From: Trichodelitschia bisporula
Taxonomy: Eukaryota
Length of the DNA stretch: 64,000 bases
Reading direction: 5' to 3'
Assembly: GCA_010356995.1 (NCBI GenBank)
Contig: ML996688.1
Span: forward strand, 1,302,001-1,366,000
Position numbers and translations under genes: made by a program. The notes below the pieces were generated by a model, which had not been told where the DNA came from, made no database searches, and worked only from the letters and a program-made list of their open reading frames with translations. The number at the start of each line of letters is the position of its first letter. Within the stretch, counting starts at the first letter, position 1. This document shows positions 1 through 64,000 of this stretch, one piece after another.

Positions 1-1031
1 CTGGCGAGCCCCCCATTGATCCAACCACTGGCCAGGAGTGGGGGTTGGGTGAAACCGTCTACCTCATTGTCACTCTGCACGACTCAGGACGGGGTCTTGC
101 GCCAGAAGAGAAAGAACTGCTCTTCGCACGCCTCTCGGGATCGACGAAGTCCCCGCGATCCCATGTCCAATACGGCGGCAACGGCCTCGGGCTCTTCATC
201 TCACGCCGCTTGACGGAGATGCAGGGCGGAGCCGTGGGCTTCGCCTCCCGCGACGACGCCGGTGGAAACACATTCGCGTTCTATGTGCGCGCGCGCCGCC
301 GGCAGGGGTCGGAGCACTCACTGTCCTCTCCGCCATTGACGCCCCCCACCGTCCCTCTCCGGCACCCAACGTGGTCGCATAAGGCACGAGAGAGCGTCCA
401 CGCGGGCGCATCAGAGATTTCACCGGGCCTGGCGGAGATCGGCGACGTGGCGCAATTGATTCGGCGACCGTCGAATTCTAACATCCATGTACTGCTTGTG
501 GAGGACAACCTGGTGAACCAGCGTGTACTGGCGAAGCAGCTGCGGAAGCTGGGGTGCGAGGTCAACGTTGCGAACCACGGAGTGGAGGCGCTACGACACC
601 TGAGGGCGACAAAATTCTGGACTGCTGCGGAGGAGAGCGGCCCGGGGTCTGACGAGAGAGAACAAGACAGTGCGAGCAAGATAGCGGCGATGTCGATGAA
701 AAGTGCGCCGAACCCGACTGATCTCTCCGTCGTGCTGATGGACTGGGAAATGCCGGTTATGGATGGTATCACGTGCGTCAAAAAGATTCGCGAGATGCAG
801 GGCCTCGGCGAGTTGTCGGGGCATGTGCCCGTTATTGCGGTGACGGCGAATGCAAGGGGAGAGCAGCTAGATATGGCGCTCGAGGCTGGGATGGTGGGTT
901 ACTTCCTTCTCTTTTCGGGAACAGAGGTTTATGGTTTTTTTCGGCAGGACGACGTCATCACCAAGCCCTTCCGGATGCCAGATCTCATGGCGCGGATCAA
1001 AGGCCTGCTGGACAAGATCGCCACGAGATAG
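1..1031 (+). CDS. Hybrid sensor histidine kinase/response regulator, C-terminal part (5'-truncated by window edge)
   Basis: HATPase_c G1 (DSGRG) and G2 (GGNGLGL) boxes, then a receiver domain (HVLLVEDN...LMDWEMP...VTANAR...KPF). Probable 54-nt intron 894-947 (GT..CAG) restores AGMDDVITKPF. Confidence 0.9.
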   Translation, partial: GEPPIDPTTGQEWGLGETVYLIVTLHDSGRGLAPEEKELLFARLSGSTKSPRSHVQYGGNGLGLFISRRLTEMQGGAVGFASRDDAGGNTFAFYVRARRRQGSEHSLSSPPLTPPTVPLRHPTWSHKARESVHAGASEISPGLAEIGDVAQLIRRPSNSNIHVLLVEDNLVNQRVLAKQLRKLGCEVNVANHGVEALRHLRATKFWTAAEESGPGSDEREQDSASKIAAMSMKSAPNPTDLSVVLMDWEMPVMDGITCVKKIREMQGLGELSGHVPVIAVTANARGEQLDMALEAGMVGYFLLFSGTEVYGFFRQDDVITKPFRMPDLMARIKGLLDKIATR

Positions 1032-1656
1032 GTTGGGGAAAGTTAAGGAGATTTTGACTCATGTATTGGGTCTGGTAAAAGCGATGACCTAGAGGTGAAT
1101 CTTCGGCTTTCGTTGATCGGTACATTCGCTAACTGTCGCAGGGCGATGTGTTTCCCGCGGCGCTGTTGCACGCTCGCTCGTGTAGTGCGACTCTTCTCGG
1201 CTGTGCCGCATGATGTTTGCGTTCCATATGAAGCGAAGACCTTTTCATTATTCGAGAGTATGATATCCAAGAGAAAGGTACGGAAGCTAGTGATGGAGCA
1301 ACCTGGGCGTCATGATTTTGGTATAGGATACGCCTCTGAGAGGCTTCGGACTAAGGAAAGAATTGGAGGGCGCAAAGGGTTTAAAGTACAGCTCTTTTTT
1401 TTAGTGTGATTTGTACGTCATGGACTGCCGAGGCAATGGCTGCGGTGAACTGCACGGGACGGCACGCCTCCGGCTAGGTGGCAGAATGAAGGGAAGCTGG
1501 TTCCGTGAGAGAGGTCGAACCAAAGAATCGTCTCACAATGACCGGCATTCCGCAAAAACAACTGTCCAGTCTTGAATCCCTATTTTTATCCCAAATGATG
1601 CACGCCTGAGGTAACCCAACTAGACTAGACGGAGAACTCACCGCAGCTCGCTCCCA

Positions 1657-3033
1657 TCACCCAACCCAGAGCTTCTCCTCGTCGGCTTTCGACGGGATAA
1701 CACGGTCACACCAGGCACACCAGCTCCTCACCTCACCTCTATTCTCCCGCTCTAGGCTCTTCATGTTCTCGCCTTCGTCCTGATACCTCATGGCTTCGGC
1801 CCCGACATATATGAGCTTCTTCGTCTTGCGCTTCACCAGTCCCCCAACGCCAACCATCTCTTGTACGTCAAATCCCGTGTGCCCCGAATTTGCAGTAATA
1901 GCGCAATCCATCTCCTTCTCAACAACCCGCGCCGCAAAACACGCATCGCATCGCCCGCACTCAACGCCCTCCATCCCTTCGCCAATACCTGTCCCCAGCC
2001 CGCCCAGGTTCGCGCAATAGCGTGCGCGCCACGCCCAGCCGTCTGCATATACCGTATCCGCCTTGCAAAGCCTCCGTCCACAGGGATTGCAGAGCCACAT
2101 CACGTCGGGGCACGTACAGGGCATCCGGGCAAAGGCCGGAGCTGTAAAGGCCGGGGGACGGGCCGACTCGGGTGGAGTGGGGAAGCGGTGCAGTCTGGCT
2201 GGGGATGTGGAGGGTGAAGAGTGAGGCGAGACGTCGTGCCGGCGCAGCGGGGCCGTGTGTGCGCTAAGCGGGGCTTTCAGGCACGTCCGGCAGAGGCGCC
2301 GGTGGCGGTTGTCAAGGGCGGGGAGGGGTGGGGGTTTGGCGGTGCAGTTCTGGCGCGTCAGACTAGTTCTAGCCGCGTAGTAGCGTGGCCCCGCGAGCAG
2401 CTTACCCTACACACGACAACGCCGCAGCGGCGACACTCGGCGACCATATCGCGAGCGCAAAGGCTGACCTTGCCGGTTGTGATGCGGCCGGTGTAGGACG
2501 CAGTGCCATTCCGCCACACGGCGTGGCTCTCGCGGAAGCGCTGCGCCAGTTGAGTCCCGGAGGGTTCGGCATCGTTACTGCAGCGCAGCGTCTGGGTGAC
2601 GAGCTGGTTGCGGTATTGCAGCAGGTTGGCGCGGAACTGACGACAGGTGCTGGCGAGGCTGTGCAGGTCGTTTAGATCGAGCAGCGACGCCAGCTGCGAG
2701 ACGAAGCTAGCTTTGGAGTTAGCGATTCCGCAGCCGCGAAGGACCGGCCCGGCCCTCGAGTTCAAGGCGGTGCTTGCGCGCCGCAGGCCGGTGGGAATGC
2801 GGCCGTGGTGATGGGGCTCACGGATAGCAGGCTAGGGAGGCTGAGAATCCGCCGACGTTGAGATTCGGTCGATCGGCTTCGGGGCAGGGAGCATTGTCAT
2901 CAGCGCCGGCGCTGCTATCGTTGTAGAGCGCAAGATGGCGCTTGATGAGACGGTCCAAGCCGAAGGGAGAGTGGGGATCGGAGTGGGGGTCGTGGGGTGG
3001 GTGCTCTTCATCGAGGTCAACTACGAGAACCAT
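1657..3033 (-). CDS. F-box-like, Cys-rich hypothetical protein (3 exons: 3033-2822, 2706-2406, 2349-1657)
   Basis: ATG at 3033. Introns GTGAG..GCTAAC..TAG and GTAAG..CTGAC..CAG join three ORF fragments in frame. LACYPFVSQLASLLDLNDLHSLASTCRQF resembles an F-box; many CxxC pairs follow. Confidence 0.75.
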
Positions 3034-4831
3034 TGTAAGGAAGACAGTAAGGTAAACGGCCGATAGAACTCCGGAGCATTGAAAGAGTACGATGGAAGAA
3101 GTGGGAACTGAGCGCAGGATGACGATGATGAAATTTGGAAGAGCGAGCAGCGGAACCTGGCACGCCTGGCCGGAGCGACAGGGGAGCTAAATGGAGGGGC
3201 TGAAGGAACGATCACGTGAAAATATCAACACATAAATTCAGCGATTGGATGGCTGCACCATGAGGCTGGGGGGATGCGGTGATGTAGGGATGCGGGGATG
3301 CTACATCATCAGACGAAGTCGCTCTCAACGCTCACTCTGCGAGGCATTTAGACTTTGTTCCGCACAGCCATCTACAAGCGATTTCTTGCCATGCCAGCTA
3401 TACCCCTACGAGGGACTGTCCAATATACGATGCAGCAGGGGTTGTGTGTACAAGCACAGCCCTGGCTTCCGCAATGCGCCTTTTTTCCATCCTCTGTTCT
3501 AGTTGTCGAGTCCGGTGTTGAAGCTGTAATAGACAAGCTCTTCCCTATTCCGGCCATCAGGGCTTTCCCGCGGTGCCCAAGGCGTTCGTTCAATGGTTGG
3601 ATACGGCAGATACAGAGTATGCCCCCAGCTGTAGCAATATCCCTCACTAGGTGTCCCACGATAGAGGAAATTGTGAGAACCTAGGTTGATACAAGGTGCG
3701 AAGTGCGCAGATTCCGGAATATGCGTTAATGCCGCGCGTCCCAAAACGGCAACAGCGTCAGGCAGTGCATGACTAGTTGAAATCGCTCACGCTATTCTGC
3801 TGCTGCTTGAGAACCGGCACCGTTCTGAACTCTTGGCTGAACACAATCTGCCACGGGTTGGGGCTCATTACCTGCTATAGAGGAGCTGTGTTGGCATGTG
3901 GTACGGGAAGACTTACGGTACTAGCCAGATTGTCGTCGGGTAGTCGAGGATGCGGTAGTCCTTAATATGCTCACTGAAGATCTATTCATATTGCGGTCGG
4001 AAGCTACCGCAAGACAAACTTTGCAGAAATCCGGGGAGACCGAGCCTAATCAAGGTGCGATTATGTCACGTGGTGACAGTGAGGGAAGAGCTTGACTTCA
4101 GTTGCGTCGAAACTCCAACAGCAGCCACTGTACGGATGTACTACTCCCAACTTCACCCGTCCGCCAGCATCCGATGCTTCACCAAAGTCTCTAGGATCTT
4201 TATACCCGATGTCCTGAGGATACCTGATAACATGTATTGCACCTCGGAAGTCGTTCTCTCGATGCCTGCCGTTTCTCGCCTGGATGATATTCTCCGCCCA
4301 TTTGTACTTCTTTCTGGCATTCCGTGCTGTCTGAGAAGCACTACTCTCAATCGTCAATAAGATGAAGGGTTGCGACTCTCTTGGACATGAATGGATGACG
4401 CGTTTCGAAGATGAAGCTGGTGTTCGACTTGACGGAGACACATTGATCCTAGCCGAGACCGCGAAAGTCGGCTTTGGTCCGTTGCTAAGAATAGGCCCGG
4501 CTTGCCCTTCGGAGCTTCGATTTCGGGATCACAGGCATCTTGTCGGCCTGGAGATCTGACCTTTCTGAATATTGCCTGTTTCGGTATCGTGAGCATCCTA
4601 TCCCTACATCCCGATAGCTTCCTCTTGATATATTCACCATTGCTTGATCAGAATCACTCGTTGCAAACCCAATCGCTGGTACACCAGTATTAGTGCCAAG
4701 CGCTAGTTCTAGACACGAGAGGCTCCGGAAAGGGGAATTTCCTCTCAGCCTCAGCGTCCTTGCTCTGCCCACAACAAACTGAACGCGTAGCCTTGTCCGG
4801 CTTCCCATCTCACTACCCTTCATCTATAGCT

Positions 4832-7039
4832 ATGGTCATGAACTCCTTTGCGAAGAAGTCAGCCAGATTCGGCAAGGCTGTTTACAACGCCGTGAACGAA
4901 GCCGTCTCAAACCCTGACCAGTGGCAGAACAAGCCCGGTCAACACCCACAACAACAGCAGCAGCAGCAGCAGACGCAACCTCAACAGCAACAGCATTCAC
5001 AACCTCAGAACCATTCTTTACCCCCACCTTCAGTGGCTCCTTCCTCGCATCCGAACCACGCACTCGCAGCACCTCCGTCGCCATACCCTACTGTACAATA
5101 TGCCCCACCACCAATAGGCCAACAACTCGGACAGCCGCAGGGCCAGCACAATTCCCAACCTCCCCAGCCCAATCCAACTCCATACCAACCCGCAGTACAG
5201 CAGACACCGACACCATACCAACCACCGGCACAGCATACTCTGGCGTACTCTTGCTCGGGACCTGCCTCACACCCGCCTGTCTCTCCGCTCCAATCGACCC
5301 AATCGCCATGGCAGCCTCCCTCCTCTTCTTCCGCTGTGAGTCCCCCGACAGCGATGACGGCATTTCCTCCGCCGCAACCAACGACCGTCCAGTCCTTTTC
5401 CACATACTCCTTACCTCCCAATCCGCCGTTTTCTCCTCCACCTCCTTCAGCGACCCCTCCGCAACAATCTTTCTTTCCGGCACAGCAGCAGCCTTCCCCA
5501 CCGCAAGCGTTGTACCAATATCAGACCAATCTGGTGCAAGGACAACCGTACAGCAATATGTCTGCTCCACCTTCGAATGCACCTGTTCAGGCCCCTAGCC
5601 AACACTATGGACACCATGGTGGACTACAAAACCGGAACTTTCAAACAGGATACCCGACACCTCCAGCTTCTAATATGGCAAGTCCCTTACAACCAACGGC
5701 CCCCGCACCCGCGCAGAACCAGTCCTTCACTCATACAGTTGGCAACAGTTTTGCGGCCGAATTATCAGCGGAGCCGGTGGTGCCTCCGCAGCCCAGGGTA
5801 TCCGTGCAGCAGGCTAGCAATTTGCAAAACACGGGACATCTACCGTCAACAACGTCTCAGCAGCAGACAATGCTTCCGCAGAACACAGTGAAAACACCAG
5901 CCGCATTACTCGCCGAGCTACCTGCGGATAACAGCTATCCAACTGCGTCGATATCGGACGAGAAAAAGCCTACTGAAGATGCGAAGCCGATAGAGGATCA
6001 GAAGGCACCTGACGGCAAAGTTACACCACCTCCCGCACCGCCTTCGCCGTCGAGCTTTGCTCCAGAGGTCGTCCTTGCCACGCAGGTCGAACCACCAGCA
6101 ACCCCTCCGGCAGGCAGCCCGACCGGGTCAATGCACCGCACGAATTCGTTGTCCGCAGCCATGTATCATCGGCACAATGCGAATAACCAAGCAACTCAGG
6201 CGCCGCACAGCCCGCCAGCTATGCCAATAATTCCACAGGCAGCTGTGACGCCATCACAGCAGGTCGAGCAGCCCAAGCCAGTCCACCCCCCAAGCAGCAT
6301 CCCCACCATGGCCAGTCCTGTGTCTGCGACCGTTGCAACTGCACCATCAACGCAGTGGCAACCTGCTCCACAAAACCCAGCTGCCCAATACCAGGCTCAG
6401 AACTTGCCCGTTCAGTATCAGCCGCAAGCCCAGTTTGGCCAGTATCAACCTCCAAATCCGATCGTACAGTTCCAGCCTCAGCCCGTAGGTGGCCCGTTTC
6501 AACCTCAGCCCATCAATGGCTCGTTCCAACCTCAGCCCATTACTCACTCGTTCCAACCTCAGCAACCCGCTGGCCAGTATCAAGCATACCATCCGATGCC
6601 ACGGCCTAACAATCTTCAGTGGCATACGCCTTCCGGGCCGCAACCGGCTTGCTATCAACCAGCGCCCGGCCCTTATCAACCCGCACATGGCCTTTACCAA
6701 CCAGCTCCTGCCCTGTACCAAACAACACCCAATCATTTCGGCCAAGCCATGCAGCAGCTGTCTCTTGGGCCCCAGCAGCCGGTACCTCAAAGCTTTGTAA
6801 ACGCACCGCCTGCTGTACCTAAGGGCATCAGCAATGCACCAACCCCAACCATGGCGCGCAGGCCCGTGGCTTCATCCGGAAGCTACCAACCATATCACCC
6901 GTCAACATTGAGCCAACCACCGACTCCCTCCGCGACCCGCGCACCTGAAGCCCAGACTTCTTGTGCGCCGCAAGGCTCCAGCAGCCCGGCTCCTGTACCT
7001 TCAAAGGGAGAGAGCCCGCCACCTCCGTACAAGGCGTAG
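4832..7039 (+). CDS. Pro/Gln-rich low-complexity hypothetical protein
   Basis: 2.2-kb uninterrupted ORF, first ATG at 4832; polyQ, FQPQP and YQPA repeats; C-terminal PPPPY. No recognisable folded domain. Confidence 0.7.
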   Translation: MVMNSFAKKSARFGKAVYNAVNEAVSNPDQWQNKPGQHPQQQQQQQQTQPQQQQHSQPQNHSLPPPSVAPSSHPNHALAAPPSPYPTVQYAPPPIGQQLGQPQGQHNSQPPQPNPTPYQPAVQQTPTPYQPPAQHTLAYSCSGPASHPPVSPLQSTQSPWQPPSSSSAVSPPTAMTAFPPPQPTTVQSFSTYSLPPNPPFSPPPPSATPPQQSFFPAQQQPSPPQALYQYQTNLVQGQPYSNMSAPPSNAPVQAPSQHYGHHGGLQNRNFQTGYPTPPASNMASPLQPTAPAPAQNQSFTHTVGNSFAAELSAEPVVPPQPRVSVQQASNLQNTGHLPSTTSQQQTMLPQNTVKTPAALLAELPADNSYPTASISDEKKPTEDAKPIEDQKAPDGKVTPPPAPPSPSSFAPEVVLATQVEPPATPPAGSPTGSMHRTNSLSAAMYHRHNANNQATQAPHSPPAMPIIPQAAVTPSQQVEQPKPVHPPSSIPTMASPVSATVATAPSTQWQPAPQNPAAQYQAQNLPVQYQPQAQFGQYQPPNPIVQFQPQPVGGPFQPQPINGSFQPQPITHSFQPQQPAGQYQAYHPMPRPNNLQWHTPSGPQPACYQPAPGPYQPAHGLYQPAPALYQTTPNHFGQAMQQLSLGPQQPVPQSFVNAPPAVPKGISNAPTPTMARRPVASSGSYQPYHPSTLSQPPTPSATRAPEAQTSCAPQGSSSPAPVPSKGESPPPPYKA

Positions 7040-7373
7040 AGCTGCACAACGTCCTGCATGCTATACGGGCCTTTGTTCCTATTATAGCCCTCGGGCAGTT
7101 CAGCTTGAGCTGCAGATGCATGGTTTATTCTCCCGCTGGAGTCACGTGGGCCCAACTGCTGCCTGGTGCCCCGCCCTCATATCAAGCCATTCACTGGAGA
7201 TCCATTTGCATAGCTCTCACTTACGGTAGTTCTCGACGGGCCCTCAATAAGGTTTCTCTCGGCTCACTTTCTCCGTAAATACAGCTATTTGAGCAACTTT
7301 GAATCCTCGATATCCTTTTCAATCCATCGTCACCCATCTTCTCAATTCCTTTTGGCACCCTCAACTTTTCGCA

Positions 7374-7796
7374 GTGGCTGAATCCGAAGTCCGCACTGGC
7401 GGCTGCCTCTGTGGTGCCATTCGCTACGAAACCCGCGGAAAACCTCTCTACTCTGGCGTCTGCTACTGCGGCGACTGCCGCAAGTCCTCGGGCTCCGTTT
7501 TCGTGCCCGTCTCAGGCTACGCCTTGACCGCCTTTCACCTGACCAAGGGCGAACCCCGCACCTACACTACGCCATCGACCTATGGCAAGCCCGTGGTGCT
7601 CAGCTTCTGCGGCGACTGCGGAAGCAAGATCTTCGGCGGCATTTACGGGGTTGACGAGACGCACACGGTGAACGTAGGGACGCTAGATGATCTGAAGGGG
7701 TATGAGCCGAGAACGGCGCTCTTTGTCAAGGATCGGCCTGAGTGGGCGGTGCTTAAGCACGCTCTGACGGAGTTTCAGACTATGCCGGGTGCCTGA
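7374..7796 (+). CDS. GFA / CENP-V / Mss4-like Zn-binding protein (start uncertain)
   Basis: GGCLCGAIRY..CYCGDCRKSSG..FCGDCGS..GTLDD signature. No in-frame ATG near the start; GTG at 7374 is the candidate start. Confidence 0.85.
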   Translation: MAESEVRTGGCLCGAIRYETRGKPLYSGVCYCGDCRKSSGSVFVPVSGYALTAFHLTKGEPRTYTTPSTYGKPVVLSFCGDCGSKIFGGIYGVDETHTVNVGTLDDLKGYEPRTALFVKDRPEWAVLKHALTEFQTMPGA

Positions 7797-8106
7797 TGCG
7801 TTATGTGTAGGGTTGGAATGGTCCTTTTCTTCACCGATATCACGACTTATGATGAGCAGATGTTTGTGACCTAAGCGTCATTTTCCATTTACTATCCATG
7901 TGCCGCACCAGGAGCAGGCAATCGGTCGCATCCTGTCCACAAGCCACGTATAGTAGTGTAGCGGAGAGGGTAAATATAAGGCCAGAGACAAGAAACTAGA
8001 AAAGCTGCCCGACAGCCCATCGTCAACCTCAGCCTACGGACAAACATCGAACTCAGCCCATCCGAAAACCGGTCATAACCCAGCATCCCGAGGTCCACTA
8101 CGCTGT

Positions 8107-11100
8107 CTACAAGCCCAAGTCAAAAAGCACAATATGCCCAGTGCGGAAGTTATGCACGAACGCCATGCGGCTCCGGCCTTCAACCCCCGTCTGTGTGCCC
8201 CCATCATCAAGCCACTCAGCGCGGAACCCCTCAAGCAGCTGCTGCATCTGGCGGACATAGTCGCGATCCGCAACAGGCAAGCTCTGCACGAGGCGCCGCC
8301 AGCCCTCGGAGTCGCTGAGCCGCAGCCCACGAATACCATCCAGCACTTCGTCCCGCGTCTCCACCGCCACAATCGGCGCCTCGCTATACTCGCCCAGCAA
8401 CGCCTGCGCTCGCGTCTGTGCCGACTCAACCACATGCCACTTGTTGCTCTTCTTACTACGGTGCTGCGCTATGAGTACGTGCACATTCTGCTTGCGCTCC
8501 GAGGCCATGGGCGCGGCGGCAGCACCGCCTAGCGGGCGCTGCGCCTGCAGCACGGCGGTCTTGTCGCGGTGGTCGCGCTCGCGCAGCTCAGCACGCAGAT
8601 GCTGGACGAGGTTCTCGCTCTTGACGTCGGTGTCGGTGCGGGTAAGGAGGTTCTTGACCTTGACGTCGGGCTTGGCGCTGGCGGCGGAGGCGGCATGGTC
8701 GTGCTTGATGATGACGAGCCAGGCGTGCGGGGAGTCGCGGTAGTGGTTCATGAGCATTTCGTGCGAGCGCGCGTCGAAGGCGAGTTCAGCGCTTATGTCG
8801 TGGGCCCAGAGCTCGGCGACGGTGCGCACGCCTGTGGTGCGCAGGACGGTCGGGTCGAAGGCGGCGACGAGGACGTCGCAGCGGCGTGGGAACCATGGGC
8901 CAATTGCCGAGGTGACCTCTTTTTCCTTGTCCTGGTTCGAGTTTGCGGAAGCTTTGCTTTTCGACTTGAGAAAGGTTGCCGACTTTCCCTGGCTGCGCTG
9001 ATAGCGCGTCATGCCGGTCACCAGGCGGTCCCAGCTAATGTGCATACCAACAGCGTGGCAGCTTGTTCCCTGGTCCTGGGGTTGCACTTTGAACCGCAGC
9101 TCTTGGATAAGGTGATCGTAGCGCCCTCCGGCGGCAAGGATATCGCGGCGTTTGGTGTCGACAACGCACTGGAACAGGACGCCTCCAGCGTAGAACTTCT
9201 CGTTGTAGCAGCTAAGTGGATAGATAAATGTCTTGCGCTTGACCTCAAAATGGTCGAGATAATTGATGATAGTTTCGAGGTGAGAGAAAATGGCACGAGT
9301 TCGATCAAGATATTCTTTCTTCTCGGAGAAGATGGACCTCAGCTTAGCAAATGCTTTCTGGGGTGTCTCGCGGAAGTCAAACTGGACCATATCATCGAGT
9401 GACGTCGAAGATATTCCGAGGCCAGACGAGCGAAGTTCGGTTCTAGCCTGCTGCCAGTCGAAGCCGTAGACATTTAACTTGCTCAGGACTTCTTTGACGG
9501 CAGGGCGCTGCGGGAGATCAACGCGCGAAAAGTCCATGATCAACTCCAGCAGGTCCGAGTGGTTGAGCCAAAAGCACATGGGCGAGGAAGCGAAGGCAGG
9601 GAATTCCTCAATGACCTCATCCATCACCTTGATAACCTCCGCCTCCTTGAGCGCAAGATCAAGCGTGTCTTTCGAGACGATGTCGAAATCAGCTTGCTTT
9701 GTTGACACCGGAGGGCCCCCTACGGATGCTTCACGGTATACTCGGCCAAAGGTGAAAGTCTTTTCTGCGGCAGGGTATTTCCGAGCAATGGCCCTAGCGT
9801 AGGGAAGTGTGAGGTCAAATGGCAATTGCACCAGTGTGCCAGAGGAGTCCAGAAGCTGAACCACCTTCGTGTGGGTATTGTGCGCGGAACGGGGAAGCAG
9901 GAGCTGCCGCTGAGTCTCAACAGCACCGTGGCGGCGGAAAATCATGCTCAGTCGCTCTTTGACAAGGCCCTGCAGAAGAAGATGATTGGCATCAGAGTCC
10001 GTTGTTGTGGTTGACTTTGCATGATCCCAAGTATACTCCTTTGCCTGTCGATCGGGGTTTTGAGAGAACAGCGCGGACATCATCTTGTGATAGTAAGGCG
10101 AGTTGGGATCCGACAAACCATCAAGTGCAACTCGAATGGTCTCATCCTCAATTTTGACAGGAATTTTGCCGCTGCGCAGCAGCTCCGCGCTGGTGGGACG
10201 CTCGGCCGGACGGTGGCTGACAAGCGACTCGATGATCTCGCTCTGTAACGCCTTTTCTGGGACTTGGAGTTCCGAAGGCAGATTGTGCTCCTTCTGGCGC
10301 AGCGCTTCAATGGTTTTGATACGCTCCATGAGCGTGTTCAGTGGATAGCACATCTCGAAAAAGATAATCCCCAGGGAATACATGTCCACCTTGTCGTTAT
10401 AGGTGCCAGACGCCCCAGTCCTCAGCTCTGGCGCAACGTACAATGCCGTCCCAATGCTCCGAGTCATTTCCCCAGGAGCACCAGATCCAGCAACACCGGT
10501 ATCCGCCACCTGGTACTGACCGGTAGTAGCAAGGCCAAAGTCACCGATCCGGGGATTGTTTGAGTTGTCAATGAAGATGTTGTCCGGCTTCAGATCGCGA
10601 TGGATGATCCCAAGGCTGTGAATGTGGACCAAGCCCTCAAGTATCTGACGAAATAGGCGCCAGGACTCCTCGGGGGACTGTGGGAGCCCCTTTTTGATCA
10701 AATCGCGCAGCGTCTGCTTTTCGCAATACTCCATTTGAATATAGAGCGTGCTCTTGACGGGACGCATAGTTTTGGTACTAGAATGGCGCCGCTGACGAGT
10801 CATTTCCTTGGGTGATTCGCCAGTTTCGACGTCATTGGCGAAGTCATCGCTGTCTTCATCATCTTCTTCGTACGCTTCGTTCTGATTCTCGCCTTGCTCT
10901 TGTTCATCGTCATCATCGTCGGAAGCTTCGGATGACTGGCTAGAGTACCCAAAGACGATATCGTCGCCGAATTCGCCTTTAACGTCCGAGTTGATGAAGT
11001 CCAACCCGCCCGTGCTCTGTCCGTAATTGGTCCAACCTTCCCCGGCGCCGGTCAACTCGGAAGAAGATTCATCGTCCAAAATGGCTTCTTCGCTGCTACT

Positions 11101-13131
11101 GATGGGTGCCGCGAAGTCGGCTTCCGGCCAGGCGGTATAATACCTGACCACATACGGATGATTGAGGCGAGACAGCAGCATAACCTCGGAGAGAACCTTA
11201 GTAAGGGCCGACTCAGAGTTTTGGCGCACCTTCTTGATGGCATATATGCAATGATCCAGCTTGTTGCGTGCTTTGACAACTTCACCGTATCCACCCTTGC
11301 CCAGACGGCCGACTTCAACCCACTCTTTCTCATAGCGTGACACTCCAGCCAAAGGATTGGAGCCACGTCTAGAAAATCGGTCAGCCAACTGGGGTAAAGA
11401 AGCGGATGAGGATGGCCCTTGATACTCAGACGAAATGGGGCCCGCCAACAACTCTACGTCATTGCGAAGAAACTCAGACGGAATCAGATTGAAAGCGTTC
11501 GGGCGATGCTGCGCGGTAGGATGAAAAAACTGGCCTATAAGCTTATCAAGTGGAGCAGTCAACGGAAGCGTGTCTCTCAGCGACGCAGGCCCGTTGTGTT
11601 TGTCCGGAATGTCGGCCCCAAAAAGCATTTGCAGAAACACAACACCGAGGTCCCATATATCGGTCTTGCGGGACTTGATTGAACTGCCCTCCGGAGGAAT
11701 CCAGAAGGAAGAACGGGCGCTAAGACGCTGGGACGGCTTTGACAGGTTCTTGATTTCGTAAAGATAATCCTGGTATTCGCAATCTGCCAGCACTGTGTTC
11801 ATCGGAGATCCCGTTGAAGACTGGCTAAGTAAGATGTTGCCTGGGTGGATGCGCCGGTGTACCACGCCATGCTTGTGGTAGAAGTCAACGGCCTCGAGGA
11901 TTTCAACAGTCCATGGTCGCGCTCGATCGAGTGGTACGGCATGAAAAGTGGAAAGCATGTCCTCCAGGGATCCTTTTGTGGCAAGACCGGCGAGCACTGA
12001 AACTTGCCATCCGTCTATCACAGGCCGGATGACGAAGTCGAGTACACCGAGAACATTGCCGTGGCTCGGGAGATTTCTGAGGTTCTCCAGACACTCTTCG
12101 AGCCGCTCAACTCGGTTCTTGAGTTGACTGTGGCGGTCCTTCGGTTGTCGTATAGTGACCTGCTTGAGGACAAGGAGTGCCGGGCAGACAGAGAGTTCGT
12201 CATCTTGTCCCTTGGAAATGCGGTAGGTCGGCGAGGCGGATTCATCAGCCACCGGGCGAACCGTGTAGGGAGCTGTCAAGGGTCCGGTTGGGAGCTTCGT
12301 GAATCCAGTCACCGACCGGAAAACGACCGTCTCGCCTCCATTTTGGAAGGCGACCGGTCGGTCAAAATTGAAGAAGTCGGCGTTTGGCGTCATATTGGAG
12401 TTAAGTCGTTGCAGTGGTGCCAATTGAGATTTGTTTTTCCGGCGAAGGTCAGTCTGCCGGTTGTGCTCCTTTTCGATGAGCTCCTGCAAGGACCGTTGTT
12501 CTTCCGCCGCTTCGGCCTCCTTCTTCTTTAGCTCAAACTCTTCCTGCTCCTGCGCGAGCCTACTGGTCGCGGCCTGCTGTTCGGCCCGCTCCTCTTCAAG
12601 GCTTGGCATAGCCTTTCGTTCGGCCTTGTGTTCGGCCTCAACGGCGAGTACATCGAGGACTGCCAAGGCGATATCGTGAATCATCACCTGACCGATCAAT
12701 TCCTTCGGTTTCGACTGAAGCAGATGTCTGATGGCCTTTTGAGCTTTTGGTCGGATCCCAACTGGATCTTCCATTGAGATGATAGGGGAAGTTTTAGGAT
12801 AGGTTGCCGTGAGCTGGACGAAAAGAACCAGAGATATCTCCGAGTCTGTCGAGTCCCTTAGGCGCAAACGGAATGCCTTATCTGAGGCTTTGCTCCACGC
12901 ACCCTTGATGGGCACATCCTCGTACTCTTCAGCATATATTGCCTGCAGAGCCTCGACTTCGTCACGCTGCTCTTGGGCGTAGTCGATGGAAACAGAAGCC
13001 GAAGGTGCGGGCGGGGGAGCACTGTTTGGAGTTTTTGGAGTCTTGGGGGTCTTCTTGGTCGCTGGAGATTTGCGGCCACCAGGTGGCGGCGGCGCACGAT
13101 GGGGTGTTTGCCATTGAGTTGGTGGTGCCAT
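8107..13131 (-). CDS. GCN2: eIF2-alpha kinase GCN2 (CPC-3/CpcC), apparently intronless
   Basis: RWD domain (EQRDEVEALQAIY..YPKTSP), pseudokinase, kinase with GKGGYG, acidic insert, LYIQMEYCEK, HRDLKPDN and DFG, then a HisRS-like domain (LAAGGRYD). First ATG at 13131. Confidence 0.97.
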   Translation of the reverse strand: MAPPTQWQTPHRAPPPPGGRKSPATKKTPKTPKTPNSAPPPAPSASVSIDYAQEQRDEVEALQAIYAEEYEDVPIKGAWSKASDKAFRLRLRDSTDSEISLVLFVQLTATYPKTSPIISMEDPVGIRPKAQKAIRHLLQSKPKELIGQVMIHDIALAVLDVLAVEAEHKAERKAMPSLEEERAEQQAATSRLAQEQEEFELKKKEAEAAEEQRSLQELIEKEHNRQTDLRRKNKSQLAPLQRLNSNMTPNADFFNFDRPVAFQNGGETVVFRSVTGFTKLPTGPLTAPYTVRPVADESASPTYRISKGQDDELSVCPALLVLKQVTIRQPKDRHSQLKNRVERLEECLENLRNLPSHGNVLGVLDFVIRPVIDGWQVSVLAGLATKGSLEDMLSTFHAVPLDRARPWTVEILEAVDFYHKHGVVHRRIHPGNILLSQSSTGSPMNTVLADCEYQDYLYEIKNLSKPSQRLSARSSFWIPPEGSSIKSRKTDIWDLGVVFLQMLFGADIPDKHNGPASLRDTLPLTAPLDKLIGQFFHPTAQHRPNAFNLIPSEFLRNDVELLAGPISSEYQGPSSSASLPQLADRFSRRGSNPLAGVSRYEKEWVEVGRLGKGGYGEVVKARNKLDHCIYAIKKVRQNSESALTKVLSEVMLLSRLNHPYVVRYYTAWPEADFAAPISSSEEAILDDESSSELTGAGEGWTNYGQSTGGLDFINSDVKGEFGDDIVFGYSSQSSEASDDDDDEQEQGENQNEAYEEDDEDSDDFANDVETGESPKEMTRQRRHSSTKTMRPVKSTLYIQMEYCEKQTLRDLIKKGLPQSPEESWRLFRQILEGLVHIHSLGIIHRDLKPDNIFIDNSNNPRIGDFGLATTGQYQVADTGVAGSGAPGEMTRSIGTALYVAPELRTGASGTYNDKVDMYSLGIIFFEMCYPLNTLMERIKTIEALRQKEHNLPSELQVPEKALQSEIIESLVSHRPAERPTSAELLRSGKIPVKIEDETIRVALDGLSDPNSPYYHKMMSALFSQNPDRQAKEYTWDHAKSTTTTDSDANHLLLQGLVKERLSMIFRRHGAVETQRQLLLPRSAHNTHTKVVQLLDSSGTLVQLPFDLTLPYARAIARKYPAAEKTFTFGRVYREASVGGPPVSTKQADFDIVSKDTLDLALKEAEVIKVMDEVIEEFPAFASSPMCFWLNHSDLLELIMDFSRVDLPQRPAVKEVLSKLNVYGFDWQQARTELRSSGLGISSTSLDDMVQFDFRETPQKAFAKLRSIFSEKKEYLDRTRAIFSHLETIINYLDHFEVKRKTFIYPLSCYNEKFYAGGVLFQCVVDTKRRDILAAGGRYDHLIQELRFKVQPQDQGTSCHAVGMHISWDRLVTGMTRYQRSQGKSATFLKSKSKASANSNQDKEKEVTSAIGPWFPRRCDVLVAAFDPTVLRTTGVRTVAELWAHDISAELAFDARSHEMLMNHYRDSPHAWLVIIKHDHAASAASAKPDVKVKNLLTRTDTDVKSENLVQHLRAELRERDHRDKTAVLQAQRPLGGAAAAPMASERKQNVHVLIAQHRSKKSNKWHVVESAQTRAQALLGEYSEAPIVAVETRDEVLDGIRGLRLSDSEGWRRLVQSLPVADRDYVRQMQQLLEGFRAEWLDDGGTQTGVEGRSRMAFVHNFRTGHIVLFDLGL

Positions 13132-13751
13132 GGTTCTGGAGTTATCATTTACGGTGCGTGACGATGAACGGAGCACACGAGAAGTTGGATTGAAGAGAGA
13201 CACAAGCTCCACGGCGGAGCTTGGCCGTATGTTCTACCCAGAAACCATGGTTTTCTCGGCGATTAGGTGATCTTGACTGTCCCCAGGCCCGAGGAGTGTT
13301 GTACTAATGACCTCTATGTGTAGATGTCGAGGAGTCACCCATTCATATTTGACTGTCGTGGTTCTTTCGCCAAGCCGCTAAGCATGCCCCTCCGAAAGCG
13401 CGAAGCGCCACAGTGGCACAGCAACCCACCAAGCTATGTTTGGATGTGGCATCGCAACAAACACTTCTCCAAACAACGCGACTTCACCTCAACACCGTCA
13501 CTTGCACGCACCACCACAGTTATCGAAAGTCTCTGTCAATACTGTCGGCGTGTAAATCTAACTCTTCAACTCGCTTTAGGCGTTAAACCCCAGCAATTGC
13601 CCTCGGTCGCCTGCCGTCAACAAATCCGACACACCTGTCGCATGTATCTTTGATCCATATTCTGCGTCTCTAGTTCGAATAAGGCTCCATCCACACCTTT
13701 ACTACAGTCAACACAAGTGGGAGATATTTTATTCTCAGCTGGAGTGTGACG

Positions 13752-15413
13752 ATGCTATCATGGTGGTCGGCCCCTCAGGGCCCAGCGTCTGGTAGTTCAT
13801 GTGAACAGAGCAACGGCCACTGCTTACAATCTCTAGGGTCCGTCGACGACACCGTACTCGACGCCCCCGAAACTCCAGCTCCGGTCTTTGCGGTGCGAGC
13901 CTTCAAACATGCTATCTGGGGCACACCACAACCTCTTCCCACCACAGCGAGAACGTACCTCAGACCACAACCAGAGAAACAGCCTGCGAAGTCTCTCGAT
14001 ATCCCTACCCTGAGCCTCCCAGATTTGAATGAGAGTCAACCTCCGCCTTCACCGACCAAGGGCATTCTTCTCACACCCGGCACTGCGCGAAGCCGCAAGC
14101 AAGTGTCATTTGGCATGCAGGTTGTGGATAATGAGGGCAAGAGACCGAAGGTTGGAAGGGCCCTTTCTGCAGGGAACGGTCCTGCGAGACTCCAGGGCAC
14201 ATTTACTTCGAAAGCGGTAGAAACTGCTCCGAAGCAGGATGGCCCGTTCCCGGCCCTTAAGCCTCGGGCAAAAGACGATGCGGACATCACCCTGGATTTG
14301 TCTGAGCCGCGTTCTGAGTCTGGCCGGTACTGGAAAGAGCAATATATGACATACTCGGCAAAGAGCGAAGACGAGGTTCGCAAGCTGATTCAGAAGCAAA
14401 AGATTGCAAAGGACTATGCGAAGAAGAAGGATGAGGAGGCACGCATATTGCAACGCCAGCTGGAAGAGGAGCGTGCGAGGCGTCGTGAGCGTGAGCAGGC
14501 GCTTGAGGCGCAGGTCAAGGAGCTGCGCGAGCGTCTGCGCAAGGCAATGACGGTCAACGCAAAGTCCAGTGCCGAAATCACCAGTCTCAAGATGCAGGTC
14601 GATGCGGGCGAGAACATCAAACGCTCCGAGAGTGTTCCGGCCATTCGTAACATTGATCTCAGCGTCATGGACTCAGCAATCGCACCAACACCTGCCCCGA
14701 GCGATCTGCAGGCCGACTCCATCCTTCAGGCTACTCACTCCCCTCAGCAGGTGACGGACTTCAGCATGGCGCGCTACCCTTCGAGGCACGACCGCGGTAG
14801 ACGCCCCATCCGCGTTCGCCGCGGGTCCGACTCCATGATGAGCATCAACAGTAATCTCGACTCGCGCCCTCGGCCGAGATATGCCCGTACGACACAAGCC
14901 GAATCCCCACTGAAGCCACGCGACCCGAACATCGAGACGGCATCACCGCAACGCTCAACTACACCGCGCAACCGAGACAAACCACCCGTGTTCAGGTCGG
15001 CGAGTGTGCGGTCCATGAGCCTTGCGTCCACTTCACGTCAATCACTCATAGAGGCGGCCAAGGAGCAGCCGCCTCCTAAGGAGCTCACAGCGTCCAACTC
15101 GGGCCTGTGGGACATCCCGGACCCCAGTGAGATGATGTTCGACTCCAATGCGCCGCTGCAGGCGCTCGGCATGCAGGCGGATCAGCCGGTGACACCGTCG
15201 CGTGGGGCGCGTCGGAAAGCGGCGCGCGTGCCTGCTGCTGGTCCGGTTGTCTCGGCCCCGGCTCCGGCCCTGGCTCCGGTCAGGGCGTCTCCTCCCATTC
15301 CCGTGAGGAAGGCGAGTGTGCCCAAGGACCTGGAGGTGGAAGTGCCGGATCGACTGGCAGCAGCACAGGCGAGGATTTTGGCAAGAAAGGCGCAGAGAAA
15401 GGCGGCAGCCTAG
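13752..15413 (+). CDS. Spindle pole body-associated Cut12-domain coiled-coil protein
   Basis: PETPAPVFAVRAFKHAIWGTP, GILLTPGT..KQVSF and ITLDLSEPRSESGRYWK motifs followed by a coiled coil. Probable 45-nt intron 13792-13836. Confidence 0.8.
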   Translation: MLSWWSAPQGPASGSSCEQSNGHCLQSLGSVDDTVLDAPETPAPVFAVRAFKHAIWGTPQPLPTTARTYLRPQPEKQPAKSLDIPTLSLPDLNESQPPPSPTKGILLTPGTARSRKQVSFGMQVVDNEGKRPKVGRALSAGNGPARLQGTFTSKAVETAPKQDGPFPALKPRAKDDADITLDLSEPRSESGRYWKEQYMTYSAKSEDEVRKLIQKQKIAKDYAKKKDEEARILQRQLEEERARRREREQALEAQVKELRERLRKAMTVNAKSSAEITSLKMQVDAGENIKRSESVPAIRNIDLSVMDSAIAPTPAPSDLQADSILQATHSPQQVTDFSMARYPSRHDRGRRPIRVRRGSDSMMSINSNLDSRPRPRYARTTQAESPLKPRDPNIETASPQRSTTPRNRDKPPVFRSASVRSMSLASTSRQSLIEAAKEQPPPKELTASNSGLWDIPDPSEMMFDSNAPLQALGMQADQPVTPSRGARRKAARVPAAGPVVSAPAPALAPVRASPPIPVRKASVPKDLEVEVPDRLAAAQARILARKAQRKAAA

Positions 15414-16615
15414 AGTGTTCGCAAGTGTAGGGAAGGCGAAAGGCGTTTACAATACCCCATGGCGTGCAATTCTTCTTGTTTTGACGGGTTGGAGTTATTT
15501 GTTTCCATTCATTTCACAACAGGGACAGAGGGATCAGGGTAGTGATAGCGCAAGCACGATCGGGTCCCGTCACCATGGGCCAGCAGCCTGCAAACGGATG
15601 ATATCCACAAAAAAAAGCTTGTACATTGAAGAAGCGTGCGCTACATTGTCTAGAAAGTGAAGAAGCACTGAGGCTGCCCAAAATACGATTGAGGCGCCGG
15701 GAGCGGCGCAAAGTATGGCTGGTTTCGTGGCTGAAGACCGGGGGGTTGGGGGGGGGGGCTAGGTAGGGTGTTTGATTGGAGTGATTTGGCCGGCGGACCT
15801 CATCATTCCAGGAATAAAGAGTGGATGTTGTTTCGGTGAAACGTTGACGTCGTGCCGCATTGCTTGTGCAGACACAACAACGGCTTTCTCTGCTGGGGTG
15901 AGGCGGCGAGGGAACCAAGGGGACGAAGGAAACGAAACGAGCCAGGGAGGAGGGAAATGGGGAGGAATTAGCAGGGAGGGCAGGGCGGGGTAGGGAGTAC
16001 TGTAGACGACGGAGAGGATATGGAAGAGGAAGAGGAAGGAAGAGGGCATCAGGACAAGAGCGGACAGATATGGATACTCCGTAATCGAGGCTGTCGATTA
16101 CGTCGGTAGTTGGGGTTTGTCCTATTGCGCGGACTTGGAGTGCATGCATATTGCATTGAAAGCGGGACAGAGAACAGCTGAGGATGCGGGTATCAAAGTA
16201 TCACCTGCGAGTTCATGCAGGACACGCGGGAGCGAGCTCCTAGCTTGCCACTACTTCATCCAATGTAATTTGAGCATTCGACTTGCTTTTCGGCAGAGGG
16301 GAAAAAAGATTGATGTCGACGTAGGCAGTACATATGTATCCAGGGGAGGAAGAGTATCGTCAGGAGAGGAGAGAGTGAGAGAGTGAGAGTGATACCCGGG
16401 TAGATAGAGGAAGAGGAGCGTAAACATAGTGTCCAGCGATCTGATGAGTCGCGGATGCACTGGCTCATATGCCACGGGTCGTTCCTATCTCCTTTCTACC
16501 TACACAGTACCCTCCGTACACAGCACTCTTTCTGCGCTTCCCCTTCGCTATTTTCCCATCCCTCCCCGTTCTGCTCTCTGTGTCATTTCACCCGTTGTCT
16601 CTCCGCAAGCCTCCC

Positions 16616-16638
16616 AACAACAACAACAACAACAACAA
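16616..16638 (+). repeat. (CAA)n microsatellite
   Basis: About 8 tandem CAA units in the SMI1 leader region. Confidence 0.9.
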
Positions 16639-17591
16639 CACACACTGCAACACGAACGACGCGTCTAGACTTGCGCGCATACCGCCCCACTACCCCTCAA
16701 CCTCATCATCTTCAACACCTCAACCCCTCCTCCTGTTAAGCGACAGAAGACACAACGGCTTCTTTAGGGGTGGCGCTCGGTTTGGCTTGAAAGACTTGGC
16801 GTTTTATTTGTGGACTGGACTGGCGTTGTGGACGGTGGTCAACGGGCAATTAGTATCGTCCCCTAACTGGCCAGACCGCACGCCCTAAGGGAAAGCTGGT
16901 GGAGAATAATCGGCCAGCGGCGAAGGCGCGCGAAAGCCTCTCTCCTTCACTACATCCGTACACGGTACTCTCTGCATCCGCCTGCAAAAACACACACAAA
17001 CCCGCCCAACTGCACCCACGGCTGCAAGTCGAACGGCACCAACGCAATTCCCGAGAGAAACCGTTGAACCTTTATTCTCTCCTTACTAACCATTTCCCGT
17101 CTCTCTCCCTTTCTCTCTCCTCTCTCTCTCGCAAGCCCACAACGTACACAAGACACACCAAGGTCAACGTCACCTCTCTCACTCTTGCAAGTCTCTCGCT
17201 CTTTCGCCACCTCCGCCAACTTCGACCCAGAAAGCGACGTCGAAGGCGTAAGGGTCTCTCGCCGGCGCCCTCCCCCTTCTCCATAGTGTCGTCTTTCTCG
17301 CCCAGTCGCTCCTGATCCCACCCCACTCACCAAACAATCCCCGACTCTACCTCTTTGTGTCCGCTTCCGACTTCTTCGTTCGTTTCCAGCAACACAAACA
17401 AACAGTCACAAAACACCCCCAACGGTCTTTTCCACAACCTCTGCTGTCTACCGAAAACACCAACATTCAGAGCGCAGCCTTCTCGCTTGCAAACGTCTCT
17501 GCGTACACGTACTGCTGCTACCTGCGATCCGTAAACCTTCGCTCAAAAAAGGACCGACGAACTGTCTGCAGCCAGCGGTGCCGTGCCTGCA

Positions 17592-19287
17592 ATGGCACCT
17601 TCGTAAGTTGCCTACTCTCTCTCCCCTTTATGAATACCCTCCTCCCCTAACAATTACTTCTTGCAGTCTCATTACCGAAGGATGGCGGTCCTTCTGGCAC
17701 ACAATGCTCTCCAACGACCGTCACGCCTCTCACGACTCCCCCTACCGCAGCGGCTCCCACGTCCCCCTGCCGCAGAGCCGCCACGCCCCACTCACGTCTG
17801 TGGCCACCTCAGCCCTCGAGTCGCGCTTCGACCTAAACTCCCCGGCCGGGCCCGACGACAATGCCACTGCTTTTCGCACCAATGGCCGCATGTCGCCTAA
17901 CTCGCCCTACTCGCCGGGTATGCGGTCGGCGCTGCACCGCCAGTCGACGGACCGCAGTTCGGCGCGTGGCTCGGAGGAGAAACAGCCGGCGACGGAGATC
18001 CAGATGCAGAGCTTTGCCGACGGCCTGCCACCGCCGCCGCCCGTCGGCCACTCGTGGCGGCGCATTGACCGCTGGGCCGAGGACCACTACGAGGAATTGT
18101 TTGACAACTTGGGCGAGGGCGCGACACTCAATGACGTCAACGAGTTGGAGCACGAGCTCGACTGCACATTGCCTATTGAGGTGCGGGAGTCGCTCATGAT
18201 TCATGACGGCCAGGAGCGCGGCGGCAACCCTACGGGTATCGTCTTCGGATGCATGCTGTTGGACTGTGAAGAGATTGTCGACGAGTGGAAGAACTGGCGC
18301 CTCGTCAACGACCACTACCTGGCATCTCGTCCGGAGTTTCTGGATTCGCCGCAGACGCCGCAGATTCCCGTGCGCGCCTTCGCCGGTCCTTCCTCGTCCT
18401 CAAAGCCCATCATTCCCAACGCCCAGCAACAGGTCGCCAACCCTCTCTGGCGCGACGAACTTCTCAACCGCCAAGGCTCACAGCCGCCTAACACAGTGCA
18501 AAAGGCGTATGCGCACCCAGCGTGGATTCCTCTCGCGCGTGACTGGGGTGGCAATCTTATTGCTGTGGATCTGGCGCCGGGGCCAATGGGCAAATGGGGA
18601 CAAATCATTCTCTTTGGGCGCGATTATGACACCAAGTTTGTGGTCGCGCGGTCGTGGTCCGCCTTCCTGGCCTCGCTGGCCGACGACCTGACGAGCGGGA
18701 GCAAAGTACGCATTGACGAAGAGACGGGTATGCTCAGCCTCAAGCTGTTCAAGAACGCCGATCCTCCCTACATGGAAATTCTGCGCTGGCGCTGCGATCA
18801 GAAGTACGGTCGGCGGCTGCGGCCGGCGGACGATAAGCGTCGCTCGCGGCCTGCGTCTGGTCTCCGTATCAATTCGGATGTCGGCGGTGCGGCGCCTCCG
18901 TTCGATTCCTTGAGCAATGCATCCCCGTATGCCAGTCCGACGGCTTCGGAGCGCGAGCGTGAGCGTGGTCGCTCCCCGCATAGGCTTAGTGCTGGCAATG
19001 GGAAGGCGCCGATTACCGTGAGTCCGCTGAGGCCGCATGTTTCGAGTCCGTTGGCGCGGGTGACGGAAGAGCAGGGTGGGTCATTGGTTGAGGGGTTGGA
19101 GAAGCTGGTGTCTGTGGATACGCCGCGGGCGAGTGCGGAGTTTGTTATCGTGGGCAATGGGGAGAAGGAGAACAAGAAGGGTCGGGGGTCGGAGGATGGC
19201 GTGGTTATTCCGTCCGTGGGGGCTGTGAAGGGCAAGGGGAAAGAGAAGGATGATGCGGTGGATGAGTTGAAGACGGTGGAGATATGA
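17592..19287 (+). CDS. SMI1: Cell wall assembly / glucan synthesis regulator SMI1/KNR4 (exons 17592-17602, 17667-19287)
   Basis: Intron GTAAGT..CCTAAC..CAG gives MAPSLITEGWRSFWHTM. SMI1/KNR4 motifs SWRRIDRW, HDGQERGG, HPAWIPLARDWGGN, GQIILFGRD. Confidence 0.93.
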
Positions 19288-20681
19288 TTTTGGTGTTTAG
19301 GGGGGGCTGATACGAGTAGAGGGGGTTCGAGCGTTCACCGACTGCGACTGTGCGCCGATACTACTTTGCACTGACTGCTGGAATTACACGATGGTCCTTA
19401 CGCTGTCTGCAACGAACTTTTGAGCGCACCGGCGCGCGAATGATGGGATGTGGCGGGGAGATGGATTGGAGGGGGAAGAGCGAGTGGGGGCGCGTGGGCA
19501 GTGCTGGATGGTTGCAAGCTTGGGCTTCGTCTTCGGCTTCGACATCTTCGCGCTGTCTGACCCGCCTCTTGCGCCCTTCGGCAAATAATGGACGACCCCC
19601 TCCATCGGCCTTTTTTTCTTCTATAGGCGTGTCATAGCGGATAGGTTAACCTGCATCGTTTTGAAGCGGTTCTTGGACAACGCGGTTTTATGTGGGGAAG
19701 GAAGGAAGAGGCAGGGGAAGAGCATATCTTTGCCCTCTGTAGCGGGCATTGGGGAAATATTAATTGGTGAATGACGAGCTTTTTTTTTGGTGTGTATACA
19801 TAGGTGTGCCGCGGGTGGTGGGTGTCGTTTGGGCGTTAGGGGACGTGGTGTAGGATAGATGGAAGCGGCTTGGGGGTGCGGCTTTGCCGATGATGTGGTA
19901 GTCTTGTAATCGTTTTTCTTTCTGATGGTGAGCTGAGATTAGGTGAGGGCTATGATGGGGGCGTGGAATGTACACTGAATGGTCGGGCAGTACAGTACAT
20001 AAAAGAAATGCGCCGCCTTTGTTATATCTCTCGTGGTGCGTGAACCATTAGTTCTAGTGATTCCACAATGCCCTTGGAAAGTGTGGATGGGCGCTACATT
20101 TGACATTACAATAAGATCGTCGCTTCGACCGTCCATTCTACCCTCATGCCGCGAGGCTCATTTACCATATACTGCTCGTTCGCCGTGCCAGGAACTTACC
20201 TTTTGCATTCCTCCACCACTTTTGCCCAGGGAATATCGACTCGAACGGGGACAGGGATGAGGAAACCGGATCTACAGCTTCTGCAGCACGAGGGGCTAGA
20301 GAAAACACTGTTAGCATCTGGCATTCGGTCGTCGATAAAGTGACAACACGCCCAAAACTCCACACGCGAACCCGAACCCGAACATGCGAACCGAAAAACG
20401 TCACAATTTTTTGCATTCAGACAGAAAACGAACACCGCTAAATCAACCAGAGTCCTTCCCTCATCACCTATCTTACCCATCATCCGCTAAGGCTTTACCT
20501 TTCTCTCCAAACGGCCCGGCAGCGAAGAACCCCAAGCATCGTTCGCGACCGGGGAGCGCGGTTTTCATACAACCTTCCTTTTTCGTACAAGGGAGCAGCA
20601 AGCAGCAGCAAGCAGCAACAACGACGCAGCAGCAGCAAGTAAACCCCAAAAACAAAGACAAGCCACTATTTTGCAACGAAT

Positions 20682-22524
20682 TTACAACTTCGCCGCCGGC
20701 TGGTTAGTGCTCACATTTGTAATCTCGTTGTAGAGGAGCCTGGTCACATGGTCAGCCTTGTCGTCCCCAAAATCCAGACAAGAAGCATCGGGAAAAAACT
20801 CACGAGGTCAAAAACTCCGCATAATCCTCGCCCGTAACCTGGCCCTCAAAGTACTTAGCCGCAAGATGGAACTTATTCCCCTTGGGCGCCTTCTTAGCCA
20901 GCGCGCTCGCCTCTTCATTGAGCAGCTTAAGCGCATACTCCTTCGTGACCTTCTTGCCATTGCTAGCCGTAACGCCATGCCGCACCCACTGCCACAGCTG
21001 CGAGCGCGACACCTCGGCCGTCGCTGCATCCTCCATGAGGTAGTTAATCGGCACGCAACCCACGCCACGCAGCCACGCCTCCATGTACGCTACGCCAATG
21101 CCCAGGTTCTTGCGGATGCCCTCCTCAGTGACCTGGCCCGGCACATTCATGTTGAGCAGGTCATTGGCCGTGATGTGCACTTCCTCGCGGCGCACGTGCA
21201 TCTGGTTCGGCATCGGCATGTGCGTGTTGAAGACGTCGCTGGCGATAGCAGCGAGCGCGGGGTGAGCGACCCAGGTGCCGTCGTGGCCGGCGCGCACCTC
21301 GCGCAGCTTGTCGGCGCGGACCGAGGACATGGCGGCGTCGTTGGCGGCTGGGTCGTCCTTGATGGGGATCTGGGCGGCCATGCCGCCCATGGCGTGCACG
21401 CCGCGGCGGTGGCAGGTCTTGATCAGGAGCTTGACGTAGGAGTCCATGAAGGGCACGGTCATGGTCACGCTGCTGCGGTCCGGCAGCACGAAGTTCGGGT
21501 TCTGGCGGAAGCGCTTGATCGTGCTGAAGATGTAGTCCCAGCGGCCGCAGTTGAGGCCGGAGCTGTGGTCGCGGAGCTCGTAGATGATCTGTGGATGTTA
21601 GCTTTCTGGACTCTCTCGTAGAATAGGCTGGGGGACGAACCTCGTCCATCTCAAAAGCAGCCAGGATGGTCTCAATCAGCACAGTGCCGCGGATGGTGCC
21701 GCGGGGAATGCCAATGTAGTCCTGGGCCAGGTTGAAGACGTCGTTCCACAGGCGCGCCTCGAGGTGAGACTCCATCTTGGCCAGGTAGAAGTAAGGTCCT
21801 GAGCCGCGCTTGATGAGCTCCTTGGCGTTATTGAAGAAGTACAGACCGAAGTCGAACAGACCACCCGAGATGGGCTCGCCGTCGACGACGAAGTGCTTCT
21901 CATCCAGGTGCCAGCCACGTGCACGGCAGATGAGGGTGGGTAGCCGACGGTCGGTCCGCAGCTTGTACCACTTCTCGCCCTGCTTGAAGTCGACCTGCCG
22001 CCGGATGGCGTCGTGCAGGTTCAGTTGGCCGTTGATCATATTGTCCCAGGTAGGGGCGGTGGAGTCTGTACCGGGACGAGTTAGCATATTGAGAAACCGT
22101 TTGATATATAATCCTCTTAAGTCACTTGCAACCCACCCTCAAAGTCGGCCATGTACGTCCACACATCAGAGTTGAGCGCATTCACAACCATCTTGCGGTC
22201 CGTCGGGCCCGTGATCTCGACGCGGCGGTCGACGAGGCCAGGAGCAGGCCGCGCTCCCCGCCACCCATCATTCTCACGGATGTGCTTAGTCTCCGGCAGG
22301 AAGTCGGGCAGAACGCCCTTGTCGAGCTCGGCCTGGCGAATGACGCGGCGCTGCAGCAGGGCCTTGCGGGTGTTGTTGAAGGTACGATGCAGCAGGGTGA
22401 GGAAGACGGCAGCGTCCTGGCTCAGGATGGGCCGCGTCTTCTCGGAGAGCTGGCCGAGGATCTGCACATCCTTGAGGTAGGACTGAGCGTTGATGGCGGC
22501 GGGGACGGCGGGGTAGGAGGTCAT
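20682..22524 (-). CDS. MLS1: Malate synthase (glyoxylate cycle), 4 exons: 22524-22137, 22065-21641, 21588-20804, 20739-20682
   Basis: [57 protein letters not shown] motifs. The last exon ends PAAKL*, a PTS1. Canonical introns. Confidence 0.97.
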
Positions 22525-22706
22525 GATTGCGGTGGTAGCGGAGGTGATGGAGCTATGCGATTGGCGTTGATGTAGCTAGCTGTGACAATGGGGTTTTTTG
22601 GGGTTTTTTTTAGATGAACAAGTGTCAGGAGGATAAGAGGAGGTGCGGGGGAGGGGAGGGGAGTTGAGGATCAGAAGCAGCACGGGAAGCGCGGAGCTCA
22701 GACGGG

Positions 22707-23351
22707 TATATAACGGGTTGAACGTCATGACCCATGGCTAGGAGGGGGCAAGTTGGGGGGGAGGGGGGGAGGAGTGGAAAGGGCTACTGCGGCGCATCCG
22801 CATTGCCGAGGGATCTACGCATATTCACGCCGGTGCTAGATAAAGAACCCCGGCCACGATGATGGATGGCTCTGGGCTTCTGGGGTGCGGCTTTGCGGGT
22901 GTGTGGAGGGGGACTGGGGAGGGCATGGAGGCGGGGGAGAGGTGACGAGGGCGGGGGAGTAGCAGTGAGGGGTGAGTGGGTGTACACGATCGAGCAACAC
23001 CATCAACATCATAGCCTTTGGTCCGGCTGGGCCACATGCATTCAATTCGATTGACTCTTATTCCTCTCTTTTCTCTTCTCTCTTCTCTCTTCTCTCTTCT
23101 CTCTTCTCTCTTGTCTCTCCTCTCTTCTCTCTTGTCTCTTCTCTCTGACTCCCCACCAAGCATGGAGTCATCAATTGGACCGTGAAGCTCAAAACATGAC
23201 AACAAAAATGGCTCGTGAAATGGTTGCCGAGCATTGATCTGGGCCGAGTCGGCTGTCGCATGTCTTTTCTTTGGCTTGGGTTCTTATCGATTGCCGAGCT
23301 CCCGCCGCCGTACGCCTCAATGGTCATCCTCTTCCCCGGCACCATCCGAGG
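22707..23351 (-). promoter_or_regulatory. Malate synthase upstream region: TATA-like element and two CCTCGG (FarA/FarB-type) motifs
   Basis: TATATAA at 22707-22713; CCGAGG (CCTCGG on the minus strand) at 22806-22811 and 23346-23351; several SYGGRG CreA-like hexamers near 22880-22940. Confidence 0.45.
23061..23146. repeat. CT-rich microsatellite (TTCTCTC/TTCTC units)
   Basis: Near-pure pyrimidine tract of degenerate 5-7 bp units. Confidence 0.9.
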
Positions 23352-23822
23352 TACCTCTTCCGATACTCTCCGCAGGGCCGGGAGGTAGCCGGAAAGGACA
23401 TGCAGTAGTAGCAGCATATGTCAGAGTGAGCATTCAGTCAAGATAACAGCCAGCTGCAGTCTGGCTCTTGAGAACATGCAGCCCGAACAGCCGGCACCGG
23501 TTAGCGTCGGCCCCATCCATCTCTTATTCCCCAGACTTCGAGAAGGCGGGGATTCTTCTCAGCAAGAGTTGCTACCGTAACAGACCTGCGCACCGGTTAA
23601 AAGCGTGTTGATCTCCCGCAGAACGGATGCTCGTGGCGATCGGAGTTTGACATAAGGGATACGGGTATCGAACTCCTACAGACGCATCCACGCGCCCGCT
23701 CTCCAACTCTTCCCGCTGCCGCTCGCCGTGTCTCGGGAAGTGCGAAAGTGCAAAGGTGATAGGAGAGTATAATAATGGGTGGCTTGCATGTCCACGGAGC
23801 CGCGTCACCCAGGTCGTCTCTA

Positions 23823-23900
23823 GTGGCTTGCCTACGTGGCTTGACTCTCGTGGCTTGACTCTCGTGGCTTGACTCTCGTGGCTTGACTCTCGTGGCTTGA
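23823..23900 (+). repeat. 14-bp tandem repeat (CGTGGCTTGACTCT) x4 plus partial and degenerate copies
   Basis: Four perfect units 23835-23890, a partial unit to 23900 and a degenerate unit from 23823. Confidence 0.95.
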
Positions 23901-24206
23901 AGTGGGATGCCGGATATTGGTGCCTGGTGCCTTAAAACTGCTGAGTAAGCACTTGGCAGCTTCCCCGTGACCCGAAATACGAGCAGTTTCTTGGCTGAGG
24001 CCTTGGCTGAGGTTGCTCGTCCCGCAGACCGGGAGCCAGAGTGAGAGAAGAGAGACCAGTTGGAGACGCTCGCACGACCCACCCACCAAACTCCTCCATC
24101 TTCTCCTCCACAGACTCGCACACCCACGAGAACTGGCCTGCAACAGGCACACCACCCCGTCTGAATTGCTTCAACCCGCATCGGCCTCCCATTCTTCTCA
24201 TCTCTA

Positions 24207-24207
<1 letters not shown>

Positions 24208-24274
<67 letters not shown>
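24208..24274. repeat. Poly-C homopolymer (67 nt)
   Basis: Uninterrupted C run ending about 150 nt upstream of the WASP ATG. Confidence 0.9.
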
Positions 24275-24275
<1 letters not shown>

Positions 24276-24427
24276 CTTCTTCACCAGGCCCACCCGAGGG
24301 AGGCCATTCACCGCCACACTACTTCGACCTCATACCACTCTCCCAGTGACACGAGCCCAGCTTATGGCCACTTCTATCGTCACATAACGTCACTTTACCC
24401 GCATTTCTACCGCCTCTCTCACCAGTC

Positions 24428-26821
24428 ATGCCTTCCATTCTCTCCGAAGAGGACAAGCAGACGGTCAAGCGCTGCGTCCCCAAGCCCTCCAACAAGATCC
24501 ATGCCGTAGCCGTTGCGAGGCTATACGTTGCCTATCCAAACCGCTCGCGATGGACCTATACCGGCCTGCAAGGGGCCGTCGTGCTCGCAAACGACCTCGT
24601 CGGACATACGTTCTGGATCAAGCTAGTTGATATCTCGGTAAGTGCTTGCTGCTGTCATGTACCGCTCTCGCGCTGACGCCTGCCAGAATGCGAATCGTGG
24701 CGTGGTGTGGGACCAGGAGCTCTATGAAGGCTTTGCCTACAACCACGACCGCACCTTCTTCCACACCTTTGAGCTCGAGGACTGCCTTGCCGGCCTGTCC
24801 TTTTCCGACGAGAAGGAAGCCAAGACGTTCAAGAAGAAGATGGACGATCGGGAGAAGAACGCGCATCGTCAGACCAAGGCAACTGCCTTCGCCATCACCC
24901 CAGGCACCAACGGTCACGCTGGAGCGCAAGAAAAGGGGCACCACGGCTTCTTCAGCAAGGTCTTTGGCAGCCACAAGCATGATGGTCCTGTACCGCAAGG
25001 TCGCTCTCCAACGTCGGTGGCAACACCCACACCGGCGTCGAGTCGCGACTCGGTTATAGAGGGCTTGGACCCGAAGCTTCGCAAGGAACTTGCCGGTATG
25101 GGCATCTCCGAGGGCCAGCTGTCCGAAAACAAAGACTTCATCAAGGCCTGGCTTGCAGCGCAGGAGAAGGCTAAGGCGGACACCGAACCGGAGCCGCAGC
25201 GAAAACAGGTCCGCGCGCCACCGCCTCCCCCTCCGCCTGCCAACGGACCGTCGTCAAATCGCTCCAGCGAGATCAGTCCCCAGCATACTGGCAGTACGAC
25301 GGCATCGTCGAGGAGGGGCGCACCGCCGGCTCCACCTCCTCCCCGGAGAGGTGGTGCTTCAGCACGTCAGTCTTCGCCTTCTCCTCCCAGGAAGCCATCG
25401 CCTACGACCACACGCTTCCGCGCTCCACCGCCGATTGCGGATGCCGGCAAATTCGTGAACCAAAATGTTGCGCCCGGTCTTCCAAACCGAGCGCGTTCGT
25501 CATCAACGACTTTGGCCAATCCTGGCCCGCCGCCGCCTCCGCGGCCTCCCAAGACACCCCTGGAGGAGGAGACTCCAGTCAGGAGAAACCCGGTTCCGCC
25601 GCCTTACCATTCTTCGGCCTCCCTCCCACCCCCACCGCCGTCGCGAGGTGCGGTGCCGCCTCCGCCTCCAGCACGCGAGGCATCCCCCTTGATGCCGGCA
25701 GTTCCCGCGAAGGTGCCGTCCCCCGTGTACACTGCGCCGCCTCCGCCCCCCATCCCATCGGCATCCCGCCCGCAACCCACTCACGCGTCGTCTGCACCAC
25801 CTCATCCCCCTCCGGCAGTCAGCGCTCCGCCTCCACCTCCTTTCCCGGCCGCTCGGGCTCCTCCGGCTCCGCCATTCCCCACGAACCTCGTCCCGAGCCT
25901 TCCCCCACAGGCACCACCTCTGCCCTCGGTCCGCGCGCCTCCTGCTCCTCCGCTACCCTCAACCAACGCGCCTCCCGCGCCGCCTCTGCCTTCCAGTCGT
26001 GCTCCGCCTGCACCCCCTCTACCCTCAACCAATGCCCCGCCCGCCCCTCCATTCCCGTCCAACCGCGTGCCACCCGCTCCCCCGCTTCCGACGAGCAACG
26101 CTCCCCCACCACCTCCTCTGCCGTCAAGCAACGCGCCCCCCCCTCCGCCATTGCCGACAAGTCACGCCCCCCCTCCACCACCTTTCCCGACCAGCAATGC
26201 ACCTCCACCGCCCCCACTCCCGGCCAGCAATGCGCCTCCCCCCCCGCCCCTCCCGAACAACAGGATTCCCCCTCCCCCTCCCTTCCCGACGAGCAACGCG
26301 CCTCCCCCACCGCCACTCCCGACAAACAGAGCGCCCCCGGCTCCCCCGCTCCCGACCGGCAACGCCCCGCCCCCGCCCCCTCTGCCGAACACCGGCGCGC
26401 CTCCCCCGCCACCGTTTCCCACCGGCGGTGCCCCTCCCCCACCTCCGTTCCCCATCAGCGGTGCCCCTCCCCCGCCGCCCATGCCCGGCGCCGCTGCCTC
26501 ACTGCCCAAGGTCCCCGCCGAGCGCGGCGGTCTGCTCGCCGATATCCGCGGCGGCGCGCGCCTGCGCAGGGTCAGCTCGCAGGAGAAGCGCGATCGGAGC
26601 GCTGCGCAGGTCCCCGGTGGTGAGGCGGCGACGGCGAGTCCTGCGGCGGCGGCGGCGGCGGCTGGGCCGGCGGATGGCGGGTTGGCTGGGGCGTTGGCTA
26701 GTGCGCTTGCTGCGCGGAAGTCGAAGGTTTCGCATAGTGGTGAGTTGTTCTTGGGTTTGCTGTTTGTGTTGGAGGGGGCTAATTTTGAGTAGATGATGAG
26801 GATGAGAAGGATGATTGGTGA
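24428..26821 (+). CDS. LAS17: WASP homolog, Arp2/3 activator (Las17/Wsp1); exons 24428-24637, 24687-26739, 26793-26821
   Basis: WH1 domain (KIHAVAVARLYVAYP..WDQELY..FFHTFE), long polyproline region, WH2 (RGGLLADIRGGARLRRV), central ALASALAARK and acidic tail DDEDEKDDW*. Confidence 0.95.
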
Positions 26822-27201
26822 AGGGGTTGGTTCGCGGTAAGAGGCAGATATGTGCTGTAAGTGTTAGGACGCTGGTTGTGCATATGGAGGTGTCGGCTTA
26901 GCGGGTAAGGTTTAAATGCTCTCCTCGCTGCATTAGGGTTGGTGTCTAGTCTTGCCAGTGGGCAGGCATGGCGCTTTGCTCGCTTCAGGTGCTGGTACTT
27001 GGTTGGGGTAAGAAGAGCTGCTGGGGTACATGCCTTGTGTTTGCATGTCGAACGTTAAGTTGAGCATGCAGTGGATGATGGATCGGTGATATATTTAGTA
27101 GTAAAGCCTAGATTGTAGTCGTTGAAATGCTTTGTGGCACTGCATGCCTTTCCGACCAATGTCCCGAAACAAAAAAGCCATACTTGCTGGAGATGCATGG
27201 A

Positions 27202-28077
27202 CTACACTCCCTCATCCTCCACCTCCTCAATCTGCACCGCCCTCAGCTCGCGCTCAAACCGCTCCTCCTCAGCCCTAAGATCAACCTCCTTCCCGGCCAC
27301 CAGTGGTGTCTCCGTCTCCCCCTTCCCCCCCGCGCTCTTTCCCTCCCCACCCCCACCACCACCTCCGACCTTATACCCCTCCCTCTCCAACCTCTCCGCC
27401 TCCTCCGGCTCCACCAACCCCCCCTCCCCCCTAACCTTCCTCAACTTCCCCGCCACCGCCTGCGGCACAAACCGCCGCACCGCCTCCTTGCGCAAATCGC
27501 GCACCTGCGGCGCGGCCTCGTACACCGTCACCGGCGCAGCGCGCGGCGTCTCGCTTTGCCGCTCCCCGCCGCGTGCCTGGCCTTCCCGCTCGGTGCGGAA
27601 CTGTTGCTGTTGCGAGGGGAGCCCGCCGCGCCGCCGTGGCACGGGCGGCATGTGCTCCACGTCGAGCGGCATCGGGATATCGCGCACATCGGGGTCCGAG
27701 TCACTACTCTCCGGCTCCCGGAACGCATCGTCCCGGCTCCTCTTCCCCAGCACCCCCCCAGCCCCCCCCTCCCTATCCCCCCTCCAACCCCCACCCCCAT
27801 CCCCCTTCACCCCAAGTGTCTCCCTCGCCCTCTTCACCGCCCCCAACTCCTTCTCCAACCTCTCCAGCACCTCCTTATCCCTCGGACGCAACACGCCACC
27901 ACTAGCATCGCGCACCGCAACCAGCTCATCAATTTGTTTCTGCAGGCGTGCCGGGTTCCGCTTGCTCAGTTTTTCGGCGCGCTGCGCGGCGAGCGCGGCT
28001 TTGGATTTTTTGATGGACTTGTTTTTGGCGGCTTTGAGGGCGGCGGTGGCGGGGTTGACGGCGCGGTCTTTGGCCAT
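27202..28077 (-). CDS. WW-domain-binding protein 11 (Wbp11)-like splicing factor
   Basis: N-terminus MAKDRAVNPATAALKAAKNKSIKKSK..KRNPARLQKQI, plus IPMP and YEAAPQVRDLRKEA..FVP motifs. Confidence 0.8.
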   Translation of the reverse strand: MAKDRAVNPATAALKAAKNKSIKKSKAALAAQRAEKLSKRNPARLQKQIDELVAVRDASGGVLRPRDKEVLERLEKELGAVKRARETLGVKGDGGGGWRGDREGGAGGVLGKRSRDDAFREPESSDSDPDVRDIPMPLDVEHMPPVPRRRGGLPSQQQQFRTEREGQARGGERQSETPRAAPVTVYEAAPQVRDLRKEAVRRFVPQAVAGKLRKVRGEGGLVEPEEAERLEREGYKVGGGGGGGEGKSAGGKGETETPLVAGKEVDLRAEEERFERELRAVQIEEVEDEGV

Positions 28078-28650
28078 GGTTGCGGTTGTGGTATCTCGTT
28101 TCGGGGGGGGTTGTGAGAGTTTTTGAGGCGTGGAGGGGTGGAGGATGCGGTGTTGCGGTTGTGCTTGCGGGTGCGACGAGGCGTGATGTCAAGACGATGA
28201 GCCGCAACGCAACGCGCCAAGATGTCAAACTTGGCACTAGGCACGCTTGGCTCCTGCGTCAGGCATCCACAGACGTCATCGCTTCAGCCTTGTTTGAGCA
28301 ACTTCCTTCATGCAAGCTTTGCTTCGCGGCAACAGAGTCCTGTAAACATTTGCAATGTGACTACCAGTCGATGAAGCTTAAATATGGCTCCAATTTGCAT
28401 GTTAGAGGTCTTGAACACCTTCACTTCAACAAAAGAGGGATCAACGAGTAGTCACAGCAGAGCACATCGATGACATCAGCATAAGAGGTAAAGAAAAACG
28501 GTCAAGTCGTCAATTCATTGCCTTCAGGGTATATGGATACACAGCGCGCATTCTATCCCCCTTCGTCGCAGACAAGACTACCACAGCCAACCAGAGACCA
28601 GTCAAAGCCGCAGCACATCAAAGTCCACCTGAGCCACGCACACTGGTGCT

Positions 28651-29001
28651 CTACTTCTTGCCAGACAGAGTGTCGGTCACCGACTGAGCGGTGCTGGAGA
28701 TGGTCTCCTGAGCAGACTGGAGGACACCCTTGGACTGCAAAGCGTCGTTAGCCTGTGTGACATTATGTGGAATTGAGACGCGGCATCGTACCTGGCTCTC
28801 GGCATCGTCGCTACCGCCACGGACGGAGTCACCCAGCTTCTGAGAGGTCGACTTCTCGCTCTCGGGCTGCAGAGCACCGGCAGCGCGGTCGTAGGCGCCA
28901 GTGGCAGTCTCAGCGGTCTGGTCGAGGACCGACTTCTGGGAGTCGGGGGTGGCCTTCTCCTTGGCCTGGGTGGTGAAATCCTTGCGACCGGCTTCAGACA
29001 T
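28651..29001 (-). CDS. HSP12: Heat shock protein Hsp9/Hsp12 family (exons 29001-28792, 28734-28651)
   Basis: MSEAGRKDFTTQAKEKATPDSQKS..QPESEKSTSQKLGD signature; 57-nt intron GTACG..GCTAAC..CAG. Confidence 0.93.
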   Translation of the reverse strand: MSEAGRKDFTTQAKEKATPDSQKSVLDQTAETATGAYDRAAGALQPESEKSTSQKLGDSVRGGSDDAESQVRCRVSIPHNVTQANDALQSKGVLQSAQETISSTAQSVTDTLSGKK

Positions 29002-29153
29002 GGTGAATGTGTTGATTGAAGTGAGTTTGGAGGTACGTGTGTGTGAAGTTGTGTGTGATTGAAAGGCTTTTTAGAGGAATCAGAGTGTGTTGTTGATGGG
29101 AGGAAAGAAGACGAGTGGTGGAGTGGGGCTGCCTTTAAGTATGCGAGGCGCTG

Positions 29154-29198
29154 AGGGGCCAGCTTGCCTACGCGGGGTTGTGACGTCACGGAGAGGGG
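29154..29198 (-). promoter_or_regulatory. HSP12 promoter: CRE/Atf1 palindrome flanked by two STREs
   Basis: TGACGTCA at 29181-29188; AGGGG (CCCCT) at 29154-29158 and 29194-29198; 150-200 nt upstream of the ATG. Confidence 0.6.
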
Positions 29199-32100
29199 TC
29201 GCGCCTTCGCCAATTCAAGGTGTCGTCTTTGACAGCAGGCAGGTGCGCAGCAAGCAGACGGGCAGCTGGCAGTCGCGCACCCTTGACTGTTGCCACCCCG
29301 TGAACAAGATGCGGGACAGGGTAAACGAACAAACGTCATCGCCCCCACCCGAGCGGCCGCCTGCCATTCGTCCATTGTCAAATCGCCGTGACCTCTTTGA
29401 GAGCTACGCAACGTACAAGCCACGACCAAGCAGAACTGGTCTGGGCTATGACGATAGACGCGCATGCAGGCCCCCATTATGGATGAGACTGACGTCGTTG
29501 GACGAGGCTGCGCTGCCCATATCTTGGAACAACCTCAGGGTTGTCAGAGGAGTAGGTGTGGCGAGTGATGTCTGTTTGAGATAGACTTGAGACAGTGCCC
29601 TGCACGTTGGCTCATGACCTCCAAGGCGTGATGGCAATTTGGAGATGCCGATCGCCGTCAACATGGCATATTTGACGCGTTTCCCATTGCTATCGGACAA
29701 TCTTCGGTTGGACACCTCCTCCGATATCGCTGTGCCGTTGTCGGGGCAGGCACTTGAGAGGCAACGACGGGTAGTTTAGGGCCGGGCATTGTTGAACGGA
29801 AAGCTTTCACCTATTGCCACAATGTGTTCGGGAAGTCCAAGCTACAGTCATAGTTCTAAAGGATCTGGGCATTCCATGGCTGCGGCCTGGGAAAGCGACC
29901 AAATATCGACCGGATCCAAGGAGAATTGTCAGTAAAACAAAGCAGATGGGGGAGTCAAATCCCTCAAGGGCATGCCGAGATATCAAGCTGGCAGGATTCA
30001 AAGCCAAAGGCAGCGCGGTTCCGAGACGCCTTCGCATCGGCGATATCGTCCAGCCTTGAGGCCAAAATAGGTTGAAACTAGCCCACCATGATAGGCCGGA
30101 TCAAGGTCCGCCAATGCACAAGGCTGCAGAAAACCTCCTGAGTGGCTGCATCTCCTGTAAACACTCCGGCTTCATGATTCGAACCCCATCAGCTAGCAGT
30201 GCGGACCACGAATTCCAGTTGTCAACAACAGCGCGGCCCCTGAGATAATCCATGCCGCGTCGATATCTGCCCCTGGATGCGGCCGCAGAAAACGTGGGGA
30301 GCGCGGGAGTGCGGGAGGTCAAAATAGAGACGAAATTAAAGGATGCAAGCACGAGCATTGTGCGCTTCACAGCCTTGCAGGCGCCATGAGACTAGCACAT
30401 TTGTGTGCAGTCGTGGCGGCTGGCTTGCGCTCTAACAGGCCATAGACAGTTGTGGGCTTCGGGCGCCAGCGCCATCCGTGGCGGCAGTCCACACAGTAAA
30501 CTTCGATCAGTAGATCTTGACGCATCGTTTTGCGGCTGACTTTTATTTTATCCGTGTGGAAGACGGCAATGGCGCTTGATTAGAGGTGGAGACGATGACT
30601 GTGTCGCCAATTCTCGTGACATTTCACCGAGATACGATGCAAGTGGTCCCCGCACTTTCAGTTCCAGCCACCTGCCCCAATGGTTCAGAAAGAGCCTAGG
30701 ACAGACTTTCCTGCAGCCATCTGTATCGGCGGTTGTTGCTTTGGGAATGGGCGCGGTAAGCTCTGGGGGCTTTTTCGTTCGTATCAGATGCGCTTGACGG
30801 ACCCGACACACTGGAATCGACTACTGGAAGCTCCCTCTCACCCCAGTCATGCGCGGAGCTTCCCTTAAGCTTGGAGGAGGGAGTGGGTGAAAGGTTACAC
30901 TCGCACAGTCAGCCACATAGACCAAGGAGGCATGCTAACATGCGACAACACGTGGTCCGCGGCTATTCTCCGCGACCACGCATCACTGGGAGATCCTTTA
31001 GCGATCGTAATCGTATCGGGGATGTACGTAATACGCCAACTTTAGATGCGGAGTTCCTCGGCTAGCTGACCTAATCGCATCACGCAAAGCATCGTCCATA
31101 TTCAAACCATTTCAGCCGACCAGCTAGTGGCCCATGGGATGATGAGATCCGCTGATTCTCACGCCGTCAAAAGTCTATGCGGCCAGCAAAAGGCGCCAGC
31201 TACTCGCGGAGCACTTGGTGCTGCAGTGCATGCCAAGCTATCCCAAACAGCGGAACTTCTGGTGGACACGGCGGGGCCGCAACGAACGGAGAATCTTATC
31301 GACCACCTTTATAGCTGGAAAAGTATGCTTTCGCCTACTGTCTCGCTTACAGGTTACAAGTCTCTTCTGGCGGGTACCAAAGACGATGCTTGTCAGACAT
31401 CGGAGATAGGAGAAGTGGGCTAGGGTGGGGCGTATCATTGCATGCTCCGCACTTCTCTTCAAGCAGGGTCTCTCCCCCGGCATATTTGTCCCATTCGGAC
31501 AAATTTCTACAAATCCCATGGAGTGCAAGGGTGCCTTGGAAGACATCGCCTCGGGGCCTGGCTGCCTACAAAGCCGCATTAGAATCAGCCTAGCGAGGCC
31601 CCTCACCGAGGGCATCTGCAGCGGCCTCTTACCCGGAACAAAGCATACTCTGCGGTAGGTTTGTCCGCCCGGTACCGCCACGACCCAGTAATTTAGTGCG
31701 CTACGCAGGAAGCACGGAGAGTCGACACATCACGCCGCTGATTAGTGGTCGTGATGCTATAGTCGCTAAACTTGGCCTTTACTGGAACGGAGCTTTACCG
31801 CGGCCAGGATTCTGGATTTGATCTGCAAGGCACGAGGAAGTGGACTGTGTCAAATCACCCAGAGAATCGGCTTTCCGGCCGAGAAGCAGGTAAGCGGCAA
31901 AGTGATCTGTAGCTTGGAGTGGTGAGAGGCCAAAGTCCGAGGAGATTCCACCTCTGCTGAACAGGAAATATCCTCCTACTTCATACCGAGCTCCCAAAAG
32001 GACCTCGGGGTTCGCATGGCATGAGGTTGATTCAGACGCACAGCAGAGACATCTCATATCAGACGGATACCAGAGTGCTTTCGTCAGCGGCTGGCCTTTC

Positions 32101-34663
32101 TGGACCAGTAACTGGCCACTTTAGGCAAGCGTAACAGCGCGCCACAGGGTGACAAGGACCGCTTGTTGCTCCAGCCTTCTTATTCGTAGCGCACCATGCT
32201 TGCAGACGCCTGGCAGATTATTCCGGCGTTGAGTGCCGACTCATCAAGGAAATGAAAACGTGTGGGGAGTTAGGAGACGAGTTGTGGAGGCGACAGGCGT
32301 ATAACTTTTACGTTGAATGATGATGAGCGCCGGTGTGTCGCCGCAAATCGTTTGGCGCGGGGGCGGGGGCGGTTGCTACTGCGTGTGATGGACGATGTTC
32401 TGACACTCATCAGCTGTCGCAAATCACATCTGAGCATCTCTCGGACATTTCGCCCTTGACGGTTGATCGAATATTGGCTTCCAGGCAAGGATGGTTGGCG
32501 GCTGCGGAGTCTGATTGCAAGCATTCGAAGGGCCTTCGTTGGAGTGTTAAGTGGTTGGCTTCTCCCCCAGCACAGTTCTAGCTGTATGAGGCGGCTGTCA
32601 CCCATCCTATCCGACGCCAGCGCCCTTCAAAAGTCGTTCAGCATCACACCAACCCACGGGCGAATCCCACACTAGGTTGCTTAGGAGATTCTTTGTGTCC
32701 CCATCCAACACAACTCCACGTCTTCCACAATTCCACCCGCGCCACGAACCTCAAGCGGCTTTTTTATGGGTCTCAGCTTTGATTTGTGGAAAAGCAAGCA
32801 TCGACGCCATCCCACGGCCGTCCATCCAATCGCTGTGCGACCGAGTGAAGCCTCCGGTTGACCCTTACGCCTGCACGTCACCGTTTCTGTCCATCCGCAC
32901 TTGAAGGGTGTGCGCGAGTCTGACGACCTCACACACACACCCATCCTCATCCCCGGAATCCGCTTTCCCTACATTTTATACTAAGTCAAGAGCCGCTGGT
33001 GGATGCGCTGGATGACCTGGCAGGGTGAGCATCTGGCCAATTGACTCTATCTTTGCATATTCGCCTCTACCGTTATCGAGCTCGAGCATTCAGTAAAAAG
33101 ACGGTCGCCCAGCGACTGAGAAAAAAGCGTGCCTGGAGCAAGGTCTCCATGGGATAGTCCAAGGAGGAGAAGCCTTTATGCCGAAGCGAACATCCAGCTG
33201 TCGCCACCGGCTACCTCCGTATCAACTTGGGGAATTGATCACGCAATTGAAGGCACGATAAGAAACGTTCCGCCGCCTCTTTCGTTTGTCTCCTTCCTCC
33301 TCCTGTCCATCCTTCTTCCCTAGCCCGCTGAGGCGAGGGCCGTGAGACGAAGGATGAAATTGCAGGTTGGTGGTTCACTGGTGGACGGGCTCTAAGTGTA
33401 GCAGAAGTGTGGGACTGGATGGCGTTAATTATAACAACATTCAGGGACAACAAGCGCCTCTTGGGTCGTTTATGCTTGTTAGGGAGCAGCACCACCATCC
33501 CTTGATCCGAGCGCAGACCACTTTCAGACGTTGTGACATGCGCGATGGAACGAACCTCAAGTCTTCGCCGGGAGCTTCCTTGAGACTTCGCTCACCAACC
33601 TGCCAAATTCCCGCCTCCCCATGTAGTGGGAGATCTGCGCGCCCCCCCGCCATGGTGCTCTTCCGCATCTCCCACGCATTTGCGTTAGATGCCTCCCTGC
33701 TTTCAAACTCTCTGCTCTCTTGCTGGCTCGGACTTGGGACCAGGGGATCAAGGCAGCATGATTACCAACTAGCCAATGCTCGACAAGCAATACTCAATTA
33801 TACTGGAAATGCCGTTGCATTAACTTTATTCTGCGTTTTCGCCACACTTTCTTCATGCTCCTCTAACCCAAGCGACCTTTTTCCCATGCAGATCGGGGGA
33901 ATCCTTGGGCTCTTCTTTTAACACAAGTGGTTGTTGCCATTGCCCCTACTGTACTCTTCTAGCCTTTCTCCTTCTTCCCCCTCCCCCCATCCTCAACTCG
34001 GCACGAATTTCGGTAGTACCTGGTGGTGGCTATGTCCAGTTATTGCTGCATTTGGATGACGCAGCGGTAAGGGCAAGAATAAAGTTTGCGGCGTTGGCTC
34101 CGGGTTTGGATCTTTTATGGGCATACTCGTCTGAATGTGAGTAGGCCGGGACTATTTCCTTAAGAGCATATGTTACTGGGGGGCCTCGTATCGCCTCCTT
34201 CCCCTCTCTTTTTCTCTGCCCATGCGTTGAATTTGCCTCCCCCGATGAGTGTTGAGCTTCTGGACCTAAACTCTGCAAGCTACACCTGTTAAGACGAGGC
34301 AGGTGCTGGGTGCCTTGCTGGAAGCTCTTTGCATATCGCCATCGGTTATTGCCGGCGGGCCATTTACATGTCGGCGGACCCTCCTCCTCGTGTATGCCTA
34401 TTTTTTTTATTCCCTACGCTATATCGTCGCCTCCCAGACCGTGTTGGCCAAGTCGTCTAACAGGTTGCTGAGCTGCTCCAGAGATCGGGAAAACTTCGCG
34501 CATATTCCATGCAATTGCCGGCGACGACGCCTTTAATATCCCCGAAAAGCAGGCAACTGGACGTTTCATGGCTGTGGCGGAAACACGACGCGCCGGAGCA
34601 GATAGAGCGGTAAAGCATTGGGTTCCGGAGTCGCTAAGCAGCAACACGTTCGTGGTTGAAAGC

Positions 34664-36039
34664 ATGGTTGCCTTTGACCAGTCCTCTCAACCACCTGGAA
34701 CGATCAACGCGCATTTCGCCTCTTCACCCGAAAACCAAGAAAACCTCAACGCCTCCGAGATCGCAGGGCGGGACTCTACGATCAAAAAGCGTCGCCCTTC
34801 CAAAGTCCAAATAACCAGTGAGGTGCGGCGATCCGCATCCACGCCCCAAATCCGCGGCCTGGCTGAAAAGGACTCCGGCATGGGCTCGCCCACGGCCGCC
34901 GACAAACGACGCAACAAACTGGGATACCACCGGACCAGCGTCGCATGTGGTGAGTGTTAGCGGGTTGCGGTCGCAAGAGCGTGTTGCGCGGTGCGTGTCG
35001 CTAACCAGCATCACGTTTTCTAGGACATTGTCGCCGGAGGAAAATCCGATGCCTCCTTCCAAATCCCGAAGACATGCACGGCAGGTGCCTTAACTGTATC
35101 CGTCTGAAGAAAGAGTGTAACTTCCATCCCGTAAACAGCGAACAGCCGATGTCGACCGACGGACGAGGGCCAGGATCGCGAAAAGATACAGGTTCAGTCG
35201 CTCCATCATCATCAACCCAATCTTCTCCACGAGCGTCGATTCCCTCTCATCAGTCCACTGAAGAGCTAGCTGGGCTACCATACGCACAAGGCGGCCCTCA
35301 GTTCCAAGCCTACCCGGAAACAGACGCCTACGGTGTGCCGAACGCAAACGGTGGTAAGGTTTTTTTTTTTTGCGAGTGCTTTGCTTCTGTGCTCACCTAT
35401 CGTCTAGTTCCGTTGAGCGGTGTACCATACGGATTCCCACCAACAGCCTCGAACGGCACCTCGTGGAGTTCGCCACAAGGCTACCCCGGTTCCGGTGCGC
35501 CATCAGAAACCCCAGCAGACGCGTCGCCTTCACCGTATTGGACTTCACCTCAAGCCACCGCAGCTCCGGGTTACCCAGGGCAAACGCTTGCGCAAGTTCC
35601 GTCGACGTCTTTCGCTAACGGGTATGCGCTTCAGCAAGGCGGTCAGTGGGTACCGGCGCGATCAATGTCATTCGGCACGGCAGTGGACAGCCTTCCAGAG
35701 CACTACGCCTATCAGAGCTTCCGACCGCCCGGTGCAGCAGCACCTCAACCCGGCATGGAGTATGCAACGCCGCCGGTGGTTGGAAGCAACGGCTTAACTT
35801 CTGGAGTTGAAGCTGGTCACGGCATTGGCGCCTCGTCTGCTCCAGGCGGGCAGTTACCGTACGGCTACCCAGGGTGGGAACAGTTCGAATCTCCAACTGC
35901 GCTTCAGCCCAGCGCCATGAACGAAGATCCGTACTGGTATGCGACACAAGGCACATCCAGCAAACCTGAGCAGGCCTTCGCAGCCGCGCATTACGCCGAA
36001 TCGAGACCATTTTACCCACCTGGATCGGGCGCCGGTTGA
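34664..36039 (+). CDS. Zn(II)2Cys6 transcription factor (exons 34664-34949, 35024-35353, 35408-36039; alternative upstream ATG at 34568)
   Basis: Splicing yields KRRNKLGYHRTSVACGHCRRRKIRCLLPNPEDMHGRCLNCIRLKKEC, a complete binuclear cluster, followed by a low-complexity P/S/Q/Y region. Confidence 0.92.
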
Positions 36040-36536
36040 GCTTGCGACGCCGCGACTTTGAAACTCAAAACACTCGGCCTCCTGAATTCGGATGCATATT
36101 ACTCAACACTGCACCAGTCCGTACGCCTCACACCTTGGCGCTTTGCATCAAAGTCGCCTCGCACTTCGCCATCACGGCTCTTCTTTAGGCTCTACGTTTT
36201 CTATAGATTTGAGAGGGACTGGCGTTTGAGACGTCCGCCACCGATTAACTTTTGACCTAGTGCGCTCCAGAAAGGATACGACACTTAGGTGGCCATTTAT
36301 GTTCTTTGCTTTCCTCTCGTTGCATGAGGCTCTTCTTATTCATCGTGCGTTTTGGCGTTTTCCTAAGACAGGTCTCAACGGTTGGGCTGTCACTTGTCAA
36401 CGTACGAGATACATGCATGATGGTACGGGGCTGGGCATTAAAAACGTTTCAGATTTTGTATTATCACGGATTTACGGGTAAATGGAACTCGGGGCGACTG
36501 TAACAAGATGGACCACCATGGAATGGGGGAATGGAT

Positions 36537-36603
<67 letters not shown>

Positions 36604-36620
36604 GGGGGGGGGGGGGGGGG
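36537..36620. repeat. Poly-G homopolymer (66 G, T, 17 G)
   Basis: Directly visible, about 500 nt downstream of the TF stop codon. Confidence 0.9.
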
Positions 36621-39600
36621 TGCGGGTTCTCGTTTTCACTCATTACACTGGATTTTCCTGACTTGCGCAAGATACCAACCTATTTCCATTGCCAAAAGCG
36701 AGAGAGCTATCGGTCCGATGCCGCGATGGAGAGGGATGGGCAGGCGCGTGTGGTGTGTCCACGCTGTGCTACAGTACCCTTACTGTCTCATTCTTGTTCC
36801 TACCCTTTAAAAGGGGAGGCCGTGTGGATGAACTTGGGAGGGAATCCCTTTCTTGTGCATAACCCCACCCTGCCGCTCAGATGCTCTGGACCGAGCATTC
36901 GGCAGTGGAATCACGTTTGAATGCTGAAATTCAAGCCAGATGGCAACCCCGTGCACATGGGGGCGCGCTACCTCTTGCCCCCGCGTTACAGTAAGCGTCC
37001 GGGAAAAGTAATGACGCACACACGAGGCGCATCGGGTGGCGTGCCGCGGCTTTTGAAGCGGCATACTGCCAGTGAAAAGCAACTTTTCACCCCGTGAGGA
37101 TTTGACCGAGGAGGACGCTGGCTGGCTGCGGTACCCGCCGTCGGCGCGCAAAAAGGCGAATCGGGAACCGGCACACTTGGACGACTTGGCTGGCGGACGC
37201 CGCGTTTGGGGCGCCTGTGGGTTGTACGCTTGACTTTCCAACGCTTTGGTTACGCACTTTATGACGGCGAGAATTGAGATGTTGGTAGTGGGGAGGTTGA
37301 CAAGGCGCGGATGGAATGTCACAGGAAGGCAGGTCCTTCCGTCGGTAACATGTACGTGTTACGTCATAAGTCTGTGGGGGGGGGTGGAAAGAACGAAGGA
37401 CAAAGGTCAATTGACATGTCAGGCTTCAAGGCGCCACGAAACTGTTGTCTGTTCATCAATCAATGGGTGTCGAAGAACGGTGAAGATTTTGCACCTTTTC
37501 CTTCCTTTTACGAGAACTGCACCTGGACCGTTGCGTTGCAATGCAGACACGACTGCCGACCTGACCAATCACGACGCCTCATCATTCTCGAAATGCAACC
37601 TCAACGCGAAGCTGAGGATTCGCCAACTCCATTCCCTCTCCCCACAACGCTCTACGCTTGATGCTCCCGAAGGATGATGACCAGCGAACAGGAACACCAT
37701 GTGACGCACAACATCCGCAGCAATCCTCTCAAACACCGAAGCTGCACGCAGTTGGCTCTCTTCCAGCCTACATCCATAGTCTACTGCGTAGACCTCCAAC
37801 ACGCTTAGAACTAAATCTCGCCGTACGCATCTCACACCGCGCCCTGGATGCATCGCCCATTACCCAAACGAGTATTTCTATCTGCAAGATGCGAGATGGG
37901 GAGCTGATCGTGGCGCTTCCCGTTTACGGCCGTTTTGCGACTGGTCTTTTTTTCTTCGCTCCTCCGTTACTTCTTCCACGTCGCGCACCATGACCACATC
38001 TATTCCCCTGAGCTCATTTTGTCCATGGTGGCGTGGTGAATGATCCGTCGCGGTAGCTGGCGAATTGCGCGCGACTGATGCAGGATACCGGTGACGAGTT
38101 TGGCACCGAAGGCACTCAATCACAACGCCTCACGGCCCGTGCGGAGTGACAAGAGGGTACCGACCATCCACGTCGCAGAGGAAGAAGTCCTTGCTCCGAG
38201 CTCACGGGCTTCCATTACCGGCTCGCTCGGGAAGCCGGCGACGAGCTCGGCCTGCGCTTCCCTAGCTGCAAGAAGAACGGGTCGCGCCGAGGAAGAGAGA
38301 TTGACGGCAGTTGCCGTTGGCTTTGTTGTGGTGCTGCGCTCAGCCTTATCGACCTCGACAGCGAAGAACCCATCACGGAATAGGTAAAGCTTGGTTCCAC
38401 AACCATCATCCTTCGCATCGCCCAACCCACTTCCATGCTCCGATATCCTCAGTAGTTACCCTTTGTCACCACCACGAAATCCTGCCTTCGGTTCTTCATC
38501 TCCGTGTGGTTGGGATGTCATGCTCCCACGATCCAAATCATTGGAAGTCGCCGGACAGGCGCACTTGATCCTACGCGCTTAAGCACTCCTCGGCTAGCCG
38601 AACGGTCGACGCCAGGGTGCCGATACAGGCTGGAGGATCGTGTGCCGGCGACCTGAGACGGAATGTAGAACTAGAAAGTCACCCCTGGGTCCGGTCTAGC
38701 TGTCACTGGCTGTTCAGCCTCGCAGTACTCGCTACCTGTCCGCTGTCCGCTCCTAAAGGATTTAACCCGCATTCTATCCTTCTTAGGCCAATTTACTCCG
38801 TCCAGGTCTCGCTAAATCTATCCTTCAGGATGCGAACCCCTCCACTAACGCCGGCTTCAATCTCTTCCGCCTGCTAAATCCGCCTGGCGAGCAAAATGCA
38901 CTAGATCAGAAGGTCAATATGCATCCCGAAGCAGCAATACCTCTCTGTTCCACGACATCGCAGTGCCGCTACGGGGAGGGAGTGCAAGGCATGAGTTCCG
39001 CACAAAGAGTATTCCAGTATCCCAGTCTGCTTAGAATAGCCTGACTCGACACGCCTGCATCGGTGGCAGCGATATCCACAACTCAACGCGCATAGCCCTC
39101 GATCTCCTTGCGCACAGAATTCCAGATACCAGGTCCCAATTCCAGATTCCATTTCCGATTTCCAACGCTGCGCCCTCACGTGGCCAAGGCCACCACCCGG
39201 CCCGGTCGCCGTCATGATTTGTCGCCGCCCGGAGACCCGAGATGCAACGACGGAGTACCAAGCCGGACGCAGCGAGGTTTCGGTGCAATCTCCGATGCGC
39301 TGCATTAGGCCTTGCAGCCATGCTGATGCTGGGGGGCGGCGTGGGTCTATGGAATCGATGGGAGCGGGCCGAGGGCGTTGGCCTCCCCCACCCCCGGCCC
39401 CCACGGTTCGCGGCTTACGGTGGGGCATCAGCGCCGTTGCACTGCGGCATGCCCGCTAGAGATGGGGCCCGCGCGGCTGGGCTGGGATAGGCACCAGGCA
39501 GGGGCGGTGGGGTGCTGATTATGGAGTAGTGAAAGAGGAAGTTGCTCGTTTGAGATGGGCGATTACTGATCGTCCCCTTCTGCGTTCTTCTAATCAGCAT

Positions 39601-39799
39601 CACGCACTCACGTGCGGCTTGGGTTCAAAGAGTGAAGTATCTCGCATTTCGTTCCGACCTCTTGACAAGGACCATATTCCCAAAGGAGCGTACTCGAACA
39701 AACACCGGTAACGCCCTTGCACAGCCAGCAACCTGTTAACCACCCATCCAGCTCAAAGCCTGGCAACCCATATTTCAAATCTCAAACACCGATGTCCAC

Positions 39800-42034
39800 T
39801 TACAGATCCAACTTCCATTCCTGATTCTCCTCCTCTACCTCCTCCTCTACCTCCTCCTCTACTTCCACCTCTACCTTCTTCTCCTTCTCCTCAAGTTCTT
39901 CCGCCAACGGCCCCATCCGCTCCAGAAACTCACCGAGCTCCATCTCGCTCTTCCCATCCCAAAACCCGAGGCTCGACGCGCCAAGGACGCCCGGGACCTT
40001 ACGCGGCGGCAGTATGACGCTGTTAACTACCTGAATGACTCCATCACGAGCGAGGCCGTCTTGCACCGCGACACGCACAAAGGCATTTATCTTGATACTG
40101 GTCCACGGCCCATGGCGCACAATATCAATCGCCAGACTCCGCCCGTCAAGCGCCGTCGGCAGGTCCAGGTGCCAGTATGGTAGGCGGCGTGTGTCAACGT
40201 CTGCCTTGCCCGGCGGTGCGTAGTAGACAGTCGAGTAAAGAGTGTGGTTCGCGACGAGGTGGTACTCGAGCAGCGCGGTGAGGTACTTGTGACCCGGGGG
40301 ACTGAAAAGGAAGGCGTTGATTTTGGGGCCGAGTTTCTTGAATGCCAGGTTTGAGGGCGCAAAGAGCGTGCCGCCTGTACGATTGTGGGTGGCTACGGCG
40401 TGCGCGAGGCCGGTCTTGTAGAGCCCGAGTTGGAGGGTGCTGAATTCTGTGGGGAAGAGGTTGAGGACGCGAAGGGCGGTGGGTGGTGGGAAGAGGATCT
40501 TCTCGACGCCGTGGATGAGACCATTTGTTGCGGGCTGGGTGGGGGGTTAGCGCTGCTTGCCAGGTGGGGAAGAAGGGTCAGCAGGACTTACGATGTTGGC
40601 AGCGACGACCCTGCTATAGTGGTTGATTATGACGCCACGCAGGCGCAGGGTAGCCCCGAGCCGCTGCGGCTTGCCGCCGAGCGACGTTTCATTGAGCAGT
40701 GTGGGAGCAGTGTGGCTAAAGAGCAGTCTGCCGGCGGGCCACCAGCCAGGTGCAATATGATAGAGAAGAATAGCCTTGAGATACTTATCGGGAAACTTGT
40801 CGGGAATAGCCTTGTCAATCGGGGCAAAGAGAGTGAAGTTAGCCGAGGTGCTGTTGAGCAGAGCCACCAGTTCCTTGTCCTCGGCCACGATCTTTGCGAG
40901 CTTGGTTGTGTACTTGGACGTCGAGATCAGTTCGTAGATGGTCTTGTTCGGCTTGTGGTGGTGGGGTGGGTGGTGGGGTGGGCGGTGGTGCGGGAACTTG
41001 GGCGGGAACTTAGGCGGGAACTTGGGCGGGAAGCGGCCCTTTCCGGGAGGGTGGTGAGGGCGTTTCGGTCCCTTTGGGCCCTTAGGGGGAGGAGGAGGAT
41101 GGCCAGGCGGGCCATCGCACGGTGGTTCTCCATGAGGCGGGCCCTCAGCTGGAGGACCTGCAAACGGAGGTACGTGTTGCCCAGGCCCCTCCGATAGAGG
41201 CTTGTCATGTACTGGCCCAGCCCATGGAGAAGGAGGTTGCGGGCGCCCCGCACTATGTTGAATATCATGCGGAGGTCCGGCGGCCGGATGGCCCAGGGGC
41301 ATTCGAGAATCAGATCGAAAAGCCTGCTTGGGAGGGCCGTCAGACAGTTGACCCGGATGCGGATCTCCATCAGATCGGAGTCCACGATGCCGTAGTCCTC
41401 CCGACCCATAATCAGATCGGAAATCCAGCTTGGGATGGCCGTCAGACGATTGAGCAAGGCGTTGATCTCCGTCAGACCGGAGTCCATGATATCGTAGTTT
41501 CCCCGACGGGACTCCATGGTGTGGGCGTTCGTCAGAGGGGGGAGTATGGCACGAAGGTTCATCAGATGGCGGTCCGTGGTGCGGGGCTTTATTTATGGGA
41601 GGTCCATGGTGCGGAGGTTCGGGGCGGGGGAGATGCCACGGCGCACCATTACGCGTACCCGGCGGTGGTTTGGGTAGGTCCCAGAACCTGGTGCGAGGCT
41701 CGTGGCCATGTTCTAGCCAGGCCTTGACAGCGTTCGCGTGGTCGGGTCCCTCGTGGGAGCGACCTTCGTGGTCGAATGCGGGGTTGCGGTGGTGCTTCTT
41801 TTGCGACTCAATCGCTGCGTCAATGGGATGCTTGTGCGAGTATGATGCACCATGGTGCTGGCAGTCGTGCGGTTGCTTGCCCAAGTTCTTGAGCCGGCCG
41901 ACGAAGGACGTCTTGTGCTTCAGCTGGGCCGGTTGCGGCTGCGCCTGGGCGGCAAGCTCATTGAGGACATGCTGCTCGGGCACGATAAAGGCGGCGCCCA
42001 AAGTGGCGATGGACAGAAGGTGAAGGGCCTTCAT
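39800..42034 (-). CDS. Secreted fasciclin (FAS1) domain protein with His/Pro-rich N-terminal region (exons 42034-40592, 40534-39800)
   Basis: Signal peptide MKALHLLSIATLGAAF; FAS1 motifs TIYELI..NFTLFAP..ILLYHI..ANIPATNGLIHGV and a second repeat ending DGLARDGVIQVVNSVILPP. Confidence 0.9.
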
Positions 42035-42913
42035 CTTCACAGATTGAAGGGGCGAAAGCGAACTGGAAGAAGTTCAAACTTCCTGGGAAAACGTGTAGGC
42101 ACCAGGCTGCTGGGGAGGTCGTTAGCTAAAGAGGGGAAGATGGATGGAGTGAGTGGTAAGGCGGGGAACCAAGGACGCGTACGCAGATGCTGCTTGGGCG
42201 AATGAGAGCGAGGAATTCAACGCCCTAGGGTCGAGCTATGCCGGCCTTGCTGGAGCTCGTCACTTTTGAAGCTTGAAAGGCCGCAGTGATACTGACACTC
42301 CACTTCACTCGAGGGAGGGAGAATCGCGATATTTTAAACTAGTTTACCCCTTATCTGCTCTCGCACCGCCATCCTATGGATTCGAAGGAGACAGTTGTAG
42401 TTCTGGAGCATATCACGTTACAGTACATCGAGGAGCAAGTCTCGCAGATATGATGGAAACCCCACGTTCGGACGATCAGGCGGACTGTGCGCCGGTCGTC
42501 TCTCTTAAGCTCAAGGGCTACGGGCTGGGCAAGGCACTACGTCCACCACACCACACGAGGCTGAGATCGAAACATGTTCAAACACGAGCATTTCTTCCGA
42601 TTGGAACCTCCAAGTTTCCTATTAGGTGATGTGATGAGCAGCAAAGAAGAAGCTTTCTTGACACATCGCCCCATCTGCCAAGAAACCGGTTTGCTCTCCC
42701 GTCAACGTCTCACCACCTCTGCACACCCATAACGACGTCATTTATGCGTAGTGATATACTTACCCCACAGAACGTATTTGCCATGGAAGTGGAACACTGC
42801 GGCAAACGGTTAAAAGCTCTTCGGCTTCAAAATCACTTCATTGTAGTTTCATTGAGCCTAGAAGGAACCTCACAGCTCTCCATCCGCAATCGCACATCCA
42901 GCCTGACGCTACC

Positions 42914-44852
42914 ATGTCTCTCTCCCGCCACGTGCGTTGCTCGGCCTCACTCCATATATTCTACCTTACCATGCTAAACGAAGCTCCAGATTGACCCAGA
43001 GGAGCTCGTCGAGCACCTCAAGGACACCGCCTTCTCGGCGCGCGGCAAGACCGCTGGCATAGGGTCCACCCACATCTCGCACAGCTCCTCCGCAAACCCC
43101 GCCGAAGGGCTACAGTTGACGAAACATGTCATCCCAAAAGAAACCTCACCACCGGAGGCCGTGTATGACGCAATCCACTACGAGCTCGAGCTCGACAGCA
43201 CGCCCAACCTCAACCTGGCCAGCTTCGTTGCCACGGAAATGGAACCCTGGGCCCGTAAATTGGTGGTGGAGAATCTGGGGAAGAATATGGCGGATGCGGA
43301 TGCTTATCAGAGTATGTGTCCCCCGGCCTTGTCAGGTATGTATCGTTTTGCTGAGTGCGGAAAGCGATGCAGGATATGCACGCGCGCTGTGTGTCTATCC
43401 TTGCCAATCTGTGGAACGTCCAAAAGGGAGAAAAGGCCATCGGTACCGCGACCACAGGCTCGTCGGAAGCTATCCACCTCGGTGGTCTGGCCATGAAGCG
43501 CCGATGGCAGGAGAAACGCAAGGCGGAAGGCAAAGACACTCTGCACCCTAACATCATCATGGGAGCAAACGCACAAGTCGCCCTCGAAAAGTTCGCCCGA
43601 TACTTCGAGGTTGAGCCTCGCATCCTACCCGTCAGCGCGAAGAGCCAGTACCGCCTTGACCCCGATCTGGTCAAGGAAAACCTGGACGAGAACACCATCG
43701 GCATCTTCGTGATCCTGGGGTCGACGTATACGGGACACTATGAGCCCGTGGAGGAAATCCATGGTATCCTTGACGTAATGGGCGTCTAGTCGTTCCTCGT
43801 GATCGTTTCTGACGTACCTCAGGAATTCGAGAAGAAAACCGGCATCTACATCCCAATCCATGTCGACGCCGCCAGCGGTGGCTTCATCGCTCCTTTCACC
43901 CACGCAAAGGCTGGCTTCAAGTGGTACGCTGATCCCGGTCCCTCGCCTTCCCAAAGAACCCCCACTGACCCCCGCAGGGACTTCTCCCTCCCCCGTGTGC
44001 ACTCCATCAACGTCTCCGGCCACAAATACGGCCTCGTCTACCCCGGCCTCGGCTGGATCGTGTGGCGCGACGAGCAATACCTCCCCAAGCACCTGATCTT
44101 CGAGCTCAGCTACCTGGGCGGCACGGAGGAGTCGTACACGCTCAACTTCTCCCGCCCCGGTGCGCAGGTCATCGCGCAGTACTACAACCTGATGCGCTTC
44201 GGCTTCAAGGGATACCGCGACATTGCCGAGACAACGCTCTCGAATGCGCGCCTCCTCAGTGACGCCCTCGAGGCGACGGGCTGGTTCAGATGCCTCAGCA
44301 GCATTCATCGCAAGAAGGGCGACTTGGAGTATCGTCCCGGGAAGAAGCCGTTCCAGGGCCGCAGCAGCGCCGATTTTAACCCTGGCTTGCCCGTCGTGGC
44401 GTTCACGCTGACGGATGAGTTCAAGAAGGAGAATCCGCATGTCAAGCAGGTGACGATTAGCAAGTTGCTGCATGCGAAGCGGTATTGTGTTCCGAGTACG
44501 TTCGTCCCCGGGTGCGTCCCTGTCATTGTCAGCTGACCTGTTGGTAGACTATGCGCTTCCCCCCAAAGAGCAAGATACCGAAATCATGCGCATCGTTATC
44601 CGCGAGACCATGCAGCTGGAGCTGCTGGATCGCCTTATTGCCGACATTTGCTCTGTCACCGAGACCGTCATGTCGACCGACACCTTCGACCTGTCGGCCT
44701 GGCAGCCCTACTCGACCAGTGTTGAGAAGGAGGTTCAGAACATGGGCAACACTGCGAAGGCAAAAATAAAGAATCTAGAAGGGAAGGTCGGGGCAGAGAA
44801 GAAAAAGGAGAAGGAGCTGAAGAACCACGGTATTCATCGCAGCGTGTGCTAG
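42914..44852 (+). CDS. GAD1: Glutamate decarboxylase (PLP-dependent); exons 42914-42931, 42990-43311, 43365-43774, 43823-43923, 43978-44495, 44548-44852
   Basis: PNLNLASFV, TTGSSEAI, IHVDAASGGF, SINVSGHKYG (PLP lysine) and TLNFSRP motifs. Intron 2 requires an AAG acceptor. Confidence 0.95.
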
Positions 44853-45014
44853 AGGGAAAACATGGTGGACGACGTACCCACATGCTAGCAATTGACACGT
44901 TTGGACCTAAACTCCATGTCTAGCAGAACTATTAAATGAGGGGTATAAAAAAGCACAAGAGAATCGCACCCTCTAACAGCACCAAACGCTAGCTGATGCA
45001 GTAGCTAATCGTCC

Positions 45015-46337
45015 CTAAACAACCGCTTCATCCTTCCACTTGCTCTCCTTGGCCACCATTGACCCATCAATGTAGCCCGCAAGCATGCCCACCATAAAGT
45101 CACGCCCCTTGATCAACCAGACAAAGATGCTGGGCACCCGCCAGCCAAAGATGGCGCCAACGCCCTTACTCCGGCCCACCGGCACAATCTGCATCTCGGA
45201 ACTATTCTTCGAGAACGTGCGATCCTTGCCCTTCATCGCCGTCCCCTCAGGCGCGCCCGCCGCATCCCACAGCAGATCGCGCTTCAGGTTTGTCATAACG
45301 ACGGGCAGCGCCGCCGCGATCTCCATGATGCCGCCGCGCGTGTAGTTGCCCACATCGCCGAGCACATAGACACGCGGACCCGCCTTCTCGACGCGTAGTG
45401 TTTCGGGGTTGCTGTCGACGTAGCCGCGTGCGTCCAGCACGTTGGCGGGCAGAAACTCGGTGTTGGGCGCGACACCCGTGGCGGGGATATAGATGTCGGC
45501 GTCGTGGGTCTCGCCCGTCGAGAGCGTGACCGTAGCGGCGGCGAAGAGACTATCCAGGTTTCCGGTCGCGGGGTCGACCTTGCCAGCGGCGGCAGGGGTG
45601 ACGGCTTCGACGCGCGCATTGTACACGACGTCGACGCCGACGCGATTGAGATATCCCTCAGCGGCCTTCCCAATGGCAGGCCGCAGAATGGGCAGTAACT
45701 TGCTGTCCGCCGTGATGACCGTGATCTTCACTTTGGGCGCCTTGTGCTTGCCGGCCAGGAAGCCAGCGGCGCCGTTGAGTTCCTCACCCAGCTCGGCGGC
45801 GGTCTCGACGGCAGCAGGCCCGCCGCCACCCACGATTATGGATTTCACATTCGGGAGGGCCTTTTGGAAGGCGACCTGCGCAGCTTCGAGCGCCGTGTGC
45901 GTGGTCTGCAGGCCAAGGATGGGGGATGGGGTGCGCACGCCTGTCGCGATGACAAGGGCGTGGTACGCGTAAGTGGTAGAGGTGCCGTCGGCGAGGGCGA
46001 TGGTTGCGATGCGTGCGGTTGGGTCGGCGCTCGTGGCCGTGCCTTGCACGAAGGTGAACTTGTCCGCGTCGTACTTCTTAAACTGGTCGATGACGGGAAT
46101 GGCCGTCTTTGCGGCGGGCATGAGGGAGTGGTTGACGGCACCGCGGGGCGCGGTTGGCCGGTGGTAGATGTGGCTCGAGGTTGAGACGAGAGTGACGTGA
46201 TAGGTGCCCTTGCTAGAGAGGGCGGGTACGATGTGGTTTAGGATGTACTGCGCAGCTCCCACGCCGGCGTAGGAGCCGCCGAGGACGAGGATCTCCTTCG
46301 TGGGACCGGGCTTGGAGGTGAGTGTTGAGTCTGCCAT
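45015..46337 (-). CDS. AIF/AMID-like FAD-dependent pyridine nucleotide-disulfide oxidoreductase
   Basis: ILVLGGSYAG FAD motif, LVIATG, IIVGGGGPAAVE NAD(P) motif, RVYVLGD; intronless, 440 aa. Confidence 0.9.
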   Translation of the reverse strand: MADSTLTSKPGPTKEILVLGGSYAGVGAAQYILNHIVPALSSKGTYHVTLVSTSSHIYHRPTAPRGAVNHSLMPAAKTAIPVIDQFKKYDADKFTFVQGTATSADPTARIATIALADGTSTTYAYHALVIATGVRTPSPILGLQTTHTALEAAQVAFQKALPNVKSIIVGGGGPAAVETAAELGEELNGAAGFLAGKHKAPKVKITVITADSKLLPILRPAIGKAAEGYLNRVGVDVVYNARVEAVTPAAAGKVDPATGNLDSLFAAATVTLSTGETHDADIYIPATGVAPNTEFLPANVLDARGYVDSNPETLRVEKAGPRVYVLGDVGNYTRGGIMEIAAALPVVMTNLKRDLLWDAAGAPEGTAMKGKDRTFSKNSSEMQIVPVGRSKGVGAIFGWRVPSIFVWLIKGRDFMVGMLAGYIDGSMVAKESKWKDEAVV

Positions 46338-47740
46338 TGGGGGCGGTAGGGTGAGGGGCTATCGACAGAAAGGGATGCTAGATGTGTAAGAGTAGACGAA
46401 GATGAGGAAGGAAGAGTGGGTAAGTAGGCAAAAAGAGAGAGTTGGAGGGAGTGAAGAAGCTTTTGTAGGTGATGGGGGAGCACAGAAGGGGCACATGGGA
46501 GAAAGAGCTAGGAACAAATACCCGATTATAAAGAAGCACGGTTCACCTGAACCCGATCAATCAGCCATCCGGAGTCGGACAGCATCATGTACCCATCCAG
46601 TCAGGGAGATGCCACGCAAAGAGCCACAGCGCTAGTGGAGTCGCGGTCAGAGAATTGAGTTGGCCTAGCCCTTGGGCATATTGGTCCTTGAGAATGACGA
46701 GGCTCGCTGTCGCCGACTCGATACGCACCCACAACAGGTGGAATTTCGTGAACCTTTTAATGTATCAAAAGACGACATTGCTTGATACTCTATTTCTTCC
46801 TCCATCTCCCATCCCATCTCTCTCTCCCTCTCCCCTTCTCTCTATCTTGACCCCCAACTATGTTTTCCTCTGCATTCAAACCGAGGCGCGTCCATGTTCT
46901 CGACTTCCATGTCTTGGCTCTTCAACAACCCACCCCGGTCAGGTACCGACAAGGTCCAATCACTAGCCGAAGCCTGCGGATCATCCCATTGAGGACTAGC
47001 TAATCGTCGGCATACCCTCCATCCGTCTTCCCGGCGAGCTTACCAACACTTCAAACCAGCTGCTGAGTTTAACAATCATACAGCCCTACACCATGTAACC
47101 ATACTGCGCACTCATCACCAATGTTTGGACGAGTCAGATAGCACGCTTGGGCATTACCTACTCTCGTCGGCGTGCTTATCGCCCGTTGTTCCATCGAAAG
47201 CTCATTCCCGTGTTAATTTATCATCCCCTTTGCTGATTGCTTTGTCTGGCTGATCAAGCGGGTCTGCTCCAGCGTGTGGTGGCACGACGGTAGACCCGCT
47301 CCCCCATCCCTTCCCTACTTTGGGGCTGAGAAGGCAAGACATTCGATACTCACATCCTGTGGATCTCAAGGGCCTTCCTTGGTTGGCGGAACAGCCTTCG
47401 ATCACCAGTCACTGAAGCAATACCACCACGTTCACATGTCAGCCTGGTCTTAGGTAAGCTTCGTGTTGGAGACGGCATTGATTCTGAAAAAGCTGCATTC
47501 CCGCTGGAGGCCATTGGGTATCCCTCATAACGATACAGCGCTACGTAGTGCTAGGTATATCGGACGAGTGCGAGAGAGATTGTGGAATATGAAAGCCCAC
47601 CGCTCCCGCCGACGCTGCAAGCCGATAACACCTGCTTAGGCCTTCGTTGAGCCCAGTATAAAGTGCGAACGACGCCCGTGGACACCCTGCTAATCCCACT
47701 CCGACCGAGAGGACCAAAGGCCCCATCAGTCATGCAACCT

Positions 47741-48516
47741 TTACTCCACATCGCCCTTGCCCTCGAAATTCTCGCCGGCAACGAGGTCGGGGATGTCATC
47801 ATCATCATCCTCGTCATCTTTCTTCTCACCCTCCCCACCCTCCTTCTTCTGCATGTTCTGGTACGACTCGGCCAGCTTGCGCAGCGACGCGAGCGAGTCG
47901 GGGCCGAGCTGGTTCAGGATGCCAGGGACGAGCTCAGTGAGTTCCTTGTCCTCACCGTTGCCGTAGATGGCGAAGGTGTTGGCGGGAACCGAGGCGTGGA
48001 CTACGTCGCTTGTCAGAACCGCAAACCCCAGCAACCGTGGCCGATGCTCCAGCATCCGCACAGTCCAATCATGTATGAAGCTCACCCTTGGGGGCCGCGA
48101 AGTGAATCACGTTGCCATCGCTCTTGAACATGTTGACCTCCTCAATCGCCTGGATGGGCTGAACGTTCAGCTTCTTGAGCGCACCCTGCAGCTTCTTGTC
48201 GTCGGTGCCAGCGCTCTTGTGGACCTTCTTGACCTTCCGCCGAGGAGTGCCCTTGCCGCTACCGTTGTATTAGCTCGAGCACAGAGTCCCGCTGTCCGGG
48301 ATGCGGGGAAGAGTTTGGAAAGAGGCATCGAGGGTGGTGCGGTGTCGAACAGGAGAAGCGACTTACCCTACATGCCGAAGCAACGTTAGCAGCTACGCGA
48401 CATAAAAGCTTTTTGCATCACAACATATGACAACATATGATTTGTAGACGAGGGTAGAACGTGGACTCACCAATGCGGACATTGGCCTGCATGCGAGCCA
48501 ACTTTGCTTGATCCAT
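47741..48516 (-). CDS. EGD1: Nascent polypeptide-associated complex subunit beta (BTF3/EGD1); exons 48516-48471, 48367, 48258-48086, 48000-47741
   Basis: [63 protein letters not shown]. Requires a 1-nt exon at 48367. Confidence 0.95.
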
Positions 48517-49390
48517 GATTGAGGTTGGTGGGGGGTTGCTAGGACGGGGCGGATCCTATTCCGAGAGACATCGTCAGCGACTCGAAATAAAACTGGTCAA
48601 ACAGGGTGAGGGAGCCTACCTAGCGGGGTTTTGTGATGGCAAAATGGAGTGGTTGCAGAGGTGGAGTGAAGGTTGGAGGTAGGTGAAGTCGGCAAGGCCA
48701 CAAGAAACTCCGAATGTGCGCCTCCATGCGGCTCGCTTAACGCCAAAATTCAGCAATTGTGGCGGTGCACTCTGCGGGGTACTGCCCTCGAACCTGACGT
48801 CAAACATTTGATATGGCTCACATTCGTTAGGACAATAGCCTATAAAGTTCTCTCGCTGTTTTCTATCGGCGTATAATTTGGAAAGAAGAGTGGTGGCGTA
48901 AATGGGTAGAGAAGCATAGTGCCACTCTTTCTTAGGCGACATACCTCGTCATTGTAGGCAATAGGTGACGGGAGAACCAACCGCACAATGTGGTTCGGAG
49001 AATAGTCTATATAGTTACTGCTCTACCTTTTCGCATTTATGTAGGTACTCTCTCTTCTAAATCAAGCGTTCGACACGACATCTACAGTCTCAAAATATGC
49101 AAGATGCAGCAGCCAAAAGCTCCACGTTATTGACGTTGATGAGCACATCAGGACATACTCTCTATGACGCACACTATTGTGCAACCAACCCACCGTGAAA
49201 CGAATGCAGCTCATAGGCACCACACCGCTTCCGGAATCATCCAAAGCCGAACCAAACCGGAACGCCAGCGCTATGCATAACTACAAGTTATAAACGACAA
49301 AATTCAAGCGTCAAACCGCGCCCCGCGCCAGCAGCAAACACCACACCACGGACGCCTCCGGTTGAATATGTACAAAAGGAGAGTAGGGTA

Positions 49391-50463
49391 TCAGATGTCG
49401 CGCCACGACCCCTGCGTCGCCCCTTGGCTATCGTACGGCCGTACCTGGCCGTTATATGGCCGCGCCTGGTTGCCATATGATTGCGGTGGCTGGTCATACG
49501 CAGGCTGAGAAATGCCGTTGTACGGCCGCGGCTGGTTCGGGTACGGCCTGGGTGATTGGGACGGTTGGTACGCGTTATAGGGTTCAGCGGGCGGTTCGTA
49601 GGCCGTTGACCCAGAGGGCGCATATCCAGGCGAACGTGGGGGGATGTACGGATCCTTGCGACCGTACTGTTGGTTCCCGTATCCTTGCTGCACCGGATTC
49701 GGGGTCGCTCCGCGATATCCAGAGTGGCTATCGGCATGGGGACCCGCTGGTGGGCCGCCATATGGACTGTAACTACGCGGGGCACCGTTTCTGAGGAATG
49801 AGTCTTGTTCCTGAAAAGGCGAGCGCGGACCCGGAGACCTTGAGGGAGTCGGTGAGACGAGGTTAGGTGATGAGGCGGCACCTTGCTCTTGGGGCTTCAG
49901 CTTGTCTAATTCGTGGCTCTCTCCTTCCTCGAACACGGCGACCTTTTTGCTCGTCGCGTCTTGCCAGCTCGGCATTGCGGGCAGGGAATCTTCGTGCACC
50001 TTTCTTCCCGATTCAAACGTTGCGAATTGTGGGGGAGCTGAGTAGACGGGCGCGGGCGCGGAGTGGTATTGTTGATTGTACATGGGCGGTGGATGACCGT
50101 ATGGGGTTGATGGCACGGAGTTGAGATGCTGGTGTCCTTTGTCCTTCTTTCCAGATCCACAGCAGCCGGCGCAGCAGCGAAAGCAGCAGCATGCGCACTC
50201 GGCCCCGCAGCAGAGGCACCGAGCGAGACACCAGAGCAGCGAGAGGGCGATGAGGGAGACAACGATGATTGCGACAATCACTGGCCATCTGAGGGAGGTT
50301 AGCACTGCAACCTCGAACGCAAGCACAAGTGCGCATCGCAGAGCGGGGACGAAGCTCACTTGCAATAGGTCTTCTCCATGCACTTGTCCCAAGACGAAAA
50401 AGTGTTTTTCACCCCCGTTGCAGCGCCGATGACGCCGTCCTGACGAATGTGTAGGATGGCCAT
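49391..50463 (-). CDS. Single-pass membrane protein with Cys cluster and Pro/Tyr/Gln-rich tail (exons 50463-50360, 50288-49391)
   Basis: SSWDKCMEKTYCKWPVIVAIIVVSLIALSLLWC transmembrane segment followed by CLCCGAECACCCFRCCAGCC; EDSLPAMPSW motif; canonical intron. Confidence 0.8.
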
Positions 50464-51442
50464 GCTGGCGAAGGTGGACTCTACTGACGACCAGCGACGA
50501 GTTTGGTGCAAGTAAAGTGGACTCTGGGAGAGTAGGAATGCTGTGAAATGAGCGAGGTGATGAGGGAACGTTGCACGCCGTGACCCTCTACGCAACGTAC
50601 CGTACAGTTGATAGGATGCGCGCTCAGTTGGAATCTGGGGACGAGGCTGCTCGGTCCGCCACTCAAGCGGCGGGAAGCAAGGACAAGTGTGGCCAACCCC
50701 TCCCCTCCCCTTCCCAATGGCTGACATAAGAAGTACAGTATCCTTGCTCACTCGAAACACTCACCCTGCAACTCTTTCCCCTACAATTAATATGGTGACG
50801 CTTCATCCCATTTGCCAAACCATTGGTCTAAAGCAGAGCTAACTACTTAGCTCATCGACTTGGCCCTTTGACGTTCGACCGTCAAAAGCCAAAAAGGAGA
50901 AACCCCCTTTCCGGAGATGCGATCCGTACAAGTGCATATTTCACTTCATACGAGTCCAGATGGGTAGCCCGGGACATATGGAAGAAGGCTGTGATGCACC
51001 GCAGCCATTGTTACATCCATCTATAAATGCATCATTTTTGGCCCGTTACCACCTGCAAGGCCGGCGCGGGAAGCCCCAGGCTGACGACAGATCGGAAGCG
51101 GGCCACCCGTGTCAGCACTTAGCGCACGTTTCTCCATCTTGAACGGCTTTTGTTCAAACTGAATGCGGACTACCGAGTGCGGGCAGCATACGTAGTAATA
51201 TCTTAGCATCATGCAATTATGCTACGTAAACTTGGAACCGCAATTAGCTCAAGCAGCTTGCTTCTGGAAAAGCACCCCAGACAGGCTGTGCTTGATAAAT
51301 CTACGCAATGGTCTTTCGTTGAACGTACATCATGACTGCTATGCATCCCCCCGCCAAATAAAGCCATGGCAGACAAGACCCTCGCGCCTACGTACGCCAG
51401 AGTCCCATGCAAAAGGCAAAAGACAAACTGAGCCACAACTAA

Positions 51443-53330
51443 CTACCGCCCAAGCCTGATGACACCCGCAGCAACGAGCTTCTGCACCTTGATCCTCACT
51501 TGCGGGTTCCGCATGTGGTCTTGCAGCGCGGCGGGGTCCGCCTTGGCCTGCTGTAAGATGCTCTGCATAACGGGGTCCTGGAGGATTTGCGCAATCTACA
51601 TGGAATGTCAGTCACCGTGCTCGTAAAATGTGGCTGTGTAATGTGGCTGTGCAAACATACCTCTGGGTCACGTTGGATGCGCTCCATCGTCTGCTCTTCC
51701 GTCTCACCTTCCCGAGCAGAAAACTGCCCCTGGAGCGCCTTCTGCTGCTGCTGGTCAATCTCCCGAGCGTTCTTGCCGCCCTCATCATGCTCGCGCGCCT
51801 CCTCGCAAACGTCGAGACACTTGTTGTATTCACGCATCGCGAAAAGGGCCTGAGCCTTACGAAGGTAGGCACGGATGAACTTTGGATCCCGCTTGATGGC
51901 CTCGTCACAGTCCTGGACAGCAGAGGGGAAAGACAGGAGCTTGATGAAGCAGGCCGCCCGGTTTGAGTATCCACGAGGATCGTCAGGGCCGCGCTTGATC
52001 ATCTCCGTGTATGCCGCAACCGCCGCAGGCCAATCTGCCTCCTTGAATTTCTCGTTACCGAGCTCGCGGGCCTTTTCGGCCTCCTCCGGGTTGACGTACG
52101 CATCGCGCTCGGCGACAATTTTGGCCTTCTCGGCAGCGCGGAGCTTGGACAGAACGTCGGGTGTCCGGTGCTCCGTCAGGGACTTGTTGAAGTAGAAGAT
52201 CGCTTGAGAGTAATCCCCGAGCTTCTCATAGGCAGACCCAATACGCCCAAACGCCTTTGCGATGAGCTTGAAGTCTGCCATAACCTCGCGCCCCTCATCA
52301 ACAGCCTGCTTGCAAGTCTCGATGCACTTCTCGTAGTCGCCCTTCTCGTAGTATGCAGCACTGAGGTTAGTGAGGTAGGTAACATCCTTGAAAAGCGACC
52401 AGGCCTTAGTGTAGTGCTCAATGGCGGCGTCAAACTGGCGTTTCTTGTAGTTTTCCGTGCCAAGTTTCTTTTCCTCATCGGCCTTCGCCTTTGCCTCGCG
52501 TTTAGTAGCAGCTTCTTCATCCTCGGACTCAGGAGTGGGTTCTCTCTTAGGCTCAGGCTTAGACGAGGGTGCATCGGGCATGGGAACATCTTCTTGGACT
52601 TCCTGAGCCGACCCGCCGGGACCACCAGGCCCTGCATTAGGATCGCGGAACTGCATATCGATACCCAGCAAGACGCTGATGACTTGCAAGAAGCGCGGGT
52701 CGCTCAGCTCCGCGCCAGCCGCGTTCGGGTTCTGCCTGATGCGCTGTAATTTGGCCATGAACTCGTTGTCCGCAAGCAGATAGCTCGTCTTCGGGTTTTT
52801 AGCCAGCTTCTGGATCAACTGCGGGTCGTTGAAGATATTGCCGAGACCACCGCTGGGGTCGGCGCCCCCCGCCTCAGACTCCATGGCGCGCTTGACGGAC
52901 TCGAGGCCAGACTTCGCTTGGGCGTTGGCGGGGTCGAGGCCGAGGGCCTTCTCGTAGGCATCGTTCGCAGACACTATCATGTATGAGTGACTTCACAAGT
53001 GCGATAGTGGCATTATGACTCACAAAGATCTCCTTGGCCATGGTGCGCGGCAGCCTTGCGAGTCCAACCCTTCGGCCAGTCGGGCTTCAGTTCGACAACC
53101 TTATCGGCATCGTGCAGCGCGTGCTCAAAATCTTTGATGGAGGCGTAAGAGCCCGAACGGTTCGAATACAGGACGTGATTCGTGGGGTCGAGCTCGATGG
53201 CCTCAGAGAACTTCTCGCTACGCAAAAGTTAGAAACCAAACAAACAACGAGGCTGGGGCGCCTACATAGACTCTTTGAACTTCTTCTCCTGGAAGAGCTT
53301 ATTGCCCTCCGCTTTCAGTGCTTCAGCCAT
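51443..53330 (-). CDS. STI1: Hsp70/Hsp90 co-chaperone STI1/HOP; exons 53330-53266, 53217-53024, 52973-51661, 51595-51443
   Basis: TPR1 ([15 protein letters not shown]), DP1, TPR2A/2B and DP2 ending [12 protein letters not shown]. Confidence 0.97.
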
Positions 53331-53459
53331 GGTGGATAGTGAGGATATGGCTCAAAGACTGTTTTGCGATGGGTGACGACTGTAGAATGTTTGTTTTGGG
53401 TGGAGACTTGTGATGTAGTACGGGTGGTGCACGTCGTTCGTATAAATTCAACCATGCAC

Positions 53460-53498
53460 TTCTAGAGCTTTCTGAGGGGCACGGGCCGTGCTCGAGAA
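53460..53498. promoter_or_regulatory. Putative heat shock elements upstream of STI1
   Basis: TTCtaGAGctTTC (53460-53472) and CTCgaGAA (53491-53498), imperfect nGAAn arrays 130-170 nt upstream of the ATG. Confidence 0.45.
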
Positions 53499-53708
53499 GG
53501 TGCTTGTGAGTTTTGCCGCCACTGACCGCCCACATGCGTCTTGGCTTAGAGCGGGGCTGACAGGGAGTGAGGGGCAGGGCAAGGCGTAAGGCGGCCCACT
53601 TCATTTCAATCCACTTGTTTGCAGTCAAAGGATTAGGCTGAGCGACTTCATCACAAGGCTGGCTCATGTTACATGTGTACAGTAGTGTCCTACTCTATCA
53701 AACCACAG

Positions 53709-55164
53709 CTATCTGGCTTCATCACGCTGCTTCAAAACCTTATCAATCTCTTCTGCAGCATCCCAGTGATACAACTCCTGGTTCACGTCTCCGAATATCT
53801 TCTTCCCTGGGCAATTCCGTTAGCATTTCCTCAACGTGAAAAATGCGAAGGTACATACCAATAGACGGGAACTTGATGATCATCCAGAAGAAGAAATAGC
53901 CTATCATCTCTTCGATAAGCCCCTGGTCTCCCTTCCTCGCTGACAGCTGCTTCGTTCTATCGGCAATATTCCTGACTCTTGGGCCTCTTACTTCGTAGTA
54001 GGTCTTGCTGGCCAAGTTGATTGCTTCCCGCACCGAAAGCTCCCCTTCTCCCCCGGTTTCACCACTCTGACCAAGGTAGAGTTTGAGTAGTAGTACCAGA
54101 GTCGTTGCGTCTTCCAGAGCCTGGCTACTCCCTTGTCCAGATGTTGGATTAAGCGCATGCGCCGCATCGCCCACAAGCAGCAGGCCATCCTGGCCCCAGT
54201 GTGGTAGTGGCGGGGTCGTCCATACTGGGTATATGGATTCGACGTCGCACTTGTTGATGATCTCTTGAATGATAGGGTCCTTCCACTTGCTATGTCGCTG
54301 CTTAAGCTGCGCTCGCATATCCTCCACTGAGATGCGTGTCTCCTCGGGTACTTGGGCAGCCTCGCACGTTGACCACCACATGAGGCTTGTCGGTGATGTA
54401 GGGCTATAGCCAAAGAAACCGTTCGCCCCAAAGGTAAATACCATGGACTTCTCTTCAAGAAGCGCAGCTGGGGGAGTGTAGTCGACGAAACCTCCCACGC
54501 CGATCTGGTTCCTGCACACATATTAACTGAAGTCCAAAACGAGAGCGAAAACATACTCATAGACAATGGGATATTGCGCCTGATCCACCTCTCCAAATAC
54601 CCCCTTTTTAACTACACTCCTCACCCCGTCCGCTCCAATCACTAAATCCGCCTCTTCCTCTTCCCCATCGACAAACCTCACCACCGGCTTCCCCGCTTCT
54701 CCTATCTTAACTTCAAGCACAGCGCGATACTGGATGACATCCTTCCCCGCCGCATCCCGCAAGCATTCCCATAACCCATGACGGCTACTCGCAACGCACC
54801 ACTCCTGCGGATTGCGCTTATCGCCAGTAGGCGACAATCCAAGGCGCCATCCACGTGCTGCGCGGAAGCAAAAGTTTTCGCACACATATCCTTGCGCGAC
54901 AACGGCGTCGTACAGTTGTTGATCAAGGGTTCGCAGCGCACGCATGCCATTAGCGGAGATACCTAAACCACCACCCACAATGGCTGTCGACGATGAGAGC
55001 TCGCCGAAGCTTGAAGCCGTGGCCTCGCTGGTGTCGGTGGTGGCGTGCGGGTGGTGACGTTCATAGATTGTGATTCGGGACGAGAGGGAGGCGGGGAGGT
55101 GCTTTTGGAGAAGAAGATAGGTCGAGAGGCCGGAGACGCCGCCACCGACGATGATGATGTTCAT
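53709..55164 (-). CDS. Group A FAD-dependent monooxygenase; exons 55164-54557, 54511-53859, 53806-53709
   Basis: IIIVGGGVSG, DLVIGADGVRSVV (DG motif) and LVGDAAHALNPTSGQGSSQALED (GD motif). Confidence 0.92.
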
Positions 55165-55831
55165 GGTTTGATGGGCTTCGAAAAACTGAGACGATGAGAC
55201 CGACGTAAGGCAGACTGAAGTGCGTAGGAGATGGCATCAGCCATTGTATGCTATCCAAAAGTGCTGCCTAATCAGCCACAGCATCTTCCTTCGTATTCGG
55301 TACTTTTACGCACGCTGCATATTGGTCCTTCAGCTGGCCGAGACTAATAGAGAGCACTCCCTTGACAAGCTGTCATTTCAAGGGGGATAGGGCGGTGGTG
55401 CAGGGCTGCAGCATAATATTCTTCCTCATTGGCCGTTCCAGAATCTTTGCTGCATTCCTAGTAGCAAATCGTCAGGAATTTGCCGGTCTGATGCCACGAG
55501 AAGCCGAAGGAATCGATCAAGCATGGCAGTTACGAGTAGGTGAGGTTGCGAAGTAAAACGCTAATACACATAGATTTTGCGAGAACAAAGCCCAAATGTT
55601 ATGCATATGCGTCATGTACCAAGCACTTCTGTGCCGCAGCAAGATGTTCTGATGTACATGGCCTCCAGCCATTCGTTAGGCAGGAGAAAAACGAGCGCCG
55701 CGAATGGTAACCTCCTATGATCAGAGGATACCTCTGTAATGCAGTAACTTTCCCCTTTGTTATACACTTTACCAGCCAACGCCCCCGAAACACCCTGGTA
55801 TGGAGCTAATTCGAATTTCCGACTCCCATAA

Positions 55832-58800
55832 TCAATTCTTCAGCTCCGTGTTCATCATCGCCAGACCGCTGGGGGGTGCAGGAGTGGCAGTCCGACTTGG
55901 AGCCGCGCTGCGATTGTGGCTCATGTGGGCCTTAACGAGATGGCCCGCAGCAAGTGCCGCGCACAAACTAAGCTCTCCGGCAAGAGTGGCAGCGGCAATG
56001 ACGCGTGCAAGCTGTCGAGCGTTTTCACCTGGGCTTGTTTGGTGCGCACCACGAACACCAAGGAGGTCAAGCATGGCGGCCTGCGGCTCAAGGATTGTAC
56101 CGCCACCGATAGTGCCAACTTCGATGCTAGGCATAGACACTGATGCGTGGAGATTGCCGTTCATGCTAGATGATGGTCAGAGACAACTCAAAGGCTGGGC
56201 GGGATGACCTACTTCTTCATGACTGTGATGCAGTTTGCGCTCTCGACAACTTGTGCAGGATCTTGTCCAGTTGCCAGGAACATGGCCGCCACAATATTTG
56301 CAGCATGGGCATTGAAGCCACCAATACTGCCGGCCATGGCAGAGCCGATCAGATTCTTGCTGATGTTCAACTCAACCAGAGCATCCACGCTGCTCTTGAG
56401 CACATCGCGAACCACATCGGCAGGAATCACGGCTTCAGCCACCACACTCTTGCCCCGGCCATCGACCCAGTTGATTGCGGCAGCTTTCTTATCGGTGCAA
56501 AAGTTTCCAGAGATCGTGATGATTGACATATCGCTGAAACCAGCTTCCGTCGCCATGACGTGGAGTGCGCGTTCAACGCCCTTAGAAATCATGTTCATTC
56601 CCATGGCGTCGCCGGTGGTAGTTTTGAACCGAATGTAGAGATTGGTGCCGGCAAGCGCAGTCTTCATGTTCTGCAACCGAGCGAAACGGCTGGTGGAGTT
56701 AAAAGCAGCCTTCATCACCTTCTGGCCCTCTTCGGAGTCGAGCCAGACCTTTGCATGGGCAGCGCGAGCAAGCGATTCAAATTGAACGCAGGGTCCACGG
56801 GTCATCCCATCTGCAGTGAGAACAGTGGTGGCACCACCTCCGAGATTGATAGCCTTGCAGCCTCTGCTGGTGCTGGCAACCAGGACGCCTTCGGTGGTTG
56901 CCATTGGGATGAAGAAGTTGCGACCATCCATATTCAACGGACCAGCCACACCCAGGGGGAGCGGCAGGTATCCAACAACGTTCTCGCAGCAAGCGCCTGC
57001 GACACGTTCGTAATCATAGTTCCGATATGGAAGCTTGGAGTACTCGAGGAGTGTCGAGGTTTCACGGGTAGCATGGGTCCTGGAGACGACAGCCCGACGG
57101 ATCTTGACGGCGCGGGTCATATCACCAAGAGTCTTTTCCAAGGCATAACCTGGAATCTTGCCTCGGGTGGCCATGGCGATGAGCTCCTCATCGTTTAACT
57201 CCTTGGCACGCTTTTGCTTCAGTAAAGCCTCACACTCTTCCATAGTGCGATTTGACTGCGCATCAGCAGTCCACGCCGGCTCGAGTTCATCTTCGGACTC
57301 AGGCAGTGGTACATGCTGTACAATGCGGGTCCTTGCTCCGGCTTCATGGGGGATCAAATTTCCGTTGGGGGGCGCCATGACTTCATTCTCCCTCGGTGGC
57401 CTCTCCGGGTAAGGCTCCTTGGTTGTCAATCGAGCAGCATTGAAAAGATACCCATTGAGAACCAAGCTCATCACAAGTGCGATAAAAATCCACTTGCTCA
57501 AAACTGGATCCTCAAAACTCTTCAGGAAGCTGCCAACCATGCTGGCACCCATAGCATCAAACGCATCCTCGCTGCTAGACTCCGCATAGTGGACGGACGG
57601 ATATGCTAACTCGTACTTGATCGGCGGGACGACTGTCACCAGCGTCGAACGCTTCGCTTCTTGAGCAGCGACAAGGATGGCATTCAAACCACTCCCGGCA
57701 ACCTTAAAGGGATCCATTGGCGGATCTGCAAACCCCGCCAGACTAGATAAAGAAAGAGGAGTATTTTTCCGGAAAGGGATTGTGCAGAGGTTCAAAACAT
57801 TGATGATGATGAAACCGGAGACCATCAACGCTTTGAACTTCGGGATACTGCTGTCGCGGAAGGCAGCACCAAAGACGGGATGCTCGGTGTTGGGATCCTT
57901 ATCGGTCGTAGAGCCGGAGCCGACGCGAGGCCACTCATTTGTAGAAGCAACATTTTCCGCGACCTTGCGGCTGATACCATCATCTTCCAGTGCTTTGCGT
58001 AACGCTACGTGACGCTTGATGCGGTTGATCTCCAACTTGATAGTTAAGATTGCGGTGTAGAACGTGAATAGGAGCAGGCCGTCAAAGAAGAGGATCCAAG
58101 CGGCAAGGAAACAGAAAGGCCGAAGACCACCCTGGACTCCGGAAGCCGCCCCAGCGATCAGAACAGCGATTTCAATCAGATAGTCGCGCACAATCCGGCC
58201 CCCAAGCTCCTTGACGGCGGTTTGAACGGCATACTGGATAGTCGGCGGGCCGCTAGCTTCGTTGTTTGGGTTACCCTCGCGCTTTCGGTCAAGAGAATGT
58301 GCAAGCACAACCTTGGTAAGCGTGATGGGTTTCTCGAAGCCCACGACCGTGACCAAGAACGGGAGCCCCTCGGAAAGGAGAACCATGTTGATAGGCACAC
58401 CTAGGCGATCAGTGACCAGCATTCCGAAGAGGAAAGCGAAGCTGGACGAAAAAAGGACAGTAGCGCCCAACCAGAAATTGGAGCCCAGTTTCCTCATCGA
58501 GATGAAGAGTGAGATGAACGTCAGGTGCATGGACAGGTAGCCCAAAACCATCATGATGATGTCGAGCGTCTGAGCATTCTGCTAGGATTAACAACATGCA
58601 TGCGCTCAAGCCGTCCTTCTCACCTTCAAAAGATCCAAAAATTTTGAGACAGCGTCGGAAGCCCATGTCCGGACGCTCCTGGAGCCACTCCGCACCTTGG
58701 CCGCTTTCATTATCCACATCTTTTTCTCAGAAGTGTCATCCGAAGGAACAGAGGCCTCGTCAAAGACGGGCATCTCCTGCGAGGCGGCCAAAAACCGAGG

Positions 58801-59355
58801 AAGTTCCGCATATTCCATGGACAGCGGAAGCGTGCTATCTTTAGAAACCGGTGACAGTGGGTTTGTGGACCGCGGGAGTATGTAGGCTGAGGAATTGGAT
58901 GGAAACGTGACTGACTGCGGCTGAGGCGCTATTTGAGGAGAGCTTGAGATGGAGTCCGGGAACACAAGCGTGACGAGGGCGATATGCTGGATTATAAAGT
59001 TAGTTTCTGCCGCGTAGCATCTCAGGAGACTCACACTGTCCGCTTGAACTCCGTCCATCTCATGAGCCGTCCATTTCCAGCCATTGTCAGGACCAGCGTA
59101 TAACTGCTTACTACCAACGAGCAGGGCTGAAGTGTCCACTTGCCCGGTTGCATGCGTGGAGGAAGGAGAGTCGAAAAGGGTAGTGTCAAGGAGCCCGAGG
59201 TATGTTGTGCTTGCGGCAATAGCTACCGTGAAGATGGTCCATAGAGGATGTACGCAAGCGCGGCGTGAGAGGGACAGCAGGACAGGATTGAGCTGCCGTT
59301 CGGGCATCGACAGAGCGTCGCGGATGCGAATAGGTAGAATTGAAGCCCCAACCAT
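55832..59355 (-). CDS. HMG1: 3-hydroxy-3-methylglutaryl-CoA reductase; exons 59355-59035, 58986-58624, 58578-56213, 56165-55832
   Basis: Sterol-sensing membrane domain ([10 protein letters not shown]), catalytic motifs [30 protein letters not shown] and [12 protein letters not shown]. Confidence 0.98.
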
Positions 59356-61385
59356 GATGTCGTCTAGATGAGTGAGCTCTTGTTACCGCTGGGATAGTGG
59401 CGAGCACAGCCACTCTGGAGTATCCTCTTTTCGCTCTGCGCGTCGTTGTCCGTTCGAGTGTTGAGACTCGTGGGGATAGGCCAACTGGACAAAGAATTGA
59501 CGGTTAAAGGGAATGACAGCAGTCCAGCATAAGGCAATGGCTAGTAGCGAAACTTTTTGCAAAGGGTATCAAGTCGGATCGTGGGCTCCGAAGGGACCAG
59601 TCGTTTTTTCGTGTAGCCGACGCAGGGTTGGGAAGGGGCCAAATCTAGGCGACGCCAGAACGGGAAGAAGGCGATCGGGTTGCAAGTCCAGAGGTTCAAG
59701 GCATGCGGGTGCAAACGGTCATGGTGTGTTCGGCTTCGGCTTCGGGGCTGGGGAGGTTTGAAGGGGTGAGGAAATTATTTTGCATTAATGCTGGGGCGGG
59801 AAGCTTGCGATAGGTACGGAGATAGCCAGGGAGGACGAGCGCGAAAGAACTATGGGCCTATGAGGGAGAGGAGGAAACTAGCGGATAGGTGAAGGCCCCC
59901 GGTCAATGGATCTTCGATGTCGTAGTTGACTCCTGCACACCGCCCCACTGCTCGATAGGAGAAGAGAAGGTCACAATCAGAGCCAGACAGCAACTGATAT
60001 TGCATCAGATGGAAAGAAGCCGGAGATTTTTATTCATGTTATTTTGGCACTGCCCGCATTTTTCATTGTCCATCATTGTTTGGCTGCAATCAACTTTCTT
60101 GGGGTTGACATATAGATGACCGTGCACCCTTGCCAGTCGGGAGCCTGCAGGCCACAAGGCACAAGGTCTCAGCGAAAAAGTCATGTCCACCCCGGTTACA
60201 TGACCTCTGCAAGAATTTGGTGATGGGAGGGAACATGACTTTTTTCGGATAGCCCTTGGCTGGTGGCATGGCTCAACGCTCAGCCACGTTCAGCCACAGT
60301 CCAAATGGTTGAGACTGGGGAGGAGGCAATTGGGGGCAAAGCCCTGATCGGCTTCTTCGCCGAGCAGTATCACCACCACGGTTCAGTACCTGCTACGGTA
60401 CTCCGTAAATTCTAACTTGTGCGCCTTGACCATTCGGACGGTCCAAGTTCATGTCGAACCGATTTCTACTACGGATGTACTACGGTACGTATTTACCGTA
60501 TGTTCCGCCACCGTCACTTCGTCATCCGTCTATGATCCGTTCGGGAAGTGAAAAACTCTTCTTCCTGAGGAGATGGAGTCTTCGAACAAGAATACACCCT
60601 GATGGACCACTAACCCGTAGGACCACTAACGCGTACCCATACCCCAACCCGGATTTCTCGAGCTGAAGCGGGTTCATGCTGTAAGCGGGCAGAGTGTACG
60701 TCGTAAATTCCAAAGATTCACCCAAAAAAGTCGTGGCTGTCCTGTTTGGGCGTTTTTGCGGACGGGACGGCCACATAGTTTTCAGGTGGTCTTGGTCTGC
60801 CGCAGTCCATTAGGGATACCTTGGCAAACCGAACGGCTGGACAAGCCGCCCGTCGACGTCCTGTCCCACATCGAAGTACCTGGTGTACATATGTAGGACG
60901 CCCTGTGTAATTATCATTCTTCTATCAATTACAGGTTACGTCAGAAGCATAGTCCTATGTAACACGGAACTCAGTACTGAGTTATTCCTGGGACTCCGCC
61001 AGCTTCGAATAGTTATCCATTGGTCATGTTGGCCGGCGTTTGGTGGAGAACGGTTTCCCAGCCTCGGCAACGCCAACCCCGCGCTCTCCTCACCCTCCAT
61101 CAGTCTCCATCGGTGCACAGGTCCAAGAGTACGGCTAGGAACTATTGAGCTGCTGATATGCAGCCATTAGAACCCCAGTATCTCCTATTCTTTCGCCGTG
61201 TTCGTCACGTATCTCTTTCATCAACTGCGTCTCCTTCCACCGGCCTCCTCACCTACAGCTCGCTGGTTCCGACATCGCATTCTCCCACATCCTTGTCCTT
61301 GCATCTGGGGAAGTCACGGCTTCCTTGCACCACAGCCCATACAAGAAGAAAGCGTGCGGTTCAAGGACCCGCATTCAAACGAGCA

Positions 61386-62475
61386 ATGAGCCAACAAGCG
61401 CCCAAGAAGAAAGAGGTTCCGGTTCCCCGGCCCAGCTCGAGGTACAGAGTCTCCATATTCAAGGCATCTTCATGTCTCACCAATGTAGCGTGCTTGTAGT
61501 ATCTCCGACGAACCAAGTTCTACTGCTTCACCGCGTCAAGACGTCAACAGCATTCCCATCAGCCCATGTTTTTCCTGGCGGCAATGTTTCTGCATACCAT
61601 GATGGCGTCGTGCCTCCGCCTGAGCATCCCGGCAGGCATGTGGATGGTCCTGCCTATCGGTTAGCCGCGATCAGAGAAACCTTCGAGGAGAGCGGCATTC
61701 TGCTTGCCCGGGATATCTCTGGTCGTTTGCTGGAACTCAGCGACGCCGAACGCGAAAGTGGCAGGAAAGATATTCACCAGAGTAAAATATCTTTCCCGCA
61801 ATGGCTCAGCCAAAGAAGGGGTACACCGGACACAGGTAAGTCGATCCAGGCAAAGCAAGCTCTTCTCTTACGGCAGCAGCGAGCCTGATCCCTTACACGC
61901 GCTGGGTGACTCCGACGAATGTGCCTAAGCGCTTTACGACGCAGATGTACATATATTTTCTGCCGGTCGCTGGCTCTAGCCAGCAGCAAAACGTCGGGCC
62001 ACTCCCCAGCTCCTCCGAAGCCGTAATCCCTACCCCGACGTCTGACGGTGGAATCGAACATACTGCCGCGCGCTTTCTCCCGCCTTCCACTTGGCTCGAG
62101 CTTGCGCGCTCGGGGGAAGTTATCATGTTCCCCCCGCAATTTTTCCTGCTTCATTTTATGGCACAGTTCCTAAATCTGACTGCCCCTAGCAAGTCATCCT
62201 CAGGACACTTAGAAGAGCAGCGACAGAAGCTGCGAGACTTCGTGAAGCAGCAAGAGTTTGGCGATGCTTGCATCAGCCCGGTGGCAATTGGAGGTCTGTA
62301 CGGGAACGGAAGATCAGTCTTACGCTTGGATAGCCCGGGACCAGAACTGAAGGGAAGGGACCGGAAAGGGGTCAAAGATTGGGTAGTGGGTGTTGAGTTT
62401 AGAAAGGAAGGGCCGAGGAAGCTGGAAATCCAGTTAACTAAGGATGTATTCGCAGAGAAGAGTGGCAAGTTATAG
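61386..62475 (+). CDS. Nudix hydrolase, NUDT19-like (exons 61386-61441, 61489-61835, 61880-62475; in-frame upstream ATG at 61158)
   Basis: PRPSSSVLV..HVFPGG..AAIRETFEESGI split Nudix box, RWVTP..KRFTTQMY and MFPPQ motifs; ends SGKL*. Confidence 0.88.
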
Positions 62476-62770
62476 TTCCAATCAATCAATATAGCTCTGG
62501 AACAATCAGTGAGCCTATTGCACCGGTGTAGTTCCTTGAAGACCTCAGCATATGTACATGCGCACTCAGGACTTGAATACTAATCCTCCAATTATTGCCC
62601 CAGGCATCAATAAAATGCCAAGCTATGGCGGGCCCCTTCACAAGCCACACTTCGGCAAGGAACAACAATCCCGGCGCACCCACCTGAATTTCAACTTCAA
62701 CAACCACGCCTGGAATTCTTCACGTACTCATCGCCCAACCCCCACAGACTTCCCCCATCCGACCGTCACA

Positions 62771-63078
62771 ATGGAGAACGAACGCGGTGAACTCGTCGAC
62801 CTGTGAGATTCCTATGGTTTTTGCGCAAAATATGTACTAACGACAATAGCTACGTCCCCCGCAAGTGCTCGGCTACGAACCGCATCATCAAGGCCAAGGA
62901 CCACGCTTCGGTTCAGATCTCAGTCGGCAAGGTCGATGAGAACGGCCGCTACACGGGGGAGAACCAGACCTACGCGTTGTGCGGCTTCGTGCGCGCCATG
63001 GGTGAGAGCGACGACGCGCTGAACCGCCTCGTACAAAAGGATGGCTTCCTCAAGAACGTGTGGTCTGCGAGCCGCTAA
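62771..63078 (+). CDS. RPS21: 40S ribosomal protein S21 (eS21); exons 62771-62802, 62850-63078
   Basis: [34 protein letters not shown]; intron GTGAGA..TACTAAC..TAG. Confidence 0.98.
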
Positions 63079-64000
63079 GGCCATACATTTGGCGTGGGCG
63101 CGCAATACGGGGCGTTAGGGAAGGGTATGCTTACCGCGCTGATAGATCGAACTTTCCGCTGATGTATCTCGCAGTTTATGTTCCTCTGGACGGCCTCTTA
63201 CGAGTACCGTGGGAATGGTTGCATGAGCTATGCTGGGTGCAGTTGTATCTAGCAACGTCGGCCTGGTAGAACATGAATTGGTTCAAACACCTCACATTGC
63301 CCGGCCCTACATGTGCTTCCCATTGTCTATATCAGCGGAGAGGGCGTTGCTTGGTTCCTCGCGGAACCAGCATCCCACCAAAACTTCCTTTACTCACCTC
63401 GGTGGCCTTTCTATGGTTGAGGAAGCTAAATGACTCGCCGCGAGATGAAAGCAGGTTCCCTTTGAAAGGCCGAGGGGTCGAAGTCTCGCGTCTCGGTACA
63501 GATACGGGCGAACACATACCGCATTGACTCCACGTCATCCGCTTGTTTATCAAAACACTGTGCGTGCTGGGCGCATACTGTAGATGTCCACTTTGGACGA
63601 AGGTGTAAGCTCAAGTCTTCCAGAAGGCACTGCATGTGTATTATTGGCTTTTTTCTCAGAATGTTTTCTCGAGCTAATGCAGCAGCGAACGTGCAGAAGC
63701 ATAACCCGATTTTAATTCGGCCCTCCCACCTTGGGAGAGAAGGACCCCAGCGGCCTCGACGTGTCACTTCTTCCCAGTCTTTTTGGGCGCAAAAACGTTC
63801 AAAGCTGGGCCTATCTGACACCGTCATGCCGGACTCTGGATGGAACGAGCGCACCGATTCGCCCCGTTTGGCTCGCAGGACCGATGTCAAATTAAACCAA
63901 TTGGATTTTTCTGAGCTCTTGGGTGTTACGATCTGGATATTCGCCCCCGGCCTCTTGTTGTATGAGGTGTTCGCAGAGGGCCCCGCTACCTGACCACCCC

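Follow-up and report, generated by a model that had tools for sequence, protein, structure and literature searches.

Exons of a single base mark the physical limit of what the spliceosome can define, and very few have been documented, two by the count given in PMC12940212. The second of these, presented there as the first in a fungus, lies in the CYP621A P450 gene of Fusarium (Nelson & Syed 2026, PMC12940212). As that source describes it, the exon consists of one G, which occupies the middle position of a Gly codon in a conserved motif, sits in an AG|G|GT context between two short canonical introns and is supported by RNA reads and an alignment of orthologues, and nearly all automatic models are wrong at that site. 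The probable one-nucleotide exon described here, in the NAC-beta (EGD1/BTF3) gene of the filamentous ascomycete Trichodelitschia bisporula, resembles it in context, codon position and flanking introns, in its support from RNA and orthologues and in the failure of the automatic models. The two cases differ in that the former is restricted to some 20 Fusarium/Nectria orthologues of a P450 that is seldom expressed (PMC12940212), whereas NAC-beta is a highly expressed housekeeping gene and its exon is found in loci resembling five classes of Pezizomycotina.

In Arabidopsis, the origin of the single-nucleotide exon A333 of APC11 was proven by substitutions that appeared in the cDNA (Guo & Liu 2015, PMC4674806). 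As reported there, this exon is constitutive and internal, the reading frame depends on it and the database annotates it wrongly, like that of NAC-beta; unlike the latter, its base is an A, it belongs to a plant and its introns are longer in total (422 nt). The origin of the APC11 base was shown by mutagenesis (PMC4674806), whereas the NAC-beta G is placed by splice-site rules and conservation. According to a long-read annotation of Coprinopsis cinerea, 13 genes of this species contain 13 one-nucleotide exons (PMC12230235), which are fungal as well, but from a basidiomycete. The one-base exons mentioned for Yarrowia are first coding exons, which is a different thing (PMC2911113).

Touching introns are also found in stwintrons. 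In these, the donor, branch or acceptor of an external intron is split by an internal one and works only once the first excision has taken place, and in the alternative [D1,2]/[A2,3] type the internal introns overlap by one G (PMC5587772). As described in that source, stwintrons share with NAC-beta the presence of touching U2 introns in Pezizomycotina, the two splicing reactions and the failure of gene predictors; they differ in that both NAC-beta introns are complete, with one exonic base between them. An earlier note on this DNA had compared the NAC-beta arrangement with stwintrons, a comparison that we do not maintain, given that donor, CTRAY branch motif and YAG acceptor are uninterrupted in both introns. 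Recursive splicing offers another parallel, with juxtaposed AG|GT ratchet points, or zero-length exons, in the long introns of Drosophila and vertebrates, where the first ligation recreates the 5' splice site and keeps no base. Here too, an acceptor lies beside a donor within an apparent long intron, and removal is stepwise. In NAC-beta, by contrast, the second donor pre-exists, no order is fixed and the introns measure about 100 nt instead of many kb. A zero-length recursive site was itself considered for NAC-beta and rejected, as one G separates AG from GT and is retained in the mRNA. We found no literature linking NAC-beta, EGD1 or BTF3 to a one-nucleotide exon, in a search that lay mostly outside subscription journals and supplements.

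The gene lies on the minus strand within positions 47650-48760 of the window, that is, the whole stretch of 64,000 nt that was analysed, and carries four introns. A match to the NAC domain of Pfam (PF01849, E=2.1e-15) falls in its exon 3, and the closest homologues, with 80-98% identity, are named nascent polypeptide-associated complex subunit beta. One of these homologues (P0020, 96% identical) aligns to the BTF3 chains of solved structures with E=4.9e-48. Both the NAC domain and the basic N-terminus RIGGKGTxRRK, which together define membership in the NAC-beta family, are present. The window protein is nearest to proteins of Dothideomycetes (92.3%), and the peptide encoded by exon 1 is the same as that of Tothia fuscella.

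Read along the minus strand, the gene begins with a 5'-UTR intron of 64 nt (48556..48619; GTAGGC..GCTGAC..ATAG). The coding part of exon 1 (48471..48516) runs from the ATG to CGC ATT G and ends with the first base of the Gly16 codon. Intron 1 (48368..48470, 103 nt) has the donor GTGAGT, a branch motif GCTAAC at 48390-48385 and a TAG acceptor, and is followed by the single G at 48367, which we read as the second base of the Gly16 codon GGC. Intron 2 (48259..48366, 108 nt) starts immediately thereafter with GTAAGT and has a branch motif GCTAAT at 48274-48269 and a TAG acceptor. Exon 3 (48086..48258) opens with C GGC AAG GGC, providing the third base of Gly16 and the start of the NAC domain; it is followed by intron 3 (48001..48085, 85 nt; GTGAGC..CTGAC..TAG) and by the coding part of exon 4 (47741..48000), with the stop codon TAA at 47743-47741 and a 3' UTR that reaches at least 47650. 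A canonical acceptor with its branch motif thus precedes the lone base and a canonical donor follows it, both introns being complete. A script run on the window sequence confirmed, to the base, the coordinates and the exon/intron description that the earlier note had given.

Two sequencing runs, X1 and X2, both made from a single sample of this organism, provided the transcript evidence in the form of assembled contigs, in which rare forms are lost. That these runs represent RNA is a guess as far as their type is concerned, but the contigs lack all four introns, and for one of them, record 8 of X2, this means that it derives from spliced RNA. The contig has 821 nt and a word depth of 3722, matches the window without a single mismatch and covers positions 47650-48000, 48086-48258, 48470-48554 and 48619-48653. 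Contigs of both runs skip 85 nt between 48000 and 48086, corresponding to intron 3, and 64 nt between 48554 and 48619, where a cut shifted by +1 gives the GT..AG ends of the 5'-UTR intron. Inside intron 1, contig depth is zero in X1 and X2, and neither singly spliced intermediates nor lariats appeared among these assembled contigs, which are uninformative about such forms. At the critical joint, the X2 contig passes from 48258 to 48470 and skips 211 nt, neither 212 nor 208, indicating that the mature mRNA reads ATTG+G+CGGCAAG, that is, ATT GGC GGC AAG (VRIGGKGT). Two contigs of X1 have loose ends at 48259 and 48470 that agree with this junction. The skip of 211 nt and the frame together show an mRNA base that is contiguous with neither flanking exon. 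The mRNA junction predicted in the earlier note (...CGCATTGGCGGCAAG...) is matched exactly by the X2 contig.

For the extra G of the mRNA, 48470, 48367 and 48259 are equally good alignments, and the RNA alone cannot place it at 48367 for this reason; its origin follows from splice-site rules, by which AG|G|GT at 48367 is its sole canonical source, and from conservation, beyond the RNA. Natural variants are of no help here, since only GGN is allowed as the codon and G is also found at the adjacent splice-site positions. In a soil metatranscriptome (X3, share 0.04), which contains relatives only, loose contig ends read ..VRIGGK.., which we take as a hint only. A further contig of X1 (record 7, 1945 nt, spanning 48488-48760 and beyond) also has the 5'-UTR splice and extends upstream of the gene; with a depth of 641, compared with 3722 for the main transcript contig, it may represent a longer leader or an overlap with a neighbouring transcript.

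We translated six splice models, and the full protein of 160 amino acids with RIGGKGT was obtained only when 48367 was kept. Solved BTF3 chains (e.g., 7qwq_u) align without gaps through VRIGGKGT. Joining exon 1 straight to exon 3 shifts the frame, as the earlier note had claimed for skipping of the lone G, and leads to a stop after 45 codons. Inclusion of this G is nevertheless not the only way to mend the frame on paper: a weak donor GTCCAC at 48466, four bases further on and not mentioned in the earlier note, also restores it and gives IGDGKG. Use of that donor needs a skip of 208 nt, and with 211 nt skipped in the RNA contig we regard it as unused. A composite motif made up of CTRAY, 5-35 nt, YAG, any base and GTRHGH was found at a single place when both strands of the window were scanned, at 48367.

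To compare orthologous loci, exon 3 was aligned with full-length homologues and the alignment was used to scan metagenome contigs, which gave 568 pattern matches, 398 of them confirmed relatives; the best 80 of the 398 were taken, a choice biased to query-like sequences. Sixty-seven loci showed a recognisable exon 1 (..VRI) and G|GT...AGGGT...AG|N directly before GKGT, and nine others had the same layout when variant exon 1 peptides were allowed. Of the remaining four, three are intronless (L043, L047 and L075) and one is cut off upstream (L034). Among these best 80 of 398, the genomic loci that extend far enough upstream therefore all have the layout of two introns and one G (G|GT..branch..YAG|G|GT..branch..YAG|N), 76 of 76, so that the AG-G-GT arrangement, whose conservation the earlier note had proposed to check, is kept throughout. 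These loci and the RNA skip agree with its view that one Gly codon is spread over three exons and needs the G at 48367. Intron 3 likewise keeps its place, after ..AAPK G| and with GT following exon 3, in 76 of 76.

The window and the 76 loci make up 77 sequences, of which 64 are distinct. In 70 of the 77, window included, each of the two acceptors is preceded at 6-45 nt by a strict CTRAY branch motif; in the remaining seven the motifs come close to the consensus (e.g., ATTAAC or GCTAAA). Position counts were made on 59 distinct sequences. All of them have G as the lone base, 58 have C or T at position -3, and in the second donor A stands at +3 in 57 and G at +5 in 58. Exon 3 begins with different bases (A in 25, C in 22 and T in 12), as expected of a third codon position. 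Intron lengths vary across loci from 54 to 475 nt (intron 1) and from 70 to 252 nt (intron 2). Intron identity falls to 0.51-0.54 in distant pairs, compared with 0.51 for shuffled sequences, and follows, or is below, the identity at third codon positions. We looked across the loci for conserved intron elements other than splice signals and found none. Nor did introns 1 and 2 of the window show a meaningful similarity that might be a sign of duplication (identity of 0.59, compared with 0.51 in shuffled sequences).

Two groups of loci deserve separate mention. The locus L071 (about 300-582), nearest to Neohortaea/Zymoseptoria, has an extra phase-1 intron in exon 1 (MDHEKLA R|...|MQNAARI), which means that its first 17 codons are broken up by three introns, in agreement with the public model of Zymoseptoria, whose N-terminus is truncated (MQNAVRIGGKGT). 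The three intronless loci encode the whole protein and read R-I-GGN-GKG; they lack a terminal poly(A), none of the genomic loci compared matches them (best identity of 82.6%), and they may be transcripts or lineages with intron loss.

Taken together, these data lead us to propose, with a probability of about 0.9, that the NAC-beta gene contains two complete introns of the ordinary U2 type (103 and 108 nt) around a constitutive one-nucleotide exon, the G at 48367. The main competitor is a single intron of 211 nt with non-canonical ends, either TG..AG (48469-48259) or GT..TA (48470-48260), removed in one step and for which the internal AG-G-GT would be irrelevant. This is what the RNA alignment reads literally, depending on a shift of one base, and the mature mRNA that it predicts is identical. 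A single non-canonical intron, however, has no need of an internal branch site, acceptor and donor, and would leave unexplained why branch motif, YAG, G and GT are present in 76 of 76 loci within introns that are otherwise randomised; it is this combination that favours the one-nucleotide exon. In 11,800 shuffles of the 59 orthologous intervening sequences, an internal AGGGT arose in 15.3%, but all the signals that two introns require in only 0.30%. Each half, moreover, has the size of an ordinary intron, comparable with the other introns of the gene (64 and 85 nt), and to our knowledge neither TG..AG nor GT..TA belongs to a known class of spliceosomal boundaries, which also counts against a single intron. 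We consider it very improbable. Even less credit, practically none, can be given to an assembly or sequencing error by which a base would be absent from the junction, the gene really having one ordinary intron of 212 nt. Apart from the general possibility of such errors, nothing further speaks in its favour; against it stand the mismatch between exon 1, which ends in phase 1, and exon 3, which starts in phase 2, the presence of AG-G-GT in 76 of 76 independent loci and the agreement of the transcript contig with the window in all four pieces, which also contradicts the indel at the junctions that the earlier note had named as a refuting outcome.

An extension of the two-intron reading, not an alternative to it, is a regulated switch in which the one-nucleotide exon is skipped and the resulting frameshifted mRNA, sensitive to NMD, tunes NAC-beta dosage. 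The stop reached by the skipped form lies about 81 nt upstream of the junction between exons 3 and 4, making this form a plausible NMD substrate, and the arrangement has been kept for very long in a highly expressed gene. Such conservation is nevertheless explained equally well by the difficulty of a precise loss of one of two abutting introns, and the introns have no conserved sequence other than the splice signals. No joint of 212 nt, as exon skipping would give, and no cover inside intron 1 or 2 is listed in the assembled contigs of X1 and X2, where rare forms drop out, so that the missing joint weighs little against a switch. On balance we regard regulation of this kind as unlikely.

According to the two-intron reading, essentially all mature transcripts have lost both introns and keep the G, as the middle base of the first Gly codon of the conserved N-terminus. 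G is the preferred base both at +1 after a 3' splice site (YAG|G) and at -1 before a 5' splice site (G|GTAAGY), and this double preference probably explains why an exon of one nucleotide is tolerated. Recognition of both introns may be by intron definition, the usual mode for short introns in fungi. The pairing of U1 at AGG|GTAAGT would overlap the AG of the first acceptor, in which case two spliceosomes probably cannot assemble together and the introns would be removed one after the other. Sequential removal is a reasonable and probable inference, and either order is possible because the second donor is complete from the start. The donors give no hint about the order, with a mean of 4.95 and 4.97 matches, out of six, to GTAAGT. 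The persistence of the arrangement could result from purifying selection on the six splice signals of an important gene and also from the fact that one of two abutting introns is hard to delete exactly.

We also tabulated the junction in 70 NCBI-named NAC-beta proteins obtained from homologue searches. Only 14 of these models have the canonical R-I-G-G-K-G-T, 15 have one extra residue (RIG[H/T/I/D/E/N/A]GKGT), two lack one Gly, 30 have a longer insertion or intron read-through, eight have lost exon 1 and one has lost KGT. An extra residue, a missing Gly, a read-through or a lost N-terminus thus makes 56 of the 70 sampled models wrong, right beside the ribosome-binding RRK motif. The aberrant models include Orbiliomycetes, Pezizomycetes, Eurotiales (Rasamsonia), Candelina and Chaenotheca. 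So many wrong public models are attributable to the inability of gene predictors to model an exon of one nucleotide, and the errors form the pattern expected if predictors, restricted to exons of more than one base, patch the mismatch between phases 1 and 2 with the nearest cryptic site. The RIGDGKGT-type models of several species, for example, look like a predictor's use of a donor similar to GTCCAC. Among unnamed proteins, all 27 that truly span the junction read R-I-G-G-K-G-T; of six apparently aberrant ones, five turned out to be spurious regex matches in intron read-through ORFs and the sixth is a partial NCBI model (P0221, RIGKGT), which likewise lacks one Gly.

As a separate observation, in the 25 of 59 distinct loci whose exon 3 begins with A the acceptor reads YAG|AG|G. 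Exon 1 joined to the second AG, two bases on, would there give an in-frame protein one Gly shorter (RIGKGT), which is exactly the form found in the public models of Orbilia and Thelocarpon and in P0221.

The taxonomic placement of the loci, made by the nearest named protein over exons 3 and 4 (107-144 aa), is soft because this protein is very conserved. All 79 loci scored, drawn from the best 80 of 398 and including the intronless ones, were tallied. We assigned 48 loci to Dothideomycetes (identity of up to 100% with proteins of Alternaria or Ophiobolus), 11 to Leotiomycetes (e.g., 98.5% to Oidiodendron), eight, with one more uncertain, to Lecanoromycetes (e.g., 98.6% to Pleopsidium) and five to Eurotiomycetes (95-97% to Knufia). 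Six were assigned to Pezizomycetes, comprising the genomic L018, L052, L059 and L064 (93-96% to Sphaerosporella) and the intronless L043 and L075 (about 95% to Choiromyces, Tuberaceae), and one, the intronless L047, to Orbiliomycetes (99.3% to Orbilia). Lineages were checked for eight named species, and the remaining ones presumably belong to the classes given here. The genomic loci with the layout have their nearest named relatives in five classes of Pezizomycotina, namely Dothideomycetes, Leotiomycetes, Lecanoromycetes, Eurotiomycetes and Pezizomycetes. Since Pezizomycetes branch near the base of the subphylum, the presence of the arrangement in loci resembling them makes a single early origin the simplest reading, and the arrangement most likely predates the radiation of Pezizomycotina. 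Losses in Sordariomycetes or Eurotiales, whose DNA lies outside the sample, are possible.

A bolder scenario would be that the one-nucleotide exon arose once before this radiation, is the oldest and most widely conserved one known, and was kept because occasional skipping, by way of frameshift, premature stop and NMD, ties chaperone output to the fidelity or capacity of the spliceosome, acting as a dosage throttle. We regard this scenario as speculative and quite unlikely.

On the evidence of the genomic loci compared, the NAC-beta exon appears to add to the known one-base exons a case with far deeper conservation than the earlier ones. A simple rule could fix annotation pipelines at the NAC-beta junction. 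The exon belongs to an abundant and easily assayed housekeeping transcript and appears to be fixed across a whole fungal subphylum. It would therefore be a natural system for studying how 3' and 5' splice sites one base apart are recognised, in which order the two introns are removed and why such an arrangement was never lost.
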